In this document: positions 1 to 64,000 of the stretch, piece by piece
How the letters are laid out: every line of letters begins with the position of its first letter
Numbering within the stretch: the stretch's first letter is position 1
Source: a phage
Length of the DNA: 64,000 nucleotides
Strand: one strand, 5' to 3'
Sequence record: PZ347775.1
Notes under the pieces: model-generated
Databases searched by the model: none
The model's input: only the letters and a program-made list of their open reading frames with translations
Told to the model about the DNA's origin: nothing
Made by a program: the position numbers and the translations under genes

Positions 1-250
1 ATTCTAAGGTATTCCACTTTTTAGCATATCGTTTTAATAAAGTATCATTTTTGTATCTGCTTGATTTATCTCTTTCTCCGTCTTTATATGCATATATTAA
101 TTTCTGCGCAAATTCAGCTTGGCATGCTTTATTTTTCCCACAATAATCCGCGGCAGTACGGTTTACATACTCTCTAATTTCAGTGTATGATGTATTTGCT
201 AACGCAGAAAATGAAATTAATCCTACACATAAAACCAAAATTTTAGTCAT
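1..250 (-). CDS. hypothetical secreted protein, N-terminal 83 codons only (gene runs past window start)
   Basis: ATG at 250-248 on minus strand, open to position 1; signal-peptide-like N-terminus MTKILVLCVGLISFSALA; absent from ORF track because no stop in window. Confidence 0.3.
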   Translation of the reverse strand, partial: MTKILVLCVGLISFSALANTSYTEIREYVNRTAADYCGKNKACQAEFAQKLIYAYKDGERDKSSRYKNDTLLKRYAKKWNTLE

Positions 251-788
251 TTACTATTTCCAACAGTTTATTATTTTTAAGGTAGTTAGCCTTTTCTAGG
301 ACTTCAGAAGCATATTTAGAACCTGCTTTAACATTCCATCCCGAATTATAAGAGGATATTGCTTTTCTTATATCGCCCTTATGTATATTTAACCAATAAG
401 AAAGTTCAATGTACGCCCAGGAAGCTGAATTGGACCGTTTATTCAACATTCTTTTTATTTCGGCATCGGTCATATTATAACCAAGTTCCTTAACTCTTGC
501 ACGCATGGTTGGCAAATAATTTTGGAACATTCCGTAGGCATGATGTTTTGGTTTAGATTTTAAATTAACTCCGGCAGAGCTTTCTTGCCATAAAATGGCA
601 GCCATTATATGACCTAATCCGCTCTTGTGGATATTTTTGTGTGTTTTATATTTTCCATCCTTAGAAAATTGTTCCCCGAATTGATACGCGTAACGCATGT
701 TATCGAGTTGGACATTACTGAAAGTATGCTCGGAGCTATGTGCCATCATAGAAATGGCCAATAGACCAGCGAGTAGTGCTTTTCTCAT
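243..788 (-). CDS. secreted lytic transglycosylase-like protein (SLT domain); positional equivalent of T4 vs.1
   Basis: 181 aa; N-terminal signal peptide MRKALLAGLLAISMMA; SLT-type motif QESS..G....AYGMFQ. Confidence 0.7.
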   Translation of the reverse strand: MRKALLAGLLAISMMAHSSEHTFSNVQLDNMRYAYQFGEQFSKDGKYKTHKNIHKSGLGHIMAAILWQESSAGVNLKSKPKHHAYGMFQNYLPTMRARVKELGYNMTDAEIKRMLNKRSNSASWAYIELSYWLNIHKGDIRKAISSYNSGWNVKAGSKYASEVLEKANYLKNNKLLEIVND

Positions 789-795
789 GCTTACC

Positions 796-1257
796 TCATT
801 GAGTTTTAATTACTGCTTTAGAAGCCTTTCCTGGTAAACGACGACTGTTGATAATTGCCATCCTGCATTGAAGCGACGGGTCTTTGAACTTCGCATTAGG
901 TTTACAAACTGTAAATCCAAGCCAAAGATTTCCATCTGTGATTTCTAAACGCCCAGGACGATATTCAACACCATCAATAAAATCTTCGTCAATATCAGGG
1001 CGTGGAGGCATACTCAGGAATTCATTAACTTCTAAAACATGGTCTTTTATTTTATGGAATAATTCAAAAACATATGTCTCATCAATCTCCCGTTGAATTG
1101 CACGATCAAGAAGATGTTGAGAATATTTTAGATGAAACGATGAGACCCCTGCTGCTTTTGATGCCTCACGAATCTCATTGTTAATTTGACGAAACTCCGA
1201 CTCAAAGTGACGACGGAGCTTATTTCGACGGATAAAAACTTCTGTGTTGATAGTCAT
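796..1257 (-). CDS. regB: RegB site-specific endoribonuclease
   Basis: 153 aa, same length and map position as T4 RegB; GAGGAG Shine-Dalgarno upstream. Confidence 0.8.
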   Translation of the reverse strand: MTINTEVFIRRNKLRRHFESEFRQINNEIREASKAAGVSSFHLKYSQHLLDRAIQREIDETYVFELFHKIKDHVLEVNEFLSMPPRPDIDEDFIDGVEYRPGRLEITDGNLWLGFTVCKPNAKFKDPSLQCRMAIINSRRLPGKASKAVIKTQ

Positions 1258-1284
1258 GTTATTCTCCTCTTAACTGATAGAAAA

Positions 1285-1314
1285 ATTATACCACAGTCAA
1301 GAGGAAAAGTAAAC
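1285..1314 (-). promoter_or_regulatory. T4-type early promoter upstream of regB
   Basis: minus strand reads GTTTAC, 18-nt spacer, TATAAT, about 25 nt upstream of the regB SD. Confidence 0.55.
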
Positions 1315-1316
1315 AG

Positions 1317-1595
1317 TTATTCTTTAAATCTAATCAATTTATTCATAGACTTTGAAACTTCTGCACGAACCTCATGTAGGTTTTTAAGCTGTTCAAGACG
1401 TTGCTCATAGTAAGCAATTTCATCTTCTTCGAGACAGTCCTGTGAATCTTCTTTAAGATAACGTGCATAATCCTGGAAAGCTTTACGGACTACTTCCTGG
1501 AAGTCATCAAGACTTTGAATTTTCTTAGGAGCAACAGATACACGACGAGGGGCAGTATAATACTCATAACCAAACCCTGCGCTTAATTGAGCCAT
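1317..1595 (-). CDS. hypothetical protein (vs.3 position)
   Basis: ORF; start chosen at ATG 1595-1593 forming a TAATG overlap with upstream stop; ORF-track start at 1637 lies inside upstream gene. Confidence 0.55.
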
Positions 1596-1861
1596 TAATA
1601 TTTTTCCTCTGGTTGAAACACAGCACGACAAGCCCACATACTAGCTTCTTTGAGTTTCGTTTTAGCAATAGTTAACTGATCGATGCTTTCAGCATAATTC
1701 TTCGCGAATTCATAGTCTTCACAATTATTTAGCACTTCCCAGAATTCGTCGTATAAAGCATCAAAGATAAGTCCTAAACGAACTTCAGCGTCTTTGATTG
1801 CATTCACTTTACCGATTTTCTCTTCAGTATGGGGCTTATAACCTTTAATGTCTTCAATCAT
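1595..1861 (-). CDS. small helical protein at vs.4 position; candidate Acb2-like cyclic-oligonucleotide sponge
   Basis: 88 aa ORF, third gene downstream of GrcA-like vs.6 equivalent; assignment by gene order only. Confidence 0.5.
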
Positions 1862-2075
1862 ATTCTACTTCCTCACCAGTACATAAATCATATTCAACTA
1901 AACGAATAGGTTCATGAATGCCATATCCTTGAACAGAAATTTCTGTCGTAGGATAAATTCCACTAATATCACCCATATTCCACGCTTCATTAAATTGCTG
2001 TTCGCCTGAATTACTAAACCACTCGGCGAAAGCATTTAGCACATCTTTAGAACCTTCAATAATTATCTTTGCCAT
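1854..2075 (-). CDS. hypothetical protein (vs.5 position)
   Basis: 73 aa ORF tightly packed between neighbours. Confidence 0.5.
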   Translation of the reverse strand: MAKIIIEGSKDVLNAFAEWFSNSGEQQFNEAWNMGDISGIYPTTEISVQGYGIHEPIRLVEYDLCTGEEVEYD

Positions 2076-2449
2076 TACAGACTCTCGGTAAAGGTACGAG
2101 CAATAACGTCGCGCTGCTGTTCCGGAGTCAGAGAGTTAAAGCGAACTGCATATCCGGATACACGGATGGTCAGCTGCGGATATTTTTCCGGATGCTTAAC
2201 TGCATCTTCCAGAGTTTCGCGACGCAGAACGTTAACGTTCAGGTGTTGACCACCTTCAATTTTAACTGTAGGTTGTGGTTCAATTTCAATTTCACGGGCA
2301 TGCAAACCGTAGAAAATTTCCGGGTCTACAAAAGAGTCCTCTTTAAAAGTTTTAGAGACAATAATTCTTGCTTGAATACCGTCTTCAAAATAAATAGTAC
2401 CTTTATGCGTGCCTTCAAGAATTTGATATGCTTTCATATAACCTCTCAA
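2075..2449 (-). CDS. autonomous glycyl-radical cofactor (GrcA/YfiD-like; T4 vs.6 equivalent)
   Basis: 124 aa; C-terminal glycyl-radical motif [25 protein letters not shown] as in GrcA and pyruvate formate-lyase C-terminus. Confidence 0.85.
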
Positions 2450-2775
2450 TTAGAAAATAAATTTATCCAAGATTGCTCTTTAATTAAAAATGGCTCAGAA
2501 TCATATGCCATTAAACTTTGGGTGATTAGTCCTTTAAAAGGCCCATCAATAAATTCCATGGTAAAATATGGAATTTTATTCATTAATCTTGCATTAGGAG
2601 CAGTGCACAAAACTCTGCATCCTTTGAATACGCCTTTTTGTAATTTGTATTGCTTAGGGTAAAATTCGCTCAAGACGTTGTTATTTGCCAAAATTTCAAA
2701 ATGATTCACCAATTTATTTTTAATAGTTTTTGGCGAAAAATAAAGATATTCGAAAAGTTGCGTGTCTGTCATCAT
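2446..2775 (-). CDS. hypothetical protein (vs.7 position)
   Basis: start set at ATG 2775-2773 giving ATGA overlap with upstream stop 2774-2772. Confidence 0.55.
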
Positions 2776-3359
2776 TGCATTCCGATTACGAAAAACTGTG
2801 GACGAGTAATACCACCAATGCAACATTTACTATTGCAGCAGTAATGTACAGTGTCAATATGGACACTATAAATTTTATCCATATCGGGAGCTTTAACAGG
2901 CTCATCGATTATATACAAAATCCGCGAAAGCGATAAACCTCTGAACTTGCTTCCTTTATTACCGATAAAACTACGGACAGAATCGGTAAATAAGCGGAAT
3001 CGAATATCATCGCCAGAATAACGAGAAAATTCTTTTTTAATGTGGCCTGCAGAAATTTTAGCGTAAGCTGAAGTATTAGAAAGAACAATAACTGTTCCAC
3101 CATCATACAGCCAATTAGCAGCAAAGTTAGTCACAGCAGTTGATTTACCGGATTGTCTGCCACCATCTAATCGAAGTGTGCAATACTGCTTGAGTAAGTC
3201 TTCAAATGGTGGGATATAATCGTTTTTACAAATTTCTTCTACTCTAGCATCAGAATGGTGTGTAAAAGCATTCATCAGGGATAGATAAGGACCAGTTAAA
3301 AATGTTCTCATTTTATTCTCTCTAAATTTGGGCCATTCCATGGCGCATGAATTGTCCAT
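2772..3359 (-). CDS. P-loop NTPase of unknown function, sitting where T4 has vs.8/denV
   Basis: Walker A GGRQSGKST, Walker B-like LYIIDEP, Cys-rich tail HYCCNSKCC; start ambiguous (ATG at 3359, 3341 or 3311); no resemblance to endonuclease V. Confidence 0.6.
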   Translation of the reverse strand: MDNSCAMEWPKFRENKMRTFLTGPYLSLMNAFTHHSDARVEEICKNDYIPPFEDLLKQYCTLRLDGGRQSGKSTAVTNFAANWLYDGGTVIVLSNTSAYAKISAGHIKKEFSRYSGDDIRFRLFTDSVRSFIGNKGSKFRGLSLSRILYIIDEPVKAPDMDKIYSVHIDTVHYCCNSKCCIGGITRPQFFVIGMQ

Positions 3360-3464
3360 TTCTGTATTTACCCATTACCGCACTTGGGCTCGACCTTATT
3401 ACAGGTTGGCGGGAATCCCTCATAGAACCATGAGGTCCAGCTTGTTCCCATATTTCTTATTTGC

Positions 3465-3938
3465 TTATTTGAATGATTTGACGTACTGAATAGAGCCTTT
3501 GCTATTCACGAAAGCGATTTTACCATTTTTATTATACATGGTAGCAGTACGCTGATAGCCATAAGTTTGCTTACCAGATTGATAACCAACTAATGCAAAA
3601 TTATCTTCACCCATTTTATTCTGTTTAGCACGAATGCGTTCATGCCCATGCGCCATAAGAACCTTAGCATCACCAGTTGCAATGGATCTACGAGTTTTTT
3701 CATCTTCAACTGTATTAACAAAGTCGTCAAATGAATCAAATTTAGCATGGGATTTATTATACAGTTTTCCATCTACTGCATAATTGTATCCTTGTACATC
3801 CATCTCAACTTCTGTACCATCATCTAATACAGCAGTGATTTTTTGACCTTTTTTAAATTTCAAAAGATCAGTAAAAGATTCAGCAATAATTTGAGAATTA
3901 ATAGCTGCTTCAGTAATAAATTCTTGATATGTTTTCAT
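3465..3938 (-). CDS. internal protein with capsid-targeting sequence (IPII/IPIII locus)
   Basis: N-terminus MKTYQEFITEA matches the T4 internal-protein targeting leader with an (L/I)xE cleavage site. Confidence 0.75.
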   Translation of the reverse strand: MKTYQEFITEAAINSQIIAESFTDLLKFKKGQKITAVLDDGTEVEMDVQGYNYAVDGKLYNKSHAKFDSFDDFVNTVEDEKTRRSIATGDAKVLMAHGHERIRAKQNKMGEDNFALVGYQSGKQTYGYQRTATMYNKNGKIAFVNSKGSIQYVKSFK

Positions 3939-3954
3939 GTGTATCCTTTAATTT

Positions 3955-4272
3955 TTATTCTTTAGGGAAGTTTTTAGAATATGCATCATAAAGCTTATTT
4001 CCAATACGGCGGAAAACTCTAGCCGCAAAACGATTTTCTGGGTTTTTAATCATGATTTGCATCATATAAGTACCCGCGTCAGAAAGAGCTTCTTCATAGT
4101 ACCCGTTAATTTCTTTAAGAGTCCTACGTTTACCACCAGGACCATCAACAGTGATTTTCCATTTACCTGTAGAAGTGCGACTTGGCGGCTCAACTTGTTC
4201 AATCCAGATATAACCGCCTTCTACACGTTGTCCTTGGGCAGATTCTGCAATAAATTCTTTAAACGTTTTCAT
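3955..4272 (-). CDS. internal protein with capsid-targeting sequence (IPII/IPIII locus)
   Basis: N-terminus MKTFKEFIAESA; 105 aa; adjacent to lysozyme gene as in T4. Confidence 0.75.
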   Translation of the reverse strand: MKTFKEFIAESAQGQRVEGGYIWIEQVEPPSRTSTGKWKITVDGPGGKRRTLKEINGYYEEALSDAGTYMMQIMIKNPENRFAARVFRRIGNKLYDAYSKNFPKE

Positions 4273-4310
4273 ATGGTTCCTTTAAATATTTTAATTAGTA
4301 ACTATGAATA

Positions 4311-4339
4311 TACTATCACAGTTCTAGGAGAAAGTAAAC
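4311..4339 (-). promoter_or_regulatory. putative early promoter upstream of internal-protein gene
   Basis: minus strand GTTTAC followed about 17 nt later by TGTGATAGTAT; same module recurs at 8.7 kb and 12.1-12.9 kb. Confidence 0.4.
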
Positions 4340-4343
4340 AACT

Positions 4344-4874
<531 letters not shown>

Positions 4875-5330
4875 TTAAAAGAGGCTGTTCATTATTCGGT
4901 AAAGTGAAGGACCCATCACATATTGCCACTGAGTACGAGGAATAAGAGCAAAAGCATCCATCTCTGGAATCATAACACCATCTTTATTTTCAAAATAAGA
5001 CTCGCAATGGCAATTTCTAAACATCTCATGCTCTACTGGAATCGTATAATAAAATAACTGTAAGTCTTTATTACTAGAATATTTAAATACACCTAGGTCT
5101 TCTAGAAGGTCTGGATTATAATTATTAAAACCAGTCTCTTCTAAGCATTCTCTTCGTGCTGCATCTAGTGCGTTTAAATCAGAATTTTCTACGCGGCCCT
5201 TTGGAATATCCCAGCGATGTGCCATCATTCCAGGCTTACGAGAACCAGTAACTCGTCCCATAAATAAATCTTTATCTTCTGTCATAAAGATAATACCAGC
5301 TGATAATGTTTTCATTTTAATTTCCTGCAT
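4875..5330 (-). CDS. nudE: Nudix hydrolase NudE
   Basis: Nudix box GRVENSDLNALDAARRECLEETGF; alternative start at 5315 gives ATGA overlap with upstream stop. Confidence 0.85.
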   Translation of the reverse strand: MQEIKMKTLSAGIIFMTEDKDLFMGRVTGSRKPGMMAHRWDIPKGRVENSDLNALDAARRECLEETGFNNYNPDLLEDLGVFKYSSNKDLQLFYYTIPVEHEMFRNCHCESYFENKDGVMIPEMDAFALIPRTQWQYVMGPSLYRIMNSLF

Positions 5331-5800
5331 TCAGTGATAAAGTTATTTAAATTTTGAGTATATTTCTTTTCATCAAAAATCTTTTGCTGCCTACGTAACC
5401 GCCATGGCATTTCAATGAACACGCACCATATTCCTGATAGTACTGCTGCTGTAAAAATATTAACAAGTATGATTAAAAGAATCCAATCTCCCGTTCTGCC
5501 TACTGGACTTTCTCCAAAGAAGCAAAATACAAATGATGTCACAGGAAAACTAATGATATACCACAGAATAACCTTCTTATCTGTGAACCAATCAGCGTTC
5601 GTTAATTTAGCGCGACCATTATGAATACACACGAATTTATCATCTGTTGCAGTAGATGGCTTAACTGGTTGATATCCCATTCTAAACTCCCTAATCAGCA
5701 AATTTTTCATATCTTCGGAACAGCCGCTCCAGTCAACTCTATCGACTGAAATGCCATCGTCCCCATCATCTAAATCATACCAGCGAGTTTTTAAAATCAT
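5312..5800 (-). CDS. small membrane protein, paralogue family member
   Basis: 162 aa, two predicted TM helices, C-terminus FITECRKLK. Confidence 0.55.
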   Translation of the reverse strand: MILKTRWYDLDDGDDGISVDRVDWSGCSEDMKNLLIREFRMGYQPVKPSTATDDKFVCIHNGRAKLTNADWFTDKKVILWYIISFPVTSFVFCFFGESPVGRTGDWILLIILVNIFTAAVLSGIWCVFIEMPWRLRRQQKIFDEKKYTQNLNNFITECRKLK

Positions 5801-6159
5801 TTGATTTTCCTACAATCACTCACAAACTCTTTCATTGATTCATTTTCAATATAAGACATGTAGCTATTATATTCTTTTAATTGTATTTTGTAATCCTTTT
5901 TTCTTTGCCAATTTATTTTAAAATTATCATAATGAAAATATAGCATGGTACCAAAGAATGAAAATAATGAAATAATTTTAGTATAGTGAAGTTCACTCCA
6001 AACTTCTGTTATATTTACTGTGCCGTCGATGTTTAAAATAAGACAGTCAATTAACAATCCAAAAAGACTACCCGCAAGAGCTGCAGCCAACGCCACAGCA
6101 AAAATTAAAAATGACTCAGGAAGCGAATATTTGACTTTATTTAGTTTTGGCTTTTGCAT
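5797..6159 (-). CDS. small membrane protein, paralogue family member
   Basis: 120 aa, TM helices, C-terminus FVSDCRKIK; ATGA overlap with downstream gene. Confidence 0.55.
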   Translation of the reverse strand: MQKPKLNKVKYSLPESFLIFAVALAAALAGSLFGLLIDCLILNIDGTVNITEVWSELHYTKIISLFSFFGTMLYFHYDNFKINWQRKKDYKIQLKEYNSYMSYIENESMKEFVSDCRKIK

Positions 6160-6533
6160 CGTGATTCCTTAACAAATTTCATAATTTCATCAAATTCATA
6201 CGCAGCAAGTTTAAGCTGATGTTCCTTTTTAATCTTTTTACACTGTGCTTTCCAATCACGTACGCGTTTACGATAATGCCTTCCTTGATACCAGTATCCT
6301 ACCCAATTTACAGGTACTAATAAAAGTGGAACTATTAATGGAAGAATTAGCATTAACACAAGTATTTCGCCAGAATCAATATCAGTCATAACATCTAAAA
6401 CACCTCCAATAATCAATAGAATTACAAATGATATGAGTATAACAGGACCTATTAATACATCAGTAGGAATTAGCTGGCGCTTTAATTCATACTTCAACGG
6501 TTTACTTGGAAGGTATAGTGATGGTTTTGACAT
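6141..6533 (-). CDS. small membrane protein
   Basis: start set at ATG 6533 (MSKPSLY) with AAGGAA SD; ORF-track start at 6554 is TTG; hydrophobic core. Confidence 0.5.
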   Translation of the reverse strand: MSKPSLYLPSKPLKYELKRQLIPTDVLIGPVILISFVILLIIGGVLDVMTDIDSGEILVLMLILPLIVPLLLVPVNWVGYWYQGRHYRKRVRDWKAQCKKIKKEHQLKLAAYEFDEIMKFVKESRCKSQN

Positions 6534-7110
6534 ATTCTCTACATTCCTTAACAAATTTTTCTAGTAATAAATCACTTTCAAAATTAGGATTTTCCACTAA
6601 TTTATCAAAAAGATCATCAACAATATTCAAGATATTTCTTTTACTAAGAATACGTTTATTTTCATGTTTCGTTTCAGAATCAACTATAAGAGTAAAGAAA
6701 TATTTCTTTCCCTGAAATTTTACTGTAGTATCAATATAGAATAAATTTGACTTTTGTAAGTTACGTTTAAACCATGCGTCACTTAAACTATAAACACCGA
6801 GATAATCAAAATCGTCGTTTAAATAACATACTGTCCATTCAGGAGAAATGAAATCAGTAAATTCAACATCAAAATCACACGTCAATGAATGAATTGATTC
6901 AATACTGTTAATAAGTATTCCAGGGCGTATTAAAGACTTTTTACCTCTAGAAAATCTTCCAGAAAGACTTTCATCAGTTTCATATGAAGACCCCCAATAG
7001 TAATTACGTCCTTCTGCCATACGTTTAAGAGCATTTAGTAATTGGTCTGGAACATCAACCTGTCTTTGGAACTCTTCAAACATTGAATTGAAATCACTTT
7101 GCATTTTCAT
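6502..7110 (-). CDS. hypothetical protein
   Basis: 202 aa ORF; C-terminal KFVKECR shares the junction motif of the neighbouring genes. Confidence 0.55.
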   Translation of the reverse strand: MKMQSDFNSMFEEFQRQVDVPDQLLNALKRMAEGRNYYWGSSYETDESLSGRFSRGKKSLIRPGILINSIESIHSLTCDFDVEFTDFISPEWTVCYLNDDFDYLGVYSLSDAWFKRNLQKSNLFYIDTTVKFQGKKYFFTLIVDSETKHENKRILSKRNILNIVDDLFDKLVENPNFESDLLLEKFVKECREYVKTITIPSK

Positions 7111-7130
7111 TCCTATTTACTCCAAGTAAT

Positions 7131-7146
7131 AGGGGCCGAAGCCCCT
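7131..7146 (-). other. intercistronic CUUCGG tetraloop hairpin
   Basis: minus strand GGGGC-UUCG-GCCCC; identical 16-mer recurs at 47875-47890. Confidence 0.5.
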
Positions 7147-7151
7147 TATCA

Positions 7152-7745
7152 TTATTTCAGAGAATTAATGTATTCCTGAACATCGGCAGAGGTAGTTTCA
7201 ACCCCAGAAATATTACCATTAAAGGTTTCAACTCGAGCAAGGGTATCTTCAATATCAACCTTAGTCAGTGCTGCAATTTCAACTACATCATCAGCAGTAC
7301 TAATTCCAAGGGCATTTGCCGCACGAGTTTCACGGATATATTCCAATTTAACTGCAAGTTCTTGGCGAGCATCATCTAACTCAACTACTTTCTTGGCGAT
7401 TTCAATTCGCATTTCAGCATAACCGTCAGCTTTAGTAGTCAACTGTTCAGCTGTTCGACGATATAGTAAACCGAGTTTAGCATGCATTGTTACATCTTGA
7501 CCTTCGGAAAGAAGTTTTCGAATTTCACGCTCTTTTGATTCAGCCTGTCGATTCTTTTCGATAACAAGTTCACGAATACGTTTTTCTTCATTAATAGATT
7601 TAACAGAAGCAGTTTTTAGATCTTTAATTTTATCAAGCAGTTTTGCTGCTGCAGCAGTATACTGTTCTTCAACAGATAGATTTTTAGCCATAGCAGAACC
7701 AAGTTTAGTGCGAATAAACTCAACAATTTTCTTCAGTGTGTTCAT
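7152..7745 (-). CDS. coiled-coil protein, possibly PspA/IM30-like
   Basis: 197 aa, heptad-rich helical sequence with DDARQELA and DTLAR segments; family assignment tentative. Confidence 0.5.
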
Positions 7746-7788
7746 AGTATTTCCTTAGGTTAATTGAGATTTAAAATCCGTGGGAGTA

Positions 7789-7965
7789 TTATACTCCAAA
7801 GAGTTTATAAACTATTTCGACATCGCCTTTTGCTGCTTTATAACCTTCAGCCCAGGATACAACCGAATTTTTATCTGAAGATTCAAACTCTGGCATTGGG
7901 CTTTCACCAATATTCACGCAGTATGTTTCTTCATTCTCGTCGAACCAAATAATTAAAGTAGTCAT
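7789..7965 (-). CDS. small hypothetical protein (58 aa)
   Basis: ATG 7965-7963 preceded by GGAG SD; MTTLIIWFDENEETYCVNIG...; below ORF-track cutoff. Confidence 0.4.
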   Translation of the reverse strand: MTTLIIWFDENEETYCVNIGESPMPEFESSDKNSVVSWAEGYKAAKGDVEIVYKLFGV

Positions 7966-8039
7966 TTATTTCTCCGTTTCTGTATTTGTTTTGATAAGTC
8001 TATAATAACACCATCCTTGGTGTTTGTACATCATTATTT

Positions 8040-8372
8040 TTAATTTTTCCAACTTAACAACTTGTAGTGTCCTTCATTCATACGTGGTTTATCCCAAGAA
8101 ATACTAATATATGATTCACTGTCAATAGAAGTCGCCGGGTTTTTCTCTACCGTAAGACCTTCACTTTCCAGCCATTCAATAGTATTTGCGCATAAATCTG
8201 AAGAACACCTCATCGGAAACCGGCAAGATTTTTCACCTTTAGCTGCAGTGTTATACATCTTTTCTAAAATACGCTTTTGCACGTTTTTAAAAATAGTTTC
8301 AGCAGATTCTTCAGATTTTTTATTCAGTTCAATATAAAGACTCATAACATTCTTCTCATTAATAGGGCTCAT
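8040..8372 (-). CDS. hypothetical protein
   Basis: 110 aa ORF; Cys-containing; candidate early promoter immediately upstream. Confidence 0.5.
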   Translation of the reverse strand: MSPINEKNVMSLYIELNKKSEESAETIFKNVQKRILEKMYNTAAKGEKSCRFPMRCSSDLCANTIEWLESEGLTVEKNPATSIDSESYISISWDKPRMNEGHYKLLSWKN

Positions 8373-8399
8373 AATATCTCAATCATGAGCCTGTGTAAA
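8362..8399 (-). promoter_or_regulatory. putative early promoter
   Basis: minus strand GTTTAC with GATATTAT about 17 nt downstream. Confidence 0.35.
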
Positions 8400-8400
8400 C

Positions 8401-8664
8401 TTATTTCATATTATTGAAATATTCTTCTGCGATTTCGTCGTTATCATGGTAAACTTTAGAAGACAGTTTAACATAACCTTCAGCAGTGAACATGTTAATC
8501 ACAACCTTTACAGTATACCACTGACCATCTTCATTACCCATTACTGCATAGGTTTCAAACATCGGATGGTCAGGACCGATAACTTTAATATCATTCACTG
8601 TACGACCGAAATCTTCTGAAACGCATTTCATAAAGAAGTTGAACAGTTCGCCGTAATTATCCAT
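8401..8664 (-). CDS. hypothetical protein
   Basis: start set at ATG 8664 (MDNYGELF) with GGAG SD; ORF-track start 8727 lacks SD. Confidence 0.5.
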   Translation of the reverse strand: MDNYGELFNFFMKCVSEDFGRTVNDIKVIGPDHPMFETYAVMGNEDGQWYTVKVVINMFTAEGYVKLSSKVYHDNDEIAEEYFNNMK

Positions 8665-8700
8665 TTTATTCTCCAAGTTGTTTTCTGTATCAGTAGTTGA

Positions 8701-8737
8701 TAGTTGTATAGTACCACGGAAAAACATGGATGTAAAC
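8701..8737 (-). promoter_or_regulatory. putative early promoter module
   Basis: minus strand GTTTAC then GGTACTATAC; shares the GATAG..GTAAAC module seen at 12.1-12.9 kb. Confidence 0.35.
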
Positions 8738-8865
8738 AGTTTTGTGAAAAAATTTTAAAAAGTTTTAGGGAATTCTAGGGAAGGGATGGGCAATTAAAGG
8801 ATAGGATAATATATTATAAAGGGTATAAACTAAATGATGCCTAGAGAGGCGCGGAAAGGCCTAGA

Positions 8866-8897
8866 TACCAAAAAGCCCCAACCTTTTGGTCGGGGTT
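8866..8897 (-). terminator. rho-independent terminator-like hairpin
   Basis: GC stem-loop CCCCAACC-TTTT-GGTCGGGG followed by T-run on minus strand; near-identical copy at 9421-9451. Confidence 0.5.
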
Positions 8898-8904
8898 AAG
8901 AATG

Positions 8905-9378
8905 TTATTTGATTTGTTTAGCAGACCAAATGCGGTCTTTAATAATTTTTTGGATGTCTTCAACATACTCAAGAGAGTGAACATGTGGATTATCTTTGAA
9001 ACTATAGGCACGGGCTAACTTTTGGCCTTCGGTTTTGATTACTAAAAGCTCTTTAAGGATAGCTTCATACTTAGCGATAATTCCTTTAACAATATTTTTT
9101 TCTTGTGTAGCTTTAGGATCTGCTTTAGGAGCAGGTTTACCCGAAGCCTTTGCAAAAGCAGCACCAGTAGCAACTAAACTTTTCCAGGCCATACTAACCG
9201 CATTTCCCGTAAATCCTTCGGCTTTCATATCACGAGCAAATTGGAATCGTGATTCATCGGAAGCATCTTTATAGGAATATTTACCCGCGGCAATGGCAGC
9301 TTTTGCAACAGCTTGAATTTCAGTGCTAGATGCTTCATTTAACACCGCTTCATTTAAAAATTGAGCATATGATTTCAT
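8905..9378 (-). CDS. hypothetical protein with capsid-targeting-like leader (candidate internal protein)
   Basis: N-terminus MKSYAQFLNEA resembles the MKTYQEFIxEA leader; Ala/Lys-rich; flanked by twin hairpins. Confidence 0.55.
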   Translation of the reverse strand: MKSYAQFLNEAVLNEASSTEIQAVAKAAIAAGKYSYKDASDESRFQFARDMKAEGFTGNAVSMAWKSLVATGAAFAKASGKPAPKADPKATQEKNIVKGIIAKYEAILKELLVIKTEGQKLARAYSFKDNPHVHSLEYVEDIQKIIKDRIWSAKQIK

Positions 9379-9420
9379 CTTATTTCCTGTTTTAATTCGT
9401 GGTTTTAATATACTTATTTA

Positions 9421-9451
9421 TACTAAAAAGCCCCAACCTTTCGGTCGGGGC
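9421..9451 (-). terminator. rho-independent terminator-like hairpin
   Basis: GCCCCAACC-TTTC-GGTCGGGGC followed by TTTTT on minus strand. Confidence 0.5.
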
Positions 9452-9455
9452 TAAG

Positions 9456-9760
9456 CCTTGCGGCAACCTTGTCGGGGTTCCACCTGCTAAGGCAAGTGTT
9501 TGTACGAAACGCCGGGATTCGAACCCGGTTATTAAGCAGTTGACGCTACTTAATATTTTTAAAAGGCCATATCTCGACCATATCCGAACGTTCCGTCAAA
9601 AACGCTACTCGGCTTACGGCAAAGATATTTCCTCGAATCGATAATTCTGTGCGCCGTTTCTGCTGTGATGTAAGGGGATATTAATAAATCATAAAGATTT
9701 ATTAAGACCAGTCCTTACACAGGGAACATCAGTCCGACGACTTACCGGTAGCGACCCGGT
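9456..9760 (-). ncRNA. candidate stable RNA with tRNA-like 3' domain (T4 species 1/2 RNA position)
   Basis: no ORF on minus strand; canonical T-arm CCGGG-UUCGAAU-CCCGG at 9528-9512 but no complete cloverleaf could be folded by hand. Confidence 0.3.
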
Positions 9761-9763
9761 TTC

Positions 9764-10114
9764 TTAATATTCTTTTAAAGCATCAATCTGTTCACGACGT
9801 TTACGCCATAAATCAATTGCTTCATACGCAGATTCAGCATTTCGAATTGGACGGCATTTATATAAAGACTCGTGATTTTGATATTGCGTAGATAACGTAA
9901 TTTTATCTAAAAGGTCTTTACGTTCAAAGTATTCGTAACCATCTAAGCCAAATGAACGATTTTTGAGAAATTGCCAATGACCATATTCGTTTTCGACATA
10001 AACATAATCCGCGTGTTGATAAAGCAAATTAATTACACGTTCAGAAATAACAGTGTCATTGTGATTAAAATAAAATGTTAAATCATGAACTACTAAATAA
10101 ACATTACCTTTCAT
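9764..10114 (-). CDS. hypothetical protein embedded in the tRNA region
   Basis: 116 aa ORF between tRNA-Arg and the stable-RNA candidate; no recognisable motif. Confidence 0.5.
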   Translation of the reverse strand: MKGNVYLVVHDLTFYFNHNDTVISERVINLLYQHADYVYVENEYGHWQFLKNRSFGLDGYEYFERKDLLDKITLSTQYQNHESLYKCRPIRNAESAYEAIDLWRKRREQIDALKEY

Positions 10115-10130
10115 ATTTTCCTCACTTAAT

Positions 10131-10206
10131 TGGTCGAGGCAGTAGGGATCGAACCTACGACCTAGGACTTAGAAGGTCCTTGCTCTTCCTTCTGAGCTAT
10201 GCCCCG
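10131..10206 (-). tRNA. tRNA-Arg (anticodon UCU)
   Basis: hand-folded cloverleaf; anticodon loop CUUCUAA, T-loop UUCGAUC, 7-bp acceptor stem, CCA encoded. Confidence 0.85.
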
Positions 10207-10210
10207 TAAT

Positions 10211-10286
10211 TGGGGTGACCGATGGGAGTCGAACCCATGACTACGAGAATCACAATCTCGAGTTCTACCAACTGAACTACGGCCAC
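10211..10286 (-). tRNA. tRNA-His (anticodon GUG)
   Basis: anticodon loop UUGUGAU, discriminator C73 typical of tRNA-His, T-loop UUCGACU, CCA encoded. Confidence 0.75.
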
Positions 10287-10400
10287 ATTAATACCTACTC
10301 CAACAATCAAGATGTCTTCACACGAAATTAAGAGAAGAGTGATCAGTTCAACCCCGATAATCGCGTCAAGTAGATATTAATGTGACAGTTGTCACAAATT

Positions 10401-10475
10401 TGGCGGACGTGATAGGATTCGAACCTATAACCAATCGCTTAACAGGCGATCGCTCTGCCATTGAGCTACACATCC
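10401..10475 (-). tRNA. tRNA-Asn (anticodon GUU)
   Basis: anticodon loop CUGUUAA, D-stem GCUC/GAGC, T-loop UUCGAAU, discriminator G, CCA encoded. Confidence 0.8.
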
Positions 10476-10479
10476 AAAT

Positions 10480-10566
10480 TGGTGGGGAGTGATGGAGTCG
10501 AACCACCCGAGTCGCAATGACAATGGATTTACAGTCCACACCGCTACCTCTACGGGATAACTCCCC
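10480..10566 (-). tRNA. tRNA-Tyr (anticodon GUA)
   Basis: 87 nt with long variable arm; anticodon loop CUGUAAA; discriminator A; perfect 7-bp acceptor stem. Confidence 0.75.
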
Positions 10567-10579
10567 TTAATTCTTAATT

Positions 10580-10654
10580 TGGTGGCCCTGGGTGGAATTG
10601 AACCACCATCTGGCGATTATGAGTCGCTTGCTTGAACCTTCCAGCTACAGGGCC
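10580..10654 (-). tRNA. tRNA with anticodon CAU (Ile2-type as in T4, or Met)
   Basis: anticodon loop CUCAUAA; T-loop UUCAAUU; perfect acceptor stem; D-stem only 3 bp. Confidence 0.7.
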
Positions 10655-10655
10655 T

Positions 10656-10731
10656 TGGTGCTGATTGACGGAATCGAACCGCCGACCTTCTCATTACAAG
10701 TGAGTTGCTCTACCTACTGAGCTAAATCAGC
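10656..10731 (-). tRNA. tRNA-Thr (anticodon UGU)
   Basis: anticodon loop CUUGUAA; D-stem GCUC/GAGC; T-loop UUCGAUU; CCA encoded. Confidence 0.85.
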
Positions 10732-10736
10732 AAAAC

Positions 10737-10826
10737 TGGCGGAGGCGATAGGATTTGAACCTATGAGTCGCCGGAGCGACTGCCGGTTTTCAAGACCGGT
10801 GCATTAAACCACTCTGCCACGCCTCC
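10737..10826 (-). tRNA. tRNA-Ser (anticodon UGA)
   Basis: 90 nt, long variable arm GUCGC/GCGAC; anticodon loop CUUGAAA; CCA encoded. Confidence 0.85.
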
Positions 10827-10828
10827 AG

Positions 10829-10902
10829 TCTCCATACAAGGATTTGAACCTTGGACCTCCTGATCCCAAATCAGGCGCTCTACCAAACTGAGCTACACGG
10901 AG
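10829..10902 (-). tRNA. tRNA-Pro (anticodon UGG)
   Basis: anticodon loop UUUGGGA; T-loop UUCAAAU; CCA not encoded, abuts tRNA-Ser (T4-style Pro-Ser dimer). Confidence 0.8.
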
Positions 10903-10912
10903 TAAATTAAAT

Positions 10913-10986
<74 letters not shown>

Positions 10987-10991
10987 AAATT

Positions 10992-11078
10992 TGGTGCGAG
11001 AAGTGGGACTCGAACCCACAAGGAAATCATTCCGCAGCATTTTAAGTGCTGTGCCTTTACCAATTTGACCATTCTCGC
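10992..11078 (-). tRNA. tRNA-Leu (anticodon UAA)
   Basis: 87 nt with long variable arm; anticodon loop CUUAAAA; T-loop UUCGAGU. Confidence 0.85.
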
Positions 11079-11079
11079 G

Positions 11080-11152
11080 CTGGGAATAAAGGACTCGAAC
11101 CTTTGCATCCTGGAATCAAAATCCAGTGCCTTACCAACTTGGCTAATTCCCA
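11080..11152 (-). tRNA. tRNA-Gln (anticodon UUG)
   Basis: anticodon loop UUUUGAU; perfect acceptor stem UGGGAAU/AUUCCCA; discriminator G; CCA not encoded. Confidence 0.8.
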
Positions 11153-11249
11153 ATTATTAACAAAGGCTCTCAAGCAAGAACCCTTGATGATAGAGGGTAT
11201 TAATCAGTGCGATATGAGTTAATAATAACAAATAATTCTTAAAGCATAT

Positions 11250-11537
11250 TTACCATTTATGATAATACATATTTATGATGCATTCAAGACCCAAAGGATT
11301 CTTGAAAATATCATATTCAAGAGGACCTTTTTCTGTTTCAATAAAGAAATCAAAGTTAACTGTATTAAATTTACGATCTTCCTTTACTAATTTAACCTGC
11401 GAAGATGAACGATCAATGTAAACCTTTTCAACTTCAAAACATGTTAAAATGCCATAATCATTAATCAAGGCTTTAGCTGCTTCTTGATCATATTTATATC
11501 CATTTTCAACAGACGATACTTTTGCATAAAGAATCAT
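11250..11537 (-). CDS. hypothetical protein
   Basis: 95 aa ORF between ipI locus and tRNA array. Confidence 0.5.
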   Translation of the reverse strand: MILYAKVSSVENGYKYDQEAAKALINDYGILTCFEVEKVYIDRSSSQVKLVKEDRKFNTVNFDFFIETEKGPLEYDIFKNPLGLECIINMYYHKW

Positions 11538-11539
11538 TA

Positions 11540-11944
11540 TTAACCTTTATCAACAATAGTGTGAGTATGGACATTTACAATTTGCCACCAATCGAAACTA
11601 TCGCCAAATCGTTTTGATTTATTGTCTTCAATAATTTGACGTAATTCATCTTCTGTTTCAGCATACGCAATCAAATCATCATATCCACCGCAAGGATAAT
11701 AATTATCGCCTGCAAACAAAAGAAAATTTACTTTAGATGGGTCTACATAATAATGCTCTTTAGGATATTTAGTTCCTTTCCAATCAGTTACTTCAACATA
11801 ACGGTAAGAAAATCCATTTTTACTTTCAACCCAACTCCACGCTTCAAAAGGAGTATTAAAAACTCTATCAGGTATTAAATTACCTTCAAAATGAGAAGGA
11901 TTTGCATAATCCCCAGCATAAACATAATATTCGTTAATATTCAT
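11540..11944 (-). CDS. hypothetical protein
   Basis: 134 aa ORF, aromatic-rich; no recognisable motif. Confidence 0.5.
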   Translation of the reverse strand: MNINEYYVYAGDYANPSHFEGNLIPDRVFNTPFEAWSWVESKNGFSYRYVEVTDWKGTKYPKEHYYVDPSKVNFLLFAGDNYYPCGGYDDLIAYAETEDELRQIIEDNKSKRFGDSFDWWQIVNVHTHTIVDKG

Positions 11945-12130
11945 TTATTCACCTTTAGAAATTTTATCCATAACGATAGCAATTAAACCAATTAAAAATG
12001 CTACTACAAGTGAAAATACATTTTCTGCTGTAGTTAATAATCCGCATATAAATCCAACAAACATTGAAAAACTAAAAGCGGAAGCAGAAATTGCAATAGC
12101 AACATTTCGAATTAATTCACAACGTTTCAT
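11945..12130 (-). CDS. small membrane protein
   Basis: 61 aa, two hydrophobic helices. Confidence 0.45.
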   Translation of the reverse strand: MKRCELIRNVAIAISASAFSFSMFVGFICGLLTTAENVFSLVVAFLIGLIAIVMDKISKGE

Positions 12131-12156
12131 TTTATTCTCCTCAGTAGTTGATAGGG

Positions 12157-12188
12157 TAATAATATCACTACCCCATCTAAAAGTAAAC
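12157..12188 (-). promoter_or_regulatory. early promoter / stem-loop cassette copy
   Basis: minus strand GTTTAC upstream of GTGATATTATTACCC; inverted repeat GGGTA/TACCC. Confidence 0.4.
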
Positions 12189-12198
12189 GGTTTATAAA

Positions 12199-12507
12199 CT
12201 ATTTTATTCCGCGTGATGCAATTGTGTTCTGCCGTTTAACACCAGTTTGTTTAAAGTCATGATTGTCGATTTGATCGGTACGAGCAACACCGAATGATGA
12301 TTTAATCTTAGCTTTAGATCCTTTAGTTATAGAAATAAACATCTCGGAAGCCCCTTTCTTAAAGTCCGAGGCGATTACTTCAACGCCGTTCTTAGCAAGT
12401 GACCTCAGAATTGCCTCCGCGTACTCATCATCAAGACTCGCCTGAGTATTAATAACGAATGTCTTTGGTGCAGTCGCTTCATTGATAAATTCTTGATATG
12501 TTTTCAT
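12199..12507 (-). CDS. internal protein with capsid-targeting sequence (ipI locus)
   Basis: start set at MKTYQEFINEA; ORF-track start 12519 adds four residues. Confidence 0.7.
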   Translation of the reverse strand: MKTYQEFINEATAPKTFVINTQASLDDEYAEAILRSLAKNGVEVIASDFKKGASEMFISITKGSKAKIKSSFGVARTDQIDNHDFKQTGVKRQNTIASRGIK

Positions 12508-12539
12508 TTTGATTTCCATTTAGTTTTGTTTTGATAGGG

Positions 12540-12571
12540 TAATAGTATCACAACTAAACCACCGTGTAAAC
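12540..12571 (-). promoter_or_regulatory. early promoter / stem-loop cassette copy
   Basis: minus strand GTTTAC, 18 nt, TACTAT within GTGATACTATTACCCTATC. Confidence 0.4.
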
Positions 12572-12574
12572 AAT

Positions 12575-12847
12575 TTATTTTAAATAAATTGCATATTTTT
12601 TATAACCAGCCGTCTCGTGACGCAGACCTTTTTCATTAGCAAAGCGTTCAATATTATTAATTTGATTCTGATCAAGTTCTGAAATATCAAATACAAAAAA
12701 GTTTCGTTTATTTCCTAACGTTACATGATTCGTCAAATCAATGTTATAAAGATGATTTATATTATCAATCATAGTCTTAACAGATTTGCTAATTTTTACT
12801 TCTTCATTAAGAGCAGATTCAACGATAAACTCTTTGAAAGTTTTCAT
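12575..12847 (-). CDS. internal protein with capsid-targeting sequence (ipI locus)
   Basis: N-terminus MKTFKEFIVESA; 90 aa. Confidence 0.7.
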   Translation of the reverse strand: MKTFKEFIVESALNEEVKISKSVKTMIDNINHLYNIDLTNHVTLGNKRNFFVFDISELDQNQINNIERFANEKGLRHETAGYKKYAIYLK

Positions 12848-12867
12848 TTTATTTTCCTAATTAATTT

Positions 12868-12907
12868 TGATGAGGTAATAGTATCACTACCTCATCAACG
12901 TGTAAAC
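12868..12907 (-). promoter_or_regulatory. early promoter / stem-loop cassette copy
   Basis: minus strand GTTTAC; perfect 9-bp inverted repeat GATGAGGTA/TACCTCATC enclosing the -10-like GTGATACTAT. Confidence 0.4.
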
Positions 12908-12919
12908 AACTTTGTGAAA

Positions 12920-13616
<697 letters not shown>

Positions 13617-13617
<1 letters not shown>

Positions 13618-14330
13618 TATAGTACCTTTAGTGTATTTTTAATTTTAGAAAAAAGTTCTTCAAGAGAACCATCGTTTGTAATTACTAAATCGCCATCACG
13701 AATTGGCAATCCAGCTTCTGTAATATGAGTATCATTGGATTTTTGACCAGGACGAACTACATGAATTACTGTAGCACCCATCGCCCTAGCCGCATCCATT
13801 TCATGATCTTGACGAGTATCAGGAACGATATAATAATCATAACCTGAGTTAAATTTATCAAGATAATCTAAAGCAAATAATTTTACCCAATACATGCGGT
13901 CGAAGTTATTAACAATCAAATCCGTACCTAGGGCTTGCATCAGACGACGGACTGACCATTGATCTTCAATATTATTTATAACGTCAGTAATCTTGTTAAA
14001 TGCTACGAAATTAACTGCGTCATCAAAAACAAACACACCTTTAATTGGGCTTTTACTATTAAGATAGCAAAATGCTTGTTCCATAATCGTAATTACTTCT
14101 AATTTAGTCAGATTTAAATTAGTTTCACGATCATAGTCAATTCCTTCAAACTCTTTACGAGTTAAACAAGGATAGCCAGTGTTTGCTGCAAATACGCCCC
14201 ATGCATAAGCCAATGCATCTTTAATAGGACCAGCAAGTTGATATTTAACTGCAGAATAATTATTCATGATAAAATCTGCAGTAGTATCTTTTCCACTACG
14301 CTTTACACCACTTAAAAAGATTAGTTTCAT
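13617..14330 (-). CDS. 1: deoxynucleoside monophosphate kinase (gene 1)
   Basis: 237 aa, P-loop GVKRSGKDT; map position as in T4. Confidence 0.9.
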
Positions 14331-14379
14331 ATGTTTCTCCTCAAATTTAGTTAAGATTATAACACATGAAACTGAAGCA

Positions 14380-14910
14380 TTAAACTTCTGCTATAATTTT
14401 GCCATCTTTTTCTACTTGAAAATACGTATAAGGAATCGTTGCTGTGCATACTAAGGCTGGGTCTGAATCTTCTGTGTAGCTAAATTCTACTTCAGACAGG
14501 TCAGAAACCCAGGGCTTATAAAAATTTATTGACATCACGATTTCAGTTTTACTATTATCTAAAATGTAAAGCGTAATGTATTCAGGACCTGTTTTTTGGG
14601 CAGTATTTTCGCCTGTAAGATAGTTGCTAGTTCCTAGCATCCATTCATACATTCCTATCCACGACTTAAGTTCTTCATCAACTATAAATCTCACAATGAG
14701 TGGGTCGTACTCAAATGTAACACCTGGACGTTGTGCTCGGCCTAGTCCAAACGGCCCAGTCACGGTATCAGTAACAGGTATCCTAATTCCCGGAATAGGA
14801 ACTGACTGAGCATTTAAAGTAAAAGCAGATGTAGTATTACTATGCGGTATTGATACTACAAAGTTAGTTGTATTTGCTTGGTTAAAAATTTGTTGTAGTG
14901 CTTGCGACAT
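14380..14910 (-). CDS. 3: tail completion / sheath stabiliser gp3
   Basis: start set at MSQALQQIFNQ giving 176 aa as in T4 gp3; ORF-track start 14991 is upstream. Confidence 0.85.
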   Translation of the reverse strand: MSQALQQIFNQANTTNFVVSIPHSNTTSAFTLNAQSVPIPGIRIPVTDTVTGPFGLGRAQRPGVTFEYDPLIVRFIVDEELKSWIGMYEWMLGTSNYLTGENTAQKTGPEYITLYILDNSKTEIVMSINFYKPWVSDLSEVEFSYTEDSDPALVCTATIPYTYFQVEKDGKIIAEV

Positions 14911-15016
14911 ATATTCCTCATAATGCTTCATAGATGTTAGTGGTATAATGGGTCTAAGTCTCTTCCATTCAATTCCAATTAGAACAAACAATAGAAAAGA
15001 ATGGAAGATAATAGAA

Positions 15017-15841
15017 TTAGATATTTGACCAGACTTTGTTTGCAGAGAAACGTTTTCCTTTTGAAACGAACTGCTGAAGTGGCATTAACACAACGTTCGC
15101 CCAGTCTTTCGGGGCGATTTCAACAAGGCTACCCATAATATTACCAGGTATATATGCCTTAATCATTTGGTCTGCACCCCTAAATCCTTTCACTTGACTC
15201 CAATCAATTTTTAATTTCGTTTTATTAGTAATAGTAGGTGTATTCGAATATTGCTTTAAAAGCTCTTCTAGAAATTGCTGACGAGCTTTAGGTGGAATAT
15301 AGTGCAAGTTCAATCCGTACATTAAATTATGTTTACCTAAACCAAGGTAAATTATCAAAGGAAATTTATCCCAGTAAGGAAGAGTTTCCTTGTGTTTAGC
15401 ATCATAAGCAAAAGCATATATTCGTCCCGGCTGCGGGCGAACAACTTTATGTCCTTTTACCTGCTTAATAGTTTCAGCAAACCACTTTCTGGTTTTATTA
15501 TTAATTGCTGCACCTTCATTACGAATTTTATCACGCAATGTTTGCCTGAATGAATTTATCATAAGCAGTTGTCTTTCTTGCTTATTGAGTTTATTCATTG
15601 GTTTTGATTCAAGCTTTTGAATCTTTTCAGCCGTTTTAATTCCTGAAGCATATTTTGACATTGCCGAAGTAAACGTAGAGTATTTGATTCCTCTTTCTTC
15701 AGCAAATTGCTTTCCTGTCATTCCTTTTGCTTTGGCCTTTCTGTATTCAAGACCTATCTGAATCCATTTCTTTTCATTTAATGATTGCTTAACCTTTGGA
15801 ACTTGGGGAGTGCTTTCATTAATTATTTGAAAAATAGCCAT
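15017..15841 (-). CDS. 2: DNA end protector gp2
   Basis: 274 aa, same length and position as T4 gp2. Confidence 0.9.
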
Positions 15842-16293
15842 TATGCCCCCTTAAAGCCAAGAGCTCTTAATCCATCTTCTGTTAGAATTCTAAATTTTAT
15901 TCCACGCTTTTCAGCTAAAGCTTGAGCTGCTTTCCATTTGTCAGTATTAACGGAATATGTATAAATTTCATTCATAAATCTTTTCTTCGCTGCAGTTGTT
16001 AGATGTGCTGGTTTAACTGGTGGTTGTGTTTCTTTTTTAGGCTTTATTTCAATAAAAAATTCTTGTCCAGAAGAATCTTTCATCCAAATATCCATGAAGT
16101 ATCTACGTTTTTTCCCTTCTGCATTACAAAAATAAGGAATTACTGCTGTTTCACTACCCCATGCAATAATTTCTGGATTTTTATCTAACCATTCAAAAAA
16201 GAATTTTTCCCAATTTGATCTATACGTAATTTTTTTAGGGTCACCTCTATATTTTGATATATTTTTAGGAACCCATTTTCCAGAATATGCCAT
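15841..16293 (-). CDS. 4: head completion protein gp4
   Basis: 150 aa, same length and position as T4 gp4. Confidence 0.9.
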
Positions 16294-16304
16294 TGGATTC
16301 TCCT

Positions 16305-16312
16305 TATAAATA
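16305..16312 (+). promoter_or_regulatory. late promoter (TATAAATA) for gene 53
   Basis: exact TATAAATA about 30 nt upstream of AGGAGG SD and ATG of gene 53. Confidence 0.6.
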
Positions 16313-16340
16313 GATAATATATTTATAAACAGGAGGGCCC

Positions 16341-16931
16341 ATGCTCTTTACATTTTTTGATCCGATTGAATATGCGGCCAAAACGGTGAATAAAAACGCG
16401 CCGACTATTCCTATGACAGATATTTTTAGAAACTATAAAGACTATTTCAAACGTGCTCTTGCAGGATACCGCTTACGTACTTATTATATTAAAGGTTCAC
16501 CACGCCCGGAAGAATTAGCAAATGCTATATATGGAAATCCGCAGTTGTATTGGGTTTTATTGATGTGTAATGATAATTATGATCCGTATTATGGATGGAT
16601 TACTTCGCAAGAAGCTGCTTATCAAGCATCTATACAAAAATACAAAAACGTAGGTGGAGACCAAATAGTATATCATGTGAATGAGAACGGTGAAAAATTT
16701 TATAATTTAATATCATACGATGATAATCCATATGTTTGGTATGACAAAGGCGATAAAGCTAGAAAATATCCTCAATATGAAGGAGCACTTGCTGCGGTCG
16801 ATACGTATGAAGCTGCTGTTCTTGAAAATGAAAAACTTCGTCAAATAAAAATAATAGCAAAATCAGACATCAATTCATTTATGAACGACCTTATACGTAT
16901 AATGGAGAAATCTTATGGAAATGATAAGTAA
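16341..16931 (+). CDS. 53: baseplate wedge protein gp53
   Basis: 196 aa; order 53-5-6-7-8 as in T4. Confidence 0.92.
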   Translation: MLFTFFDPIEYAAKTVNKNAPTIPMTDIFRNYKDYFKRALAGYRLRTYYIKGSPRPEELANAIYGNPQLYWVLLMCNDNYDPYYGWITSQEAAYQASIQKYKNVGGDQIVYHVNENGEKFYNLISYDDNPYVWYDKGDKARKYPQYEGALAAVDTYEAAVLENEKLRQIKIIAKSDINSFMNDLIRIMEKSYGNDK

Positions 16932-18642
16932 TAACCTTAATTGGTTTGTTGGTGTTGTTGAAGATAGAATGGACCCATTAAAATTAGGTCGTGTTCGTGT
17001 TCGTGTAGTTGGTCTGCATCCACCTCAAAGAGCACAAGGCGACGTAATGGGTATTCCAACTGATAAATTACCATGGATGTCGGTTATTCAACCTATAACT
17101 TCTGCAGCAATGTCTGGAATTGGAGGCTCCGTTACTGGTCCGGTAGAAGGAACTAGAGTTTATGGTCATTTTTTAGACAAATGGAAAACTAACGGAATTG
17201 TCCTTGGCACATATGGCGGAATAGTTCGCGAAAAACCTAATAGACTTGAAGGATTTTCTGACCCAACTGGACAGTATCCTAGACGTCTAGGAAATGATAC
17301 TAACGTATTAAACCAAGGCGGAGAAGTAGGATATGATTCGTCTTCTAATATTATCCAAGATAGCAATCTAGACACTGCGATAAATCCTGATGATAGACCA
17401 CTATCAGAAATTCCAACTGATGATAATCCAAATATGTCAATGGCTGAAATGCTTCGCCGTGATGAAGGATTAAGACTAAAAGTTTATTGGGATACTGAAG
17501 GATATCCGACAATTGGCATTGGTCATCTTATCATGAAGCAACCAGTTCGTGATATGGCCCAAATTAATAAAGTTTTATCAAAACAAGTTGGTCGTGAAAT
17601 TACCGGAAATCCAGGTTCTATTACAATGGAAGAAGCGGTAGCTTTATTTGAACGTGATTTGGCTGATATGCAACGTGACATTAAATCGCATTCTAAAGTT
17701 GGCCCAGTTTGGCAAGCAGTTAATCGTTCTCGTCAAATGGCATTAGAAAATATGGCATTTCAGATGGGTGTTGGCGGTGTAGCTAAATTTAACACAATGT
17801 TAACTGCTATGTTAGCCGGAGATTGGGAAAAAGCATATAAAGCTGGTCGTGATTCATTGTGGTATCAACAAACAAAAGGCCGTGCATCCCGTGTTACCAT
17901 GATTATTCTTACAGGGAATTTGGAATCATACGGTATTGAAGTGAAAACACCGGCTAGGTCTTTGTCAGCAATGGCTGCTACTGTAGCAAAGTCTTCTGAT
18001 CCAGCTGACCCTCCTATTCCGAATGATTCGAGAATTTTATTTAAAGAACCTGTTTCTTCATATAAAGGTGAATATCCGTATGTTCACACAATGGAAACTG
18101 AAAGCGGTCATATTCAGGAATTTGACGATACCCCGGGACAAGAACGATACAGATTAGTTCATCCGACTGGAACATATGAGGAAGTATCACCGTCAGGAAG
18201 AAGAACAAGAAAAACTGTTGATAATTTGTATGATATAACAAATGCTGATGGTAATTTTTTGGTAGCTGGCGATAAAAAGACTAACGTCGGTGGGTCAGAA
18301 ATTTATTACAACATGGATAATCGTCTCCACCAAATAGATGGAAGCAATACAATATTTGTACGTGGCGATGAAACTAAGACAGTTGAAGGTAATGGAACTA
18401 TCCTAGTTAAAGGTAATGTTACTATTGTAGTTGAAGGTAATGCTGACATTACAGTTAAAGGGGATGCTACTACTTTAGTTGAAGGAAATCAAACTAATAC
18501 AGTAAATGGAAATCTTTCTTGGAAAGTTGCTGGGACAGTTGATTGGGACGTTGGTGGTGATTGGACAGAAAAAATGGCATCTATGAGTTCTATTTCATCT
18601 GGTCAATACACAATTGATGGATCGAGGGTTGACATTGGCTAA
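16915..18642 (+). CDS. 5: baseplate hub / tail lysozyme gp5
   Basis: 575 aa; central lysozyme domain resembling gene e product; C-terminal VxGxxxxx beta-helix repeats. Confidence 0.95.
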   Translation: MEMISNNLNWFVGVVEDRMDPLKLGRVRVRVVGLHPPQRAQGDVMGIPTDKLPWMSVIQPITSAAMSGIGGSVTGPVEGTRVYGHFLDKWKTNGIVLGTYGGIVREKPNRLEGFSDPTGQYPRRLGNDTNVLNQGGEVGYDSSSNIIQDSNLDTAINPDDRPLSEIPTDDNPNMSMAEMLRRDEGLRLKVYWDTEGYPTIGIGHLIMKQPVRDMAQINKVLSKQVGREITGNPGSITMEEAVALFERDLADMQRDIKSHSKVGPVWQAVNRSRQMALENMAFQMGVGGVAKFNTMLTAMLAGDWEKAYKAGRDSLWYQQTKGRASRVTMIILTGNLESYGIEVKTPARSLSAMAATVAKSSDPADPPIPNDSRILFKEPVSSYKGEYPYVHTMETESGHIQEFDDTPGQERYRLVHPTGTYEEVSPSGRRTRKTVDNLYDITNADGNFLVAGDKKTNVGGSEIYYNMDNRLHQIDGSNTIFVRGDETKTVEGNGTILVKGNVTIVVEGNADITVKGDATTLVEGNQTNTVNGNLSWKVAGTVDWDVGGDWTEKMASMSSISSGQYTIDGSRVDIG

Positions 18643-18652
18643 TATACTTCCA

Positions 18653-19171
18653 ATGAGCGCTGATTTAGGAGAATCCATGGAAGGTTCTTCTATCGACGTC
18701 ACCTTTACCGCTCAATTAGAAACAGGTGAAACGTTAGTATCTATAAATATAACTAGTTACGAAGAAACTCCTGGGGTTTTAGTAGAAGAAAATCGTTTAT
18801 ATGGAACGTATGAATCTGTATTTGGATTTGGAAATGATGCGTTGAAATATCGTTTAGATAATGAATTTAAAACCGCTGCTTCATGGGAAGACCTTCCAAC
18901 TGATTCTAATACTCAGTTATATTTATGGAAAGCTCCTCAAAACCTCCAGAAGACATTCACTTACGAAGTAACATTAATATATGACTACCAAGAACAAGGT
19001 GAATCTGGAGGTTCTGGCAGTAATTCTAGGTCATCTTCTGATACTACTGAACCAACGAATCCTCCAGCTCCAATAAGAAAAACTCTTGTTAAAAATTACA
19101 CAAAAACTATAGTTGGAAATTGGAGTCGTTGGGCTAATAAATTGAGAAGCTATGTGTATGAGAGGCCATAA
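18653..19171 (+). CDS. 5.1: gp5.1 hypothetical protein
   Basis: start set at first ATG after gp5 stop; ORF-track start 18614 lies inside gene 5. Confidence 0.6.
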
Positions 19172-19465
19172 ATGTCAGGATTAAGTTATGATAAGTGTGT
19201 TACTGCCGGCCATGAAGCATGGCCTCCAACAGTTGTGAATGCTACGCAAAGTAAAGTATTCACTGGAGGAATTGCTGTTCTCGTAGCAGGTGATCCAATT
19301 ACAGAACATACAGAAATTAAAAAGCCATATGAAACACATGGCGGAGTGACACAACCTAGAACTTCTAAGGTATATGTCACTGGAAAGAAAGCTGTTCAAA
19401 TGGCTGATCCAATATCATGCGGTGATACTGTGGCTCAGGCATCATCTAAAGTATTCATTAAATAG
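19172..19465 (+). CDS. 5.4: PAAR-repeat spike tip protein gp5.4
   Basis: 97 aa, same length and position as T4 gp5.4. Confidence 0.85.
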
Positions 19466-19473
19466 GATTTAAA

Positions 19474-21456
19474 ATGGCAAATACCCCTGTAAATTATCAA
19501 TTAACAAGAACAGCAAATGCTATTCCCGAGATATTCGTCGGGGGCACATTTGCTGAAATAAAACAAAACCTCATTGAATGGCTTAATGGTCAAAATGAAT
19601 TTTTGGATTATGATTTTGAAGGCTCAAGATTAAACGTTCTGTGTGACCTTTTGGCTTATAATACATTGTACATTCAGCAGTTTGGTAATGCTGCCGTGTA
19701 TGAAAGCTTTATGCGTACTGCTAACTTACGTAGTTCAGTAGTTCAAGCGGCACAAGATAATGGATATTTACCTACTTCAAAATCAGCTGCTCAAACTGAA
19801 ATTATGCTAACTTGTACAGACGCATTGAATAGAAATTACATTACTATTCCTCGTGGTACTCGCTTTTTAGCATATGCAAAAGATACTTCAGTTAATCCTT
19901 ACAACTTTGTATCTACTGAAGATGTTATTGCTATTCGTGATAAAAATAACCAATATTTTCCACGTTTAAAATTGGCCCAGGGACGTATAGTAAGAACTGA
20001 AATCATTTATGATAAATTAACACCTATTATCATTTATGACAAAAATATTGATAGAAACCAGGTTAAATTATATGTTGATGGAGCGGAATGGATTAACTGG
20101 ACAAGAAAGTCAATGGTTCATGCTGGTTCTACATCAACAATTTACTACATGCGTGAAACTATTGATGGAAATACTGAGTTTTATTTTGGTGAAGGTGAGA
20201 TTTCTGTTAATGCGGCAGAAGGAGCATTGACTGCTAATTATATTGGGGGTCTTAAACCTACCCAGAACTCTACGATTGTTATTGAGTACATCAGTACTAA
20301 CGGCGCAGATGCGAATGGCGCAGTCGGATTTTCATATGCAGATACATTGACAAATATAACTGTCATCAACATTAATGAAAATCCAAACGATGACCCAGAT
20401 TTTGTTGGGGCAGATGGCGGCGGCGATCCAGAAGATATTGAACGTATTCGTGAATTGGGTACTATTAAACGCGAAACCCAGCAACGCTGCGTAACTGCGA
20501 CTGACTATGATACATTCGTTTCAGAGAGATTTGGTTCTATTATTCAAGCCGTTCAGACTTTCACTGATTCTACTAAACCTGGTTATGCATTTATTGCTGC
20601 TAAACCTAAATCAGGATTGTATTTAACTACTGTGCAGCGTGAAGATATTAAAAATTATCTCAAAGATTATAATTTAGCACCTATTACACCATCAATTATT
20701 TCTCCTAATTATCTTTTCATTAAGACTAATTTAAAAGTCACATATGCTTTAAATAAGCTGCAAGAATCTGAACAGTGGCTTGAAGGTCAAATAATTGATA
20801 AAATTGACCGCTATTATACTGAAGATGTAGAAATTTTTAACTCGTCTTTTGCCAAGTCTAAGATGTTAACTTATGTAGATGATGCAGATCATTCTATCAT
20901 TGGTTCATCAGCGACTATTCAAATGGTTCGTGAAGTACAAAACTTCTATAAAACGCCTGAAGCAGGTATTAAATACAATAATCAAATAAAAGATCGTTCT
21001 ATGGAATCTAATACGTTTTCATTTAATTCTGGACGAAAAGTTGTGAATCCTGATACTGGTTTAGAAGAAGATGTATTATATGACGTTCGCATAGTATCAA
21101 CAGACCGAGATTCTAAAGGAATTGGTAAAGTTATTATTGGTCCATTTGCTTCTGGCGATGTTACAGAAAATGAAAACATTCAGCCGTATACAGGCAACGA
21201 TTTTAACAAATTAGCAAATTCTGATGGACGCGACAAATACTATGTTATCGGTGAAATAAATTATCCAGCTGATGTGATTTACTGGAATATCGCTAAAATT
21301 AATTTAACATCTGAAAAATTTGAAGTTCAGACCATTGAATTATATTCTGACCCAACAGATGATGTTATTTTTACTCGCGACGGTTCACTGATTGTATTTG
21401 AAAATGACTTACGTCCACAATACTTAACTATCGATTTGGAGCCTATATCACAATGA
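19474..21456 (+). CDS. 6: baseplate wedge protein gp6
   Basis: 660 aa as in T4. Confidence 0.95.
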   Translation: MANTPVNYQLTRTANAIPEIFVGGTFAEIKQNLIEWLNGQNEFLDYDFEGSRLNVLCDLLAYNTLYIQQFGNAAVYESFMRTANLRSSVVQAAQDNGYLPTSKSAAQTEIMLTCTDALNRNYITIPRGTRFLAYAKDTSVNPYNFVSTEDVIAIRDKNNQYFPRLKLAQGRIVRTEIIYDKLTPIIIYDKNIDRNQVKLYVDGAEWINWTRKSMVHAGSTSTIYYMRETIDGNTEFYFGEGEISVNAAEGALTANYIGGLKPTQNSTIVIEYISTNGADANGAVGFSYADTLTNITVININENPNDDPDFVGADGGGDPEDIERIRELGTIKRETQQRCVTATDYDTFVSERFGSIIQAVQTFTDSTKPGYAFIAAKPKSGLYLTTVQREDIKNYLKDYNLAPITPSIISPNYLFIKTNLKVTYALNKLQESEQWLEGQIIDKIDRYYTEDVEIFNSSFAKSKMLTYVDDADHSIIGSSATIQMVREVQNFYKTPEAGIKYNNQIKDRSMESNTFSFNSGRKVVNPDTGLEEDVLYDVRIVSTDRDSKGIGKVIIGPFASGDVTENENIQPYTGNDFNKLANSDGRDKYYVIGEINYPADVIYWNIAKINLTSEKFEVQTIELYSDPTDDVIFTRDGSLIVFENDLRPQYLTIDLEPISQ

Positions 21457-24400
21457 CAGTAAAAGCACCTTCAGTCACTAGTCTCAGAATTTCCAAGTTA
21501 TCCGCAAATCAGGTGCAAGTACGCTGGGATGACGTTGGTGCTAATTTCTACTATTTTGTAGAAATCGCTGAGACAAAAACAAACTCGGGGGAAAATCTCC
21601 CGAGTAATCAATACAGATGGATTAACTTAGGATATACTGCAAATAACAGCTTCTTTTTTGATGATGCTGACCCGTTGACATCATACGTTATTAGAGTAGC
21701 TACAGCTGCGCAAGATTTTGAGCAGTCTGATTGGATTTATACCGAAGAGTTTGAAACTTTTGCTACAAATGCTTATACATTTCAAAACATGATTGAAATG
21801 CAATTAGCTAATAAATTCATTCAGGAAAAATTTACTCTTAATAATTCTGATTATGTCAATTTTAATAATGACACTATAATGGCTGCATTAATGAATGAAT
21901 CATTTCAGTTCAGCCCATCATATGTTGACGTTTCATCAATAAGCAATTTTATTATTGGTGAAAATGAGTATCATGAAATACAGGGTTCTATTCAGCAAGT
22001 ATGTAAGGATATTAACCGAGTTTATTTGATGGAATCAGAAGGGATTCTATACCTTTTTGAGCGTTATCAACCTGTAGTTAAAGTATCCAATGATAAAGGA
22101 CAAACTTGGAAAGCTGTAAAGCTCTTCAATGACCGCGTAGGATATCCTTTATCTAAGACAGTATATTACCAATCTGCGAACACAACATACGTTCTAGGAT
22201 ACGACAAGATTTTCTATGGCCGCAAATCGACTGATGTTAGATGGTCAGCTGACGATGTCAGATTTAGTTCTCAGGATATAACATTCGCTAAACTTGGCGA
22301 CCAATTACATTTAGGATTTGATGTAGAAATTTTTGCTACTTACGCAACTTTGCCAGCGAATGTATATCGCATTGCAGAAGCTATTACTTGCACCGATGAT
22401 TACATTTATGTTGTCGCCAGAGACAAAGTTAGATACATAAAAACAAGCAATGCACCCATAGATTCTGATCCATTATCTCCAACATATTCGGAAAGGCTTT
22501 TTGAACCTGATACAATGACTATAACCGGAAATCCTAAAGCAGTATGCTATAAAATGGATTCTATCGGTGATAAAGTTTTTGCTCTTATTATTGGTGAAGT
22601 TGAAACATTAAATGCTAATCCTAGAACATCAAAAATAATTGATTCTGCTGATAAAGGAATATATGTTTTAAATCATGACACAAAAACATGGAAAAGAGTT
22701 TTTGGCAACACTGAAGAAGAAAGAAGACGTATTCAACCAGGGTATGCGAATATGTCAACTGATGGTAAATTAGTTTCTCTATCATCGAGCAATTTTAAAT
22801 TTTTAAGTGATAATGTTGTTAATGACCCTGAAACTGCAGTAAAATATCAGTTAATCGGTGCTGTTAAATATGAATTTCCTCGTGAATGGTTAGCTGATAA
22901 GCATTATCATATGATGGCATTTATAGCAGATGAAAAGTCTGATTGGGAAACTTTTACTCCTCAGCCGATGAAATACTATGCAGAACCATTCTTTAACTGG
23001 TCTAAAAAATCTAACACACGTTGTTGGATAAACAACTCTGATAGGGTTGTAGTAGTTTATGCTGATTTAAAATACACTAAAGTTATAGAAAATATTCCGG
23101 AAACATCACCAGATAGATTAGTTCATGAATATTGGGATGATGGCGATTGTACTATAGTAATGCCAAATGTTAAATTCACTGGATTTAAAAAATATGCATC
23201 TGGGATGCTTTTCTATAAAGCCTCTGGCGAAATAATTTCTTACTATGATTTTAACTATCGTGTTAGAGACACTGTCGAAATTATTTGGAAGCCAACTGAA
23301 GTATTTTTAAAAGCATTTTTACAAAACCAAGAGCATGAAACTCCTTGGTCGCCCGAAGAAGAGCGTGGATTAGCTGACCCTGATTTAAGACCATTGATTG
23401 GCACAATGATGCCTGATTCTTATTTGTTACAGGATTCGAATTTTGAGGCATTTTGCGAAGCATATATTCAGTATCTTTCTGATGGATATGGAACCCAGTA
23501 TAATAATTTACGAAATTTAATTCGTAACAAATATCCACGAGAAGAGCATGCATGGGAATATTTGTGGTCAGAGATATATAAAAGAAACATTTATTTAAAT
23601 GCTGACAAACGCGATGCTGTTGCAAGATTTTTCGAATCACGTAGCTATGATTTTTATTCTACTAAAGGAATTGAAGCATCATACAAATTTCTTTTTAAAG
23701 TTCTTTATAATGAAGAGGTTGAAATTGAAATTGAATCTGGGGCTGGTACTGAATATGATATAATCGTTCAATCTGATTCTTTGACTGAAGACTTAGTAGG
23801 ACAAACGATTTATACAGCCACAGGAAGATGTAATGTTACTTATATAGAAAGAAGCTATTCTAATGGTAAATTGCAATGGACCGTAACTATTCATAATCTT
23901 TTGGGAAGATTGATTGCCGGTCAAGAAGTTAAAGCAGAAAGACTTCCTAGTTTTGAAGGCGAAATTATTCGTGGCGTTAAAGGAAAGGATTTGCTTCAAA
24001 ACAATATAGACTATATTAATAGAAGTAGATCATACTATGTAATGAAAATTAAATCCAATTTACCTTCTTCCCGCTGGAAATCTGACGTTATTCGTTTTGT
24101 TCATCCAGTAGGATTTGGATTTATAGCAATTACCCTTTTAACAATGTTTATTAATGTTGGTTTAACTCTTAAACATACAGAGACTATAATTAATAAATAC
24201 AAAAACTATAAATGGGATTCTGGATTGCCTACTGAATACGCTGATAGAGTAGCTAAATTGACTCCAACTGGAGAAATTGAGCATGATTCAGTAACAGGCG
24301 AAGCAATTTATGAGCCTGGCCCAATGGCTGGCGTAAAATATCCTCTTCCTGGTGACTATAATGCTGAAAATAATAATTCAATATTTCAAGGTCAATTGCC

Positions 24401-24551
24401 GTCTGAACGACGTAAATTAATGAGTCCTTTATTTGATGCATCTGGAACAACATTTGCACAATTTAGGGATTTAGTTAATAAACGTCTAAAAGATAATATA
24501 GGAAATCCAAGAGACCCTGAAAATCCAACACAGGTTAAAATAGATGAATGA
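21453..24551 (+). CDS. 7: baseplate wedge initiator gp7
   Basis: 1032 aa as in T4; ATGA overlap with gene 6. Confidence 0.95.
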   Translation: MTVKAPSVTSLRISKLSANQVQVRWDDVGANFYYFVEIAETKTNSGENLPSNQYRWINLGYTANNSFFFDDADPLTSYVIRVATAAQDFEQSDWIYTEEFETFATNAYTFQNMIEMQLANKFIQEKFTLNNSDYVNFNNDTIMAALMNESFQFSPSYVDVSSISNFIIGENEYHEIQGSIQQVCKDINRVYLMESEGILYLFERYQPVVKVSNDKGQTWKAVKLFNDRVGYPLSKTVYYQSANTTYVLGYDKIFYGRKSTDVRWSADDVRFSSQDITFAKLGDQLHLGFDVEIFATYATLPANVYRIAEAITCTDDYIYVVARDKVRYIKTSNAPIDSDPLSPTYSERLFEPDTMTITGNPKAVCYKMDSIGDKVFALIIGEVETLNANPRTSKIIDSADKGIYVLNHDTKTWKRVFGNTEEERRRIQPGYANMSTDGKLVSLSSSNFKFLSDNVVNDPETAVKYQLIGAVKYEFPREWLADKHYHMMAFIADEKSDWETFTPQPMKYYAEPFFNWSKKSNTRCWINNSDRVVVVYADLKYTKVIENIPETSPDRLVHEYWDDGDCTIVMPNVKFTGFKKYASGMLFYKASGEIISYYDFNYRVRDTVEIIWKPTEVFLKAFLQNQEHETPWSPEEERGLADPDLRPLIGTMMPDSYLLQDSNFEAFCEAYIQYLSDGYGTQYNNLRNLIRNKYPREEHAWEYLWSEIYKRNIYLNADKRDAVARFFESRSYDFYSTKGIEASYKFLFKVLYNEEVEIEIESGAGTEYDIIVQSDSLTEDLVGQTIYTATGRCNVTYIERSYSNGKLQWTVTIHNLLGRLIAGQEVKAERLPSFEGEIIRGVKGKDLLQNNIDYINRSRSYYVMKIKSNLPSSRWKSDVIRFVHPVGFGFIAITLLTMFINVGLTLKHTETIINKYKNYKWDSGLPTEYADRVAKLTPTGEIEHDSVTGEAIYEPGPMAGVKYPLPGDYNAENNNSIFQGQLPSERRKLMSPLFDASGTTFAQFRDLVNKRLKDNIGNPRDPENPTQVKIDE

Positions 24552-25548
24552 TTCAAGTGTTATCTATCGTGCGATAGTTACTTCAAAATTTAGAACAGAA
24601 AAAATGTTGAATTTTTATAATTCAATTGGAAGTGGTCCGGATAAAAACACTATCTTTATCACATTTGGAAGATCAGAACCATGGTCATCAAATGAAAATG
24701 AGGCGGGCTTTGCCCCGCCTTATCCCACTGATTCTGTATTAGGTGTAACTGATATGTGGACACATATGATGGGAACAGTAAAGGTTCTTCCATCAATGCT
24801 TGATGCTGTTATTCCTCGCAGAGATTGGGGAGATACTAGATATCCGGATCCATACACATTTAGAATTAACGATATTGTAGTGTGTAACTCAGCTCCTTAC
24901 AATGCTACTGAATCAGGCGCAGGCTGGCTAGTATATCGTTGTTTAGATGTTCCTGATACTGGAATGTGTTCAATAACATCTTTAACTGATAAGGATGAAT
25001 GCCTCAAATTAGGTGGAAAATGGACTCCTTCTGCTAGGTCAATGACTCCTCCTGAAGGTCGAGGAGACGCGGAAGGAACAATCGAACCCGGCGACGGATA
25101 TGTTTGGGAATATCTTTTTGAGATTCCGCCTGATGTATCTATAAATAGATGCACGAATGAATATATCGTGGTTCCTTGGCCTGAGGAATTAAAAGAAGAC
25201 CCGGCTAGATGGGGGTATGAAGATAATCTCACTTGGCAACAAGATGATTTTGGATTAATTTACCGTGTTAAGGCAAATACTATCCGTTTTAAAGCATATT
25301 TAGATTCAGTTTATTTTCCTGAAGCTGCACTGCCGGGAAATAAAGGATTTAGACAAATATCAATAATCACGAATCCTCTTGAAGCTAAAGCTAATCCAAA
25401 TGACCCAAACGTTAAAGCTGAAAAGGATTATTATGATCCGGAAGATTTAATGAGGCATTCGGGCGAAATGATTTATATGGAAAATAGGCCACCTATTATC
25501 ATGGCAATGGATCAAACAGAAGAAATCAATATTCTGTTTACATTTTAA
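24544..25548 (+). CDS. 8: baseplate wedge protein gp8
   Basis: 334 aa as in T4. Confidence 0.95.
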   Translation: MNDSSVIYRAIVTSKFRTEKMLNFYNSIGSGPDKNTIFITFGRSEPWSSNENEAGFAPPYPTDSVLGVTDMWTHMMGTVKVLPSMLDAVIPRRDWGDTRYPDPYTFRINDIVVCNSAPYNATESGAGWLVYRCLDVPDTGMCSITSLTDKDECLKLGGKWTPSARSMTPPEGRGDAEGTIEPGDGYVWEYLFEIPPDVSINRCTNEYIVVPWPEELKEDPARWGYEDNLTWQQDDFGLIYRVKANTIRFKAYLDSVYFPEAALPGNKGFRQISIITNPLEAKANPNDPNVKAEKDYYDPEDLMRHSGEMIYMENRPPIIMAMDQTEEINILFTF

Positions 25549-25553
25549 CTTAA

Positions 25554-25580
25554 GGGAGCCCATGGGCTCCCTTTTTCTTT
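25554..25580 (+). terminator. rho-independent terminator after gene 8
   Basis: GGGAGCCC-ATG-GGCTCCC hairpin followed by TTTTTCTTT. Confidence 0.7.
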
Positions 25581-25587
25581 ATAAATA
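25580..25587 (+). promoter_or_regulatory. late promoter (TATAAATA) for gene 9
   Basis: exact TATAAATA 24 nt upstream of gene 9 ATG. Confidence 0.6.
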
Positions 25588-25611
25588 CTATAAACTCATA
25601 AGGAAACCGCT

Positions 25612-26478
25612 ATGTTCATTCAAGAACCAAAGAAATTGATTGATACCGGCGAAATTGGTAACGCTTCTACTGGTGATATCTTATTCGACGGTGGTAATAA
25701 AATTAATAGTGATTTTAACGCAATTTATAACGCGTTTGGCGATCAACGCAAAATGGCAGTAGCAAATGGCACTGGAGCAGATGGCCAAATTATCCATGCT
25801 ACTGGATATTATCAAAAACACTCTATTACAGAGTACGCAACTCCAGTAAAAGTTGGCACTAGGCATGATATTGATACCTCTACTGTAGGTGTTAAAGTTA
25901 TCATTGAAAGAGGCGAACTCGGCGATTGTGTTGAATTCATTAACTCAAATGGATCAATATCAGTTACTAATCCTTTAACAATTCAAGCTATTGATTCAAT
26001 TAAAGGTGTTTCGGGTAATTTAGTAGTAACTAGTCCATATAGTAAAGTTACTTTACGCTGTATTTCATCTGATAATTCTACATCGGTTTGGAACTATTCT
26101 ATTGAAAGTATGTTTGGGCAAAAGGAATCACCAGCTGAAGGTACATGGAATATTTCTACAACCGGATCAGTTGATATTCCACTATTTCATCGCACTGAAT
26201 ACAATATGGCTAAATTGTTAGTTACATGCCAATCAGTAGATGGAAGAAAAATTAAAACAGCAGAAATAAATATTCTTGTGGATACTGTTAATTCAGAGGT
26301 AATTTCTTCTGAATATGCTGTCATGCGAGTTGGTAATGAAACCGAAGAAGACGAAATCGCTAATATTGCATTTAGTATTAAAGAAAATTATGTAACGGCG
26401 ACTATAAGTTCTTCAACTGTCGGTATGAGAGCAGCAGTTAAAGTTATCGCTACGCAGAAAATCGGGGTGGCTCAATAA
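25612..26478 (+). CDS. 9: baseplate wedge / long tail fibre socket gp9
   Basis: 288 aa as in T4. Confidence 0.95.
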   Translation: MFIQEPKKLIDTGEIGNASTGDILFDGGNKINSDFNAIYNAFGDQRKMAVANGTGADGQIIHATGYYQKHSITEYATPVKVGTRHDIDTSTVGVKVIIERGELGDCVEFINSNGSISVTNPLTIQAIDSIKGVSGNLVVTSPYSKVTLRCISSDNSTSVWNYSIESMFGQKESPAEGTWNISTTGSVDIPLFHRTEYNMAKLLVTCQSVDGRKIKTAEINILVDTVNSEVISSEYAVMRVGNETEEDEIANIAFSIKENYVTATISSSTVGMRAAVKVIATQKIGVAQ

Positions 26479-28286
26479 TGAAACAAAATATTAATATCGG
26501 TAATGTTGTAGATGATGGTACCGGTGACTACCTGCGTAAAGGTGGTATAAAAATAAATGAAAACTTTGATGAGCTTTATTATGAACTCGGTGATGGTGAT
26601 GTTCCATATTCAGCCGGTGCCTGGAAAACTTATGATGCTTCATCAGGACAAACATTAACAGCAGAATGGGGAAAATCATACGCTATTAATACATCTTCTG
26701 GAAGAGTGACTATAAATCTTCCAAAGGGTACAGTTAATGATTACAACAAGGTAATTAGAGCCAGAGACGTATTTGCTACATGGAACGTTAATCCAGTTAC
26801 ACTAGTAGCTGCTTCCGGTGATACGATTAAAGGGTCTGCAGTACCAGTTGAAATTAATGTTCAATTCAGTGATTTAGAACTAGTGTATTGTGCCCCAGGA
26901 CGTTGGGAATATGTCAAAAATAAACAAATTGACAAAATTACCAGTTCAGACATTAGTAATGTAGCTCGTAAAGAATTTTTAGTCGAAGTCCAAGGACAAA
27001 CGGACTTTTTAGATGTTTTCCGTGGAACTAGTTATAATGTAAATAACATCAGAGTAAAACATCGCGGTAACGAATTGTATTACGGTGATGTATTTAGCGA
27101 AAACAGCGATTTTGGCTCTCCGGGCGAAAATGAAGGTGAATTAGTTCCTCTTGATGGATTTAATATTCGATTAAGACAGCCTTGTAATATTGGTGACACT
27201 GTTCAAATCGAAACATTTATGGATGGTGTATCGCAGTGGAGAAGTTCATATACAAGACGTCAAATTAGATTGTTAGATTCAAAATTAACGTCAAAAACTT
27301 CTCTAGAAGGAAGTATTTACGTTACTGATTTATCAACAATGAAATCAATTCCATTTTCTGCTTTTGGATTAATTCCAGGAGAACCTATTAATCCTAACTC
27401 TCTTGAAGTTCGTTTTAATGGAATTTTGCAGGAATTGGCTGGCACAGCTGGAATGCCATTATTTCATTGTGTTGGTGCCGATTCAGACGATGAAGTAGAA
27501 TGCTCTGTTTTAGGTGGAACTTGGGAACAATCTCATACCGATTATTCAGTTGAAACTGATGAAAACGGCATACCGGAAATTTTACATTTCGATAGAGTAT
27601 TTGAGCATGGTGACATTATCAATATCACCTGGTTTAATAATGATTTGGGTACATTATTAACAAAAGATGAGATTATTGATGAAACCGATAATCTCTATGT
27701 ATCGCAAGGGCCGGGAGTAGATATTTCTGGTGATGTAAATTTAACAGACTTCGATAAAATTGGTTGGCCAAATGTAGAAGCAGTTCAATCTTATCAACGC
27801 GAATTTAATGCTGTTTCAAATATCTTTGATACGATTTATCCTATTGGAACTATATATGAAAACGCTGTTAATCCAAACAACCCTGTTACATATATGGGAT
27901 TCGGCTCATGGAAATTATTTGGGCAAGGAAAAGTTTTAGTTGGATGGAATGAAGATATTTCGGACCCTAACTTTGCTCTAAATAACAATGATTTAGATTC
28001 TGATGGAAATCCTTCGCATACTGCAGGTGGAACAGGTGGTTCTACTTCTGTTACATTGGAAAATGCTAATCTTCCTGCAACTGAAACAGATGAAGAAGTT
28101 CTAATAGTTGATGAAAATGGATCAGTCATTGTTGGTGGGTGTCAATACGATCCAGATGAATCCGGTCCAATTTACACTAAATACCGTGAAGCTAAAGCAT
28201 CTACTAACTCTACTCATACTCCGCCAACATCAATAACTAACATTCAACCATATATTACAGTTTATCGTTGGATAAGGATTGCATAA
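26478..28286 (+). CDS. 10: baseplate wedge / tail pin gp10
   Basis: 602 aa as in T4. Confidence 0.95.
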
Positions 28287-28945
28287 TGAGTTTACTTAAT
28301 AATAAAGCGGGAGTTATTTCCCGCTTAGCAGATTTTCTTGGTTTTAGACCTAAAGCTGGTAATATAGACGTAATGAATCGTCAATCAGTTGGGTCAGTGA
28401 CAATTTCTCAATTAGCGAAAGGATTTTATGAACCTAACGTAGAATCAGCTATTAATGATGTTCATAATTTTTCTATAAAAGACGTTGGTACAATTATTAC
28501 TAATAAAACTGGTGTTTCTCCTGAGGGTGTTTCTCAAACTGATTATTGGGCATTTTCAGGAACTGTGACAGATGATTCGCTTCCTCCTGGTTCTCCTGTT
28601 ACTGTATTAGTATTTGGTCTTCCAGTTTCAGCAACAACCGGAATGACAGCTATCGAGTTTGTTGCCAAAGTTCGCGTTGCACTGCAAGAAGCTATTGCGT
28701 CATTTACTGCTATCAACTCATATAAAGACCATCCAACAGATGGTAGTAAATTAGAAGTTACTTATTTAGATAATCAAAAACATGTATTAAGCACATATTC
28801 TACATATGGAATAACTATTTCGCAGGAAATTATTTCTGAGTCTAAACCTGGCTATGGTACATGGAATTTATTAGGCGCACAAACTGTAACTTTAGATAAT
28901 CAGCAGACTCCTACAGTATTTTATCATTTTGAGAGAACAGCATGA
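28286..28945 (+). CDS. 11: baseplate wedge / tail pin gp11
   Basis: start set at MSLLNNK (219 aa, TAATG overlap with gene 10); ORF-track start 28268 is inside gene 10. Confidence 0.9.
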
Positions 28946-30525
28946 GTAATAATACATATCAACACGTTTCTAATGAATCTCGTTATGTAAAATTTGATCC
29001 TACCGATACAAATTTTCCACCAGAGATTACTGATGTTCAGGCTGCTATAGCAGCCATTTCTCCTGCTGGCGTAAATGGAGTTCCTGATGCATCGTCAACA
29101 ACAAAGGGAATTTTATTTCTTGCCACTGAACAGGAAGTTATAGATGGAACTAATAATACCAAAGCAGTTACACCAGCAACGTTGGCAACAAGATTATCAT
29201 ATCCAAACGCAACTGAAACTGTTTACGGATTAACAAGATATTCAACCGATGATGAAGCCATTGCTGGAGTTAATAATGAATCTTCTATAACTCCTGCTAA
29301 ATTTACTGTCGCCCTTAATAATGCCTTTGAAACTCGTGTTTCAACTGAATCATCAAATGGGGTTATTAAAATTTCATCTCTACCACAAGCATTAGCTGGT
29401 GCAGATGATACTACTGCAATGACTCCATTAAAAACACAACAGTTAGCTGTTAAATTGATTGCGCAAATTGCTCCTTCTAAAAATGCTGCTACAGAATCTG
29501 AACAAGGCATAATTCAGTTAGCTACAGTAGCACAGGCTCGTCAGGGAACTTTAAGAGAAGGATACGCAATTTCTCCTTATACGTTTATGAATTCTACTGC
29601 TACTGAAGAATATAAAGGCGTAATTAAATTAGGAACACAGTCAGAAGTTAACTCGAATAATGCTTCTGTTGCGGTTACTGGCGCAACTCTGAATGGTCGT
29701 GGTTCTACGACGTCAATGAGAGGCGTAGTTAAATTAACTACAACCGCCGGTTCACAGAGTGGAGGCGATGCTTCATCAGCCTTAGCTTGGAATGCTGACG
29801 TTATCCACCAAAGAGGCGGTCAAACTATTAATGGAACACTTCGCATTAATAACACACTTACAATAGCTTCAGGTGGAGCAAATATTACCGGAACAGTTAA
29901 CATGACTGGCGGTTATATTCAAGGTAAGCGTGTCGTAACACAAAATGAAATTGATAGAACTATTCCTGTCGGAGCTATTATGATGTGGGCCGCTGATAGT
30001 CTTCCTAGTGATGCTTGGCGTTTTTGCCATGGTGGAACTGTTTCAGCGTCAGATTGTCCATTATATGCTTCTAGAATTGGAACAAGATATGGCGGAAGCT
30101 CATCAAATCCCGGATTACCTGACATGCGTGGTCTTTTTGTTCGTGGTTCTGGTCGTGGCTCTCACTTAACAAATCCAAATGTTAATGGTAATGACCAATT
30201 TGGTAAGCCTAGATTAGGTGTAGGTTGTACCGGCGGATATGTTGGCGAAGTACAAAAACAGCAGATGTCTTATCATAAACATGCTGGCGGATTTGGTGAA
30301 TGGGATGATGCTGGAGCATTTGGTAATACCCGCAGATCAAATTTTGTCGGTACACGCAAAGGACTTGACTGGGATAACCGTTCATACTTCACTAATGACG
30401 GATATGAAATTGACCCAGCATCACAACGAAATTCCAGATATACATTAAATCGTCCCGAATTAATTGGAAATGAAACACGTCCATGGAACATTTCTTTAAA
30501 CTACATAATTAAGGTAAAAGAATGA
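28942..30525 (+). CDS. 12: short tail fibre gp12
   Basis: 527 aa as in T4. Confidence 0.95.
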
Positions 30526-31985
30526 CAGATATTGTACTGAATGACTTACCATTCGTTGACGGCCCTCCTGCAGAGGGCCAGAGCCGCATTTCCTGGATTA
30601 AAAACGGCGAAGAAATATTAGGAGCTGACACACAATATGGAAGTGAAGGCTCAATGAATAGACCTACAGTTTCTGTACTAAGAAATGTTGAAGTTCTTGA
30701 TAAAAACATTGGAATACTTAAAACATCTTTAGAAACCGCAAATAGTGATATTAAAACAATTCAGGGCATCTTAGATGTATCTGGTGATATTGAAGCTTTG
30801 GCCCAAATAAGTATCAATAAAAAGGATATTTCTGACCTCAAAACGCTAACCAGTGAACACACAGAAATATTAAATGGAACTAATAATACGGTTGACAGTA
30901 TTCTTGCCGATATTGGTCCATTTAACTCCGAGGCCAACTCTGTATACAGAACAATCAGAAATGATTTACTGTGGATAAAGCGTGAACTTGGACAATACAC
31001 TGGTCAAGATATTAATGGTCTTCCTGTTGTAGGAAATCCTAGTAGTGGAATGAAGCATCGTATTATTAATAATACCGATGTCATTACTTCACAGGGAATA
31101 CGTTTAAGCGAATTAGAAACAAAATTTATTGAATCTGATGTAGGTTCTTTGACTATTGAAGTTGGTAATCTCCGTGAAGAGCTTGGACCTAAACCACCAT
31201 CATTTTCACAAAACGTTTATAGCCGCTTAAATGAAATTGACACTAAACAGACAACAGTTGAGTCTGACATTAGCGCTATTAAGACCTCAATAGGATATCC
31301 AGGAAATAATTCGATTATCACGAGTGTTAATACAAACACTGATAATATTGCATCTATTAATTTAGAGCTAAATCAAAGTGGAGGTATTAAACAGCGTTTA
31401 ACCGTTATTGAAACTTCTATTGGTTCAGATGATATTCCTTCGAGTATTAAAGGTCAAATCAAAGATAATACGACTTCAATTGAAGCTCTAAATGGAATCG
31501 TCGGTGAAAACACTTCATCCGGTTTAAGAGCGAATGTTTCGTGGTTAAACCAAATTGTTGGAACTGATTCTAGCGGTGGACAACCTTCTCCTCCTGGGTC
31601 TCTTTTAAACCGAGTTTCTACAATTGAAACTTCTGTTTCAAGCTTGAACAACGATGTTCAGAACCTACAAGTAGAGATTGGTAATAACAGCACAGGAATT
31701 AAAGGGCAAGTTGTAGCATTAAATACTTTAGTAAATGGAACTAATCCAAACGGTTCAACTGTCGAAGAACGTGGATTAACCAATTCAATAAAAGCTAACG
31801 AAACCAACATCGCATCAGTTACACAAGAAGTGAATACAGCCAAAGGTAGTATATCTTCTCTGCAAGGTGATGTTCAAGCTCTACAAGAAGCAGGTTATAT
31901 TCCTGAAGCTCCAAAAGATGGTCAAGCTTACGTTCGTAAAGACGGCGAATGGGTATTACTTTCTACCTTTTTATCACCAGCATAA
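30522..31985 (+). CDS. wac: fibritin (whisker) Wac
   Basis: 487 aa; C-terminal foldon [27 protein letters not shown]. Confidence 0.95.
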
Positions 31986-31988
31986 CAT

Positions 31989-32015
31989 GGGGCCGCAAGG
32001 CCCCAAAGGATTTTT
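31989..32015 (+). terminator. terminator-like hairpin after wac
   Basis: GGGGCC-GCAA-GGCCCC hairpin then AAAGGATTTTT. Confidence 0.4.
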
Positions 32016-32017
32016 AA

Positions 32018-33719
<1,702 letters not shown>

Positions 33720-33760
33720 TAAATATTATAAACTAATTAAAGCCCAGATTAGGAGAAATC

Positions 33761-36901
<3,141 letters not shown>

Positions 36902-36929
36902 TATTAAAGCATATTAAAGAGGATTAAAA

Positions 36930-38909
36930 ATGACTTTATTATCTCCGGGCATTGAGCTCAAAGAAACTACGGTTCAAAGCACCGTGGTTAATAACTCTAC
37001 TGGTACAGCAGCTTTGGCCGGTAAATTCCAGTGGGGTCCTGCTTTTCAGATTAAACAGGTTACAAATGAAGTAGATTTAGTTAATACTTTTGGTCAACCA
37101 ACCGCTGAAACTGCTGACTATTTTATGTCTGCGATGAATTTCTTGCAGTACGGAAATGACTTACGAGTAGTTCGTGCTGTTGATAGAGATACCGCTAAAA
37201 ACTCATCGCCAATTGCTGGTAATATTGAATACACAATTTCTACCCCAGGTAGTAACTACGCGGTTGGAGATAAAATCACGGTCAAATATGTTTCAGATGA
37301 TATTGAAACTGAAGGTAAAATTACTGAAGTAGACGCAGATGGAAAAATTAAGAAAATTAATATTCCTACTGCAAAAATTATCGCTAAAGCGAAAGAAGTA
37401 GGCGAATATCCAACACTAGGTTCTAACTGGACTGCGGAAATTTCTTCATCTTCCTCTGGTTTAGCTGCAGTAATAACTCTTGGAAAAATTATTACTGATT
37501 CTGGTATTTTATTAGCTGAAATTGAAAATGCTGAAGCTGCTATAACAGCTGTTGATTTTCAGGAAAATCTTAAAAAATATGGAATTCCAGGAGTAGTAGC
37601 TCTTTATCCAGGCGAGTTGGGCGATAAAATCGAAATTGAAATCGTATCTAAAGCTGACTACGCAAAAGGGGCTTCTGCATTACTTCCAATTTATCCAGGT
37701 GGCGGAACGCGCGCATCTACTGCCAAAGCAGTGTTTGGATATGGACCACAAACTGATTCACAGTACGCTATTATAGTTCGTCGCAATGATGCTATTGTTC
37801 AAAGCGTTGTTCTTTCAACGAAGCGTGGTGAAAAAGATATTTACGATAGTAACATCTATATTGATGACTTTTTCGCAAAAGGTGGTTCAGAATATATTTT
37901 CGCAACTGCACAAAACTGGCCAGAAGGCTTCTCTGGAATTTTAACTCTGTCTGGCGGATTATCATCAAATGCTGAAGTAACAGCAGGAGATTTGATGGAA
38001 GCTTGGGACTTCTTTGCTGACCGCGAATCTGTTGATGTTCAGTTGTTTATTGCGGGTTCTTGCGCCGGCGAATCTTTAGAAACAGCATCTACTGTCCAAA
38101 AACACGTCGTTTCAATTGGTGATGCTCGCCAAGACTGCTTAGTATTGTGCTCTCCTCCGCGTGAAACTGTAGTTGGAATTCCTGTAACTCGTGCTGTTGA
38201 TAACTTAGTCAATTGGAGAACTGCAACAGGTTCATACACTGATAATAACTTTAATATCAGTTCAACCTATGCGGCAATTGATGGTAACTATAAGTATCAG
38301 TATGACAAATATAATGATGTGAATCGTTGGGTTCCATTAGCAGCTGATATTGCTGGTTTATGCGCAAGAACTGATAACGTTTCTCATACTTGGATGTCTC
38401 CAGCTGGTTATAATCGTGGCCAGATTCTTAACGTTATTAAACTTGCTATTGAAACTCGCCAAGCTCAGCGCGACCGTTTATACCAAGAAGCTATTAACCC
38501 GGTAACTGGCACAGGTGGCGATGGTTACGTATTGTATGGTGATAAAACAGCTACTTCTGTTCCTTCTCCGTTTGATCGTATTAACGTTCGTCGTCTGTTT
38601 AATATGTTGAAAACGAATATCGGACGTAGTTCAAAATATCGTTTGTTCGAATTAAACAACGCGTTTACTCGTTCATCATTCCGCACAGAAACTGCCCAGT
38701 ACTTGCAGGGAATTAAAGCTCTCGGTGGAATTTATGAATATCGTGTAGTTTGCGATACAACAAATAACACTCCGTCAGTAATTGATAGAAATGAGTTTGT
38801 TGCAACATTCTACATCCAACCGGCTAGAAGCATTAACTACATTACCTTAAACTTCGTAGCAACTGCTACTGGTGCAGATTTCGATGAGTTAACTGGTCTT
38901 GCAGGTTAA
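36930..38909 (+). CDS. 18: tail sheath protein gp18
   Basis: 659 aa as in T4. Confidence 0.95.
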   Translation: MTLLSPGIELKETTVQSTVVNNSTGTAALAGKFQWGPAFQIKQVTNEVDLVNTFGQPTAETADYFMSAMNFLQYGNDLRVVRAVDRDTAKNSSPIAGNIEYTISTPGSNYAVGDKITVKYVSDDIETEGKITEVDADGKIKKINIPTAKIIAKAKEVGEYPTLGSNWTAEISSSSSGLAAVITLGKIITDSGILLAEIENAEAAITAVDFQENLKKYGIPGVVALYPGELGDKIEIEIVSKADYAKGASALLPIYPGGGTRASTAKAVFGYGPQTDSQYAIIVRRNDAIVQSVVLSTKRGEKDIYDSNIYIDDFFAKGGSEYIFATAQNWPEGFSGILTLSGGLSSNAEVTAGDLMEAWDFFADRESVDVQLFIAGSCAGESLETASTVQKHVVSIGDARQDCLVLCSPPRETVVGIPVTRAVDNLVNWRTATGSYTDNNFNISSTYAAIDGNYKYQYDKYNDVNRWVPLAADIAGLCARTDNVSHTWMSPAGYNRGQILNVIKLAIETRQAQRDRLYQEAINPVTGTGGDGYVLYGDKTATSVPSPFDRINVRRLFNMLKTNIGRSSKYRLFELNNAFTRSSFRTETAQYLQGIKALGGIYEYRVVCDTTNNTPSVIDRNEFVATFYIQPARSINYITLNFVATATGADFDELTGLAG

Positions 38910-38925
38910 TACGGTGCATTCTAAA

Positions 38926-38943
38926 GGCCTGTTTCGGCAGGCC
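38926..38943 (+). other. stem-loop after gene 18
   Basis: GGCCTG-TTTCGG-CAGGCC hairpin directly before the gene 19 late promoters; no T-run. Confidence 0.35.
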
Positions 38944-38944
38944 A

Positions 38945-38952
38945 TATAAATA
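38945..38952 (+). promoter_or_regulatory. late promoter (TATAAATA), distal, for gene 19
   Basis: exact TATAAATA. Confidence 0.5.
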
Positions 38953-39003
38953 CACTATATCCTTAATTCTTTAATTCTATATGCCCTAGGTTAAACATAG
39001 GGA

Positions 39004-39011
39004 TATAAATA
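39004..39011 (+). promoter_or_regulatory. late promoter (TATAAATA), proximal, for gene 19
   Basis: exact TATAAATA 15 nt upstream of gene 19 ATG. Confidence 0.6.
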
Positions 39012-39025
39012 CTACAGAGGCTAAT

Positions 39026-39517
39026 ATGTTTGTAGATGATGTAACACGAGCGTTTGAATCTGGTGATTTTGCTCGACCTAACTTATTCCAAGTAGAAATT
39101 TCTTATCTTGGACAAAATTTTACGTTTCAATGTAAAGCCACTGCTTTACCAGCTGGTATTGTAGAAAAAATTCCAGTCGGATTTATGAACCGTAAAATTA
39201 ACGTAGCAGGCGATCGTACATTCGATGACTGGACTATTACAGTAATGAATGACGAGGCGCATGATGCACGTCAGAAGTTTGTTGACTGGCAAAGCATTGC
39301 TGCTGGGCAAGGAAACGAAATTACTGGTGGAAAACCGGCAGAGTATAAAAAGAGTGCTATTGTACGCCAATATGCTCGTGACGCTAAAACTGTAACAAAA
39401 GAAGTCGAAATTAAAGGCCTGTGGCCTACTAACGTGGGTGAACTTCAGTTAGATTGGGATTCAAACAATGAAATCCAAACCTTTGAAGTAACTCTCGCTC
39501 TCGATTATTGGGAATAA
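39026..39517 (+). CDS. 19: tail tube protein gp19
   Basis: 163 aa, MFVDDVTRAFESGDFARPNLFQVEISYLG... as recalled for T4 gp19. Confidence 0.95.
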   Translation: MFVDDVTRAFESGDFARPNLFQVEISYLGQNFTFQCKATALPAGIVEKIPVGFMNRKINVAGDRTFDDWTITVMNDEAHDARQKFVDWQSIAAGQGNEITGGKPAEYKKSAIVRQYARDAKTVTKEVEIKGLWPTNVGELQLDWDSNNEIQTFEVTLALDYWE

Positions 39518-39549
39518 AATGAATGGGGAGAAATCCCCATCCTGCTTAA

Positions 39550-41174
<1,625 letters not shown>

Positions 41175-41175
<1 letters not shown>

Positions 41176-41429
41176 TGGAAGGTTTAATTGAAGCTATTAA
41201 ATCAAACGACCTCGTAGCCGCTCGTAAATTATTTGCTGAAGCCATGGCTGCAAGAACGATTGATTTAATTAAAGAAGAAAAAATCGCTATCGCTCGTAAT
41301 TTCTTAATTGAAGGTGAAGAACCTGAAGACGAGGATGAAGATGAAGATGATGACGAAGATAGCGATGATAAAGACGACAAAAAAGACAAAGACTCTGATG
41401 AAGATGACGAAGACGAGGATGATGAATAA
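41175..41429 (+). CDS. 67: prohead core protein gp67
   Basis: 84 aa with extreme acidic Glu/Asp tract; TAATG overlaps on both sides. Confidence 0.9.
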
Positions 41430-41854
41430 TGCTTCTGATCCCTGAAACTCATGAATTAGTTCTCGAGAATGTCGAAGCACTTATTCCTGAAGCACAGGGT
41501 CGCTTTGACGAATTGTCTTCTGCTTTAAATAAAGACGATATAAATACAATTATCGAGAATATGCTTGATGATGAAACTGATTTAGCAGTTGCATTAGCTT
41601 CTATTAATGAAAACATGCCGTTAAATGAATTCATTGTTAAGCACGTTTCAGCTCGTGGTGAAATTACACGTACTAAAGATCGCAAAACACGCGAACGTAA
41701 TGCATTTCAAACCACTGGGCTGTCTAAAGCAAAACGTAGACAAATTGCTCGCAAAGCTACCAAAACGAAGATTGCCAATCCAGCAGGTCAATCTCGTGCT
41801 CAGCGTAAGCGTAAAAAAGCTCTTAAACGCCGTAAAGCATTAGGATTAAGCTAA
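41429..41854 (+). CDS. 68: prohead core protein gp68
   Basis: 141 aa as in T4. Confidence 0.9.
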
Positions 41855-42492
41855 TGAATGAACCCCAATTATTAATTGAAACTTGGGGTCAACCTGGCGA
41901 AATTATTGATGGCGTGCCAATGCTTGAATCCCACGATGGAAAAGACCTAGGTTTAAAACCGGGTTTATACATCGAAGGAATATTCATGCAAGCAGAAGTC
42001 GTCAATAGAAATAAACGTCTTTATCCAAAACGCATATTAGAAAAAGCGGTAAAAGACTATATCAATGAGCAAGTTTTAACTAAACAAGCTCTCGGAGAAT
42101 TAAATCATCCTCCACGCGCTAATGTTGACCCGATGCAAGCCGCTATCATTATAGAAGATATGTGGTGGAAAGGAAATGACGTATACGGACGAGCTCGTGT
42201 TATTGAAGGTGACCATGGTCCTGGAGATAAATTAGCAGCTAATATTCGTGCCGGATGGATTCCAGGAGTTTCTTCTCGTGGATTAGGTTCATTGACTGAC
42301 ACAAATAAAGGTTATCGTATCGTAAACGAAGGATTCAAATTAACTGTAGGTGTTGATGCAGTATGGGGTCCAAGTGCTCCAGATGCATGGGTAACTCCTA
42401 AGGAAATTACCGAATCACAGACGGCGGAAGCCGATACAAGTGCCGATGACGCCTATATGGCTCTCGCAGAGGCCATGAAAAAAGCGTTATAA
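41854..42492 (+). CDS. 21: prohead core scaffold protein and protease gp21
   Basis: 212 aa as in T4. Confidence 0.93.
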   Translation: MNEPQLLIETWGQPGEIIDGVPMLESHDGKDLGLKPGLYIEGIFMQAEVVNRNKRLYPKRILEKAVKDYINEQVLTKQALGELNHPPRANVDPMQAAIIIEDMWWKGNDVYGRARVIEGDHGPGDKLAANIRAGWIPGVSSRGLGSLTDTNKGYRIVNEGFKLTVGVDAVWGPSAPDAWVTPKEITESQTAEADTSADDAYMALAEAMKKAL

Positions 42493-42495
42493 ATA
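42488..42495 (+). promoter_or_regulatory. late promoter (TATAAATA) for gene 22
   Basis: exact TATAAATA overlapping the gene 21 stop. Confidence 0.55.
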
Positions 42496-42522
42496 TTATT
42501 ATCTAAACAACAGGACTACAAA

Positions 42523-43332
42523 ATGCTTAAAGAACAACTGATTGCCGAAGCGCAGAAAATTGATGCTTCCGTTGCTCTTGATAGTATTTTCGAATCAGTT
42601 AATATTTCTCCGGAAGCAAAAGAAACTTTCGGCACTGTATTCGAAGCTACCGTCAAGCAGCACGCCGTTAAATTAGCTGAATCTCATATCGCTAAAATTG
42701 CTGAAAAAGCAGAAGAAGAAGTAGAAAAAAATAAAGAAGAAGCCGAAGAAAAAGCTGAGAAGAAAATCGCTGAGCAAGCTTCTAAATTCATCGACCATCT
42801 TGCGAAAGAATGGCTCGCTGAAAATAAATTAGCAGTTGATAAAGGCATCAAAGCCGAACTGTTTGAATCCATGCTTGGTGGATTAAAAGAGCTCTTTGTT
42901 GAACACAACGTTGTTGTTCCAGAAGAATCAGTTGATGTTGTGGCTGAAATGGAAGAAGAGCTGCAAGAACATAAAGAAGAATCAGCTCGTCTGTTCGAAG
43001 AACTCAATATGCGCGACGCATATATCAATTATGTGCAGCGTGAAGTGGCATTGAGCGAAAGTACTAAAGATCTGACTGAGTCTCAAAAAGAAAAAGTCTC
43101 TGCTCTGGTCGAAGGTATGGATTATTCAGATGAATTCTCAAGTAAATTGAGTGCCATCGTAGAAATGGTGAAGAAGTCTAATAAAGATGAAAGCACTATT
43201 ACTGAGGGTATAAATACTCCTGATACTGAAGCAGCCGGACTGAATTTCGTCACTGAAGCTGTAGAAGATAAAGCTGCACCTGGTGCAGAAGATATTGTAA
43301 GTGTATATGCGAAAGTCGCATCTCGTTTCTAA
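42523..43332 (+). CDS. 22: major prohead scaffolding core protein gp22
   Basis: 269 aa acidic coiled-coil. Confidence 0.93.
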   Translation: MLKEQLIAEAQKIDASVALDSIFESVNISPEAKETFGTVFEATVKQHAVKLAESHIAKIAEKAEEEVEKNKEEAEEKAEKKIAEQASKFIDHLAKEWLAENKLAVDKGIKAELFESMLGGLKELFVEHNVVVPEESVDVVAEMEEELQEHKEESARLFEELNMRDAYINYVQREVALSESTKDLTESQKEKVSALVEGMDYSDEFSSKLSAIVEMVKKSNKDESTITEGINTPDTEAAGLNFVTEAVEDKAAPGAEDIVSVYAKVASRF

Positions 43333-43350
43333 TTTTAAAGGTTAACACAA

Positions 43351-44916
43351 ATGACTATCAAAACTAAAGCTGAACTTTTGAACAAATGGAAGCCATTACT
43401 GGAAGGTGAAGGTTTACCGGAAATTGCTAATAGCAAACAAGCGATTATCGCTAAAATCTTTGAAAACCAGGAAAAAGATTTCCAGACAGCTCCAGAATAC
43501 AAAGACGAAAAAATCGCTCAGGCGTTCGGTTCTTTCTTAACAGAAGCTGAAATCGGTGGTGACCACGGTTACAATGCTACTAACATCGCTGCAGGTCAGA
43601 CTTCTGGCGCAGTAACTCAGATTGGTCCGGCTGTTATGGGTATGGTACGTCGTGCTATTCCTAACCTGATTGCTTTCGATATTTGCGGTGTTCAACCGAT
43701 GAGCAGCCCGACCGGTCAGGTATTCGCACTGCGCGCAGTATATGGTAAAGATCCGATCGCTGCCGATGCTAAAGAAGCATTCCACCCAATGTATGGTCCA
43801 GACGCAATGTTCTCTGGTCAGGGTGCTGCTAAGAAATTCCCAGCTCTGGCTGCTAGCACACAAACTACAGTAGGTGATATCTATACTCACTTCTTCCAGG
43901 ACACTGGTACTGTATATCTGCAGGCTTCTGTTCAAGTAACAATCGATGCTGGCGCGACTGATGCAACTAAATTAGATGCTGAAATTAAAAAACAAATGGA
44001 AGCTGGTGCACTGGTAGAAATCGCTGAAGGTATGGCTACTTCTATCGCTGAACTCCAGGAAGGTTTCAACGGTTCTACCGATAACCCATGGAATGAAATG
44101 GGCTTCCGTATCGATAAGCAAGTTATCGAAGCTAAATCTCGCCAGCTGAAAGCTGCTTACTCTATCGAATTAGCACAAGACCTCCGCGCTGTTCACGGTA
44201 TGGATGCTGATGCTGAACTGTCTGGTATTCTGGCTACCGAAATCATGCTGGAAATCAACCGTGAAATTGTTGATTGGATTAACTACTCCGCACAGGTTGG
44301 TAAATCTGGTATGACCCTGACTCCGGGTTCTAAAGCTGGTGTATTTGACTTCCAGGATCCAATTGATATTCGTGGTGCTCGCTGGGCGGGTGAATCCTTT
44401 AAAGCTCTGTTGTTCCAGATTGACAAAGAAGCAGTTGAAATTGCTCGTCAGACCGGTCGTGGTGAAGGTAACTTCATTATCGCTTCCCGTAACGTAGTTA
44501 ACGTTCTGGCTTCAGTTGATACTGGCATTTCTTATGCTGCACAGGGTCTGGCTACCGGCTTCAACACTGATACTACCAAGTCAGTATTTGCTGGTGTTCT
44601 GGGTGGTAAATACCGTGTATATATCGATCAGTATGCTAAACAGGATTATTTCACTGTAGGTTATAAAGGTCCGAACGAAATGGATGCTGGTATTTACTAT
44701 GCTCCATATGTAGCTCTGACTCCGCTGCGTGGTTCCGATCCGAAGAACTTCCAACCAGTAATGGGATTCAAAACTCGTTACGGTATCGGTATCAACCCAT
44801 TTGCAGAATCCGCTGCTCAGGCTCCGGCTTCTCGCATCCAGAGCGGTATGCCTTCTATTCTGAATAGCCTTGGTAAAAACGCTTACTTCCGCCGTGTATA
44901 TGTTAAAGGTATCTAA
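43351..44916 (+). CDS. 23: major capsid protein gp23
   Basis: 521 aa, MTIKTKAELLNKWKPLLEGEGLPEIANSKQAIIAK... as recalled for T4 gp23; host-like codon usage. Confidence 0.97.
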   Translation: MTIKTKAELLNKWKPLLEGEGLPEIANSKQAIIAKIFENQEKDFQTAPEYKDEKIAQAFGSFLTEAEIGGDHGYNATNIAAGQTSGAVTQIGPAVMGMVRRAIPNLIAFDICGVQPMSSPTGQVFALRAVYGKDPIAADAKEAFHPMYGPDAMFSGQGAAKKFPALAASTQTTVGDIYTHFFQDTGTVYLQASVQVTIDAGATDATKLDAEIKKQMEAGALVEIAEGMATSIAELQEGFNGSTDNPWNEMGFRIDKQVIEAKSRQLKAAYSIELAQDLRAVHGMDADAELSGILATEIMLEINREIVDWINYSAQVGKSGMTLTPGSKAGVFDFQDPIDIRGARWAGESFKALLFQIDKEAVEIARQTGRGEGNFIIASRNVVNVLASVDTGISYAAQGLATGFNTDTTKSVFAGVLGGKYRVYIDQYAKQDYFTVGYKGPNEMDAGIYYAPYVALTPLRGSDPKNFQPVMGFKTRYGIGINPFAESAAQAPASRIQSGMPSILNSLGKNAYFRRVYVKGI

Positions 44917-44931
44917 TCTTTGACGATTTAA

Positions 44932-44960
44932 GGGACCTTCGGGTCCCTTTAGTTGTTTTT
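44932..44960 (+). terminator. rho-independent terminator after gene 23
   Basis: GGGACC-UUCG-GGUCCC tetraloop hairpin followed by T-rich run. Confidence 0.7.
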
Positions 44961-44964
44961 ATGG

Positions 44965-44972
44965 TATAAATA
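44965..44972 (+). promoter_or_regulatory. late promoter (TATAAATA) for gene 24
   Basis: exact TATAAATA 27 nt upstream of gene 24 ATG. Confidence 0.6.
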
Positions 44973-44999
44973 AATCATATAAACCAAAAGGAAAGCGCA

Positions 45000-46283
45000 A
45001 TGGCTAAAATCAACGAACTTCTGCGCGAATCAACCACAACGAATAGCAACTCAATCGGTCGCCCAAATCTCGTTGCTTTGACTCGCGCTACCACTAAATT
45101 AATATATTCTGACATTGTAGCAACGCAAAGAACTAATCAACCTGTTGCTGCTTTTTATGGTATCAAATACCTTAACCCAGATAACGAATTTACGTTTAAA
45201 ACTGGTGCTACTTACGCTGGCGAAGCTGGATATGTAGACCGAGAACAAATCACAGAATTAACAGAAGAGTCTAAATTAACTCTCAATAAAGGCGATTTAT
45301 TCAAATATAATAATATCGTTTATAAAGTATTAGAAGATACACCATTTGCTACCATTGAAGAAAGCGATTTAGAATTAGCTCTTCAGATTGCAATTGTTCT
45401 TTTAAAGGTTCGTCTATTTTCTGACGCAGCGTCAACGAGCAAATTTGAAAGCTCTGATAGCGAAATTGCGGATGCTAGATTCCAGATTAATAAATGGCAA
45501 ACCGCAGTTAAATCTCGTAAACTTAAAACTGGCATTACGGTTGAATTAGCACAAGATTTAGAAGCAAATGGATTCGATGCTCCTAATTTCTTGGAAGATT
45601 TGCTTGCAACTGAAATGGCAGATGAAATCAATAAAGATATTCTGCAGTCTTTGATTACAGTATCAAAACGTTATAAAGTTACAGGAATTACTGATACTGG
45701 ATTCATTGATTTGAGTTATGCATCTGCACCTGAAGCTGGTCGTTCATTATACCGAATGGTATGTGAAATGGTTTCGCATATCCAAAAAGAATCAACTTAT
45801 ACTGCAACGTTCTGTGTTGCTTCAGCTCGTGCCGCTGCGATTCTTGCTGCATCAGGTTGGTTAAAACATAAACCAGAAGATGACAAATATCTTTCACAAA
45901 ATGCCTACGGGTTCTTAGCTAATGGTTTACCGCTTTATTGCGATACTAACAGCCCATTAGATTATGTAATCGTTGGTGTAGTAGAAAATATCGGTGAAAA
46001 AGAAATCGTCGGATCAATTTTCTATGCTCCGTATACAGAAGGTCTTGACTTAGATGACCCTGAACATGTAGGTGCATTTAAAGTTGTAGTTGATCCAGAA
46101 AGTTTGCAGCCATCTATCGGTTTATTGGTTAGATATGCTTTATCTGCAAATCCTTATACTGTAGCAAAAGATGAAAAAGAAGCAAGAATAATTGATGGTG
46201 GAGACATGGATAAAATGGCGGGTCGTTCAGATTTGTCTGTTTTATTAGGTGTTAAGCTACCAAAAATTATCGTTGATGAATAA
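45000..46283 (+). CDS. 24: capsid vertex protein gp24
   Basis: 427 aa, gp23 paralogue. Confidence 0.95.
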   Translation: MAKINELLRESTTTNSNSIGRPNLVALTRATTKLIYSDIVATQRTNQPVAAFYGIKYLNPDNEFTFKTGATYAGEAGYVDREQITELTEESKLTLNKGDLFKYNNIVYKVLEDTPFATIEESDLELALQIAIVLLKVRLFSDAASTSKFESSDSEIADARFQINKWQTAVKSRKLKTGITVELAQDLEANGFDAPNFLEDLLATEMADEINKDILQSLITVSKRYKVTGITDTGFIDLSYASAPEAGRSLYRMVCEMVSHIQKESTYTATFCVASARAAAILAASGWLKHKPEDDKYLSQNAYGFLANGLPLYCDTNSPLDYVIVGVVENIGEKEIVGSIFYAPYTEGLDLDDPEHVGAFKVVVDPESLQPSIGLLVRYALSANPYTVAKDEKEARIIDGGDMDKMAGRSDLSVLLGVKLPKIIVDE

Positions 46284-46313
46284 AACAAAGGGACCGAAAG
46301 GTCCCTTTTATTT
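46282..46313. terminator. bidirectional terminator between convergent genes 24 and rnlB
   Basis: GGGACC-GAAA-GGTCCC hairpin flanked by A-run upstream and T-run downstream. Confidence 0.6.
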
Positions 46314-47316
46314 AACTTACCAATTCAATCCAAGCCGGACGAAGCACATCTTGTACCATTTTAACTAATTCCTTTTTAATCAAAGAAGGATTATCTGCTT
46401 GAGTTAGAGTAATACCTTCACGAGAAGTTTCTTCCAAAATATCTTGAACAGTTAGCCCCATCACCTTTCCAAAATCTTTTGGACCAATTTCGCCAATTTT
46501 AGAAATAACGTTATTTACTCGGTTCAGTGTAACATAGCAAGCTAAAATTCCCAGCAATTTATTATCAGCTTCTGACAACTCAACTTTAGCTTTAATAGGC
46601 TTATCAGACTTTTTCTTTTCGCTAAATTTAGAGTTCTTGCATTTAATCGCTACACGATTGCCATTAGGCATCCAAGAAGGATAACAAGGTTTCAATACAT
46701 ATCCTTCAGCAGTAAATACTTCGCCTTTTGCTTCGGCATTCCAAACGCATTTATTTGCATCAACTAATCCAGCATGGTCTACCGTAAAATTATAATCTTG
46801 GACAACAGAATCTAAATCGTTTGGCAATTTAATAAGCTCTTCAAATTTACCACGACCCAAAAGTGGAGCCATTTTAAATTTGAATGTATTACAGAATGAT
46901 TCCATCATATAATCATCGACATAAGTCACATCACCACTTTCTGTAGTAACAATAATGTCAAATACATAAAAATCTTTATCACCATAATCAACATTCTTCT
47001 GAATGCCAGGTCCAGCGAATTCGCCGAAGACTTGATAAGATACAACTGCCGAAGTTTCCATAATATCTTGTACAGCTTTAATGGAATCAGCGTAATTCTT
47101 TAGAATAATTTCATACCCAAAGAAATCTTCAGCAGGAAGAATAGGACCAGTACGTTTAGCACAAGTTACTTTATCACGCTCAATAATCAATGAAAAGTTT
47201 GTACCATGAATCTTTTCACGAGCTACCCATTCGCCGCCAGTCAATCCTAAACTGTAGAGTTTTTCAATGAATTTAGAATTGTAATGATTTTCAAGACTGC
47301 TATACTTTTTAAACAT
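46312..47316 (-). CDS. rnlB: RNA ligase 2 (RnlB)
   Basis: 334 aa; ligase motif I K-x-H-G (KIHGTN) near N-terminus; position after gene 24. Confidence 0.9.
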
Positions 47317-47325
47317 AATTAATCC

Positions 47326-47604
47326 TCAAAATGTAATTTCTAACCAATCACCATCACGCTGATCACTATTGACTTTAAAGCTAAATCCTTCTTTTCTCAG
47401 CCAATCACCAATTTCTTCAGTAATCAATTTATCGCGAGCAGTACAATAATAACTAAAATATGTTTTACCTTGTTCAGCTGCTTTATTAGCAAGTTCCGAA
47501 AAATCTTTAATAAAACATTCTAGTTTAAACTGTTTACTTTTAAGTGCTTTTTCGCGTAATTGATTAGCAAAAGATTCATTTTCATAAAGATCATACTGTT
47601 CCAT
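47326..47604 (-). CDS. hypothetical protein (24.2 position)
   Basis: 92 aa ORF between hoc and rnlB. Confidence 0.6.
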   Translation of the reverse strand: MEQYDLYENESFANQLREKALKSKQFKLECFIKDFSELANKAAEQGKTYFSYYCTARDKLITEEIGDWLRKEGFSFKVNSDQRDGDWLEITF

Positions 47605-47806
47605 TTTTCACCTTTTTATTAATATGTCTTTTTCTATAGACAACTTTTTCTCGAGTCTCAAATTTATTCTTAGCAGTCATAGCTCGAGCCCAAAATACAG
47701 CCACTTCTTTCGCCTGCAAGTTCAATTCACGAGCAATTTCAATGAATGACTTTCCAGACTCATGAAGAGTAAACACCACAACCTCAGTTCTCATAATCAA
47801 TCTCAT
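47591..47806 (-). CDS. small helix-turn-helix protein (24.3 position)
   Basis: 71 aa; HTH-like SGKSFIEIARELNLQAKEVAVFW. Confidence 0.55.
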   Translation of the reverse strand: MRLIMRTEVVVFTLHESGKSFIEIARELNLQAKEVAVFWARAMTAKNKFETREKVVYRKRHINKKVKNGTV

Positions 47807-47874
47807 GTTATCGAGTTGATGCCATTATATACAACGTTTTCTGATTGTGTCTTGCGTGCTTTCAAAATGAAGAA

Positions 47875-47890
47875 AGGGGCCGAAGCCCCT
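47875..47890 (-). other. intercistronic CUUCGG tetraloop hairpin downstream of hoc
   Basis: same 16-mer as 7131-7146; minus strand GGGGC-UUCG-GCCCC. Confidence 0.5.
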
Positions 47891-47894
47891 GAGA

Positions 47895-49025
47895 TTATGG
47901 ATAGGTATAGATGATACCAGTTTCTAAAGCAGTTTTATGAATGATGTATCCATTGCGCGATTCTTGAACATCAACTTCTGGATAGTCTTTCATCATCTTC
48001 TGAAGAGTGTAACGATGCAAGTAGTACTTACTATCTGGGTCGTCAGTTTTCCAATCTTTACCTTCTTCAGTCATTTTTTGGATTTCATCCATAACCCACC
48101 AACCGCACCAGATGTAAGCTGAAGTGCGATGTGGAAGAGGATGAACATAAGGTAATTCACCTTCTGGTTCCGGAGCAACTTTATCAGTTACCTGAACTTG
48201 ACCTTCTGCTGTGATAGTTTTGCTATCATAGTCAGTTGCTGTAACGACAGCAGTAACTTCAATAGTTTGACTTCCAATAGATGATGTATCAACGGTGTAT
48301 ACATTAGTTGACCCTTCTACTGGAGAAGAATCTTTCTTCCATGAATACTCAATTTGCGCTTCTTCTGGAGCATCAGTGACATTAGCAGTAAATGTAGCTG
48401 AAGCATCTTGCTGAACATTAATAGAAGGAGGAGTCAATGTAACCTGTGGATTCATTGTCTTCTTATTAACAGTCAGTGATACTTCATTAGAAGTAACTTC
48501 CTTTGCATCATAATCTGTTGCGGTTACTTGAGCCACACACTTAATTCTTTTTACCCCGCTTTCGGCAGGAGTGTAATTGAACGTAGCGTTAGTTGCTTCG
48601 CCCACAGGAGAATCATCTACATACCATTGATAAGTAGCAGACGCTCCAACCGGTTGAGAAGCTAAGGCAGCAGTAAATTGAACTGGGGTTCCAATTACTC
48701 CAGCTGAAGGACTATCTGGAGTTACTGCCAAAGTAGTTGTCTGTGTCTTATTTTGAACTGTGATAGTTGTAGTAGCTTCTGCTGTTTCAGCTTCAGCTTC
48801 TGGAACTGTATTTGTTGCAACTACTTTAATAGTCTTTTGACCGGCAGGTCCTTTTAGTACATAACTAAAAGTTGCTTCAGCTCCATCTTGTGGAACATCA
48901 TCTACAGTCCAAGCATAGGTAATAGTTCCGCCTCCAGTTTCACCACTGGGTGTAGCAGTAAACTGCTGAGTCTGATCTATAACTCCAGTAGGTGTTTTAG
49001 GAGTTATATCAACTGTAAAAGCCAT
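47895..49025 (-). CDS. hoc: highly immunogenic outer capsid protein Hoc
   Basis: 376 aa; repeated Ig-like segments rich in T/V/A with recurring YxW/Y motifs. Confidence 0.9.
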   Translation of the reverse strand: MAFTVDITPKTPTGVIDQTQQFTATPSGETGGGTITYAWTVDDVPQDGAEATFSYVLKGPAGQKTIKVVATNTVPEAEAETAEATTTITVQNKTQTTTLAVTPDSPSAGVIGTPVQFTAALASQPVGASATYQWYVDDSPVGEATNATFNYTPAESGVKRIKCVAQVTATDYDAKEVTSNEVSLTVNKKTMNPQVTLTPPSINVQQDASATFTANVTDAPEEAQIEYSWKKDSSPVEGSTNVYTVDTSSIGSQTIEVTAVVTATDYDSKTITAEGQVQVTDKVAPEPEGELPYVHPLPHRTSAYIWCGWWVMDEIQKMTEEGKDWKTDDPDSKYYLHRYTLQKMMKDYPEVDVQESRNGYIIHKTALETGIIYTYP

Positions 49026-49034
49026 AAGTTATCC

Positions 49035-49715
49035 TTATTTTAATGTTACGAAAGAAGAGTTGCGTGTTTCACGAATTAAAACTGATCCGTCGCGGTTAAT
49101 GTAATAAATTAAGCTAAATAAAGTTTGGTGTGCTGACGCGTGTTCAAAACTAGTTGGGTGAGATTTCCAATCCGGAGTTTCAGCAATCCACTGGTAAATC
49201 CACCAAGGAACAGTACAGAATCCTGGATTTTTTCCAATCAGCTGAAGATTCGGACTAAAGTTTTCCGGAAGAGTAAATACAGACGGCTTTTCAGATTCAA
49301 TAATCTCAGCTACGGCCTGCTCGAATTTTTCTTCAACAAAAGGAGTATCTTCAATCAAAACATCGGTATTTTCAGGAATTTTATCCTTTTCTACTACTTC
49401 AATTTTAATGTCAGATTTAACCGGAGAATCAATCAGAAGTGCTGCTTCTGGATTGACTTCTTCATCGTCATATTTTAATCCTTCTGCAGCATCAGCAGCA
49501 TTAATTAAGTCTTTAATAGATAACCCATCAGTCTCTGGCATAGGTTCACTAGCGAGCTTCTGGAGGGCTTCTTCAATATCAGCAACGATATTATCAAAAG
49601 ATTTATTCTTTTTGACCTTTATACCAAACTGTTCAGCATATTCAGCTAATTTAGCTTTAGCTTCTTTATTATCATCAAGAGCCTTCAGCTCTGCAATATA
49701 ATCTTTATCTATCAT
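49035..49715 (-). CDS. inh: inhibitor of prohead protease Inh
   Basis: 226 aa, position between hoc and uvsW as in T4. Confidence 0.85.
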   Translation of the reverse strand: MIDKDYIAELKALDDNKEAKAKLAEYAEQFGIKVKKNKSFDNIVADIEEALQKLASEPMPETDGLSIKDLINAADAAEGLKYDDEEVNPEAALLIDSPVKSDIKIEVVEKDKIPENTDVLIEDTPFVEEKFEQAVAEIIESEKPSVFTLPENFSPNLQLIGKNPGFCTVPWWIYQWIAETPDWKSHPTSFEHASAHQTLFSLIYYINRDGSVLIRETRNSSFVTLK

Positions 49716-49728
49716 AATATTTCCTCAG

Positions 49729-49736
49729 TATAAATA
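49729..49736 (+). promoter_or_regulatory. late promoter (TATAAATA) for uvsW
   Basis: exact TATAAATA 30 nt upstream of uvsW ATG. Confidence 0.55.
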
Positions 49737-49765
49737 TAGATATATTTATTACATGGTATTTAGAC

Positions 49766-51277
49766 ATGACTGACATTAAAGTACATTTTTATGATTTTAG
49801 TCACGTGAGAATTGATTGTGAAGAAAGTACATTTCATGAACTCCGTGATTTCTTTAGCTTTGAAGCTGATGGGTATCGTTTTAATCCGAAGTACAAATAT
49901 GGCCACTGGGATGGACGAATCCGTCTTTTAGATTATAATCGCCTTCTTCCATTTGGTTTAGTCGGGCAAATTAAAAAGTTCTGTGATAACTTTGGCTATA
50001 AAGCCTGGATTGACCCACAGATTAACGAAAAAGAAGAATTATCAAGAAAAGATTTTGATGAATGGCTTTCTAAGTTAGAAATCTATTCAGGAAATAAAAG
50101 AATTGAACCGCACTGGTATCAAAAAGATGCAGTGTTCGAAGGATTAGTTAATCGTCGTAGAATTCTTAATCTTCCAACATCCGCAGGTAAATCATTAATT
50201 CAAGCTTTGCTTGCACGTTATTATTTGGAAAATTATGAAGGTAAAATTCTTATCATTGTTCCAACAACTGCTCTGACAACTCAGATGGCTGATGACTTTG
50301 TTGACTATCGTTTATTCAGTCATGCAATGATAAAGAAAATCGGTGGTGGAGCATCAAAAGATGATAAATATAAAAATGATGCACCGGTCGTTGTTGGTAC
50401 ATGGCAAACTGTAGTAAAACAACCGAAAGAATGGTTCTCACAGTTTGGAATGATGATGAATGATGAATGCCATCTTGCTACAGGAAAAAGTATTTCATCT
50501 ATCATATCAGGTTTAAATAACTGCATGTTCAAATTTGGTCTATCAGGTTCATTACGTGATGGCAAAGCTAATATCATGCAGTATGTTGGAATGTTTGGTG
50601 AAATATTTAAGCCAGTAACGACTTCTAAATTAATGGAAGATGGACAAGTAACTGAGTTAAAAATTAATAGTATTTTTCTTCGCTATCCTGATGAGTTCAC
50701 TACTAAATTAAAGGGAAAAACTTACCAAGAAGAAATAAAAATTATTACTGGGCTCAGTAAAAGAAATAAATGGATCGCTAAATTAGCTATTAAACTTGCA
50801 CAAAAAGATGAAAACGCTTTTGTCATGTTTAAACACGTATCGCACGGTAAAGCTATTTTCGATTTAATTAAAAATGAATACGATAAAGTTTATTACGTAT
50901 CAGGGGAAGTTGATACCGAAACACGCAACGTAATGAAAACCCTAGCTGAAAACGGTAAAGGAATAATTATAGTAGCTAGTTATGGTGTATTTTCTACTGG
51001 TATTTCAGTTAAAAATCTGCATCACGTTGTTTTAGCGCACGGTGTTAAATCTAAAATTATTGTATTGCAAACAATAGGTCGCGTATTACGTAAGCATGGT
51101 TCTAAAACAATCGCAACAGTCTGGGACCTCATAGATGATTGCGGTGTTAAGCCAAAATCTGCTAATACGAAAAAGAAATACGTTCATTTGAACTATCTTT
51201 TAAAACATGGCATTGATCGTATTCAGCGCTACGCAGATGAAAAATTTAATTACGTAATGAAAACAGTTAATTTATAA
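49766..51277 (+). CDS. uvsW: UvsW helicase
   Basis: 503 aa; SF2 helicase Walker A/B-type motifs (PTSAGKS, DECH). Confidence 0.92.
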   Translation: MTDIKVHFYDFSHVRIDCEESTFHELRDFFSFEADGYRFNPKYKYGHWDGRIRLLDYNRLLPFGLVGQIKKFCDNFGYKAWIDPQINEKEELSRKDFDEWLSKLEIYSGNKRIEPHWYQKDAVFEGLVNRRRILNLPTSAGKSLIQALLARYYLENYEGKILIIVPTTALTTQMADDFVDYRLFSHAMIKKIGGGASKDDKYKNDAPVVVGTWQTVVKQPKEWFSQFGMMMNDECHLATGKSISSIISGLNNCMFKFGLSGSLRDGKANIMQYVGMFGEIFKPVTTSKLMEDGQVTELKINSIFLRYPDEFTTKLKGKTYQEEIKIITGLSKRNKWIAKLAIKLAQKDENAFVMFKHVSHGKAIFDLIKNEYDKVYYVSGEVDTETRNVMKTLAENGKGIIIVASYGVFSTGISVKNLHHVVLAHGVKSKIIVLQTIGRVLRKHGSKTIATVWDLIDDCGVKPKSANTKKKYVHLNYLLKHGIDRIQRYADEKFNYVMKTVNL

Positions 51278-51278
51278 G

Positions 51279-51300
51279 GGCTTCGGCCCTTTGGAGAAAA
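51279..51300 (+). terminator. hairpin / weak terminator between uvsW and uvsW.1
   Basis: GGGC-UUCG-GCCC hairpin followed by TTTGGAG. Confidence 0.4.
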
Positions 51301-51533
51301 AGATGTTACTAGAATTTAAACAATTTCTTTATGAAGCTTCTATTGATGAATTTATGGGTAAAATTGCCTCTTGCCAAACATTAGAAGGTCTAGAAGAACT
51401 TGAAGCTTATTATAAGAAAAGAGTTAAAGAAACTGAATTAAAAGATACTGATGACATCTCCGTGAGAGATGCTTTGGCAGGAAAAAGAGCTGAATTAGAA
51501 GATTCAGACGATGAAGTAGAAGAAAGCTTTTAA
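51291..51533 (+). CDS. uvsW.1: UvsW.1 small acidic protein
   Basis: 80 aa separate ORF immediately after uvsW. Confidence 0.8.
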   Translation: MEKKMLLEFKQFLYEASIDEFMGKIASCQTLEGLEELEAYYKKRVKETELKDTDDISVRDALAGKRAELEDSDDEVEESF

Positions 51534-51591
51534 ATTAAAAAAGGCCCAACCAAAAAGGAAGGGCCAAAACTATAGACTAAAGGTCACACTA

Positions 51592-51756
51592 TAGCAAAAG
51601 TTGTGTTTCATTTAATTGTTCTTCCGAACTTTCTGAAACTGGTAGTTCTTTAATGTAATTATAGCAAGGCCCAGGATGTACAGGACCTTTGTCTGTTTCA
51701 ACAACCAATGCAGAATCGATTGGAGTTTTACAGACAACACAAATCTTATCTGACAT
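51592..51756 (-). CDS. small Cys-containing protein (uvsY.-1 position)
   Basis: 54 aa ORF below ORF-track cutoff; ATG 51756-51754 preceded by GAGGAG; MSDKICVVCKTPIDS... Confidence 0.4.
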
Positions 51757-51784
51757 GATTGTCTCCTCTAAATTATATATCTAT

Positions 51785-52009
51785 TTATATAACTCTCATA
51801 TGCATATCAATGCCCATATCTTTAGAATAAAAATATTCATCAAGATATCCGGCAAATTTTCCTTTAATATAAAGGACATCTTCACCGCATGGGTGGTCGG
51901 CCAGGATACGAATATCCTGACGCTTGAGATTATACTTTTTCATTAAGAATTGAATTTCCGTTTCGAATTCTTCTTCATAATTAAAAGCATCATCAATGCT
52001 ATATTTCAT
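51785..52009 (-). CDS. hypothetical protein (uvsY.-2 position)
   Basis: 74 aa ORF directly downstream of uvsY. Confidence 0.65.
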   Translation of the reverse strand: MKYSIDDAFNYEEEFETEIQFLMKKYNLKRQDIRILADHPCGEDVLYIKGKFAGYLDEYFYSKDMGIDMHMRVI

Positions 52010-52422
52010 TATTTTCCAGCCTCAAATGCTCGCATGTCTTGAATATGCTTAATAGCAAATCCGCGTGATTTAATAGCATCAAGAGCTCCGCTACAGAAAT
52101 CCAATAAAATTCCCCAATATTGTAATGAAGTATCAACTTTTAAAACATCCTTATCAGCTGATAGAACTGTCTTCATTTCTGATTTCTCATAACGATCCAT
52201 ACTAAATTCATCACCATCTCCTCGTCCCGAGTAGTAGTCTAATTTAGCTTTAAGAGCAACTTTTTTCTGTGCGTCAATTCTAAGCATTTCCTTTTTAATA
52301 CTTGAATGCTTATTGAGCCATTTACTATATAACATCACATTATTAGCTGCTTCATACTGTAATTTAGTCGAATCTATAAACACATCTTTCTTCAATTCTT
52401 CTTGAAGATCTTCTAATCTCAT
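52009..52422 (-). CDS. uvsY: recombination mediator UvsY
   Basis: 137 aa, same length and position as T4 UvsY. Confidence 0.93.
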   Translation of the reverse strand: MRLEDLQEELKKDVFIDSTKLQYEAANNVMLYSKWLNKHSSIKKEMLRIDAQKKVALKAKLDYYSGRGDGDEFSMDRYEKSEMKTVLSADKDVLKVDTSLQYWGILLDFCSGALDAIKSRGFAIKHIQDMRAFEAGK

Positions 52423-52488
52423 ATTGTTCTCTATTCAATTGTTATTGGATGGACTTAGATTCATTATACCACGTTTACGCGTGAAGCA

Positions 52489-52887
52489 TTATACTCTATT
52501 ACTGGAAGCCAATTGCAGTTTTATCTGCTCAATATCATCAGGGTTATCGATGACCGAAAAGCGTATTTCTACTATCAGAGTATAATCATCATAAACCGGT
52601 ATTACATTAACTGCTAATTTATCAATACGTGGCTCGTAGTTTCTTACTGCGCTTTCGATGTTACGCTCAACTGTATCAGCAGTAAGAGGAGTCATATTCT
52701 CAAAAAGCTGATCAGATAAATCGCATCCAAATTCTGGGTCAAAAGGTCTCGACCCTTTTCTGGTTGTAATAATTCCTAAAAGGCTATTTTTAATTGACCT
52801 TAATCCAAGAGATCTAGAAACATCTTTGTCCCAATCCATTTTCATTTCTGGGTCAATGTCAGAATAAAGCTTATTAATATTTGCCAT
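52489..52887 (-). CDS. 25: baseplate wedge protein gp25
   Basis: 132 aa as in T4. Confidence 0.93.
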   Translation of the reverse strand: MANINKLYSDIDPEMKMDWDKDVSRSLGLRSIKNSLLGIITTRKGSRPFDPEFGCDLSDQLFENMTPLTADTVERNIESAVRNYEPRIDKLAVNVIPVYDDYTLIVEIRFSVIDNPDDIEQIKLQLASSNRV

Positions 52888-53513
52888 TACAATAGCTCAA
52901 AGAATTCTTTGAGTCCTCTTATTACATGAGCGTGAGTTTTTCCACACTCTGGACACTTAATTGGAACAGCCAAATAAACAGTAGGCTTTAAAAGCATATC
53001 TTTTATAGCTACAATATCTGACTCTGTGATGATAGAATATAAATCTTCCAGTTCCTTTTCATTTAAGTCTTCAACTGGAATGCTTTCCCCGTTAGCATGA
53101 ATCGTTTCTATGCATGATACTATCATGTGGGCTATATTTTTATCATCAAAAATTTTAGGGTAATGGAACTTAATTTTAATGTCACCCAGTGTATACCAGA
53201 GGTCTTCTGGTGCATCTATCTGTGTATGTAATAGATTTATATGGGTTGGTATTTCAGTTCCACAGGTGCACTTCCAGGAGTTTTCATGATTAACTTCTCC
53301 AAGAGAATGTGCCCATAAATGAATCAGCAGTAGTTCTGATTCTTGGCGGTTTAAATCTTTTGCATTTGTGCAGTCTTTGATTAGCTTTTTAACGATCTCT
53401 TCGACTGAACCGTTCTTTTTAGCAGTAATAAGTTCTAGATATTCTTTAAGAGTAAATGCGCGACAGTTGATTATTTTAGAACCAACTCTCACGTCAAATT
53501 TGTATTCATACAT
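52887..53513 (-). CDS. 26: baseplate hub protein gp26
   Basis: 208 aa as in T4. Confidence 0.9.
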
Positions 53514-53534
53514 ATTTAGCTCCTTTATTTATCA

Positions 53535-53546
53535 TATTTATAAATA
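53535..53546. promoter_or_regulatory. divergent late promoters between genes 26 and 51
   Basis: palindromic TATTTATAAATA gives TATAAATA on both strands. Confidence 0.55.
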
Positions 53547-53563
53547 GAATAAAAGGAGCATCT

Positions 53564-54313
53564 ATGGCAAACATTATTCGTTGTAAATTACCAGATGGTG
53601 TTCATCGTTTTAAACCATTTACGGTAGAAGATTATCGAGATTTTTTGTTAGTTCGAAACGATATAGAACATCGGTCACCACAAGAACAAAAAGAAATAAT
53701 TGCTGATTTAATTGCTGATTATTTTGGAGACTATCCGAAGACTTGGCAACCATTTATATTTTTGCAGGTATTTGTAGGGTCAATAGGTAAAACTAAAGTA
53801 CCGGTCACATTTGTATGTCCAAAATGTAAAAAAGAAAAGACAGTTCCATTTGAAATATATCAAAAAGAATTAAAGGAACCTGTTTTTGATGTAGCTAATG
53901 TTAAAATTAAATTAAAGTTTCCTTCTGAGTTTTATGAAAATAAAGCAAAGATGATTACTGAAAATATTCATTCTGTTCAAGTAGATGAAACATGGTATGA
54001 TTGGAAGGAAATTAGCGAATCAAGTCAAATAGAACTTGTTGATGCAATCGAGATAGAAACATTAGAAAAAATTCTCGATGCAATGAATCCTATTAATTTA
54101 ACATTGCATATGTCGTGTTGTAATAAGTATGTAAAAAAATACACTGATATAGTAGATGTATTTAAGCTATTAGTTAACCCAGATGAAATATTTACTTTTT
54201 ATCAAATTAATCACACACTCGTAAAAAGTAATTATAGCTTAAATTCAATAATGAAAATGATTCCTGCCGAGCGCGGATTCGTATTAAAACTGATTGAGAA
54301 GGATAAACAATAA
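53564..54313 (+). CDS. 51: baseplate hub assembly catalyst gp51
   Basis: 249 aa as in T4. Confidence 0.9.
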
Positions 54314-55488
54314 TGAGTATGTTGCAACGCCCAGGATATCCAAATCTCAGCGTTAAATTATTTGATAGCTACGACGCTTGGAGTAATAATAGATTTGTTG
54401 AATTAGCTGCTACTATTACCACATTAACTATGCGGGATTCTCTTTATGGCCGAAATGAAGGAATGCTGCAGTTTTATGATTCTAAAAATATCCATACAAA
54501 AATGGATGGAAATGAAATAATTCAGATTTCTGTAGCTAATGCAAACGATATTAATAATGTTAAAACACGAATTTATGGATGTAAGCATTTTTCCGTGTCA
54601 GTAGATTCAAAGGGTGATAACATCATTGCTATTGAATTGGGAACTATTCATTCTATAGAAAATCTTAAATTTGGCAGACCGTTTTTCCCTGATGCAGGTG
54701 AATCTATAAAGGAAATGCTTGGCGTCATTTATCAAGATCGCACGTTATTAACTCCAGCAATAAATGCTATAAATGCTTATGTTCCTGATATTCCATGGAC
54801 TAGCACATTTGAAAACTATTTGTCGTATGTTAGAGAAGTTGCTCTAGCTGTAGGAAGTGACAAATTTGTATTTGTGTGGCAAGACATCATGGGAGTTAAC
54901 ATGATGGACTATGATATGATGATAAATCAAGAACCGTATCCAATGATTGTCGGTGAGCCATCTTTAATAGGTCAATTCATCCAAGAATTAAAATATCCAT
55001 TAGCATATGATTTCGTTTGGTTGACTAAATCGAATCCTCACAAACGTGACCCAATGAAAAACGCTACTATCTATGCGCATTCATTTTTAGATTCTTCATT
55101 GCCAATGATTACTACAGGAAAGGGCGAAAACTCTATTGTAGTGTCAAGATCAGGTGCTTATTCTGAAATGACTTATAGGAACGGGTATGAAGAAGCTATT
55201 CGTCTTCAAACTATGGCACAATACGATGGTTATGCTAAATGTTCTACTGTCGGTAATTTTAACTTGACACCTGGCGTTAAAATTATTTTTAATGATAGTA
55301 AAAACCAATTTAAAACAGAATTTTACGTTGATGAAGTCATCCATGAATTATCCAATAATAATTCAGTAACTCATCTATATATGTTCACTAATGCAACGAA
55401 ACTGGAAACAATAGACCCAGTTAAGGTTAAAAATGAATTTAAATCTGATACTACCACTGAAGAAAGTAGTTCTTCCAATAAGCAATAA
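54313..55488 (+). CDS. 27: baseplate hub protein gp27
   Basis: 391 aa as in T4. Confidence 0.93.
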
Positions 55489-55966
55489 AGAAGTTTCTAT
55501 TCCTAAAATGGGTCTTAAACACTATAACATTTTAAAAGATGTTAAAGGTCCTGATGAAAATTTAAAACTTTTGATCGATTCTATTTGTCCAAATTTATCA
55601 CCGGCAGAAGTTGATTTCGTTTCTATTCATTTATTGGAATTTAATGGAAAGATTAAATCTCGTAAAGAAATAGATGGTTATACTTATGACATTAATGATG
55701 TTTATGTATGCCAAAGATTGGAATTTCAATACCAAGGAAATACATTTTATTTTAGACCGCCTGGAAAATTTGAACAATTTTTAACTGTGAGCGATATGTT
55801 ATCCAAATGCTTGCTTAAGGTCAATGATGAAGTTAAAGAAATTAATTTTCTTGAGATGCCAGCATTCGTTTTAAAATGGGCAAATGATATTTTTACAACT
55901 TTAGCAATTCCTGGCCCTAATGGTCCAATAACCGGAATTGGCAATATTATTGGATTATTTGAATGA
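55433..55966 (+). CDS. 28: baseplate hub distal protein gp28
   Basis: 177 aa; start overlaps gene 27 by 56 nt. Confidence 0.85.
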
Positions 55967-57735
55967 AAAAGCCACAAGAAATGCAAACGATGCGTAGAAA
56001 AGTTATTTCAGATAATAAACCAACACAGGAAGCGGCTAAATCCGCTTCTAACACTTTATCTGGACTTAACGATATATCTACGAAATTGGATGATGCTCAA
56101 GCTGCTTCTGAATTAATTGCTCAAACTGTCGAAGAAAAATCGAATGAAATAATTGGAGCAATTGACAACGTAGAAAGCGCAGTGAGTGATACTACTGCCG
56201 GTTCTGAGTTAATTGCTGAAACTGTCGAAATTGGCAATAATATTAATAAAGAAATCGGTGAATCACTCGGGAGCAAATTAGATAAATTAACAAGTTTACT
56301 AGAACAAAAAATTCAGACAGCTGGAATTCAACAGACGGGAACTAGTTTAGCTACGGTTGAAAGCGCTATTCCTGTTAAAGTTGTTGAGGATGATACAGCT
56401 GAATCTGTGGGTCCTTTATTACCGGCTCCTGAAGCAGTTAATAATGATCCTGATGCTGATTTTTTCCCTACCCCTCAGCCAGTTGAACCTAAACAAGAAT
56501 CGCCAGAAGAAAAACAGAAAAAAGACGCATTTAACTTAAAATTATCTCAAGCTTTAGATAAATTAACGAAGACTGTTGATTTTGGATTTAAGAAATCTAT
56601 TTCAATTACTGATAAAATATCAAGCATGCTATTTAAGTATACCGTCAGTGCTGCTATTGAAGCTGCTAAAATGACTGCAATGATATTGGCTGTTGTTGTT
56701 GGAATAGATCTGCTGATGGTTCACTTTAAATATTGGTCAGATAAATTTTCGCAGGCTTGGGATTTGTTTAGTTCAAACTTTACTAAATTCTCTAGCGAAA
56801 CCGGAACATGGGGTCCTTTATTACAGAGCATCTTTAGTTCTATTGATGAAATTAAAAAATTCTGGGAAGAGGGAGATTGGGGCGGTTTGACGGTAGCTAT
56901 TGTAGAAGGGCTTGGAAAGGTTCTTTATAATTTAGGTGAACTTATTCAATTAGGTATGGCTAAATTATCTGCGGCAATTCTTCGAGTCATTCCTGGTATG
57001 AAGGATACTGCTGATGAAGTAGAAGGAAGAGCACTAGAAAATTTCCAAAATTCTACTGGAGCATCTCTCAATAAAGAAGACCAGGAAAAAGTTGCAAATT
57101 ATCAAGATAAACGAATGAACGGAGACCTTGGTCCGATAGCAAAAGGATTAGATAAAATTGCTAATTGGAAAACTCGTGCATCTAACTGGATTCGTGGCGT
57201 TGATAATAAAGAAGCACTAACTACCGACGAAGAACGCGCAGCAGAAGAAGAAAAATTAAAGCAACTTTCACCAGAAGAAAGAAAAAATGCTTTAATGAAG
57301 GCTAATGAAGCTCGGGCCGCGATGATTCGTTTTGAAAAATATGCTGATTCAGCTGATATGAGTAAAGACTCAACGGTTAAATCAGTTGAAGCTGCCTATG
57401 AAGACCTTAAAAAACGGATGGATGACCCGGATTTAAATAATTCACCGGCAGTTAAAAAAGAACTTGCTGCTAGATTTTCTAAAATTGATGCTACTTATCA
57501 AGAGCTCAAGAAAAATCAGCCTAATGCCAAACCTGAAACTTCTGCTAAATCGCCAGAAGCAAAACAAGTCCAGGTAATAGAAAAGAACAAAGCACAGCAA
57601 GCTCCTGTTCAACAAGCATCTCCTTCGATCAATAATACTAATAACGTTGTTAAGAAAAATACTGTCGTTCATAATATGACACCCGTAACGAGCACGACTG
57701 CTCCTGGTGTATTTGATGCGACTGGAGTTAATTAA
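55963..57735 (+). CDS. 29: baseplate hub / tail length determinator gp29
   Basis: 590 aa as in T4. Confidence 0.93.
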   Translation: MKKPQEMQTMRRKVISDNKPTQEAAKSASNTLSGLNDISTKLDDAQAASELIAQTVEEKSNEIIGAIDNVESAVSDTTAGSELIAETVEIGNNINKEIGESLGSKLDKLTSLLEQKIQTAGIQQTGTSLATVESAIPVKVVEDDTAESVGPLLPAPEAVNNDPDADFFPTPQPVEPKQESPEEKQKKDAFNLKLSQALDKLTKTVDFGFKKSISITDKISSMLFKYTVSAAIEAAKMTAMILAVVVGIDLLMVHFKYWSDKFSQAWDLFSSNFTKFSSETGTWGPLLQSIFSSIDEIKKFWEEGDWGGLTVAIVEGLGKVLYNLGELIQLGMAKLSAAILRVIPGMKDTADEVEGRALENFQNSTGASLNKEDQEKVANYQDKRMNGDLGPIAKGLDKIANWKTRASNWIRGVDNKEALTTDEERAAEEEKLKQLSPEERKNALMKANEARAAMIRFEKYADSADMSKDSTVKSVEAAYEDLKKRMDDPDLNNSPAVKKELAARFSKIDATYQELKKNQPNAKPETSAKSPEAKQVQVIEKNKAQQAPVQQASPSINNTNNVVKKNTVVHNMTPVTSTTAPGVFDATGVN

Positions 57736-57743
57736 GGAATAAT

Positions 57744-58838
57744 ATGGCAATTGTTAAAGAAATAACTGCTGATTTAATTAAAAAGTCCGGTGAGAAAATT
57801 TCAGCCGGACAGAGTACTAAATCAGAAGTAGCAACTAAAACATACACTGCCCAGTTTCCAACTGGGCGTGCTAGTGGTAATGACACTACAGGGGACTTCC
57901 AGGTAACAGATCTATATAAGAATGGATTATTATTTACTGCATACAATATGTCATCTAGGGATTCTGGAAGTCTTAGATCGATGAGATCTAACTACTCTTC
58001 TTCATCTTCGAGTATTTTAAGTACAGCTAGAAACACTATTAGTAGTACAGTATCAAAACTATCAAATGGATTAATATCAAACAATAATTCAGGAACAATA
58101 AGTAAAGCTCCTGTGGCAAATATTCTTTTACCGAGATCTAAATCTGATGTTGATACATCATCACATAGATTTAATGATGTTCAAGAAAGTCTTATCAGCA
58201 GAGGCGGAGGTACTGCTACTGGTGTGTTAAGTAATATTGCTTCAACTGCAGTATTTGGGGCACTGGAAAGTATAACACAAGGTATAATGGCTGATAATAA
58301 TGAACAGATTTATACGACAGCCAGAAGTATGTATGGTGGTGCTGAGAATAGAACTAAAGTGTTTACATGGGATTTGACTCCACGTTCAACAGAAGATTTG
58401 ATGGCTATTATTAATATCTATCAATATTTTAACTATTTTTCTTATGGTGAAACGGGCAAATCTCAATATGCTGCTGAAATAAAGGGGTATTTAGATGATT
58501 GGTATCGTTCTACATTAATTGAACCTTTATCTCCGGAAGACGCAGCTAAAAATAAAACACTATTTGAGAAAATGACATCGAGTTTAACTAACGTTCTAGT
58601 AGTTTCAAACCCGACAATTTGGATGGTGAAAAACTTTGGTGCAACATCTAAGTTTGATGGAAAAACGGAAATATTTGGCCCATGCCAAATACAGAGCATC
58701 AGATTTGATAAAACACCTAATGGTAACTTTAACGGATTAGCTATTGCTCCAAACCTCCCTAGTACATTTACTCTTGAGATTACTATGAGAGAAATTATCA
58801 CGTTAAACCGTGCTTCTTTATATGCGGGGACTTTTTAA
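57744..58838 (+). CDS. 48: baseplate-tail tube junction protein gp48
   Basis: 364 aa as in T4. Confidence 0.93.
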   Translation: MAIVKEITADLIKKSGEKISAGQSTKSEVATKTYTAQFPTGRASGNDTTGDFQVTDLYKNGLLFTAYNMSSRDSGSLRSMRSNYSSSSSSILSTARNTISSTVSKLSNGLISNNNSGTISKAPVANILLPRSKSDVDTSSHRFNDVQESLISRGGGTATGVLSNIASTAVFGALESITQGIMADNNEQIYTTARSMYGGAENRTKVFTWDLTPRSTEDLMAIINIYQYFNYFSYGETGKSQYAAEIKGYLDDWYRSTLIEPLSPEDAAKNKTLFEKMTSSLTNVLVVSNPTIWMVKNFGATSKFDGKTEIFGPCQIQSIRFDKTPNGNFNGLAIAPNLPSTFTLEITMREIITLNRASLYAGTF

Positions 58839-59803
58839 TGTATTCTTTAGAGGAATTTAATAATCAAGCAATAAACGCAGATTTCCAACGTAATAATATG
58901 TTTAGCTGCGTTTTTGCGACAACTCCATCAACTAAAAGCTCTTCGTTGATAAGTTCAATTAGCAACTTTTCTTATAATAACTTGGGTCTAAATTCAGATT
59001 GGTTAGGATTGACTCAAGGCGATATTAATCAGGGAATTACCACGCTAATTACTGCTGGCACACAAAAACTGATAAGAAAATCAGGGGTTAGTAAATATCT
59101 TATTGGTGCCATGAGTCAACGTACAGTTCAAAGTTTATTGGGCTCATTTACAGTTGGTACATATTTAATTGACTTCTTTAACATGGCATATAACTCATCT
59201 GGATTGATGATATATTCCGTAAAAATGCCAGAGAATAGATTATCCTATGAAACTGACTGGAACTATAATTCTCCTAATATTCGTATAACTGGGAGAGAAT
59301 TAGACCCTTTGGTTATTTCATTTAGGATGGATTCAGAAGCTTGTAACTATCGTGCAATGCAAGACTGGGTTAATGCTGTTCAAGACCCAGTAACTGGACT
59401 GCGTGCTTTGCCGCAAGATGTCGAGGCAGATATTCAGGTTAATCTTCATGCTCGTAATGGATTACCTCATACTGCGGTGATGTTCACCGGATGCATTCCA
59501 GTGTCAGTGAGTGCTCCTGAGTTATCATATGATGGAGATAACCAAATAACTACATTTGATGTTACTTTTGCGTATAGAGTCATGCAGGCTGGGTCAGTTG
59601 ATAGACAAGCTGCGCTTGAATGGCTTGAATCTGCTGCTATAAATGGCATTCAAAGCGTTCTCGGAAATAGTGGAGGTGTTACTGGATTATCTAATTCGCT
59701 TTCACGACTTAGTAGATTAGGAGGAACTGCGGGAAGCATTTCAAACATTAATACTATGACGGGAATTGTCAACTCGCAAAGTAAAATATTAGGAGCAATA
59801 TAA
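58838..59803 (+). CDS. 54: baseplate-tail tube initiator gp54
   Basis: 321 aa; order 29-48-54 as in T4. Confidence 0.93.
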   Translation: MYSLEEFNNQAINADFQRNNMFSCVFATTPSTKSSSLISSISNFSYNNLGLNSDWLGLTQGDINQGITTLITAGTQKLIRKSGVSKYLIGAMSQRTVQSLLGSFTVGTYLIDFFNMAYNSSGLMIYSVKMPENRLSYETDWNYNSPNIRITGRELDPLVISFRMDSEACNYRAMQDWVNAVQDPVTGLRALPQDVEADIQVNLHARNGLPHTAVMFTGCIPVSVSAPELSYDGDNQITTFDVTFAYRVMQAGSVDRQAALEWLESAAINGIQSVLGNSGGVTGLSNSLSRLSRLGGTAGSISNINTMTGIVNSQSKILGAI

Positions 59804-59807
59804 CAAT

Positions 59808-59837
59808 GGGGACCGAAAGGTCCCCATATTTTTATTT
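59808..59837. terminator. terminator hairpin between convergent gene 54 and alt-region genes
   Basis: GGGGACC-GAAA-GGTCCCC hairpin followed by ATATTTTTATTT. Confidence 0.6.
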
Positions 59838-60122
59838 ACGGAATGAAATAAAAGCAGCAACTGAAGCAACTAAACTGTCTTCAATATAAACTTCAATTTT
59901 TACTGGAGCTTCTGACTCAAATTTACCTGTTACTACACCTTGGAAAATACTTTCAGTCTGTTCTGGCTTTGAAAAATTTTCAGAAGGAAAAATTCCGAAC
60001 TTTTTATCTGTTCCAAAAATTTTGATAAATTCATCATAAACTGCTTCATTAAAAGCATTATCAGCAGGAATAACGCCTTCAACTACAAGTTCTTGACCTA
60101 AAAAGCGCAAAGAAGATTTCAT
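59832..60122 (-). CDS. hypothetical protein downstream of alt
   Basis: 96 aa ORF between alt and gene 54. Confidence 0.55.
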   Translation of the reverse strand: MKSSLRFLGQELVVEGVIPADNAFNEAVYDEFIKIFGTDKKFGIFPSENFSKPEQTESIFQGVVTGKFESEAPVKIEVYIEDSLVASVAAFISFRK

Positions 60123-60182
60123 TTTATGTTCCTCATGTTATGTCAGTAAAACTACTATAACACAACACGAGGGACTTGTAAA

Positions 60183-62240
60183 CTACATCTTGAACTTTTT
60201 AGACATTCCGTTGATGTTAACCAAAGAAGCCAAGATTTGAGAAACTTCGTTTTCCTCTTCTTTTGATTCTTCTACAAGGAATTGATTAAACCCAGCCATT
60301 GGACGAACTTCACCAGTTTCCATCAGATGATCGCCATCATATACCGATTCTTCTAATTGTTCAGAAGGAGGAACGATTGTGCCTTCGATTAGATACTTGT
60401 TATAAGCAGTTTCTTTCATCATGTACGTGCTTACTTTATTAATCTTCAACAAAATTCCACGCGGTAAAATAACTTCAGCTTCTGATGGAAATCCTGATAA
60501 ATGACCTGGAACGATAACTTTAATTCGCTCAGCTCCTTTTATTACCATACCTACGCTAGTTTCAGCATCTTCATTAGCATATGCAGAATGACTACCCATA
60601 TGCATTAAATCTTCAGCATCAACAGAACCTTCTCCTTCACCAGAAAATACTGCACTGGAATCATCTAGAGCCATATAGTTTTTACCATGCTCACCGAAGA
60701 TATTTGGTTTAAGCGATGTTGATACGAAGTTCTTGAAATAGAACATTTTATTTTCAATATTATGGCGTAAAGTTTTAAAGGTAACTTCTTGTCCACGATA
60801 AAGCGTAGTTCCTGGAGGAAGAACTGAACCTTTAGCGAATGCAGAATCCATTGTCTCGATGTGTTTAATAGCTCGTTCCATGTATTCTTCACGGGTAGAA
60901 TCTGGTTTACCCAAGAGGAACGAGTTCATTTCAACATATGAATCTGCACAATAATCTTCAATTACATCAGACTCAGCCTGAGTCAGTCCTTTTGGAGTTA
61001 CTTCGGTGCTTGCGTATTCATATGCCTGAGCAGCAGATTCATTAATCAATTTATAAATGCCATTCATGACAAATTGAATAATAGCTACTTTTTCGTCTGG
61101 CGTGGCTTTAGAACCTTTAACTAAATCATTGATAATTTTCTTAATAACATCAAAGCTATTAGAAATATTAATGTCAGCGAGATCGCTCAAAATTTTATCG
61201 GTTTTATAATCAAAAAATTCTTTATTCTTTAAATATTCTTGAGAACCTTGATGTGTTATATCGCTCTGCAGTCTGATAGACGGATCACGTAAACGTGCAT
61301 GGGCCAATGCAATATGATTTCGGAAGCTTTCTAGTTCATAATCGTTAGATTTAAAACGAGAAGCACTTCTCATACCACCGATAGCTCCTTTGCCGAAGTT
61401 TGAACCAATCTGAATAACACCAGAGTTCATTGGTCCTTCTGCTTTATATACCGGAACTTTAGATTCAAACTCTTGATATTTCTTGGCAGCGAAGCTATCG
61501 CCTTGAAGTGAAGCATCGACAGTAGAGTATTGAGCTTGTGCTGCTAATCGACGACTAATTTTAGTTTTCTGAATAACAGCTTGATCCGTGCGCTTATCAT
61601 TTTCTAAAGCAATAGAAGCGGCAACAGCAACAGCTTTAGGAACAGCATTACCTGTTTTAACGTCTACATAAACATCACCAACCTTTGATTCAACTTTTGT
61701 GAATAACTCAGTTGAAATAGGAGGTACACCTGGAATGTCTTCTAAATTGGCATTTTTACGGTAAACCATAATATATGCATACTTTTTATCATAATCCCAG
61801 ATTTCCTTTAAAAGAACATATCGACCTGCTCCTTTAGTACGTACTAAACGGTCAGCAATAACTTGCATTTGACGAGCTGCGCCATTTGTTTTACTTTTTA
61901 GTACGCGGAATAGGCATGCGTCAATTTTATACTGTTTCATTGTTTGAAGAGCAGTATCAAAAACCGCATTAATAACACCAATTGGATTTCCACCCAAGTT
62001 TTTAAGTTTAACTAATGATAATTTCTCATTAACACCTATCATTACGATATGCATCATTTTATCGCCTGGCTTAACGTTTTTATTTGTATCACCGCCAGAG
62101 GTGTATGTACAAAATCTAAATCCAGGAAGCACACTTTCTTCACCGGCTTGAATAGCAAAAATTTGAGGTATTTTATGCTTAGGATTTAAGTTAACAACCG
62201 GCGCCGAAGCGCCGTCAAATAATTCTGTAATAAGTTCCAT
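60183..62240 (-). CDS. alt: Alt-family mono-ADP-ribosyltransferase (likely alt)
   Basis: 685 aa (T4 Alt 682 aa); R-S-E ART motifs YRGQ, FVSTSL, EAEVILPRG. Confidence 0.8.
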   Translation of the reverse strand: MELITELFDGASAPVVNLNPKHKIPQIFAIQAGEESVLPGFRFCTYTSGGDTNKNVKPGDKMMHIVMIGVNEKLSLVKLKNLGGNPIGVINAVFDTALQTMKQYKIDACLFRVLKSKTNGAARQMQVIADRLVRTKGAGRYVLLKEIWDYDKKYAYIMVYRKNANLEDIPGVPPISTELFTKVESKVGDVYVDVKTGNAVPKAVAVAASIALENDKRTDQAVIQKTKISRRLAAQAQYSTVDASLQGDSFAAKKYQEFESKVPVYKAEGPMNSGVIQIGSNFGKGAIGGMRSASRFKSNDYELESFRNHIALAHARLRDPSIRLQSDITHQGSQEYLKNKEFFDYKTDKILSDLADINISNSFDVIKKIINDLVKGSKATPDEKVAIIQFVMNGIYKLINESAAQAYEYASTEVTPKGLTQAESDVIEDYCADSYVEMNSFLLGKPDSTREEYMERAIKHIETMDSAFAKGSVLPPGTTLYRGQEVTFKTLRHNIENKMFYFKNFVSTSLKPNIFGEHGKNYMALDDSSAVFSGEGEGSVDAEDLMHMGSHSAYANEDAETSVGMVIKGAERIKVIVPGHLSGFPSEAEVILPRGILLKINKVSTYMMKETAYNKYLIEGTIVPPSEQLEESVYDGDHLMETGEVRPMAGFNQFLVEESKEEENEVSQILASLVNINGMSKKFKM

Positions 62241-62243
62241 GAT

Positions 62244-64000
62244 TTATCCTTGAACGAACTTGTAAGGCATGTTTGTAATATCTATGCAAGACGCAATAAT
62301 TCCAAGAGATGATTCTACTTTTTGTTTAACATTTGATGAAACAAATGATGCAAAGTCAACTCTGTCTTCTATTTCAATATCACCTGTCATTGCAACTACT
62401 TCACCAGTTTCCATTAGACGGTCACCGTCATAAATGACTGATTCGGTGAGTTCTTCCGTAGTCATAACTTCAGCTTGAATGAGTTTTGTATTATTAGATG
62501 TTGTTCCGTCGTTATTAGAAGCATCAGTTATTTTATTAACTTTGACCATCAATCCGCGTGGTAGAATAACTTCAGCTTCTGTTGCTATTCCGAGACTTCC
62601 TGGATATACAACATTAACTTTATGAGCTCCATCAATTGCCCATCCTATTTGAACTTTAACGTATTCAGGATTTTCTTTATACGCTCTTATTTCGTTTGGA
62701 TTAATAGTTATTCCTTCTTCATTTTTATCAACTGTTAATTCATTACGAGCTTCTGGTTCTAAAAGACCAATACCAGCATGTGTAATTCCAAAACGTCCAA
62801 AAATGATAGGAGTTAAAGAAGTAGATACAAAATTTCTGAAATAGAACACTTTATTTTTAACTAGTGCTTCGTATATAGGAGCAGTCATACTTTGTGCACG
62901 ATAAACTGTAATGCCTTCCGGTATACGGTCACCATTTTCAAAAGCTGAATCTAAGTTATTTATAGCAGATTCAATTTCTTTTTCACTCATTACATCATAT
63001 CGTTCTGGATTGTAGCGTCCTAAAAGAAGATTATTGATGTCAGTATATCCTGAACCACAATACTCTCTAATGCCGCGCTTTTGTGATGGAGTATATTTAG
63101 AACCATCACGGGCAATAGTAATATCAATCATTGGACCTGCACCAATTCCAGAAAAGCTATAAATCATTCGTTTGAGGAATTTAGTTTTTGCTGCGTTCCA
63201 GGAATTTTTAGTTATTTCTTCCCAGACTTCATCTGGCTGTCCTTTACGGGTTTTATTATGTTTATCAAGCCAAGTATCTTTATATTCTTCAAAGAATTTA
63301 TTAATAGCTGCTGCATACTTCTCTAAACATTTTATTGAAGTAGTTGGTTCATTTTTGATCGCATTAAGAATTACATCTTTAATTTTTTCAGAAACTTCAT
63401 TAACCTCACTTTTTGAAAAGAATTTATAATCATAGTGAAGTTCATCTGCAGTTCCTTCGGCAATAATTTTTGCTGCCTTAGTTTTAGAAGCCAATGAATT
63501 AATTCCAAGTTTCATTTCTTCTGCTTCGGGAATTAAAGGAGCGGTAGCAGGTTTATTGAAATTAGCTGCGGTAGATTCATACTTCTGGAATAATTCACTT
63601 TCAAATCTAGAAGATTCCAATGACTGACTTTGTGCAATTGCTCTACGGGAAATTTTAACTTTAACGATTACAGCTTGGTCAGAACGTTTATCATTTTCTT
63701 GCGCAATAGATGCAGCAATTGCCTCATTTTTAGTTACTTGAGCTCCAGTATCTTTATTGATATAAACATCACCGACCTTCGATTCAACTTTAGTAAAGAG
63801 CTCGGTGCTAATTTCCGGAACTCCTGGAATGTCTTCTAGTGATACATTTTTGCGATGTATAAGAATATATGCATACTTTTTATCGTAATCCCAGAGTTCC
63901 TTAAGAAGGACGTATCTGCCACCCGAACGACTACGGATAAGTCTATCAGCAATAACTTGAATTTGTCGAGCTTGACCAGCAGTTTTAGACTTAAGAATAC
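62244..64000 (-). CDS. second Alt-family ADP-ribosyltransferase paralogue, N-terminus beyond window
   Basis: frame open from 62244 to window end with no stop; ORF-track start at 63620 is an internal TTG; ART motifs YRAQ, FVSTSL, EAEVILPRG; 63630-64000 aligns to alt 61560-61930. Confidence 0.75.
   Translation of the reverse strand, partial: ILKSKTAGQARQIQVIADRLIRSRSGGRYVLLKELWDYDKKYAYILIHRKNVSLEDIPGVPEISTELFTKVESKVGDVYINKDTGAQVTKNEAIAASIAQENDKRSDQAVIVKVKISRRAIAQSQSLESSRFESELFQKYESTAANFNKPATAPLIPEAEEMKLGINSLASKTKAAKIIAEGTADELHYDYKFFSKSEVNEVSEKIKDVILNAIKNEPTTSIKCLEKYAAAINKFFEEYKDTWLDKHNKTRKGQPDEVWEEITKNSWNAAKTKFLKRMIYSFSGIGAGPMIDITIARDGSKYTPSQKRGIREYCGSGYTDINNLLLGRYNPERYDVMSEKEIESAINNLDSAFENGDRIPEGITVYRAQSMTAPIYEALVKNKVFYFRNFVSTSLTPIIFGRFGITHAGIGLLEPEARNELTVDKNEEGITINPNEIRAYKENPEYVKVQIGWAIDGAHKVNVVYPGSLGIATEAEVILPRGLMVKVNKITDASNNDGTTSNNTKLIQAEVMTTEELTESVIYDGDRLMETGEVVAMTGDIEIEDRVDFASFVSSNVKQKVESSLGIIASCIDITNMPYKFVQG

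Follow-up and report, generated by a model that had tools for sequence, protein, structure and literature searches.

Does the small minus-strand gene at 1595-1861 of this phage DNA encode the T4 Vs.4 (Acb2) protein, and if so, which cyclic nucleotide signals would the product be able to hold? The window, by which we mean the whole stretch of 64,000 nucleotides from record PZ347775.1 that was analysed, had received a sequence-only reading that placed an 88-residue ORF at these positions, and both the coordinates and the length given there were exact. On the evidence of its sequence, 1595-1861 is the orthologue of T4 vs.4 (acb2) and carries every family feature that can be tested at this level. 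We put at roughly 95% the probability that it is a Tequatrovirus vs.4 whose product is expected to be a hexameric dinucleotide sponge that blunts CBASS.

The vs.4 frame is intact and tightly fitted between its neighbours. It consists of 88 codons and a TAA on the minus strand, with the ATG beginning at 1861 and the stop at 1597-1595, and no plus-strand ORF of at least 30 aa overlaps it in the ORF list. A Shine-Dalgarno-like GAGG at 1874-1871 (minus strand), 9 nt before the ATG and within the 3' end of vs.5, would serve as its ribosome-binding signal. The start of vs.4 and the stop of vs.5 share 8 nt on the minus strand (ATGATTGA; 1854-1861), and the annotations of phages ime09 and REP4 contain the same overlap, which suggests that the two genes are translationally coupled. 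At its other end, vs.4 meets vs.3 in a TAATG junction (1593-1597, minus strand) where the vs.4 stop and the vs.3 ATG overlap by one base; vs.3 read from this ATG is 279 nt long in the annotations of ime09, REP4 and T4. The nucleotide identity of vs.4 to T4 is 92.5%, compared with about 96.8% for regB and vs.3, and the codons that differ comprise 15 synonymous and 4 non-synonymous changes. Because synonymous differences prevail to this extent, vs.4 is a coding sequence under purifying selection.

Transcription signals were sought with consensus promoter and terminator patterns across 700-3600. The scan returned 8 promoter-like sites against 9.0 expected, which is no better than chance, and it is therefore uninformative on vs.4 transcription. 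The only convincing site in this interval is a strong sigma-70-like promoter upstream of regB, TTTACT-17-TATAAT with an extended -10 TG, at 1313-1285 on the minus strand, within the 59 nt that separate vs.3 from regB. This site may serve regB as an early promoter; lying downstream of vs.4, it does not drive that gene. That vs.4 might be a functionless remnant in the phage, decayed or unexpressed, is a reading to which we assign a practically negligible probability. We found nothing that speaks for it: the promoter scan is at chance level, yet the gene sits within a tightly packed, co-directional string. The frame is full-length, is preceded by the Shine-Dalgarno motif and overlaps its neighbours at both start and stop, and the synonymous excess of 15:4 relative to T4 also runs counter to decay. 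The identical protein occurs in nine records, and a homologue is found in more than 1,200 phage records. A knockout of T4 vs.4 shows a phenotype (PMC10097602), and the T4 gene is transcribed.

The best match of the protein among all PDB chains is 7UQ2, the T4 'Vs.4' structure (E 2.8e-54), in which residues 2-89 align with residues 1-88 of the window protein over the full length, with 84 of 88 residues identical (95.5%). PaMx33 Acb2 (p26; 8H2J, 8IXZ) appears among the weaker PDB matches. The Pfam family PF24729 (Acb2_Tad1_hairpin) is matched at 70.9 bits over profile positions 1-58 of 58, well above its curated cut-off of 27 bits, and the best PHROG is 717 (E 5.8e-32), the group named for Vs.4 homologues by Jenson et al. 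(PMC10097602). NCBIfam holds no model for Vs.4, vs.3, vs.5 or Acb1. By tblastn, 1,233 phage records contain a homologue, and the identical protein is encoded in nine: ime09 (two), REP4, vB_EcoM-RPN226, SF2-1, CT01, vB_EcoM_IME537 (two) and TB004. In ime09 the gene is annotated as vs.4, and its product (AEK12376.1) is 100% identical to the window protein. Thus, a vs.4/Acb2 name that the sequence-only reading had proposed from gene position only is upheld by the 95.5% identity to 7UQ2, by PF24729 and by the ime09 vs.4 entry. The counter-case named in that reading, a protein unlike Acb2 with a neighbouring ORF as the true homologue, does not hold, given the PDB, Pfam and PHROG matches of the ORF itself.

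The fold agrees with this identity. A single-sequence AlphaFold2 model is a hairpin of two helices (residues 13-46 and 50-81; mean pLDDT 78), and a Foldseek search with it placed the 7UQ2 chains at the top (E 7e-10), followed by PaMx33 Acb2 (8H2X, 8H2J). The model is of moderate confidence, with a TM score of 0.61 to 7UQ2 and termini below pLDDT 60, and adds little to the sequence match as evidence of identity.

The surroundings of vs.4 are those of a T4-like phage. The first 5 kb of the window are tightly packed minus-strand genes, among them vs.1 (243-788; SLT-like domain, PHROG 600), regB (796-1257; Pfam REGB_T4, 230 bits), vs.3 (1317-1595; 92 codons, PHROG 2037), vs.5 (1854-2075; 73 codons, PHROG 1986) and the GrcA-like vs.6 (2075-2449; Pfam Gly_radical, 66.8 bits), all on the minus strand. 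The order regB, vs.3, vs.4, vs.5 and GrcA-like vs.6, from which vs.4 had originally been named, is confirmed by these Pfam and PHROG matches and is the same in ime09 and T4. The longer series vs.1-regB-vs.3-vs.4-vs.5-vs.6-vs.7-vs.8 follows the T4 and ime09 annotations, and the REP4 locus also agrees. The 1.3 kb around vs.4 are 95-99% identical to 451 phage records, Tequatrovirus of Escherichia and Shigella, and the first 25 kb of the window share 96-98% identity with phages that include ECO07P3 and REP4; the window thus belongs to a T4-like coliphage.

The two genes that flank vs.4 were considered in their own right. Neither is the true vs.4, a candidacy that their placement in PHROG 2037 (vs.3) and PHROG 1986 (vs.5) rules out. 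The vs.3 product reaches no Pfam family at threshold and matches PDB 9WIW (E 4.9e-38), a homologue with a 9-residue insertion that its depositors named 'Endoribonuclease', a name that may just echo database annotation. For vs.5, no solved relative was found among PDB entries, the best match having an E value of 0.06. An Rfam scan of 1-5000 (E<=1) returned sub-threshold eukaryotic families only and hence no RNA element.

Residues with published functions in T4 Vs.4 are conserved in the window protein. Jenson et al. (Nature 2023, PMC10097602) showed T4 Vs.4 to be a hexameric cGAMP sponge, and the protein falls into one family with Acb2. Its Kd for 3'3'-cGAMP is about 30 nM, and the hexamer takes up three molecules of cGAMP, each lodged between a pair of protomers; Y8 and F82 stack the bases, while Y8, H11, K23 and R79 make polar contacts (PMC10097602). 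Mutations at Y8, F82, L29, A66, A73 and A77 abolish CapV inhibition, as do the screen alleles T12I, S74N and A77I. The F33A change makes the hexamer unstable, and the hexamer-interface roles in T4 Vs.4 come from mutagenesis and ultracentrifugation (PMC10097602). All of the cGAMP-contact residues (Y8, H11, K23, S74, R79 and F82) are kept in the window protein, and the hexamer-interface residues L29, F33, A66, A73 and A77, together with the helix-cap residue T12, are as in T4. In an alignment of eight sequences (the window protein and its homologues from PaMx33, one Phapecoctavirus phage and a further five Straboviridae genera), G7, Y8, N20, K23, L29, G30, M75, R79 and P84 are invariant, and the Y11 and K26 that are essential in PaMx33 Acb2 correspond to Y8 and K23.

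Cyclic trinucleotides are unlikely ligands of the window protein. On its three-fold axis, PaMx33 Acb2 carries another pocket, lined by R67 and T74, in which cA3 and cAAG are bound (Cao et al., PMC10312549). T4 Acb2 binds dinucleotides and not cA3; it has D61 in place of the PaMx33 R67, its pocket is narrower and occluded by Y37, A57, L60, D61 and T64, and the D61R change failed to give cA3 binding (PMC10312549). The window protein has Y37, A57, I60, D61 and T64 at the occluding positions, and as in T4 the counterparts of R67 and T74 are D61 and T68, which sets it apart from the dual-pocket Acb2 subtype. Because D61 replaces the required arginine, Vs.4 of the window probably has no cyclic-trinucleotide pocket and probably belongs to the T4 subtype that takes dinucleotides only. 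Hence, the term cyclic oligonucleotides in the earlier reading is better limited to cyclic dinucleotides, as T4-type Acb2 does not bind cyclic trinucleotides.

Four substitutions, A43V, D45N, C50Y and L60I, are the only differences from T4 Vs.4, and all lie in the variable central segment of the hairpin, where the eight-sequence alignment shows the lowest conservation in the family. The same allele is common to ime09, REP4 and five other phages. Position 60 is Ile in four of the five other aligned homologues from the phage collection and Leu only in T4 and ZCKP1, and an L60F allele recovered in the T4 screen for CBASS sensitivity still inhibited CapV in vitro (PMC10097602).

These changes might in principle have shifted the ligand range of the sponge, with a gain of cyclic-trinucleotide or 3'cADPR (Thoeris) binding or a weaker affinity for 2'3'-c-di-AMP, the Panoptes decoy. 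Acb2 homologues do vary in their binding spectrum (PMC10312549), some of them inhibit type I Thoeris, and L60, one of the residues that occlude the T4 trinucleotide pocket (PMC10312549), is Ile in the window. Nevertheless, an exchange of Leu for Ile leaves the side-chain volume no smaller, so the occluded pocket is not opened; D61 is kept, and even D61R gave T4 Acb2 no cA3 binding (PMC10312549). The dinucleotide-pocket residues are all identical to T4, A43V, D45N and C50Y sit in the poorly conserved hairpin tip, and the overall identity to T4 Acb2 is 95.5%. We therefore regard a member of the family with a shifted ligand range as extremely unlikely. That the four-substitution allele differs functionally from T4 Acb2 in some way, for example in its affinity for 2'3'-c-di-AMP relative to CBASS signals, is also very unlikely; if true, an altered decoy affinity would be a natural step in a sponge-versus-decoy arms race.

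With a T4-type dinucleotide sponge as the preferred reading, the mechanism can be outlined from T4. By homology to T4 Vs.4, we infer that the window allele assembles into a hexamer, binds its ligand and inhibits CBASS. The 88-residue two-helix hairpins would form a hexamer with three pockets, each between two protomers and each holding one cyclic dinucleotide. The CD-NTase/cGAS product would be sequestered and not degraded, and CBASS effectors such as the phospholipase CapV would stay below their activation threshold, allowing the phage to complete its cycle. The same binding activity would also expose the phage to the Panoptes decoy-nucleotide defence. For the decoy 2'3'-c-di-AMP, T4 Acb2 has a Kd of about 62 nM; this binding triggers Panoptes, and Y8A and F82C in T4 Acb2 abolish the triggering. 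Since the ligand pocket is identical to that of T4 Acb2, the phage is expected to be detectable by Panoptes, as T4 is.

A second anti-CBASS gene lies 11 kb from vs.4. A homologue of Acb1 (T4 gp57B) of 151 aa is encoded at 12920-13375 on the minus strand (Pfam PF23474, 202.7 bits; PDB 7T26, E 4e-62), with 57A and gene 1 as its neighbours, which is the T4 arrangement. Because of this gp57B homologue, the phage carries both anti-CBASS genes, acb1 and acb2, and T4 likewise carries both (PMC10312549). In the T4 transcriptome, vs.4/acb2 and 57B/acb1 fall mainly into the middle/late classes.

Further features of the window bear on its relation to other T4-like phages. The minus-strand interval 2772-4838 contains vs.8, a DUF7412 internal-protein-like gene of 157 aa (3465-3938), a 105-aa gene (3955-4272) and e (4344-4838). 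The gene denV is absent between vs.8 and e, and a tblastn search with ime09 DenV returned nothing in the 64 kb window; REP4 shares this arrangement without denV, whereas T4, ime09 and vB_EcoM_P8 have denV there. The 153 nt (3312-3464) that separate vs.8 from the internal-protein gene show no folding beyond that of shuffled sequences (z = 0.02). Four minus-strand ORFs (3465-3938, 3955-4272, 12199-12519 and 12575-12847) have nearly the same N-terminus, MKT(Y/F)(Q/K)EFI..E(A/S)A, which we take to resemble the leader that directs T4 internal proteins to the capsid; they form a varied group of candidate injected proteins, of which the 157-aa one alone belongs to a Pfam family (DUF7412). Eleven tRNA genes (Arg, His, Asn, Tyr, Met/Ile(CAT), Thr, Ser, Pro, Gly, Leu and Gln) are located at 10131-11152 on the minus strand. 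The REP4 annotation has the same 11-tRNA set, and T4 has 8 tRNA genes.

The vs.4 finding is real but already known, as the exact protein is public in at least nine phage records and the mechanism of the 95.5%-identical T4 protein is already solved structurally and genetically. A textbook-level anti-CBASS sponge such as this matters little beyond correct annotation. Most of the records with the identical protein still label the product 'hypothetical protein' or 'conserved hypothetical protein', while a few recent records annotate the vs.4 position as 'anti-CBASS protein 2 / acb2' (e.g., acb2 in vB_EcoM_P8). The practical value lies in phage characterisation. With acb1 and acb2 both present, the phage is predicted to tolerate many dinucleotide-signalling CBASS systems and to be sensitive to Panoptes-type decoys.

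Among known systems, T4 Vs.4 (PDB 7UQ2) is the closest characterised counterpart. It has the same length of 88 aa, occupies the same slot between vs.3 and vs.5, belongs to the same Pfam family and PHROG, and is identical to the window protein at the published ligand-contact and hexamer-interface residues; the four substitutions are where the two differ. The phages ime09, REP4, vB_EcoM-RPN226, SF2-1, CT01, vB_EcoM_IME537 and TB004 encode the same protein with the same flanking vs.3 and vs.5. Further out, ime09 departs from the window, as its denV adjoins the internal-protein gene and the window is without denV.

Gene neighbourhoods vary more among distant relatives. In a Pseudotevenvirus, a Slopekvirus and a Jiaodavirus phage (L007, L008 and L009; about 1133-1776), a 363-nt gene abuts vs.4 without vs.5 between them; the gene has the length of vs.6 and is labelled 'pyruvate formate-lyase' in L009. 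In a Gaprivervirus phage (L006), the label 'pyrimidine dimer DNA glycosylase' stands on a gene of only 72 codons immediately upstream of vs.4 and is probably an annotation error. Klebsiella phage ZCKP1, a Phapecoctavirus (Stephanstirmvirinae) outside Straboviridae, has a Vs.4/Acb2 homologue with 76% identity amid unrelated small genes (L005, 1495-1764), which suggests that the sponge gene moved between phage families.

PaMx33 Acb2 (p26; 8H2J, 8H2X, 8IXZ), known from the work of Huiting et al. and Cao et al. (both 2023; summary in PMC10312549), resembles the window protein in its helical-hairpin fold and in the principle of a hexameric sponge. The two proteins are about 23-31% identical, and PaMx33 Acb2 has the trinucleotide pocket, whereas the window protein is configured as in T4. 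Acb1 (T4 gp57B) is an anti-CBASS nuclease of the 2H-phosphodiesterase type. It acts on the same CBASS signals as Vs.4 and has an unrelated fold; Acb1 degrades the signal, whereas Vs.4 would sequester it.

Follow-up and report, generated by a model that had tools for sequence, protein, structure and literature searches.

The window analyzed here is a stretch of 64,000 nt of phage DNA (PZ347775.1) belonging to a Tequatrovirus. The 2 kb around the gene of interest, vs.6, share 97.3% DNA identity with phage Kha5h and 96-97% with numerous other coliphages of the T4 type, and 502 phage records cover at least 80% of this stretch. The first 5 kb of the window are occupied by tightly packed minus-strand ORFs, which correspond to vs.1, regB, vs.3-vs.8, an ipIV-like gene, e (lysozyme), and nudE. 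Within them, vs.6 is part of the tightly packed, co-directional early-gene run vs.8-vs.7-vs.6-vs.5-vs.4-vs.3-regB, and the gene order regB-vs.3-vs.4-vs.5-vs.6-vs.7-vs.8 is common to the window, T4, ime09, and Kha5h. The following features were assigned at the locus:

2075..2437, minus strand: vs.6 (Y06I) coding sequence, GrcA-type autonomous glycyl radical cofactor (from the ORF, T4 identity, synteny, PF01228, TIGR04365, and 6OWR)
2442..2445, minus strand: Shine-Dalgarno-like GAGG, 4 nt upstream of the vs.6 ATG (read from the sequence)
2138..2164, minus strand: glycyl-radical motif RVSGYAVRF, aa 92-100 (read from the sequence; aligned to GrcA and PFL)
2260..2437, minus strand: 5′ half of vs.6, encoding the diverged N-half (without E. 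coli DNA match; homologous to the GrcA N-half by hhalign)
2075..2259, minus strand: apparently host-derived patch, gene nt 179-363 (aa 61-120 plus stop), encoding the structured glycyl-radical domain (from DNA identity to grcA, breakpoint, and GC)

The underlying minus-strand ORF spans 2075..2449 and begins with TTG, a purely mechanical start. The first-pass annotation had taken this whole range as the gene. The ORF is indeed there, but the true start lies 12 nt inside it, at the ATG of 2437..2435, which gives a coding sequence of 363 nt (120 aa plus stop). The TTG at 2449 was rejected as start codon because the GAGG ribosome binding site and the annotated length of vs.6 in T4, ime09, and Kha5h, likewise 363 nt, favor the ATG at 2437. 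The TGA stop codon of vs.7 (2446..2448) is located immediately upstream of the GAGG, and the TAA stop codon of vs.6 overlaps the ATG of vs.5 by one base (2075). Scans for sigma-70 promoters and terminators around vs.6 returned no more sites than were found in shuffled sequence.

The encoded protein is identical to T4 Vs.6/Y06I (NP_049730) in 119 of 120 residues. The sole difference concerns residue 73, which is an arginine here, as in E. coli GrcA, and a histidine in T4. T4 vs.6 and its orthologs carry the RefSeq name "autonomous glycyl radical cofactor GrcA", and many related records annotate vs.6 likewise. The gene is an ordinary one for T4-like phages, and its reading as a spare part is already present in the literature and in databases.

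Compared with T4, the neighborhood of vs.6 in the window shows a longer vs.5, a different 5′ end of vs.8, and the absence of denV. The vs.5 gene (1854..2075, minus strand) encodes 73 aa here and in Kha5h, compared with 58 aa annotated in T4; T4 Vs.5 matches the window in two segments (aa 1-17 and 17-58), and its annotation has a later start. In the vs.8 region (2772..3423, minus strand), aa 1-32 of the T4 protein match at 3423..3328 and aa 26-219 at 3359..2775, in different frames, which indicates an indel or frameshift near the vs.8 5′ end. The ORF that is open here comprises 195 aa (2772..3359). A tblastn search with T4 denV (endonuclease V) gave no match within the 64-kb window. In T4, ime09, and Kha5h, denV lies in the variable segment between vs.8 and e, i.e. 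right after vs.8 in T4, whereas in ime09 and Kha5h it has ipIV on one side and a gene for an internal head protein on the other. The window has, at 3359..4344, an ipIV-like ORF (3465..3938) directly followed by a 105-aa ORF (3955..4272) and then e.

Two genes downstream of vs.6, vs.4 (1595..1861, minus strand) encodes a protein 95% identical to T4 Vs.4. The related record PV390659.2 annotates an 'anti-CBASS protein 2' within the 2-kb stretch around vs.6, a gene which we take to be vs.4 (Acb2); the neighborhood of vs.6 thus mixes metabolic and anti-defence early genes. Elsewhere in the window, a cluster of 11 tRNA genes was found at 10131..11152 (minus strand), comprising Arg, His, Asn, Tyr, Met(CAT), Thr, Ser, Pro, Gly, Leu, and Gln. 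T4 has eight tRNA genes, so that the His, Asn, and Tyr tRNAs are additional ones in this phage. A second lysozyme-like segment (17434..17931, plus strand) shares 43% identity with T4 e across 161 aa and presumably represents the lysozyme domain of the baseplate hub protein gp5.

Family membership and the glycyl-radical motif

Profile searches assigned the 120-aa product to the Pfam family Gly_radical (PF01228; residues 61-101, E = 2.8e-18, 66.8 bits compared with a cut-off of 22.2), and no domain besides Gly_radical was found in the protein. The best NCBIfam match was TIGR04365 (GrcA; E = 3.7e-45, 153.3 bits), while PHROG 1209, the T4 vs.6 group, matched over the full length (residues 1-120, E = 1.2e-62). 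A search of the PDB retrieved the NMR structure of E. coli GrcA (6OWR, E = 8.6e-42) and residues 697-759 of pyruvate formate-lyase (PFL; 1H16, E = 5e-26). The latter was the best match to a full-length glycyl-radical enzyme, others scoring 4e-12 or weaker. Judged by these values, the match to Gly_radical/GrcA lies beyond chance by a wide margin.

Members of the GrcA family are stand-alone proteins of ~14 kDa that carry the glycyl-radical domain in their C-terminal half. All sequence and structural features of this family (IPR011140/TIGR04365) were found in the window protein, with the exception of the TIGR04365 equivalog cut-off of 170 bits, which its score does not reach. This shortfall arises because the N-half is diverged and only ~25% identical to GrcA. 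From its sequence, the protein is best described as belonging to a diverged phage subfamily of GrcA (vs.6/PHROG 1209) and not as a strict TIGR04365 equivalog.

The first-pass annotation had placed RVSGYAVRF within the C-terminal 60 residues, and the motif does occupy residues 92-100 of the 120-aa product. In the alignment to E. coli GrcA that had been suggested as a check, the glycine of RVSGY, which fits the family pattern RVxG[FWY], is conserved: G95 (codon 2153..2155, minus strand) aligns with G102 of GrcA (6OWR) and with G734 of PFL (1CM5/1H16). The claim that the C-terminal 60 residues closely resemble GrcA/YfiD turned out to be understated, since residues 61-120 are 100% identical to residues 68-127 of E. 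coli GrcA.

Mosaic structure of vs.6 and its distribution

When vs.6 was compared by BLASTN with 5,426 complete E. coli genomes, only gene nt 179-363 matched, at grcA (5425 records) and with 96-98% identity; the DNA of the N-half (2260..2437) gave no E. coli match in this search. Aligned to E. coli grcA, the 3′ 185 nt of vs.6 show 97.3% DNA identity, and the switch in identity falls inside codon 60. In a maximum-chi-square analysis, identity changed from 44.4% to 97.3% at a breakpoint following nt 178, a result reached by none of 2000 permutations. The patch, whose counterparts are GrcA 68-127 and PFL ~700-759, coincides almost exactly with the structured radical domain, and its five differences from E. 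coli grcA are all synonymous. Base composition changes as well: GC is 0.50 in the patch compared with 0.29-0.35 in the flanks, and GC3 is 0.44 in the patch compared with 0.22 in the 5′ half.

For calibration, the same 183 nt were compared between E. coli grcA and its counterparts in Citrobacter (92.3%) and Salmonella (83.6%). None of the non-Escherichia host genes sampled thus comes as close to E. coli grcA as the phage patch does with its 97.3%. With regard to the donor, DNA identity to tdcE, and of a Klebsiella-phage homolog to pflB, was only ~76-84%, compared with 97% to grcA; the donor was therefore grcA and not pflB.

Both halves of E. coli grcA are evenly diverged from other enterobacteria (Citrobacter 92/89%, Salmonella 84/85%). 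It is therefore the phage gene that is mosaic, with transfer from host to phage. Transfer from phage to host was rejected on account of this even divergence and of the host-like GC of the patch. Recent capture of the whole gene from E. coli was also rejected, since identity amounts to no more than 44% in the 5′ 178 nt. By its DNA, the radical-domain half seems to have been replaced recently by E. coli grcA DNA acquired from the host. The same patch is present in T4 (97.8% identical to E. coli) and in Mosigvirus APCEc01 (95.1%), and they have a C-to-T change at patch position 177 in common. These observations fit a patch that was imported once, before these lineages split, although repeated conversion would also be possible. 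No paper on the mosaic structure of vs.6 was found in the literature searched; older T4 papers may mention it.

The N-half was compared at the protein level. An hhalign comparison of 12 phage N-halves with 67 host GrcA N-halves gave a probability of 96.6% (E = 4.8e-10, 25% identity), and an HMM built from the host GrcA N-halves matched the N-half of the window protein with E = 6e-6. On the basis of this hhalign probability, we rejected the idea that the N-half is a phage peptide of other origin which was joined to a piece of the host gene.

Full-length homologs were found in 1589 phage records, including many Straboviridae genera, T5-like Demerecviridae, and a jumbo Yersinia phage; in 423 of these records the homolog is at least 99% identical. 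A vs.6 homolog was also present in all six T4-like genomes of an earlier comparison, i.e. T4 and five relatives (PMC1524935). In ten other homologs taken as a panel, identity of the C-half to E. coli grcA ranges from 63 to 84%. The 3′ part of the gene from Klebsiella phage KP179 (Jiaodavirus) is 91.3% identical to grcA of K. pneumoniae/K. aerogenes over 173 nt, compared with 85.5% to E. coli. Of the 20 sites that distinguish E. coli grcA from K. pneumoniae grcA, KP179 has the Klebsiella state at 13 and the E. coli state at 4; the E. coli state is found at 18 of the 20 sites in the window and at all 20 in both T4 and Mosigvirus APCEc01. GC3 of the KP179 gene rises from 0.20 in the 5′ half to 0.54 in the 3′ half. 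The Klebsiella-type 3′ half of KP179 therefore suggests at least two independent, host-specific imports of the radical domain, one E. coli-type and one Klebsiella-type.

Possibly, the radical half is repeatedly overwritten by grcA of the current host and so comes to match the local PFL/PflA, while the phage docking half is kept; we advance this pattern tentatively, with slightly more doubt than confidence. Universal host tracking was not supported in every lineage. In the E. coli Krischvirus KMB43, Klebsiella-type states outnumber E. coli-type states (11 vs 5). The homologs of CC31, leB, Matisse, T5-like phages, and Aeromonas phages share 63-84% identity with E. coli grcA, and none of them exceeds 84% with any host gene sampled. 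Several vs.6 lineages look old and ameliorated in their sequence.

The GrcA-like gene of the jumbo Yersinia phage fHe-Yen9-04 (354 kb) is fully ameliorated towards the composition of phage DNA, with a GC3 of 0.10-0.11. In Salmonella phage Spc35 (T5-like, Demerecviridae), the GrcA-like gene adjoins tRNA genes. The comparison with K. pneumoniae grcA made use of NZ_CP093490.1, which is filed as a plasmid. This record and CP125156.1 (K. pneumoniae "plasmids" of 339 kb and 5.37 Mb) carry chromosomal genes such as grcA and srmB; both probably represent chromosomes, whole or in part, that have been wrongly placed in PLSDB, which is a caveat for that collection.

Proposed function and rival readings

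The gene is very probably the T4-type vs.6/Y06I, i.e. a phage-encoded GrcA (YfiD) spare part for host PFL. According to Andorfer et al. 2021 (PMC8683613), who cite Wagner et al. 2001 (BBRC 285:456), PFL-AE puts a glycyl radical on YfiD or Y06I, and the activated protein complexes with O2-cleaved PFL and restores it; T4 Y06I is explicitly named in the title of Wagner et al. 2001. In vivo, G102 of GrcA hands the radical to C419 of PflB intermolecularly (PMC12338860). Residues 1-60 of YfiD are disordered and are needed for measurable binding of cPFL and for a fourfold better radical installation, while the C-half (61-127) mimics PFL 693-759 (PMC8683613). YfiD binds cPFL with a KD of 14 uM. The first-pass annotation had proposed that the phage maintains glycyl-radical enzymes of the host or of its own. 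For host PFL this stands, the 99%-identical Y06I being reported as active (PMC8683613); for phage NrdD no support was found, and BLASTP against the NrdD of a phage gave no significant match.

From its near-identity to the E. coli and T4 proteins, we infer the following mechanism for this exact protein. The active PFL of the host would be cut by O2 at Gly734, and the small phage protein would bind the truncated enzyme. The phage N-half probably serves docking to cleaved PFL, as the N-half of YfiD does, because the same N-half is present in T4 Y06I, for which activity is reported; given the divergence of this half, the binding affinity or kinetics for cPFL could differ from those of host GrcA. 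The C-terminal domain (aa 61-120) would then substitute for the lost C-terminus of PFL. Since this domain is identical to that of host GrcA, the contacts with PFL and PflA should be preserved, and overwriting of the radical-domain half by E. coli grcA DNA would make for an exact fit to both host proteins. Host PflA (PFL-activating enzyme, a radical-SAM enzyme) would install the radical on G95, from where it would be passed to Cys419 of PFL, restoring the conversion of pyruvate into acetyl-CoA and formate. Physiologically, fermentative energy metabolism could in this way be sustained in microaerobic infected cells after host expression stops. The supply of formate, the reductant of the class III ribonucleotide reductase (RNR) which T4 encodes, may also be sustained. 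The searchable literature yielded neither an in vivo phenotype of a vs.6 mutant nor a benefit during infection, so that a benefit to the phage is presumed.

Alternatively, the spare part might be meant not for host PFL but for the anaerobic ribonucleotide reductase NrdD, a glycyl-radical enzyme of the phage itself, with phage NrdG as its activase. We consider this quite improbable, even though a role in phage nucleotide metabolism was suggested by Nolan et al. 2006 on the grounds that the Gly_radical domain is also found in NrdD (PMC1524935). The same O2 cleavage hits all glycyl-radical enzymes, and spare parts for other members of this group have been speculated upon (PMC8683613). Moreover, the vs.6 homolog adjoins or overlaps nrdG in the Aeromonas phages PX29 and phiWae14; in PX29 it overlaps the end of nrdG inside the block nrdD-nrdG-vs.6-nrdC-nrdH, which hints at co-expression with anaerobic nucleotide reduction. 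However, vs.6 is not adjacent to nrdD or nrdG in the window or in T4. A BLASTP comparison of the window protein with PX29 NrdD yielded nothing significant, the best alignment (E = 0.29) lying elsewhere than in the radical region, whereas the C-terminal 63 aa align to PFL 697-759 with E = 5e-26 and residues 61-120 are those of host GrcA without a single exchange. Activity of Y06I on PFL with PFL-AE is, in addition, reported in PMC8683613. The nrd block of PX29 hints at a link to nucleotide reduction, which the PFL-repair model covers only indirectly, through formate. In the majority of systems characterised, class III RNR uses formate as its cosubstrate, and a formate site has been proposed for T4 NrdD (PMC4493059). 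As PFL makes formate and class III RNR uses it, the synteny in PX29 would be explicable in this indirect manner. The real pay-off of repairing PFL could even be formate for a formate-dependent phage NrdD in microaerobic infection, an idea for which, with respect to vs.6, no paper was found in the searchable literature.

Still less probable is a decoy which titrates the PFL-activating enzyme of the host or blocks PFL, so that host metabolism is redirected and not repaired. The N-half, which in YfiD controls the timing of binding and activation, is replaced by a strongly diverged phage version, and many early T4 genes nearby serve host takeover or anti-defence, e.g. regB and vs.4 (anti-CBASS protein 2 in one record). 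Against this reading, Y06I is reported to restore cleaved PFL (PMC8683613), and the radical glycine together with the whole catalytic domain is identical to the working host protein, an identity for which a pure inhibitor would have no need. Hardly credible, finally, is that vs.6 represents a functionless passenger, i.e. a fragment of host DNA gained by recombination and not yet lost, as the 97% identity of the 3′ 185 nt to E. coli DNA and their host-like GC could be taken to mean. Against this, the ORF is uninterrupted, joins the patch in frame to a phage-specific N-half, and has a ribosome binding site; full-length homologs occur in the 1589 phage records (Straboviridae, Demerecviridae, and jumbo phages) as well as in the six T4-like genomes (PMC1524935), and five of five patch differences from E. 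coli are synonymous.

As a probable repair part for PFL, vs.6 is a neat case of a phage carrying such a part for a metabolic enzyme of its host. The first-pass reading as stated changes nothing in this respect, the function having already been reported for T4 Y06I. What goes beyond the known is the apparently host-derived mosaic of vs.6. It offers a small, clear-cut instance in which the functional module of an auxiliary phage gene seems to track its host counterpart at the DNA level. Among T4-like phages, the patch might be used to recognize which host a phage has recently been associated with.

Comparison with known systems

The closest known counterpart is T4 vs.6, which has the same map position, encodes 120 aa, and shows ~96% DNA identity to the window gene in both halves. 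E. coli GrcA/YfiD (P68066; 6OWR) is, like Vs.6, a small stand-alone glycyl-radical protein, with a structured domain that bears G102. In contrast, the N-halves of the two proteins are only ~25% identical, the phage version being 7 residues shorter and AT-rich in its coding sequence (GC3 of 0.22 vs 0.39). The genes also differ in location: E. coli grcA has its own locus between ung and eamB, whereas the phage copy is found in the early-gene cluster.

The C-terminal domain of PflB (1H16/2PFL, ~697-759) and TdcE share the same fold element with Vs.6; RVSGYAVRF is identical, and 63 residues align at E = 5e-26. It is this domain of PflB for which the spare part stands in. Vs.6 is, however, not part of a 760-aa enzyme and is without active-site cysteines of its own. 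The short forms GrcA2 and GrcA3 (NCBIfam NF008341 and NF038360) have a radical domain of ~60 aa in common with Vs.6 (E = 6.8e-27 and 5.6e-31, respectively), but they comprise only ~80 aa and are without the long N-terminal half, and the window protein scores far below their cut-offs.

Follow-up and report, generated by a model that had tools for sequence, protein, structure and literature searches.

In bacteriophage T4, the genes following the lysozyme gene e are arranged in the order e-ipIII-ipII-denV-vs.8. T-even phages lacking denV have been known since the classical UV-sensitivity genetics of T2 and T4, in which T2, devoid of v-gene function, was found to be about twice as UV-sensitive as T4. 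The gene vs.8 is already known as a conserved open reading frame (ORF), and literature searches carried out in this study found no experiment or paper addressing the function of its product. The shuffling of gene cassettes mediated by short promoter/stem-loop repeats (PeSLs) has been documented in T4-type phages (Arbiol et al. 2010; Comeau et al. 2014; PMC2839356, PMC4122927).

The DNA analyzed here, referred to as the window, comprises a stretch of 64 kb out of a phage genome of ~167 kb, the remainder amounting to ~100 kb. An earlier note on this DNA described a single P-loop ORF at the place where T4 has denV and proposed that endonuclease V had been lost or replaced. The explanation favored in this study, which is considered very probable, is that this ORF represents an orthologue of vs.8 and no replacement, that the segment features a denV-less cassette arrangement, and that the stretch preceding vs.8 would be a conserved structured RNA transcribed together with vs.8.

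Genomic Context of the Locus

The window represents a segment of a Tequatrovirus (T4-like) genome, in which the minus-strand genes follow the T4 map order, namely vs.1, regB, vs.3 to vs.8, the ip genes, e, and nudE (Table 1). The vs.1 product features an SLT domain, the vs.4 product is a member of the Acb2/Tad1 family, and vs.6 encodes a GrcA-like glycyl-radical protein, while the label 'pyrimidine dimer DNA glycosylase' is wrong for vs.3 and should be corrected. Upstream, the variable ip/denV region is bounded by gene e. An assignment of ip4 to T4 ipII or ipIII was rejected, ip4 matching DUF7412 and PHROG 3155; the latter family carries the label 'internal virion protein', and the counterpart of ip4 is annotated as ipIV in PP01.

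Megablast searches using window positions 2000-4900 and 1-25000 as queries against 50,697 phage records matched hundreds of Tequatrovirus genomes. For the local segment (2000-4900), identity values of up to 96.8% were obtained, the best colinear match being HZ_ZJUN4 (96.7%), and over 25 kb the closest relative was ECO07P3 (98% identity). The locus is a mosaic, and its nearest whole-genome relative is no more than 96-98% identical.

Table 1. Features of the vs.7-to-e segment and proposed helices of the RNA-like element (positions in the window)
Feature	Position	Strand	Evidence or remark
vs.7	2446..2775	-	PHROG 2049, E 4.6e-54; T4 and PP01 annotation; DNA alignment
vs.8, coding sequence as most likely translated	2772..3311	-	179 aa + stop
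Probably spurious 5' extension of the 195-aa ORF	3312..3359	-	16 codons; part of the conserved leader element
Conserved RNA-like element, ~125 nt	3312..3436	-	covariance model, alignments
Junction of ip4 stop codon and conserved leader	3437..3464	-	DNA alignment; upstream alignment of 9 phages
ip4, internal virion protein, 157 aa	3465..3938	-	DUF7412, E 6e-96; PHROG 3155, E 6e-102
ip10, internal head protein, 105 aa	3955..4272	-	PHROG 3966; annotated ip10 in PP01 and JLBYU22
e-ip10 spacer, empty JLBYU22-type denV site	4273..4343	-	junction 4302/4301
e (T4 lysozyme)	4344..4838	-	ORF list; annotation of relatives
Proposed helix P1	3435-3430 with 3423-3418	-	CCUCAU/AUGAGG
Proposed helix P2	3409-3407 with 3374-3372	-	CCA/UGG; alternative register 3413-3410 with 3374-3371
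Proposed helix P3	3406-3403 with 3396-3393	-	ACCU/AGGU, loop GUAAUA
Proposed helix P4	3344-3341 with 3335-3332	-	GCCA/UGGC

The P-Loop Open Reading Frame Corresponds to vs.8

As described in the earlier note, the program-made ORF list contains a 195-aa ORF with an ATG start (2772..3359, minus strand), which encodes the Walker A motif LDGGRQSGKSTAV and the Walker B segment SRILYIIDEPV, including Asp-Glu. T4 Vs.8 is 90% identical to this ORF over 195 aa and 96% identical over the last 179 aa (tblastn; 4e-119 against the 64-kb window), and PHROG 1488 matched with an E value of 1.7e-78 across profile positions 2-177 of 177, the match covering the ORF from residue 19 onward. Furthermore, the gene lies on the early-gene strand between the ip/denV segment and vs.7, immediately upstream of the latter, which is the position expected for the family, and the motifs DGGRQSGK and IIxEP, representing invariant alignment columns in the Vs.8 family, are both present. 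Sequence identity and the synteny shared with T4 identify the 195-codon P-loop ORF as the T4 vs.8 orthologue, an equivalence that had previously been left undecided. The placement of the ORF 'where T4 has denV' did not hold, the gene occupying vs.8's own place, where its stop codon overlaps the vs.7 start (ATGA), as is likewise the case in T4.

The translation start of vs.8 is most likely the ATG at 3311, meaning that the 195-aa ORF would begin with 16 untranslated codons. Among 23 homologues, the most distant of which are 40% identical, Met17 is invariant and the residues preceding it are unalignable, and a GAGAG ribosome-binding site precedes the ATG. Since the spacing between the leader and this ATG is altered by 8-nt and 1-nt indels among T4, PP01, JLBYU22, and the window, the reading frames upstream of it differ between the phages. 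In the frame annotated for vs.8 in T4, a TAG stop codon is present in the window, PP01, HZ_ZJUN4, and JLBYU22; T4 alone has TAT in place of TAG, plus a 9-nt tandem duplication, and these two changes explain the 219-aa Vs.8 annotation, the T4 record being probably over-extended and an annotation artefact. Corrections to be considered for vs.8 are therefore the start at 3311 and, in one relative, removal of the wrong label 'large terminase subunit'. In the T2 record, vs.8 is split by two frameshifts, and hoc and other genes are fragmented too; an interpretation of the vs.8 frameshifts as a sign of dispensability was not accepted for this reason.

Vs.8 was detected by tblastn in about 1,010 phage records, with or without denV, and a family profile search among 1.84 billion representatives recovered ~50 clusters, nearly all of which consist of stand-alone proteins of 160-185 aa. 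The AlphaFold model of the protein (pLDDT 82) comprises a single alpha/beta domain. The features of P-loop ASCE proteins, that is, Walker A (GxxxxGK[ST]), Walker B (hhhhD[DE]), and a RecA-like beta-sheet core, were all found, the Walker A motif GGRQSGKS(T) being of the terminase/helicase type G-R-Q-S-G-K-S/T and the Walker B motif reading LYIIDE(P) (hhhhDE). Structure comparison aligned only the RecA1-like domain of helicases with Vs.8, over 108-144 residues, and sequence searches in Pfam, NCBIfam, PADLOC, and PDB yielded only sub-threshold generic AAA/terminase matches, all family matches besides PHROG 1488 being below the curated thresholds. Vs.8 is predicted to be a small stand-alone RecA-like P-loop ATPase of ~179 aa encoded by an early-region accessory gene, and most likely binds and hydrolyses ATP on a nucleic-acid substrate. 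Residing amid accessory and anti-defence genes (vs.4 and the adjacent ip genes), it appears to represent a minimal nucleic-acid-associated ATPase.

More specific assignments were rejected. Vs.8 as a large terminase subunit is contradicted by a Pfam Terminase_6N score of 14.8 bits, below the cut-off of 22, and by the missing RNase H-like nuclease domain; Vs.8 as an SF1/SF2 helicase is contradicted by its single RecA-like domain in place of two tandem domains. The phage has its own gp17. The Cys-rich tail described previously is indeed present as HYCCNSKCCIGG (HYCCNSKCC), but it is kept only in close relatives, the cysteines being lost in members below ~60% identity, and residues 162-168 have pLDDT values below 50. 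A zinc-binding Cys cluster was rejected, because the family as a whole does not retain these cysteines and they fall into a low-confidence part of the model.

Absence of denV and Cassette Arrangement

Tblastn searches with T4 DenV and JLBYU22 DenV (78% identical) in six frames of the 64-kb window yielded nothing better than E = 0.3, in agreement with the earlier statement that no ORF in the window resembles DenV. Likewise, the PF03013 (Pyr_excise) profile matched none of the scanned vs-cluster proteins of the window; as a control, JLBYU22 DenV was matched at 2e-13. Two alternative denV sites are known from relatives, namely between vs.8 and the ip genes (T4) and between e and the ip genes (JLBYU22-type order e-denV-ip10-ip4-vs.8), and both are empty in the window. 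Homology between the window and T4 begins at ~3449, directly past the position of the T4 denV stop codon, so that the junction between ip4 and the leader represents an empty T4-type denV site. At the second site, JLBYU22 carries a 417-nt denV exactly at the e-ip10 junction. On the basis of these searches, denV is absent from the window and from both known sites, because the e-to-vs.8 segment carries the cassette set ip10 + ip4 alone. Thus, the absence of endonuclease V proposed earlier was retained, whereas a different cassette set is a more fitting description than 'loss'.

The e-ip10 spacer of the window is 17 nt shorter than those of PP01 and T4, both of which carry TTGCTTGAAGAGACAAA where the window has nothing in the alignment, and the 3' arm of its stem-loop is missing for this reason; the spacer of HZ_ZJUN4 is likewise 71 nt long. 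In JLBYU22, PP01, and T4, the stem-loop is complete. PeSL borders were defined by a TTTACW-N17-TAYWAT promoter followed by a stem-loop, and the window spacer contains an early-promoter-like sequence composed of TTTACT (4338-4333), 17 nt, and TAGTAT (4315-4310), which was not listed by a generic sigma-70 scan. According to the mechanism proposed here, PeSLs would flank each cassette, and recombination between them would lead to the gain and loss of cassettes and, in this way, to the denV-less state; in the window, the stem-loop of the spacer would have been deprived of its 3' arm precisely at the point of denV insertion. Among the 40 best-matching records, 26 are colinear with the window in one piece; the other 14 are split into two pieces, 11 of them being annotated with a denV-type gene under the match. 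ECO07P3 contains a denV::ipIII deletion remnant, DenV(1-76)::IpIII(95-192).

A denV gene relocated to a part of the genome outside the 64-kb window is considered very unlikely: the window covers well under half of the ~167-kb genome and denV occupies more than one position among relatives (directly before vs.8 in Dhakavirus B-01, 1.2 kb upstream of vs.8 in Mosigvirus mar005p1), but in every relative examined denV resides inside the e-to-vs.8 segment, which lies wholly within the window, and the complete genomes of HZ_ZJUN4, being the closest at this locus and featuring the same arrangement, and of T2 contain no DenV as determined by tblastn. Even less credible is a non-orthologous functional replacement of DenV by the P-loop protein acting as a different repair enzyme. 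Although this protein adjoins the T4 denV position and its ATPase fold resembles that of nucleic-acid enzymes, it is encoded together with denV in T4, JLBYU22, Mosigvirus mar005p1, and Dhakavirus B-01, which argues against replacement so strongly that this reading is regarded as exceedingly improbable; moreover, its occurrence in phage records is irrespective of denV, and with 179 aa and one RecA-like domain it has neither a glycosylase nor a nuclease domain. Of the two findings that the earlier note had named as speaking against its reading, a vs.8 homologue was obtained, and a denV gene elsewhere was not found within the 64-kb window.

The preferred reading, a vs.8 orthologue next to a denV-less cassette set, changes little, denV-less genomes being common in databases. 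The internal-protein region is plastic, and the denV-less state is one of its known polymorphisms, which makes the finding an ordinary one. Its practical consequence follows from the classical v-gene genetics of T2 and T4, on the basis of which the phage would be expected to show T2-like UV sensitivity and to depend on host and recombinational repair.

A Conserved RNA-Like Element Upstream of vs.8

The 105-nt gap noted earlier between the ORF and the internal-protein genes was confirmed in its length (exactly 105 nt, 3360..3464, up to ip4), but it is strongly conserved rather than empty. From ip4 to the vs.8 ATG, the sequence is nearly invariant among T4, PP01, JLBYU22, and the window. The element core reads CCUGUAAUAAGGUCGAGC...GCGGUAA in the window, and a 40-nt core, CCAACCUGUAAUAAGGUCGAGCCCAAGUGCGGUAAUGGGU, shows single-base differences at most in a Mosigvirus, Salmonella phage S16, and a Dhakavirus, the Vs.8 proteins of which are merely 63-89% identical to that of the window. 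When 35 loci were retrieved using only the Vs.8 protein, the core (≤3 mismatches) was detected upstream of vs.8 on the same strand in 34 of them, usually at a distance of ~100 nt from the gene and sometimes at ~500 nt, where an ip-like gene intervenes.

A covariance model (R1) built from 19 'long-type' copies of the element gave a single match in the window (82.6 bits, E 5e-18) and a single match in the whole HZ_ZJUN4 genome, and blastn detected the element in 1,118 phage records. Within 40 records sampled across the blastn ranking, the element was unannotated or covered by a 'hypothetical protein', and no RNA feature was assigned; in T4 (NC_000866, about 64,801-64,925), it is annotated as Vs.8 coding sequence. 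The element also occurs in unrelated phages without vs.8, where it lies on the strand of tRNA gene clusters and 170-370 nt away from these. In Klebsiella-siphovirus-like contigs, a long inverted repeat flanks the element on both sides, and a unit with a tmRNA-like tag frame (ANEEMYLAVA*) lies next to it. A scan with a degenerate 14-base pattern produced mostly chance matches, the flanking GCGRTAA being present in only 17 newly fetched loci. Among 185,579 bacterial and archaeal species genomes, the core pattern was found in 2 MAG contigs, for which the covariance model gave nothing in one and a weak 21-bit match in the other, so that a host origin is not evident.

Four helices are proposed for the element (Table 1). 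In a plain MAFFT alignment, 91% of cells were paired, compared to 24-48% for slid partners, and 4 pairs were changed on both sides, a value reached by 5 out of 500 shuffles. The strongest covariation counts come from an alignment fitted to the structure model (55 matches), in which 92.8% of cells were paired and double changes appeared in 14 out of 20 pairs (0/500 shuffles), most compensatory changes tracing to few lineages. An unsupervised, APC-corrected mutual-information scan ranked the alignment pairs 77-152, 75-155, and 76-154 highest, which are neighbouring P2 pairs; they are 100% canonical and comprise up to five types (A-U, U-A, U-G, C-G, and G-C). Wobble pairs were observed on the vs.8-sense strand only (P1 of PP01, P2 of the window, and P2 of a further copy, L086). 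Single-sequence folding of the element was no better than that of shuffled sequences (z = 0.01), and RNAalifold on the MAFFT alignment returned a weak consensus of -9.6 kcal/mol with a covariation term of 0.01. The GUAA/UUAC hairpin contained in the RNAalifold result was set aside, because it never changes among the long forms, the Tequatrovirus form does not have it, and it is in competition with the covarying helix P2.

Comparison with the 4,227 families of Rfam 15 gave no match at E ≤ 1 for window positions 2600-4500 and no match on the element at 8 other loci (about 6-7 element copies); weak tmRNA_permuted matches fell on the neighbouring unit or cassette, 200-400 nt from the element. Resemblances to hammerhead and twister cores, the RNase P J11/12 strand (GUGCGGUAA), and tmRNA PK2 were short and seen by eye only, and were rejected in view of the negative Rfam results.

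Protein-coding content of the gap was weighed for a longer Vs.8, a 33-codon ORF (MRDSRQPVIRSSPSAVMGKYRNGQFMRHGMAQI), and a 27-codon ORF (MGTSWTSWFYEGFPPTCNKVEPKCGNG). T4 annotates the long Vs.8, the T2 record annotates the 33-codon ORF, and in one divergent phage a 44-aa ORF encoding a similar peptide, PATCNKVEQKCGNG, runs across the core. However, the long Vs.8 frame is open in T4 only, the start codon of the 33-codon ORF falls within the P1 stem and has no Shine-Dalgarno sequence, and the 27-codon frame lacks its ATG in T4. Furthermore, 1-nt deletions in the variable loop, which occurred in at least five lineages, break every frame of the gap, all synonymous positions of the element core are invariant across genera, and the restriction of G-U pairs to one strand likewise speaks against coding, which leaves it quite unlikely. 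Also unlikely, if to a lesser degree, is that the element acts as DNA, serving as a promoter, a protein-binding site, or a linker for recombination. The element borders the cassette-exchange region, many long-type copies contain the -35-like GTTTAC, and in the Dhakavirus the 5' part of the element travels with a T4-like denV (97.8% identical) adjacent to a vs.8 that is 63.5% identical. Against this, the four helices stay paired through compensatory changes (91-93% of cells vs 24-50% for slid partners), wobble is tolerated on the vs.8-sense strand alone, the Tequatrovirus form lacks the promoter-like hexamer, and the copies in unrelated phages are found within tRNA gene clusters on the tRNA strand.

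In the reading preferred here, the stretch from ip4 to vs.8 would represent a structured RNA transcribed with vs.8, either as a 5' leader or as a small RNA of its own. The covariation makes it probable that the element is a real structured RNA. Whether it is both real and undescribed is evenly balanced, the comparison having covered Rfam 15 and the annotations of the sampled records. The RNA class proposed, the whole reading of which is given about equal chances of being right or wrong, would consist of P1, followed by a closing P2 around an invariant ACCU-GURANA-AGGU hairpin and the conserved strand CNAGC-N5-6-GCGRUAA, and then a 3' hairpin; it would be present once per genome upstream of vs.8 throughout Tevenvirinae and, elsewhere, as a stand-alone element next to tRNA genes or the tmRNA-like unit. 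This distribution, upstream of vs.8 as well as in tRNA and tmRNA-like contexts, points to either a small RNA acting in trans or a leader that binds a ligand or protein and might cooperate with Vs.8. The part of this locus worth following is the element, which the T4 reference genome treats as protein: should it function as an RNA, a virus studied very intensively would turn out to contain a non-coding element that had gone unrecognised, and a handle on the function of Vs.8 would be gained.

Comparison with Known Systems

Regarding gene content, PP01 and HZ_ZJUN4 resemble the window most directly, both featuring the order e-ip10-ip4-leader-vs.8 without denV (annotated as vs.8-ipIV-ip10-e in PP01). 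T2 has the order e-ip4-leader-vs.8 and lacks denV genome-wide, and G50 is also listed among the denV-less T-even genomes. These denV-less records are 96-97% identical to the window, but not identical. T4 Vs.8 (NP_049732, PHROG 1488) shares with the window protein its neighbours, the vs.7 overlap, the Walker A and B motifs, and the C-terminal FFVIGMQ; it differs in that the start of the T4 record lies 40 codons further upstream, running through the RNA-like element. Compared to T4 gp17 and helicases, Vs.8 is a protein of 179 aa with one domain and without the nuclease, lid, and second RecA domain.

The cassette borders share with the PeSLs the early-promoter-like TTTACT-N17-TAGTAT sequence and the stem-loop that, in T4, PP01, and JLBYU22, lie ahead of the ip and denV cassettes, as well as a cassette content varying between close relatives. 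They differ in that the stem-loop of the window is without its 3' arm, and exchange is deduced from the anatomy of the junctions. With respect to RNA, the position of the element upstream of vs.8 is similar to that of 5'-UTR cis-regulatory RNAs, while its tRNA-cluster context in other phages is similar to that of small stable phage RNAs.

Leader Element and Start of vs.8

The leader element upstream of vs.8 is present in one copy per genome, found no match in Rfam, and overlaps the N-terminus of Vs.8 as annotated in T4. The conserved Vs.8 protein begins 40 codons downstream of this annotated start, and the 219-aa length annotated for the T4 gene exists only because, in T4 specifically, a TAG has become TAT and 9 nt (CTTATAGAG) are duplicated in tandem. 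In the T2 record PV648363.1, vs.8 is split by two frameshifts; since hoc and other genes are likewise fragmented in this record, a sequencing error is as likely an explanation as a pseudogene.

Coordinates of the features discussed (L-numbers, fetched phage loci)
Feature	Location	Strand	Remarks
Leader element	window 3312-3436	-	~125 nt, conserved; covarying helices
Leader element, T4	NC_000866.4, about 64,801-64,925	-	
vs.8, T4	L003 4254-4913		as annotated, 219 aa
vs.8, T2	L008 2501-3033		PV648363.1 (L008/L182)
vs.3, JLBYU22	L002 818-1096		labelled 'putative pyrimidine dimer DNA glycosylase'
vs.8, JLBYU22	L002 2271-2858		labelled 'putative large terminase subunit'
vs.4	window 1595-1861	-	Pfam Acb2/Tad1 hairpin domain, E 1e-19
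vs.6	window 2075-2437	-	Pfam Gly_radical, E 3e-18
Tandem leader copies (two)	L050 1231-1486		covariance-model matches
Tandem leader copies (two)	L061 1238-1493		covariance-model matches
Element and different downstream gene	L027 636-1148		
Element and different downstream gene	L034 8541-9037		
tmRNA-like unit	L147 1737-1900	+	equivalents in L086, L107, L154, L176
DenV::IpIII fusion	L178 17199-17710		ECO07P3
denV/leader region	L011 1946-2457		Dhakavirus Esco_phi_B-01

Other Arrangements of the Element

In some Klebsiella/Enterobacter T4-like phages, a tandem pair of elements precedes vs.8 (L050, L061), the two copies scoring about 100 bits and 60-64 bits with the covariance model. Furthermore, the element lies upstream of a gene other than vs.8 in four divergent metagenomic phages, where this gene encodes a basic protein (MxDKKEKTKKRRRRGRPLKEE...) and is closely followed by a tRNA cluster; in L027, a single open reading frame extends from the element into the basic-protein gene.

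A leader-type element and tRNA genes also adjoin the tmRNA-like unit, which is weakly matched by Rfam tmRNA_permuted, contains the tag frame GCA AAC GAA GAA AUG UAU CUG GCA GUA GCC UAA (ANEEMYLAVA*) and is flanked by long inverted repeats (GUGCUCUU..CGUUGUG / CACAACAGGUAAGAGCA). According to blastn, 799 phage records contain sequences resembling this unit, Ackermannviridae, Felixounavirus, and P1 among them, with no annotation of the unit among the matches listed.

Neighboring vs Genes

The domain match of vs.4 points to a putative cyclic-nucleotide-sponge anti-defense gene 1 kb from vs.8, and vs.6 represents a stand-alone GrcA/YfiD-like glycyl-radical domain featuring the motif RVSGYAVRF. The vs.3 of the window gave no Pyr_excise match, and the labels of vs.3 and vs.8 in the relative JLBYU22 are likely two misannotations.

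Loss and Possible Transfer of denV in Relatives

In ECO07P3, the closest relative over 25 kb, a deletion joins DenV residues 1-76 to IpIII residues 95-192, so that DenV has been lost here by a separate, independent path; the fusion still carries separate gene annotations ('endonuclease V' and 'internal protein III'). Compared to T4, the DenV of the Dhakavirus Esco_phi_B-01 is 97.8% identical and its leader 91% identical across the first 23 codons' worth, whereas the adjoining Vs.8 reaches just 63.5%, suggesting, on these identity values, that the denV cassette was recently transferred laterally with a crossover within the leader.

Follow-up and report, generated by a model that had tools for sequence, protein, structure and literature searches.

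[quoted passage not shown] In T4, the IP precursors dock, by means of a short N-terminal capsid-targeting sequence (CTS), into the prohead's gp22 scaffolding core (Mullaney & Black 1996, summarised in PMC9026906). Three of these proteins from the 'two Ip loci', Ip1, Ip2 and Ip3, are inhibitors of GmrSD type IV restriction enzymes, with a different enzyme for each (PMC12373910), ipIII is required on ECOR17 (PMC9391042), and phage Bas37 encodes at its ipI locus a CTS protein (Bas37_0260) that inhibits McrBC (bioRxiv 10.1101/2025.11.20.689424).

The DNA analysed here, which we call the window, is a 64-kb segment (64,000 nucleotides) of a Tequatrovirus (T4-like) genome. An earlier note had placed two leader-bearing ORFs of 157 and 105 aa at the IPII/IPIII position of this genome, and both were confirmed on the minus strand, at 3465..3938 and 3955..4272, beside the lysozyme gene e. 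The two ORFs, here called ip4 and ip10, are sited between e and vs.8, in synteny with T4 ipIII/ipII, that is, in the e-proximal hypervariable IP locus. The features to which the text refers are as follows, with a slash marking the predicted cleavage site.

2772..3311 (/3359), minus strand: vs.8 homolog, a P-loop protein of unknown function, 90% identical to T4 vs.8 (PHROG 1488)
3360..3449, minus strand: downstream junction, where homology to T4 starts again, at the 5' end of vs.8 as annotated in T4
3450..4242, minus strand: segment replaced relative to T4, about 0.79 kb, comprising the ip10 body, the spacer, ip4 and a short 3' tail; the T4 counterpart is the ipIII body, ipII and denV, about 1.45 kb
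3465..3938, minus strand: ip4 (ipIV), ORF of the 157-aa precursor, which starts MKTYQEFITE/AAINS
3909-3938, minus strand: ip4 leader MKTYQEFITE, codons 1-10
3939..3954, minus strand: ip10-ip4 spacer of 16 nt, carrying the ip4 ribosome-binding site (RBS) AAAGGA
3955..4272, minus strand: ip10, ORF of the 105-aa precursor, which starts MKTFKEFIAE/SAQGQ
4243-4272, minus strand: ip10 leader MKTFKEFIAE, codons 1-10
4273..4343, minus strand: ip10 5' module, homologous to the T4 ipIII upstream region
4278-4282, minus strand: ip10 RBS AAGGA, in the upstream sequence
4334-4339, minus strand: GTTTAC, resembling a T4 early promoter, followed by an 18-nt spacer and TAGTAT at 4310-4315
4344..4838, minus strand: gene e, soluble lysozyme, 97% aa identity to T4 e (Pfam Phage_lysozyme), a conserved flank
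41854..42492, plus strand: gene 21, prohead protease (Pfam Peptidase_S77, E=1.5e-111), expected to cleave off the leaders
39589-43332, adjoining gene 21: portal protein, gp67, gp68 and gp22 scaffold (Pfam T4_CASP, Portal_T4, GP67)

Read outward from e, the gene order is ipIII, ipII, denV in T4 and the 105-aa gene followed by the 157-aa gene, without denV, in the window. Inspection of the 16-nt spacer revealed no promoter, and ip10 and ip4 are therefore presumably co-transcribed. Both precursors begin with a recognizable CTS: compared with MKTYQEFIAE, the leader of Ip4 matches at 9/10 positions and that of Ip10 at 8/10, T4 IPI likewise starting MKTFKEF. A scan of all six frames of the window with the pattern MK-x-[YF]-x-[EDQ]-F-[ILMV]-x-E yielded five matches, all at the first codon of minus-strand ORFs, which is far above chance for a 10-residue pattern. 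The context expected for gp21 cleavage at residues 8-10 (I/L-x-E followed by a small residue) reads I-T-E/A in Ip4 and I-A-E/S in Ip10. The predicted mature proteins, with properties computed from the sequence, are basic, as are IPII and IPIII, and consist of 147 aa (16.5 kDa, pI 9.1) for Ip4 and 95 aa (10.9 kDa, pI 9.6) for Ip10. The partner machinery of the internal proteins is encoded in the same window, with Pfam matches to Peptidase_S77, T4_CASP, GP67, Portal_T4 and Gp23 at 39589-44916.

Database comparisons identify both proteins. The longer protein, of 157 aa, matches the PP01 'IpIV internal head protein' at 100% identity and K3 Ip4 ('Ip4 [Enterobacteria phage K3]', UniProt Q38388) at 99%, and phages T2, RB5, Shfl2 ('Ip4') and GiZh ('ipIV') encode its mature part unchanged (100% identity). 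It matches Pfam DUF7412 (PF24183) over its full length (residues 1-157, E=5.7e-96, 319 bits with a curated cut-off of 27) as well as PHROG 3155, 'internal virion protein' (E=6e-102). The shorter protein, of 105 aa, shows 97% identity to the 'Ip10 internal head protein' of PP01 and 70% to 'Ip10 [Shigella phage SP18]', with a full-length profile match to PHROG 3966 (E=2.4e-33) and no Pfam match in the profile search. By near-identity, then, the 105-aa and 157-aa proteins are the ones named Ip10 and Ip4. The Ip4/IpIV of K3, T2 and PP01 is the same protein in the same surroundings next to e/ip10, with no difference of substance, except that in T2, as in Bas44, ip4 stands alone beside e, whereas in the window ip10 lies between the two. 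The Ip10 family of PHROG 3966 includes the proteins of PP01 and Shigella phage SP18, VR7 ip10 and RB69 ORF124c, and the 105-aa ORF of the window occupies the same position. The Ip10-Ip4 arrangement is already known, in that both proteins are named in GenBank and UniProt records and the gene swap has been documented since 1994, the year in which Repoila et al. are said to have described the polymorphism of the IP loci. What the genome carries is a common configuration, annotated in many GenBank records and related to the T2-type locus, and its recognition is a confirmation that has little weight as a discovery; its practical use lies in annotation and in the prediction of host range.

The limits of the exchanged segment were defined by a three-way DNA alignment of the window, T4 and PP01, in which near-identity extends through e, the intergenic promoter and RBS, and the 30-nt leader. 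Homology to T4 DNA is lost immediately after the leader and is back at about position 3449, directly beyond the ip4 stop codon; the equivalent place in T4 is where denV has just ended. A small hairpin (CCTCAT/ATGAGG) was found by inverted repeat search at 3418-3435, within the downstream junction. The early-promoter-like element GTTTAC...GTGATA(G/C)TAT, the RBS and the leader, ATGAAAAC.T.T.AAGA.TTTAT, align among ip10 of the window, T4 ipIII, T4 ipII and the genes of the ipI locus, and on the strength of this shared 5' module the turnover of alleles would proceed by homologous recombination, in mixed infections, between the conserved promoter-RBS-leader module on one side and the conserved downstream flank on the other.

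The distribution of the genes was explored by tblastn searches with the mature parts of the proteins against 50,697 phage records. Ip4 was found in 471 records (307 at >=95% and 292 at >=99% identity), with homologs of about 70% identity in Klebsiella and Salmonella T4-likes, and Ip10 in 190, including RB69, VR7 and Karamvirus. With 261 records for IPIII and 198 for IPII, the T4 pair is no more typical than Ip10-Ip4. The gene layouts next to e are the following.

T4 (NC_000866): e-ipIII-ipII-denV-vs.8
Window, PP01, G50 and BASEL Bas39/Bas40: e-ip10-ip4-vs.8
T2 and Bas44: e-ip4-vs.8
ESh33: e-denV-ip10-ip4-vs.8
Klebsiella phage K65: e-ip4-like-ipII

T4 denV has no tblastn match at E<=1 in the whole 64-kb window. 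It is missing from the interval that separates the ip genes from vs.8 (window 3360-3464), where T4 carries it; PP01 and T2 likewise lack it, and in ESh33 it lies between e and ip10. With so scattered a presence and position, denV behaves as an independent cassette.

Compared with the PP01 allele, ip4 carries 19 nucleotide differences, every one synonymous and none non-synonymous, and ip10 differs at three synonymous and three non-synonymous codons (Y4F, Q5K, A13Q). Judged from the substitutions, ip4 is under purifying selection, and both genes are under selection.

If the biology of T4 is a guide, the CTS of Ip4 and Ip10 would dock the precursors into the gp22 scaffolding core, gp21 would cut after Glu10, and the basic mature proteins of 147 and 95 aa would stay in the head and enter the cell with the DNA. 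Once in the cell, Ip4 and Ip10 would be expected to counter one of the host's first-line defences, with a modification-dependent (type IV) restriction enzyme as the most likely target. Since all four of the characterised CTS proteins (Ip1, Ip2, Ip3 and Bas37_0260) block type IV restriction, we infer the same role for Ip4 and Ip10. The comparison extends to T4 IPI*, the inhibitor of GmrSD-CT596, and to Bas37_0260, the McrBC inhibitor, both of which are CTS-bearing, injected, non-essential accessory proteins from a hypervariable cassette locus, a description to which Ip4 and Ip10, known here from their genes, can be likened; IPI* and Bas37_0260 differ in being encoded at the other locus, between 57B and the tRNA genes, and in having mature sequences unrelated to those of Ip4 and Ip10. 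Most plausibly, by this analogy, Ip4 and Ip10 would be injected to inhibit a modification-dependent restriction system of some kind or another first-line defence. Taken as a whole, the explanation that the locus is the e-proximal of the two hypervariable T-even IP loci, with the known alleles ip10 and ip4 replacing T4 ipIII-ipII-denV and encoding presumably packaged proteins with a probable anti-restriction role, is one in which we have high confidence. Lacking Ip2 and Ip3, this phage would also be expected to be sensitive to the GmrSD enzymes that those proteins block.

When constructs designated 'ip4-10' were tested against GmrSD variants, no reproducible inhibition was observed (PMC12373910, Suppl. 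Fig. 9), a result that bears on the proteins of the window through constructs matched to them by name only and that may point to a non-GmrSD target. The near-invariance of Ip4 is at odds with rapid arms-race evolution of the Ip4 protein itself and, extending as it does over hundreds of phages, suggests a conserved target and not a rapidly diversifying one. It is tentatively proposed, as a possibility short of an even chance, that Ip4 and/or Ip10 inhibit a first-line defence other than GmrSD, such as a McrBC-like enzyme, another modification-dependent nuclease or a non-restriction sensor of incoming DNA, and that the ORF at 8905-9378 is perhaps an unrecognised IP at a third locus.

The same observations could be taken to mean that Ip4 and/or Ip10 are packaged but serve mainly as basic, DNA- or core-associated parts of the head, helping the prohead to assemble or the DNA to be condensed and ejected, as T4 IPIII does in part, and are not defence inhibitors. 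The high pI of the mature proteins, the extreme conservation of Ip4 over hundreds of phages, with PP01 differences confined to synonymous sites, and the negative result with ip4-10 are all compatible with such a structural role, as is the behaviour of T4 IPIII mutants, which are slower in head assembly and have a burst of about 40% of normal (PMC9026906). The T4 triple IP mutant is, however, viable (PMC9026906), every internal protein for which a function has been found is an inhibitor of type IV restriction, and T4 lacks both proteins while T2 lacks Ip10, a patchy presence that favours an accessory, host-dependent role. We regard a primarily structural function as unlikely and prefer that of an injected inhibitor of host defence.

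The earlier note had proposed allelic replacement at the second IP locus on the grounds that the two ORFs differ in size from T4 IPII and IPIII, given there as about 100 and 194 aa. An alternative to replacement would be that Ip10 and Ip4 are diverged orthologs of IPII and IPIII, their apparent difference in length being due to wrong figures for T4 or to indels, and the proteins do have position, leader and basic charge in common with the T4 pair; with leaders included, the 157-aa protein also aligns weakly (27%) to IPII. The lengths given for T4 nevertheless proved right, as in NC_000866 ipII encodes 100 aa in 303 nt and ipIII encodes 193 aa in 582 nt. In the alignments to T4 IPII and IPIII for which the note had called, only the first 12-17 residues align with the leaders in place and nothing significant is left when they are removed. 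A blastp comparison of the mature parts of Ip4 and Ip10 with those of T4 IPI, IPII and IPIII likewise detected no significant similarity, the best score of 20 bits falling short even in a database of eight sequences; nor are the window's own leader-bearing proteins significantly similar to each other once the leaders are removed. As far as their sequences go, what Ip4 and Ip10 share with IPI, IPII and IPIII is the 10-residue CTS only. The proteins belong, moreover, to separate Pfam and PHROG families, and in Klebsiella phage K65 an Ip4-like gene is the immediate neighbour of an IPII gene, which shows that the two are not allelic forms descended from a single gene. Orthology is accordingly very improbable, and the plain case of IPII and IPIII with wrongly stated lengths does not hold. 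Cassette replacement at the second IP locus, already known from other phages, is supported both by the dissimilarity of the mature parts and by the breaks in T4 DNA homology at the edges of the cassette. With T4 IPII and IPIII (Ip2 and Ip3), Ip4 and Ip10 have in common the locus, the promoter/RBS/leader module and the expected packaging and gp21 processing, and they are similar in basic charge; they differ in size, in their unrelated mature sequences and in that IPII and IPIII inhibit GmrSD, whereas ip4-10 gave no reproducible inhibition of the variants tested. By analogy, Ip4 and Ip10 probably do the same kind of job as IPII and IPIII.

That the two ORFs are chance or decaying leader-bearing remnants, no longer expressed or packaged, might be suggested by the many GenBank records that say just 'hypothetical protein', but has next to no credibility in view of the intact full-length ORFs, each with an RBS, the ratio of 19 synonymous to 0 non-synonymous differences between ip4 and its PP01 allele, the 67 invariant columns kept across Ip4 homologs at 61-82% identity, and the occurrence of both genes in hundreds of independent isolates.

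We infer the ip10 promoter from the similarity of its region to the sequences upstream of T4 ipIII, ipII and ipI; a scan for generic sigma-70 promoters gave no call there. Relative to T4 and PP01, the window is 17 bp shorter at about 4300-4303 on the minus strand, a site that lies between the promoter-like element and the RBS, and this gap removes the right arm of an AT-rich stem-loop (GAATTGTGA...TCACAATT) of the T4 ipIII upstream region. The only three amino acid differences between the Ip10 proteins of the window and PP01 (leader MKTFKEFIAE versus MKTYQEFIAE, and Q versus A at residue 13) all lie in or right after the leader (window 4234-4263), and an IPI-like MKTFKEF start results. Position 4 of the CTS is reported to be important for targeting (PMC9026906), so that F4/K5 in place of Y4/Q5 in Ip10 counts somewhat against its packaging, although T4 IPI has the same MKTFKEF start. 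Recent gene conversion from the ipI-locus gene at 12575-12847 was considered as the source of the MKTFKEF leader of ip10 and was rejected, the two leaders differing at most synonymous sites.

Structural comparison gave no lead on the function of Ip4 and Ip10: a sequence search of the PDB with profiles of both proteins returned nothing significant, and an AlphaFold2 model of Ip10, built from a 3-sequence alignment, reached a pLDDT of 49 and a pTM of 0.32 and was not used. In a profile search of 1.84 billion representative proteins, Ip10 had one true homolog, of 97 aa, along with four long repeat proteins that were rejected as homologs, sharing just a short 'WI..V.PPS.T.G.W'-like hairpin motif. 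The weak profile match covers Ip10 residues ~19-46 (window ~4135-4218) and repeat units of very long bacterial proteins (P0019-P0022), with for instance 14 stretches in a 4265-aa protein, and the motif common to both is a hairpin-like 'WI..V..PPS.T.G.W.I'. The likeness is probably convergent or compositional.

Downstream of the cassette, a TAG stop within window 3311-3440 (minus strand) breaks the N-terminal extension annotated for T4 vs.8, a protein given as 219 aa with its start at ATGAGGGATTCC. For this reason the ATG at 3311 (MRTFL..., 179 aa) is probably the true start of vs.8, as in the annotation of PP01, where the gene has 540 nt, and the gene may be annotated too long in T4.

A third ORF with a CTS-like leader was observed at 8905-9378 (minus strand), encoding a protein of 157 aa that starts MKSYAQFLNE/AV... 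and has a mature pI of 9.5. Upstream of it (to ~9440) lie the sequence TATAAATA, an exact match to the T4 late promoter, and a terminator made up of a GC-rich hairpin and a T-run. T4 does not have the gene and shows a gap there, between e.8 and rnaC; the gene was found in 512 phage records, is called 'hypothetical protein' in all 20 of the records sampled across the ranking, and belongs to PHROG 2280, of unknown function. Its product may be an unrecognised internal protein encoded outside the two classical loci. At the classical ipI locus, two CTS-bearing genes stand in place of ipI, at 12199-12507 and 12575-12847 (both minus strand). The product of the former has 102 aa and begins MKTYQEFINE from an internal ATG, and that of the latter has 90 aa and starts MKTFKEFIVE; the latter gene has a 5' module, with an 11-bp stem-loop at 12867-12898, that is homologous to the T4 ipI upstream region. 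Two genes at the ipI locus have also been reported in Bas37, one of them encoding a McrBC inhibitor (bioRxiv 10.1101/2025.11.20.689424).

Follow-up and report, generated by a model that had tools for sequence, protein, structure and literature searches.

A conserved C-terminal motif on the dissimilar products of genes e.5 to e.2 in a T4-type phage

The e.5 to nudE gene run

The window analysed here is the whole stretch of phage DNA, 64,000 nucleotides, in record PZ347775.1. By homology, positions 5312-7110 of its minus strand are identified as the T4 genes e.5, e.4, e.3 and e.2, running into nudE. The T4 genes e.2-e.5 (NC_000866, T4p125-128) are the direct orthologues, alike in order, strand and overlaps and with 84-97% protein identity. 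The gene order between e.6 and nudE/e, all on the same strand, is that of NC_000866 and of SA21RB, and phage REP4 matches the region at 98% identity. The first cistron of the overlapping chain is e.5 (6502..7110, minus strand), which encodes a soluble protein of 202 amino acids ending in ...KFVKECREYVKTITIPSK / ...LLLEKFVKECREYVKTITIPSK; it matches PHROG 2607 over its whole length (E 3.7e-109) and is 97% identical to T4 e.5. It is followed by e.4 (6141..6533, minus strand), which gives 130 amino acids from the ATG at 6533, ends in ...KFVKESRCKSQN / ...EIMKFVKESRCKSQN and matches PHROG 2604 over the whole protein (E 6e-71); its frame is open upstream of this ATG, up to a TTG at 6554. The product of e.3 (5797..6159, minus strand) has 120 amino acids, ends in ...EFVSDCRKIK (ESMKEFVSDCRKIK) and is covered entirely by PHROG 2330 (E 2.9e-60). 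That of e.2 (5312..5800, minus strand) ends in ...NFITECRKLK (NLNNFITECRKLK) and is covered entirely by PHROG 2203 (E 3.7e-79). The reference T4 e.2 is frameshifted, with 102 amino acids and a 161-nt gap, whereas here the gene is intact and gives 162 amino acids. The last cistron of the chain is nudE (4875..5315, minus strand), the NudE.1 Nudix hydrolase, as identified by the Pfam NUDIX domain (E 1.7e-13) and the T4 annotation.

About half of the T4 genes are still without an assigned function, and the e.2-e.8 block belongs to this dark matter. All four of e.2-e.5 are annotated as hypothetical in T4. A literature search by gene names and protein accessions found nothing on them, nor any description of a tail common to them. 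Precomputed Pfam assignments exist for e.4 homologues (PF26873) and e.5 relatives (PF26876), and scans of e.2-e.5 and e.6 against Pfam, NCBIfam and PADLOC gave no significant match, exclusion and defence families included. The names 'sulfurtransferase', 'DNA primase' and 'host specificity protein', which some records give to these proteins, had no HMM support in Pfam, NCBIfam or PADLOC.

The genes of the chain overlap by 32 nt (e.5/e.4), 19 nt (e.4/e.3), 4 nt (e.3/e.2) and 4 nt (e.2/nudE). At all four junctions, a Shine-Dalgarno sequence (SD; AAGGAA or AGGAAA) lies 5-10 nt before the downstream ATG, inside the upstream reading frame. The two shortest overlaps are ATGA stop/start overlaps, at 5797-5800 for e.3/e.2 and at 5312-5315 for e.2/nudE, each after AGGAAA. 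Directly upstream of e.5 lies e.6 (7152..7745, minus strand), which encodes a conserved helical protein of 197 amino acids; a likeness of this protein to PspA was considered and found unsupported, with no hit against PDB sequences. A T4 early-promoter-like site, GTTTAT...TATAAT, was found upstream of e.6 (7788..7812, minus strand) by pattern match only; phage SA21RB has an early promoter annotated at the equivalent site. Positions 5300-7150 were searched for early-, middle- and late-promoter-like sites and none was found. A hairpin, GGGGC-UUCG-GCCCC (z -2.15), lies between e.6 and e.5 at 7131..7146 (minus strand); a terminator is annotated at this site in a related phage, and here, on the coding strand, no T-run follows the hairpin. 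Transcription that starts at the e.6 promoter presumably continues past it into e.5-nudE. The chain is predicted to be expressed polycistronically from the e.6 early promoter, with its cistrons translationally coupled, which fits the overlaps, the internal SDs and the lack of an internal promoter-like site.

The sequence-only reading had taken all four genes to encode small membrane proteins. This holds for e.2, e.3 and e.4, with two transmembrane (TM) segments each, but not for e.5, which is without a hydrophobic segment. The former three are predicted to be inner-membrane proteins with both termini inside (N-in/C-in), and e.5 is predicted to be soluble. The positive-inside rule is obeyed, with 4-15 Lys and Arg residues in the termini versus 0-1 in the loops. 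Two TM segments, a basic juxtamembrane stretch and a helical tail are common to the three proteins; e.2 has in addition a conserved acidic N-terminal domain of ~75 amino acids before its two TM segments and 31-residue tail. In e.4, the TM segments (~28-50 and 58-76) are followed by a basic cytoplasmic tail of 54 amino acids. The AF2 model of e.3 (pLDDT 73) is a TM hairpin in which TM2 and the cytoplasmic tail form a single long helix (58-119), and the confidence is highest in the tail. The AF2 model of e.5 is alpha/beta (pLDDT 62.7), with its C-terminal motif within a helix at 181-196.

The C-terminal tag

It had been noted from the sequence that four consecutive overlapping genes end in related C-termini. 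The reading frames were confirmed, and all four proteins end in [LIM]-x-x-F-[IV]-x-[ED]-[CS]-R, 3-11 residues from the C-terminus. In e.5, the tag is LEKFVKECR (residues 183-191; 6538..6564, minus strand), in which the codons AAG GAA supply an SD-like AAGGAA, placed 10 nt before the ATG of e.4. In e.4, it is IMKFVKESR (residues 117-125; 6159..6185, minus strand), with the Cys displaced to residue 126 and AAGGAA serving as the SD for e.3 (ATG at 6159). For the tags of e.3 (MKEFVSDCR, residues 109-117; 5809..5835, minus strand) and e.2 (LNNFITECR, residues 151-159; 5324..5350, minus strand), AGGAAA in the Arg-Lys codons forms the SD for e.2 and for nudE, respectively. The tails are strongly amphipathic (muH 0.6-0.7), and each is predicted to be an amphipathic helix with the pattern hydrophobic-x-x-[FW]-[IV]-x-x-C-[RK]. 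The motif F[IVL]x[EDG][CSI][RK] was expected ~0.55 times in 18,900 residues and was observed four times, each time in the final 17 residues of one of the products of the consecutive genes e.2-e.5 and nowhere else.

The same junctions had been described as repeated at the DNA level, and this was borne out. The 16-nt repeat ATTCCTTAACAAATTT is exactly identical at 6164-6179 and 6543-6558, in the tags of e.4 and e.5, where the coding strand reads AAA TTT GTT AAG GAA T and specifies KFVKE in both. The related junctions of e.2 and e.3 match at 24 of 33 nt (5312-5344 versus 5797-5829), a score that was reached by none of 200,000 random regional 33-mer pairs. For these tails, the SD and start of the next gene do lie within the repeated junction. 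A 16-mer pair anywhere in 64 kb is unremarkable (~1.8 pairs expected), and one within 3 kb is rare (~0.5-1% of simulations). Given the same pentapeptide, codon bias alone yields 15 identical nucleotides with P ~0.09, and the DNA repeat therefore adds little beyond the common peptide. The peptide motif, not the DNA repeat, is the strong signal.

The core [FW]-I-x-x-C-R ends ~38 proteins. Their bodies form 19 clusters, and the phages that encode them belong to ten T4-like genera (Tequatro-, Mosig-, Dhaka-, Gapriver-, Kanagawa-, Jiaoda-, Karam-, Roskilde- and Biquartavirus, and the T4 reference). Each genome has 2-6 tagged proteins, of both the 2-TM and the soluble kind, and these are always in the e.6-nudE-e neighbourhood. 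Apart from these genes, no open reading frame of the window or of the remaining T4 genome has the tag. When IMG/VR was scanned for a coding sequence of FIxECRK followed by a stop, the only real open reading frames were T4-like e.2 and e.3. When 1.84 billion representatives were searched exhaustively by phmmer with e.3 as the query, there were five hits, four of them e.3 relatives and one a spurious repeat protein, and no cross-family link was revealed. In the e.5 alignment, which includes a member at 45% identity, F186, E189, C190 and R191 are invariant; in that of e.3, at 19-39% identity, only 11 columns are invariant, the F and C being two of them. The F, I, C, R and K of e.2 are invariant at 31-54% identity and are retained in relatives down to 26-31% identity (Dhaka- and Kanagawavirus). 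The Cys is missing in several relatives (VR7 e.4 and some Roskilde-, Karam- and Jiaodavirus proteins), so it cannot be essential in every member. Across the T4-like genera compared, the tag is specific to this neighbourhood and is kept while the protein bodies are not.

Origin of the tail similarity

The sequence-only reading had proposed serial tandem duplication, by which all four genes would stem from one small membrane-protein gene with only the tails still recognisable. Pairwise blastp of the four proteins gave C-terminal matches only. In profile comparisons by hhalign, e.2 and e.4 were at first linked at 91.5%. This was found to be an artefact of P0098, a natural e.4::e.2 chimera in the e.4 alignment, and vanished on its removal. 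Without the chimera, e.3 and e.4 align over 40 tail columns (76% probability) and e.2 and e.3 over 19 tail columns (81%), while the alignments of e.2/e.4 (8 residues) and e.4/e.5 (7 residues) are not significant; the similarity of e.5 to the others is the motif only. When the tails were cut off, phmmer linked no pair at E<=1, and hhalign gave a weak juxtamembrane signal for e.3/e.4 (65%, 24 columns) and <=15% for the other pairs. Duplication is therefore plausible for e.3 and e.4 only; it could not be demonstrated for e.2, and for e.5, with its tail-only profile similarity, it is unsupported. The opposite view, that the similarity is confined to the ribosome-binding region, describes the bodies well, as these are unrelated, but the tail similarity exceeds what a ribosome-binding site would produce and the motif is kept in ten genera.

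As an account of all four genes, duplication is considered unlikely. The architecture (2-TM, basic stretch, helical tail) and size of e.2, e.3 and e.4 are alike, and e.3 matches the e.4 family, PHROG 2604, nearly over its full length at E 0.015. Other genera have runs of three to four consecutive 2-TM tagged genes of 98-124 amino acids, and a viable in-frame e.4::e.2 hybrid, joined in TM1, occurs naturally in five phage records. Divergence from one ancestral 2-TM gene, with the tail alone constrained, would look much the same for the membrane members. However, e.5 is soluble, has another fold and has only 7-10 residues in common with the others, and e.2 and e.4 are down to eight common residues after the removal of the chimera. 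No body-to-body similarity was found among the 19 clusters, and clearly unrelated soluble proteins of 96-263 amino acids end in the same tag; the 16-nt DNA identity is accounted for by the common peptide, codon bias and the SD. On these comparisons, e.5, e.4, e.3 and e.2 do not appear to be a simple duplicated gene family and have only a short conserved C-terminal tag helix in common.

The junction repeats might instead be recombination linkers, i.e. cassette boundaries for swaps, deletions and insertions of the T4 type, with the peptide as a passenger. Genera differ in gene content between the tags, and there are signs of concerted evolution: T4-type e.2 and e.3 both end in the derived CRKxK and use AGGAAA as the SD, the short tail form is found in their Dhaka-, VR7- and Kanagawavirus orthologues, and the e.4/e.5 16-mer is exact in every Tequatrovirus locus examined, while the RB69 copies differ. 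Nevertheless, both natural deletions that were mapped avoided the junction repeats, as the UFV05 crossover is at TCCTGT inside TM1 and, in LF82-31, the deleted part lies within e.3. For T4 homologous recombination, repeats of 16-24 nt are also short, and conserved amino acids with synonymous drift need protein selection. A linker role is thus regarded as distinctly improbable.

A further alternative is that the tails are a by-product of translational coupling, being alike because the RNA (SD, A-rich spacer and ATGA overlap) is constrained. Many members do have AAGGAA, GAGGAA or AAGGAG as their K-E codons and a tail ending in AAATGA; even the K-G of PEi26 (AAAGGG) is still purine-rich, and LF82-31 retains the tail and junction of e.3 without its body. 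This reading is largely refuted by codon variety and SD positions, as compared among the relatives, and is held to be very unlikely. The Arg of the tag is drawn from two codon families and five codons (AGG, AGA, CGA, CGT, CGC), and third positions vary for Cys (TGT/TGC) and Phe (TTT/TTC). The SD shifts relative to the motif: RB69, VR7 and Dhakavirus have it in the K-E codons, T4-type e.2 and e.3 have it in the R-K codons, with two codons added, and in the e.5-slot protein of Dhakavirus it is nine codons downstream of the motif. In many genera, the x-x positions are not rich in purines (FINYCR, FIRICR, WIRSCR, FIAMCR), and the invariant residues are F, I, C and R, not those of the SD codons. 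The junction RNAs are no better structured than shuffled ones (z +0.75 to +0.98, one at -1.29), with no fold that sequesters a ribosome-binding site. As the amino acids are conserved while synonymous sites drift, the tag is under selection at the protein level, and the motif is best read as protein-level conservation and not as a by-product of the ribosome-binding site.

Finally, the tails could be a C-terminal version of the capsid-targeting sequence (CTS) and gp21 cleavage motif, docking to the prohead core, being clipped after Glu, and tethering proheads to the membrane or packaging e.5 as an internal protein. In the window, hydrophobic-x-x-F-[ILV]-x-[ED] matches the N-termini of five internal proteins and the gp23 cleavage site, as well as a small core protein, the C-terminus of an Alt-like protein and the tails of all four of e.2-e.5. 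The CTS pattern, which has Glu at the position of cleavage, is thus present in these four, e.3 having Asp there. The matched positions are the CTS determinants, residues 4, 7, 8 and 10 (PMC9026906). Two findings count for this reading: gp21 also cuts C-terminal propeptides off Alt and itself, and proheads remain on the membrane without proteolysis (PMC9026906). It is nonetheless extremely improbable, since the P1 Glu is not kept across genera (Y, S, K, I, G, M and D are seen) and CTS sites lack the Cys-Arg that is kept, e.2-e.5 are early-operon genes, integral membrane proteins make up three of the four, and the match is only four residues long, with ~7 pattern hits expected by chance.

A possible docking helix and its known counterparts

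The explanation preferred here, with confidence evenly divided for and against, is a tagged e.5-e.4-e.3-e.2(-nudE) accessory operon of T4-type phage in which the tag would be a docking or assembly helix common to these proteins. The docking role is suggested by the conservation pattern and the modelled helix geometry. The tag helix would recruit a fast-changing group of membrane and soluble accessory proteins, all products of one translationally coupled operon, to the cytoplasmic face of the inner membrane, where they would join one partner or each other. Against this reading count natural losses by which the genes are dispensable: e.2 is frameshifted in T4, the body of e.3 is deleted in LF82-31, and UFV05-type phages have lost e.3 and halves of e.4 and e.2. 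Since the codons of the tag also hold the ribosome-binding site of the next cistron, genes that land in the operon would tend to keep or acquire the tag; protein motif and ribosome-binding site in the same nucleotides may explain how newly acquired operon genes inherit it. Possible roles of the tagged proteins are host takeover, exclusion, anti-defence or functions related to lysis. That each genome has the tag on 2-6 proteins with nothing else in common offers a concrete starting point for experiments on the e.2-e.8 dark matter; if the tag were inert, the region would be no more than a usual series of T4 accessory genes that has already been catalogued.

A more specific form of this explanation, which is tentative and rather doubtful, is that [FW]-I-x-x-C-R acts as a C-terminal address tag that plugs diversifying small inner-membrane and soluble effectors into one conserved, phage-encoded membrane partner. 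The obvious candidate for this partner would be e.6, because it is conserved (50-100% identity) and always directly upstream of a hypervariable tagged protein, preceding the e.5-slot protein in every examined genus that has one. If true, this would be a system of a conserved hub and swappable tagged accessories that has gone unnoticed in the most-studied phage family.

Several known systems can be compared with this operon. Translationally coupled overlapping cistrons, with ATGA and longer overlaps, are common in T4 early operons. They likewise have stop/start overlaps and an SD in the upstream coding sequence, seen here at all four junctions with overlaps of 4-32 nt. Ordinary coupling imposes no conserved upstream peptide, whereas here the peptide is conserved independently of the SD position. 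The T4 proteins Imm, Sp, Ac and RI are also small, non-essential, early-expressed envelope proteins of a T-even phage, but they are without sequence or profile similarity to e.2-e.5, and the tag is absent from all of them. In the internal proteins IPI, IPII and IPIII, the CTS is also a terminal peptide of ~10 residues on unrelated, fast-evolving proteins of the same hyperplastic region (PMC9026906), and it has a similar hydrophobic-x-x-F-I-x-E pattern. The CTS occupies the first ~10 N-terminal residues, has an obligatory Glu cut by gp21 and is carried by soluble basic proteins, whereas the e.2-e.5 tag is C-terminal, has F, I, C and R as its invariant residues with a variable Glu, and is carried mostly by membrane proteins. 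An address tag on e.2-e.5 would thus follow a logic analogous to that of the CTS, but would act at the cell membrane instead.

The e.2 to e.5 genes and their common ending

The window is Tequatrovirus DNA; over positions 4300-7800 it shares 98% identity with the Escherichia phage REP4, and some 500 T4-type records span 80% or more of that interval. By comparison with NC_000866, the minus-strand genes were assigned as e (lysozyme, 4344-4838), nudE (4875-5315), e.2 (5312-5800), e.3 (5797-6159), e.4 (6141-6533), e.5 (6502-7110) and e.6 (7152-7745). The proteins e.2 to e.5 match their own PHROGs over the full length (E 3.7e-79, 2.9e-60, 6e-71 and 3.7e-109, respectively) and gave no significant match in Pfam, NCBIfam or PADLOC. 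They are ordinary, known T4 genes, catalogued without an assigned function, and no paper on them was found. In some records, relatives of e.3 and e.4 bear the name 'sulfurtransferase' or 'DNA primase', and those of e.6 are called 'host specificity protein'; Pfam, NCBIfam and PHROG scans supported none of these three names. NudE.1, the product of the neighbouring nudE, hydrolyses NAD and NAD-capped RNA, and its catalytic mutant delays lysis (bioRxiv 10.1101/2024.04.04.588121).

The sequence-only reading had described four related C-termini (FITECRKLK, FVSDCRKIK, KFVKESRCK and KFVKECREY) and repeated DNA at the gene junctions. The C-termini are as described, the 16-nt repeat (6164-6179 and 6543-6558) is without mismatch, and the related e.2 and e.3 junctions are identical at 24 of 33 nt, a value reached by 0 of 200,000 random 33-mer pairs from the same region. 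The real signal is the peptide rather than the DNA repeat. The pattern F[IVL]x[EDG][CSI][RK], expected ~0.55 times in 18,900 residues, was observed four times, only in the consecutive genes e.2-e.5 and in each case inside the final 17 residues. On the coding strand the 16-mer is AAA TTT GTT AAG GAA T, encoding KFVKE in e.4 and e.5; by chance ~1.8 such pairs are expected in 64 kb, and one within 3 kb is rare (~0.5-1%). Since an equal pentapeptide gives 15 identical nt from codon bias alone with P ~0.09, the repeat is mostly a consequence of the peptide.

Relationship of the four genes and their natural variants

Serial tandem duplication of one gene had been proposed, and common descent of all four would account for the shared ending. 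Pairwise blastp gave weak C-terminal matches only. With the natural e.4::e.2 chimera P0098 left out, hhalign aligned e.3 and e.4 over 40 tail columns (76% probability), e.2 and e.3 over 19 (81%), and e.3 and RB69 ORF133c over 19 (88%); e.2/e.4 (8 columns) and e.4/e.5 (7 columns) were not significant. An e.2/e.4 profile link in the first comparison was an artefact of P0098 in the e.4 alignment. HMM scores of full, tail-less and tail-only versions placed essentially all cross-family signal in the tail, and 40 tagged proteins, stripped of it, fell into 19 clusters with no inter-cluster links at E<=1. The sole pair remaining in body-only hhalign was e.3/e.4 (65%, 24 juxtamembrane columns), in agreement with the cross-match of e.3 to the e.4 PHROG (E 0.015); exhaustive phmmer with e.3 as query recovered e.3 relatives only. 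From these comparisons, an old paralogy of e.3 and e.4 is plausible, e.2 is not linkable, and e.5 is a different protein. The duplication reading is supported in part: descent of all four from one ancestor is unlikely, and common descent is likely for e.3/e.4 only.

Natural variants show the genes to be dispensable and in flux. Reference T4 e.2 is frameshifted: the annotated product has 102 aa, and in the 161 non-coding nt after it the second transmembrane segment (TM2) and tail are still encoded in another frame (NC_000866 67469-67699; locus L001 3470-3700), and T4T annotates the split gene as e.2a and e.2b. The window phage (5312-5800) and most relatives have an intact e.2 of 162 aa. Five phages, vB_EcoM-UFV05 (L035 1501-1821), UFV06, 09, 10 and 11, have a 106-aa hybrid gene product in which e.4 and e.2 are joined in frame (e.4::e.2): residues 1-31 come from e.4 and the remainder from e.2, the crossover (TCCTGT) lies where TM1 begins, and e.3 is deleted. 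LF82-31 (L008 4449-4560) and one IMG/VR contig (L050) have lost the e.3 body: the remnant reads MQKP and a stop, and the last ~25 codons, including tag and next-gene junction, are kept. It was also considered that the junction DNA is a recombination cassette, but both mappable deletions (UFV05-type and LF82-31) lie outside the junction repeats, which makes this improbable.

Conservation of the tag across T4-like phages

The motif is retained by the RB69, VR7, Dhakavirus and Kanagawavirus orthologues, whose overall identity is 19-46%; the e.3 alignment has only 11 invariant columns, F and C being two of them, and in e.2 there is no variation at F, I, C, R or K. If the likeness were a by-product of ribosome binding, selection would act on the RNA. 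At the DNA level, the codons vary (Arg AGG/AGA/CGA/CGT/CGC, Cys TGT/TGC, Phe TTT/TTC) and the Shine-Dalgarno (SD) sequence of the next gene shifts: in most genera it lies within the K-E codons (AAGGAA, GAGGAA, AAGGAG or AAAGGG), in T4-type e.2 and e.3 within the R-K codons, plus two extra codons, and in the Dhakavirus protein encoded directly after e.6 it is 9 codons downstream of the motif. The ribosome-binding explanation therefore fails and is very improbable. The tag is an old protein-level module, and well supported as a selected protein feature.

With e.6, present in 1,100 phage records, as anchor, the tag was also found in Jiaodavirus, Karamvirus, Roskildevirus and Aeromonas Biquartavirus. 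The catalogue holds ~38 proteins, 2-6 per genome (five in RB69, some non-adjacent), both two-TM (98-124 aa) and soluble (96-263 aa), with the invariant core [FW]-[IV]-x-x-C-[RK] (for example FIKYCRK, WIRSCRK, FIAKCRAK, FINYCRG, FIRICRK, FIDDCRR, FISKCRT, FIAMCRE, FVDYCRR). No tag was found in other window ORFs or the rest of the T4 genome. An IMG/VR scan for FIxECRK-stop returned T4-like e.2 and e.3 as the only real ORFs, and out-of-frame matches at the chance-expected number. This C-terminal tag, shared across genera, appears to be undescribed so far; it is a modest yet testable lead in otherwise ordinary genes.

Wherever an e.5-type protein exists, e.6 lies directly upstream. The proteins in this slot are beyond BLAST recognition except for the tag, and structure search still connects them. 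The e.6 protein, without a structural match, is 50-61% identical to those of Klebsiella, Enterobacter, Aeromonas and Erwinia phages (L064-L067) and far more conserved than the gene after it. Downstream of e.3, RB69, VR7, Dhakavirus and Karamvirus have a second array, of paralogues that are small, soluble and acidic (L007 4790-5585, RB69 ORF139c-136c; L009 3984-4565; L010 3716-4297; L065 5799-6325). The C-terminus of every one of them reads G-(A/G)-W-(V/L)-(S/A)-S-S-x-x-C, Cys being the final residue, which is a further conserved terminal Cys motif within this hyperplastic region.

Anatomy, expression and proposed role

The description of the four as membrane proteins held for e.2, e.3 and e.4, with two hydrophobic segments each, and not for e.5, which has none. 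Since the termini of these three contain 4-15 Lys+Arg and the inter-TM loops 0-1, plus acidic residues, an N-in/C-in topology is predicted, which leaves tails of 31, 42 and 54 residues in the cytoplasm. In the AF2 model of e.3 (pLDDT 73), a TM hairpin is formed and TM2 runs on as a single helix (58-119) to the C-terminus, confidence peaking in the tail; e.5 (pLDDT 62.7, pTM 0.64) is modelled as alpha/beta with the tag in the terminal helix 181-196. All four tails are strongly amphipathic.

From e.5 to nudE the cistrons overlap by 32, 19, 4 and 4 nt, each downstream SD lying inside the preceding gene's tail. No early-, middle- or late-promoter-like site was found in 5300-7150; an early-promoter-like site is present upstream of e.6 (7788-7812). 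The arrangement suggests a single transcript and coupled translation along the chain. Junction RNAs folded no better than shuffled sequence. A 16-nt hairpin, GGGGC-UUCG-GCCCC, lies between e.6 and e.5 (7131-7146), with a second copy at 47875-47890; a similar pair, GGGACC-GAAA-GGTCCC, is found at 46290 and 59809, and all look like stable intergenic tetraloop hairpins. Just upstream of the start of e, a perfect 11-bp inverted repeat (AATACCTCCTA/TAGGAGGTATT, 4839-4872) spans the e SD, and two late-promoter motifs (TATAAATA) occur on the minus strand at 4859 and 4872, a layout that resembles the one by which early transcripts are kept from being translated into e.

Five internal-protein-like genes were seen in the window (3465-3938, 3955-4272, 8905-9378, 12199-12519 and 12575-12847), with N-termini (MKTYQEFITEA, MKTFKEFIAES, MKSYAQFLNEA, MKTYQEFINEA and MKTFKEFIVES) like the capsid-targeting sequence (CTS) of T4 internal proteins; two share a 23-nt exact repeat (3916 and 12485). 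At ~60180-63870, several exact 16-22-nt repeats lie ~2,092 nt apart (60307/62398, 60468/62565, 61729/63823 and 61770/63864). Along with an ORF of 685 aa on the minus strand, they point to a tandem pair of alt-like (ADP-ribosyltransferase) paralogues.

The reading we favour, at about even confidence, is that the tag is a cytoplasmic docking or assembly helix common to a changing set of accessory proteins. One coupled operon would make these proteins, and any binding partner of the tag is putative. That the tail is instead a C-terminal CTS, or a motif for the prohead protease gp21, was raised by the occurrence of hydrophobic-x-x-F-[ILV]-x-[ED] elsewhere in the window, in the CTSs of the internal proteins, at the cleavage site of gp23 and in an Alt-like C-terminus, with matches at published CTS determinants (PMC9026906), but the obligatory Glu varies across genera, Cys-Arg being conserved instead, and this is the least probable explanation. 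In logic, the tag has its closest analogue in the CTS that internal proteins carry at the N-terminus.

Follow-up and report, generated by a model that had tools for sequence, protein, structure and literature searches.

Recently, a highly specific inhibition of type IV restriction systems was shown for the injected internal proteins of T-even phages, which have so far been treated as the products of two loci. As is the case for Ip1, the targets that Ip2 and Ip3 inhibit are distinct GmrSD type IV restriction enzymes (2025 Nat Commun; Silas et al., 2025, PMC12373910). The T4 proteins are encoded in two regions, referred to as 'the two Ip loci in T-even phages', and Ip1-3 have nothing demonstrable in common beyond their leader (PMC12373910). 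In a comparison of PST with T4, IpIV-VI were likewise named at the canonical loci only. The function of Bas37_0260, as well as that of Ip2 and Ip3, was recognised via the conserved N-terminal motif (10.1101/2025.11.20.689424; PMC12373910), and the leader-bearing proteins with a characterised function, four in all, act against restriction. For head targeting, the first 10 residues of IPIII are enough; targeting depends mainly on residues 4 and 7, whereas processing depends on residues 8 and 10; gp21 cleaves after L/I-X-E, with Glu and not Asp at the last position (PMC9026906, a review of Black's work). In addition, head assembly is slower in IPIII mutants (PMC9026906), and lysines of internal proteins contact DNA phosphates (PMC3012670). 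Location in an Ip locus is a historical description of these proteins and not a mechanistic requirement. A second system of relevance here are the PeSL and PmSL cassettes (promoter-early and promoter-middle stem-loops), in which a GC-rich stem-loop terminator and a promoter flank a small accessory gene (Arbiol et al., 2010, PMC2839356; Comeau et al., 2014, PMC4122927). For PeSL cassettes, excision in the form of mini-circles was demonstrated experimentally in related phages (PMC2839356).

In this study, we analysed a segment of a Tequatrovirus (T4-like) genome of 64,000 nt (record PZ347775.1; hereafter the window). From its sequence features we consider it probable (about 0.7) that gene A of this segment codes for a T4-type internal protein that had so far escaped recognition, and that its slot between rnaC/rnaD and e.8 is a third hypervariable one of the internal-protein type. 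A 1.2-kb query around gene A matched Escherichia phage ECO07P3 with 99.8% identity, and hundreds of coliphages and Shigella phages with about 95% identity. All genes in this part of the window lie on the minus strand, in the order gene 1, 57A, 57B, two ipI-locus genes, homologues of tRNA.4-.2, eleven tRNAs, a 116-aa ORF, rnaD, rnaC, gene A, e.8, e.7 and onwards to nudE, e and two ipII/III-locus genes (Table 1). rnaC is the final gene of the tRNA/stable-RNA transcription unit and lies upstream of the gene A cassette, while the early-promoter cassette before e.8 forms the conserved right-hand border of the variable slot. At the gathering threshold, Rfam searches assigned neither the hairpins nor rnaC to a family. 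A preliminary description of this DNA had reported a 157-aa ORF starting MKSYAQFLNEA at 8905-9378 and had placed it at neither known internal-protein locus. Both statements were confirmed: the ORF is on the minus strand, and its slot belongs neither to the ipI locus (57B-tRNA.4) nor to the ipII/ipIII locus (e-denV). Because gene A is on the minus strand, the hairpin listed there at 9421-9451 is the upstream element and the one at 8866-8897 the downstream element.

Table 1. Positions of gene A, its predicted signals and the neighbouring features in the window.
Feature	Position	Strand	Remarks
Eleven tRNAs	11152-10131	minus	
rnaD	9764-9649	minus	blastn with T4 rnaD: 88% over 117 nt
rnaC (species 1 RNA)	9503..9641	minus	blastn with T4 rnaC: 97.8% over 139 nt; Kha5h and T4 annotation
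hpA, upstream copy of 36-nt repeat	9420..9455	minus	stem 9452-9429, 10 bp, then CTTTTT; -20.3 kcal/mol, z -4.2
Late-promoter octamer TATAAATA	9415..9422	minus	2 nt past upstream T-run; 36 nt before ATG
Shine-Dalgarno AGGA	9385..9388	minus	6 nt before ATG; read from sequence
Gene A (157 aa; PHROG 2280; = AR1_137 / RB32ORF132c)	8905..9378	minus	ATG 9378, stop 8905-8907
Leader-coding segment, codons 1-10 (MKSYAQFLNE), putative capsid-targeting sequence	9349..9378	minus	duplicated LNEA module reaches 9334
hpA', downstream copy	8865..8900	minus	stem 8895-8876, 8 bp, then CTTTTT; -15.1 kcal/mol, z -3.3
Early-promoter cassette (TTTACA N17 TACTAT) before e.8	8695..8742	minus	promoter 8736-8708; repeat family D2; near-identical to T4
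e.8 CDS	8401-8664	minus	
ipI-locus genes	12199-12847		ORFs 12507, 12847
ipII/III-locus genes	3465-4272		ORFs 3938, 4272

The dN/dS values among orthologues of gene A range from 0.04 to 0.19, which identifies it as a real gene evolving under purifying selection. The gene was detected in 512 phage records with one copy per genome, and its syntenic position was identical in every locus inspected, in Tequatrovirus, Mosigvirus, Jiaodavirus and Tegunavirus. A transfer of the gene to other genomic positions in related phages, which the preliminary description had suggested looking for, was never found (512 places in 512 records). Homologues share about 75% identity with gene A in Mosigvirus and about 50% in Jiaodavirus (Klebsiella phages); the Tegunavirus homologue is found in Yersinia phage fHe-Yen9-01, and metagenomic relatives were also detected. 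An exhaustive HMMER search for homologues yielded 13 cluster representatives among 1.84 billion proteins. Truncated and frameshifted alleles are frequent and T4 does not carry the gene, thus gene A is dispensable.

The predicted mature protein, with the leader removed, has a mass of about 16.0 kDa, a pI of 9.50, 20 Lys (13.6%) and a net charge of +7, and falls in the range of the canonical internal proteins of the window (pI 8.0-9.7). An AlphaFold (AF2) model (pLDDT 74) shows disordered residues 1-15, a small helical domain modelled with confidence (18-75), a Pro/Lys-rich linker (76-87) and a long helical hairpin (88-154). PHROG 2280 is annotated as 'unknown function'. Searches of Pfam, NCBIfam and PDB sequences with the protein gave no match and Foldseek searches of PDB and BFVD with the model gave no meaningful match; therefore, no biochemical function was assigned. 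The searches likewise revealed no similarity to any known inhibitor. In being small, basic, Lys-rich, non-essential and patchily distributed, with mature parts unrelated between members, gene A resembles the T4-type internal proteins. Unlike the known internal proteins, its mature part forms a distinct family, and its packaging into the head is predicted.

The same properties might reflect a late protein that is packaged via its leader to fulfil a structural or physical role, as an accessory of the prohead core or of DNA condensation with a Pro/Lys/Ala-rich linker on the DNA. The linker is of the PAPKADPKA type and is even longer in distant members, and both the assembly effect of IPIII (PMC9026906) and the lysine-DNA contacts of internal proteins (PMC3012670) are in line with such a role, as is the basic, Lys-rich composition of a protein that does not resemble known inhibitors. 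However, the patchy presence among near-identical phages and the frequent truncation fit an accessory arms-race gene better, and the characterised leader-bearing proteins all act against restriction. A structural role is in our opinion unlikely. An anti-defence function of gene A would be assigned by analogy only, with Bas37_0260, Ip2 and Ip3 as functional precedent for injected inhibitors of type IV restriction. Like these, gene A is a leader-bearing T-even accessory gene (10.1101/2025.11.20.689424; PMC12373910); unlike gene A, Bas37_0260, Ip2 and Ip3 map to the two canonical loci and are associated with phenotypes.

Gene A also differs from the canonical internal-protein genes of the window in its expression signals, as it possesses its own predicted late promoter and putative terminators on both sides. 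The octamer TATAAATA before the gene matches the late-promoter consensus of T4 perfectly. It occurs 23 times on both strands of the 64 kb, in most cases directly before late-gene starts. A box of the form [T/A]ATAAATA precedes gene A in all 12 A-carrying loci examined, as TATAAATA in nine and as AATAAATA in three, the latter being Mosigvirus-like loci. The late box is kept in the Klebsiella and Yersinia phages although the adjoining hairpin stem is wholly different in sequence, and a distant metagenomic relative carries CATAAATA at this place. The late box belongs to the cassette; the empty site of T4 has none. In contrast, the canonical internal-protein genes of the window have early-type promoters upstream (GTTTAC N17 TAnnAT; family D2) and no TATAAATA, and for this reason the regulatory context of gene A differs from theirs. 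By its layout of terminator, late promoter, gene and terminator, gene A appears to be set up as an insulated late-only unit. The preliminary description had mentioned neither the late promoter nor the second leader-bearing gene that is present at the same site in other phages.

The gene A product begins MKSYAQFLNEAVLNEASS. Its 10-residue leader carries all four positions that are critical in IPIII, namely Y4 and F7 for targeting and L8 and E10 for gp21 cleavage, and Y4 and F7 are identical in the IPIII leader MKTYQEFIAE. Thus, it shares with T4-type internal proteins the aromatic residue 4, F7, L/I8, E10 and the L/I-X-E gp21 site. The site L8-N9-E10 is followed by A11, and a second one, L13-N14-E15, is followed by A16 five residues on. 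Resemblance to the targeting leader of T4 internal proteins had already been noticed in the preliminary description and proved to be a good match: among the 577 ORFs in the window that start with Met and have 40 aa or more, the strict expression MK[ST][YF].[EQ]F[IL].E was matched by five, gene A and four canonical IP-locus ORFs. Independent repeat finding recovered the leader-coding DNA of these five genes as the 5-member repeat family D3, in which the leader DNA of gene A is 75% identical to the reference copy.

Among gene A homologues, positions 2, 3, 5, 6 and 9 of the leader are variable and the skeleton aromatic-x-x-F-[L/I/V]-x-E is kept, as in MKTYNEFLNE, MKSYAEFLTE, MLEYSEFLKE, MLKFNEFLAE, MINFSDFLNE and MKSFSSFLNE. 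The leader MKFKEFLAE is one residue shorter with the spacing retained. An exception is the distant member P0090 (MISFNEFVDGNLITE), with Asp-Gly at positions 9-10 and the L/I-X-E motif moved to residues 13-15. The leader persists where the identity of the mature region falls to roughly 25-40%. The variation spares exactly the four functionally critical positions, which argues for selection on the peptide and not for hitch-hiking DNA. We also compared the leaders with those of each phage's own canonical internal proteins and observed no clear lineage-specific co-variation. The critical positions are essentially invariant everywhere, which supports function.

Alternatively, the leader could be a by-product of DNA shuffling, with gene A encoding a late protein of the cytoplasm that undergoes neither packaging nor cleavage. 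The existence of the D3 repeat family at the DNA level and the promoter context unlike that of canonical internal-protein genes are compatible with this explanation; in the literature we found no virion proteome covering the proteins of genes A and B, and no paper naming the rnaC-e.8 locus or either ORF. However, an identity of only 75% to the D3 reference speaks against a recent transfer, and the conservation of the leader at the protein level in such diverged relatives makes this explanation highly improbable. For a packaged internal protein, the IPIII mutagenesis would predict that the gene A product is targeted to the head, cleaved by gp21 and injected.

The two hairpins form the direct-repeat family D14 and are identical in 33 of 36 nt (92%), with matching sequence beyond the stem both in the 5' flank (CTTA) and in the 3' tail (GTAT). 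Near-identical flanking hairpins with T-runs had been reported before; our alignment agrees with this. They are the sole copies in the 64 kb, where the 26-nt core was found exactly twice at up to 3 mismatches (expected 0.00, 100 shuffles). A terminator scan detected both on the minus strand as GC-rich hairpins with a T-run, and the records of G50, PhAPEC2 and Kha5h annotate the copies as terminators; the folding z-scores in Table 1 are relative to shuffled sequences. The preliminary description had considered that such repeats might be ubiquitous terminators unrelated to the gene. hpA was found in 691 phage genomes at 1,095 places in total, with one or two copies per genome among the matches listed. 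A dispersed, ubiquitous terminator was therefore ruled out on the basis of the copy number in these listed genomes and the two copies in the window.

From its sequence and its presence in T4 without gene A, the upstream hpA is presumably the resident, intrinsic-terminator-like end of the tRNA/rnaC unit. The downstream copy would terminate the late transcript and serve as a second recombination joint. In PhAPEC2, both copies carry a Mosigvirus-specific change of GA to TT that disrupts the stem, a sign that the two may have exchanged sequence. Several loci of Mosigvirus-like, Klebsiella and Yersinia phages have a downstream terminator with no relation to the upstream one. Hence, the direct repeat is a feature of Tequatrovirus and part of Mosigvirus, and not of gene A as such.

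Four states of the slot were observed (L = rnaC trailer, e = e.8 upstream region, Plate = late promoter). In T4 and PST, the interval from e.8 to rnaC is without a gene and contains a single hairpin (L-hpA-e). The window, AR1 and Kha5h carry A only (L-hpA-[Plate A]-hpA-e), RB14 and RB69 carry B only (L-hpA-[B]-hpB-e), and G50 and PhAPEC2 carry both genes (L-hpA-[A]-hpA-[B]-hpB-e). All differences among the four states fall exactly at the hairpin/T-run. The 5' flank of the T4/PST hairpin (rnaC trailer) equals that of the upstream copy in the window, and its 3' flank (GGTATCTAGGCC and the following e.8 promoter region) equals that of the downstream copy hpA'. The available crossover homology is 36 nt for hpA with hpA and the 9-nt GGGCTTTTT for hpA with hpB. 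Judged from these junctions, the movable unit is probably the late promoter, gene A and one hairpin copy, with a period of 555 bp. The view that the hairpins are two independently maintained, convergent terminators with no part in gene gain or loss deserves very little credit: both copies are competent terminator-like hairpins and some lineages have a different downstream hairpin, but the identity reaches into both flanks, the T4/PST empty site is the exact hybrid expected from a crossover of two copies, the B-only and A+B arrangements also break at hairpins, the repeat occurs nowhere else in the window and at one or two places per phage genome listed, and the PhAPEC2 copies share the TT change.

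The proposal that gene A is an inserted cassette with its own terminators was supported in part. The single-hairpin hybrid site of T4 and PST speaks for a cassette, whereas the upstream hpA is resident in T4 and not the cassette's own. With regard to insertion, gene A is syntenic in four genera, so that T4 is at least as likely to have lost it through recombination of the repeats; the occurrence of both A and B in several genera points in the same direction. We also considered whether a 157-aa 'IpIV' of PST occupies the gene A site. This was rejected, as IpIV is annotated at the ipII/III locus; from this position, it may be the counterpart of the other 157-aa ORF of the window (3465-3938).

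Gene B encodes 187 aa and is present in 165 records. Its product starts with MKTYAEFLTE followed by AAK and thus also bears a leader. In G50, ime09 and PhAPEC2 it is located after gene A; it is preceded by AATAAATA and followed by the different hairpin hpB, which has the same CTTTTTGGTATCTAGGCC tail. The Yersinia phage carries two tandem leader genes at the rnaC-e.8 site. A and B each score full-length against PHROG 2280, and a Yersinia-phage protein gives weak full-length bridges between them (E 5e-6 and 1e-8 pairwise). BLASTP of A against B aligned the leader only, and hhalign with leader-trimmed alignments gave a probability of 1.5-6.5%. A relationship of A and B as tandem paralogs, with homology beyond the leader, was therefore found unsupported. 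In this respect, A and B resemble Ip1-3 (PMC12373910).

The organisation of the slot resembles that of the PeSL/PmSL cassettes (PMC2839356; PMC4122927) in the combination of a GC-rich stem-loop terminator and a promoter flanking a small accessory gene. In both systems, indels between close relatives break at these elements, and the model of excision and integration by flanking copies is applicable here. Unlike in PeSL/PmSL, the stem-loop at gene A is coupled to the late promoter TATAAATA. A late-promoter class was found neither in PMC2839356, which has no 'late promoter', nor in PMC4122927, which describes early and middle types only. In contrast to PeSL, the stem-loop before gene A is followed by the octamer and not by a -35/-10 pair, and an early promoter occurs only further downstream, before e.8. 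Furthermore, the crossover zone is the hairpin/T-run itself and not an AT-rich or -10/SD region, and hpA is specific to this locus (one or two copies per genome listed) and not a dispersed family.

A model of the slot can be drawn as follows. Early and middle transcripts of the tRNA/rnaC unit would stop at hpA, a stable hairpin with a T-run. Late in infection, the conserved TATAAATA motif would drive gene A alone, and the second hpA copy would halt this transcript ahead of the e.8 early promoter. The leader MKSYAQFLNE may then attach the protein to the gp22 scaffold core of the prohead during assembly, where the prohead protease gp21 would cut after Glu10 and/or Glu15. The freed basic, Lys-rich, helical protein of ~16 kDa would stay with the DNA and enter the next host by ejection. 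If Ip1, Ip2, Ip3 and Bas37_0260 are a guide, this payload probably inhibits one first-line defence of the host specifically, for example a variant of type IV restriction. The 36-nt repeats would act as the joints at which the module recombines: by homologous exchange, the late promoter, gene A and one hairpin would be deleted, and the same unit could be inserted via a circle. Together with gene B and hpB, recombination of the PeSL type at the observed breakpoints would yield the four natural arrangements.

[quoted passage not shown] A recombination module of terminator and late promoter would reshuffle the locus, create every state of presence and absence and in this way tune the host range. 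We put this extended model forward tentatively, as possible rather than probable. If a third locus is true, two further leader-bearing families in hundreds of therapeutic-type coliphages and in Shigella, Klebsiella and Yersinia phages would be candidates for anti-defence proteins, and the locus may explain host-range differences among otherwise near-identical phages. Phages with neither gene, with A, with B and with both provide natural, isogenic-like comparisons. The joints of terminator and late promoter would carry the PeSL idea, in which promoter-terminator cassettes act as recombination linkers, over to genes expressed late. Potentially, cargo could be loaded into T4-type heads with the unit of leader and late promoter as a compact, natural cassette. 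In the databases, the products of A and B are named 'hypothetical', with the single exception of a Klebsiella phage orthologue in UniRef, which is named 'Internal head protein'.

The slot around P0086, a distant relative of gene A (the candidate internal-protein gene between rnaC/rnaD and e.8) carried by a metagenomic contig of a distant T4-like phage, has the same architecture as the gene A locus of the window. The order on this contig is tRNA-like 3' end, hairpin, CATAAATA, gene, hairpin and early promoter. The two hairpins differ in their stems and have the tail TTTCGGG(G)TATCTA in common. In Yersinia phage fHe-Yen9-01, the equivalent slot (record ~74.0-75.8 kb) holds two tandem leader-bearing genes of 189 aa (MLQYNEFLKE...) and 178 aa (MLEYSEFLKE...), which are preceded by a hairpin and TATAAATA, and a leader-bearing ORF of 52 aa (MKTYIEFINE...) is located amid the tRNA genes of this phage. 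In Klebsiella phage KpV477 (record 67204-67440), an in-frame stop interrupts the gene A homolog after residue 78, and the annotation gives it as a CDS of 78 aa, while the full form of 177 aa is found in other Jiaodaviruses.

Short alleles of the gene A protein are also present in databases. The truncated or frameshifted alleles of 111, 108 and 93 aa all diverge directly after '...AQEK', at an A7 run inside the gene; this break point was established for these three lengths, and further short alleles, of 97 aa, lie outside that comparison. Either the A7 run is a hot spot of slippage, which turns off the C-terminal helical hairpin of the protein, or it is a site of recurrent homopolymer sequencing errors.

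Just upstream of hpA, the hairpin and T-run repeat that flanks gene A, the rnaC trailer includes CCCCGACAAGGTTG, which partly and imperfectly repeats the hpA stem (CCCCGACCGAAAGGTTGGGG). T4 possesses this partial copy too, and it may be a relic of an older duplication. Between rnaD and tRNA-Arg the window harbors a 116-aa ORF, whereas T4 and PST have nothing at this slot and segB lies directly upstream of tRNA-Arg instead. The tRNA set of the window is also unlike that of T4, with His, Asn, Tyr and Met present.

Leader-bearing genes were also identified at the canonical internal-protein loci. At the ipII locus, the 105-aa ORF seems to encode a further internal protein, one to which family databases do not give such a name. 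At the ipI locus the window has two leader-bearing genes, in contrast to the single ipI of T4, and near-identical early-promoter cassettes of family D2 lie in front of both. The D2 cassettes resemble PeSL (promoter-early stem-loop) elements.

Features of the window (a slash marks the putative gp21 cut)
Feature	Position	Strand	Remarks
105-aa ORF, ipII locus	3955-4272	-	MKTFKEFIAE/S; PHROG 3966, 'unknown function'
D2 cassettes	8695-8742, 12146-12193, 12529-12576, 12865-12912		
A7 run	9095-9101	-	
rnaC trailer	9456-9502	-	
116-aa ORF	9764-10114	-	PHROG 3355, unknown function; AR1_139
ipI-locus genes	12199-12519, 12575-12847	-	PHROGs 2667 and 7673, 'internal head protein'
76-aa ORF	51303	+	MLLEFKQFLYE/A

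A loose leader pattern also matches the N-terminus of the small 76-aa ORF, which looks like the T4 prohead core protein gp67. If this ORF is gp67, the internal-protein leader is similar to the start of a core protein that gp21 cleaves. A leader-like N-terminus, MAIFEFITE/A, is likewise present in gp2 (DNA end protector) of KpV477.
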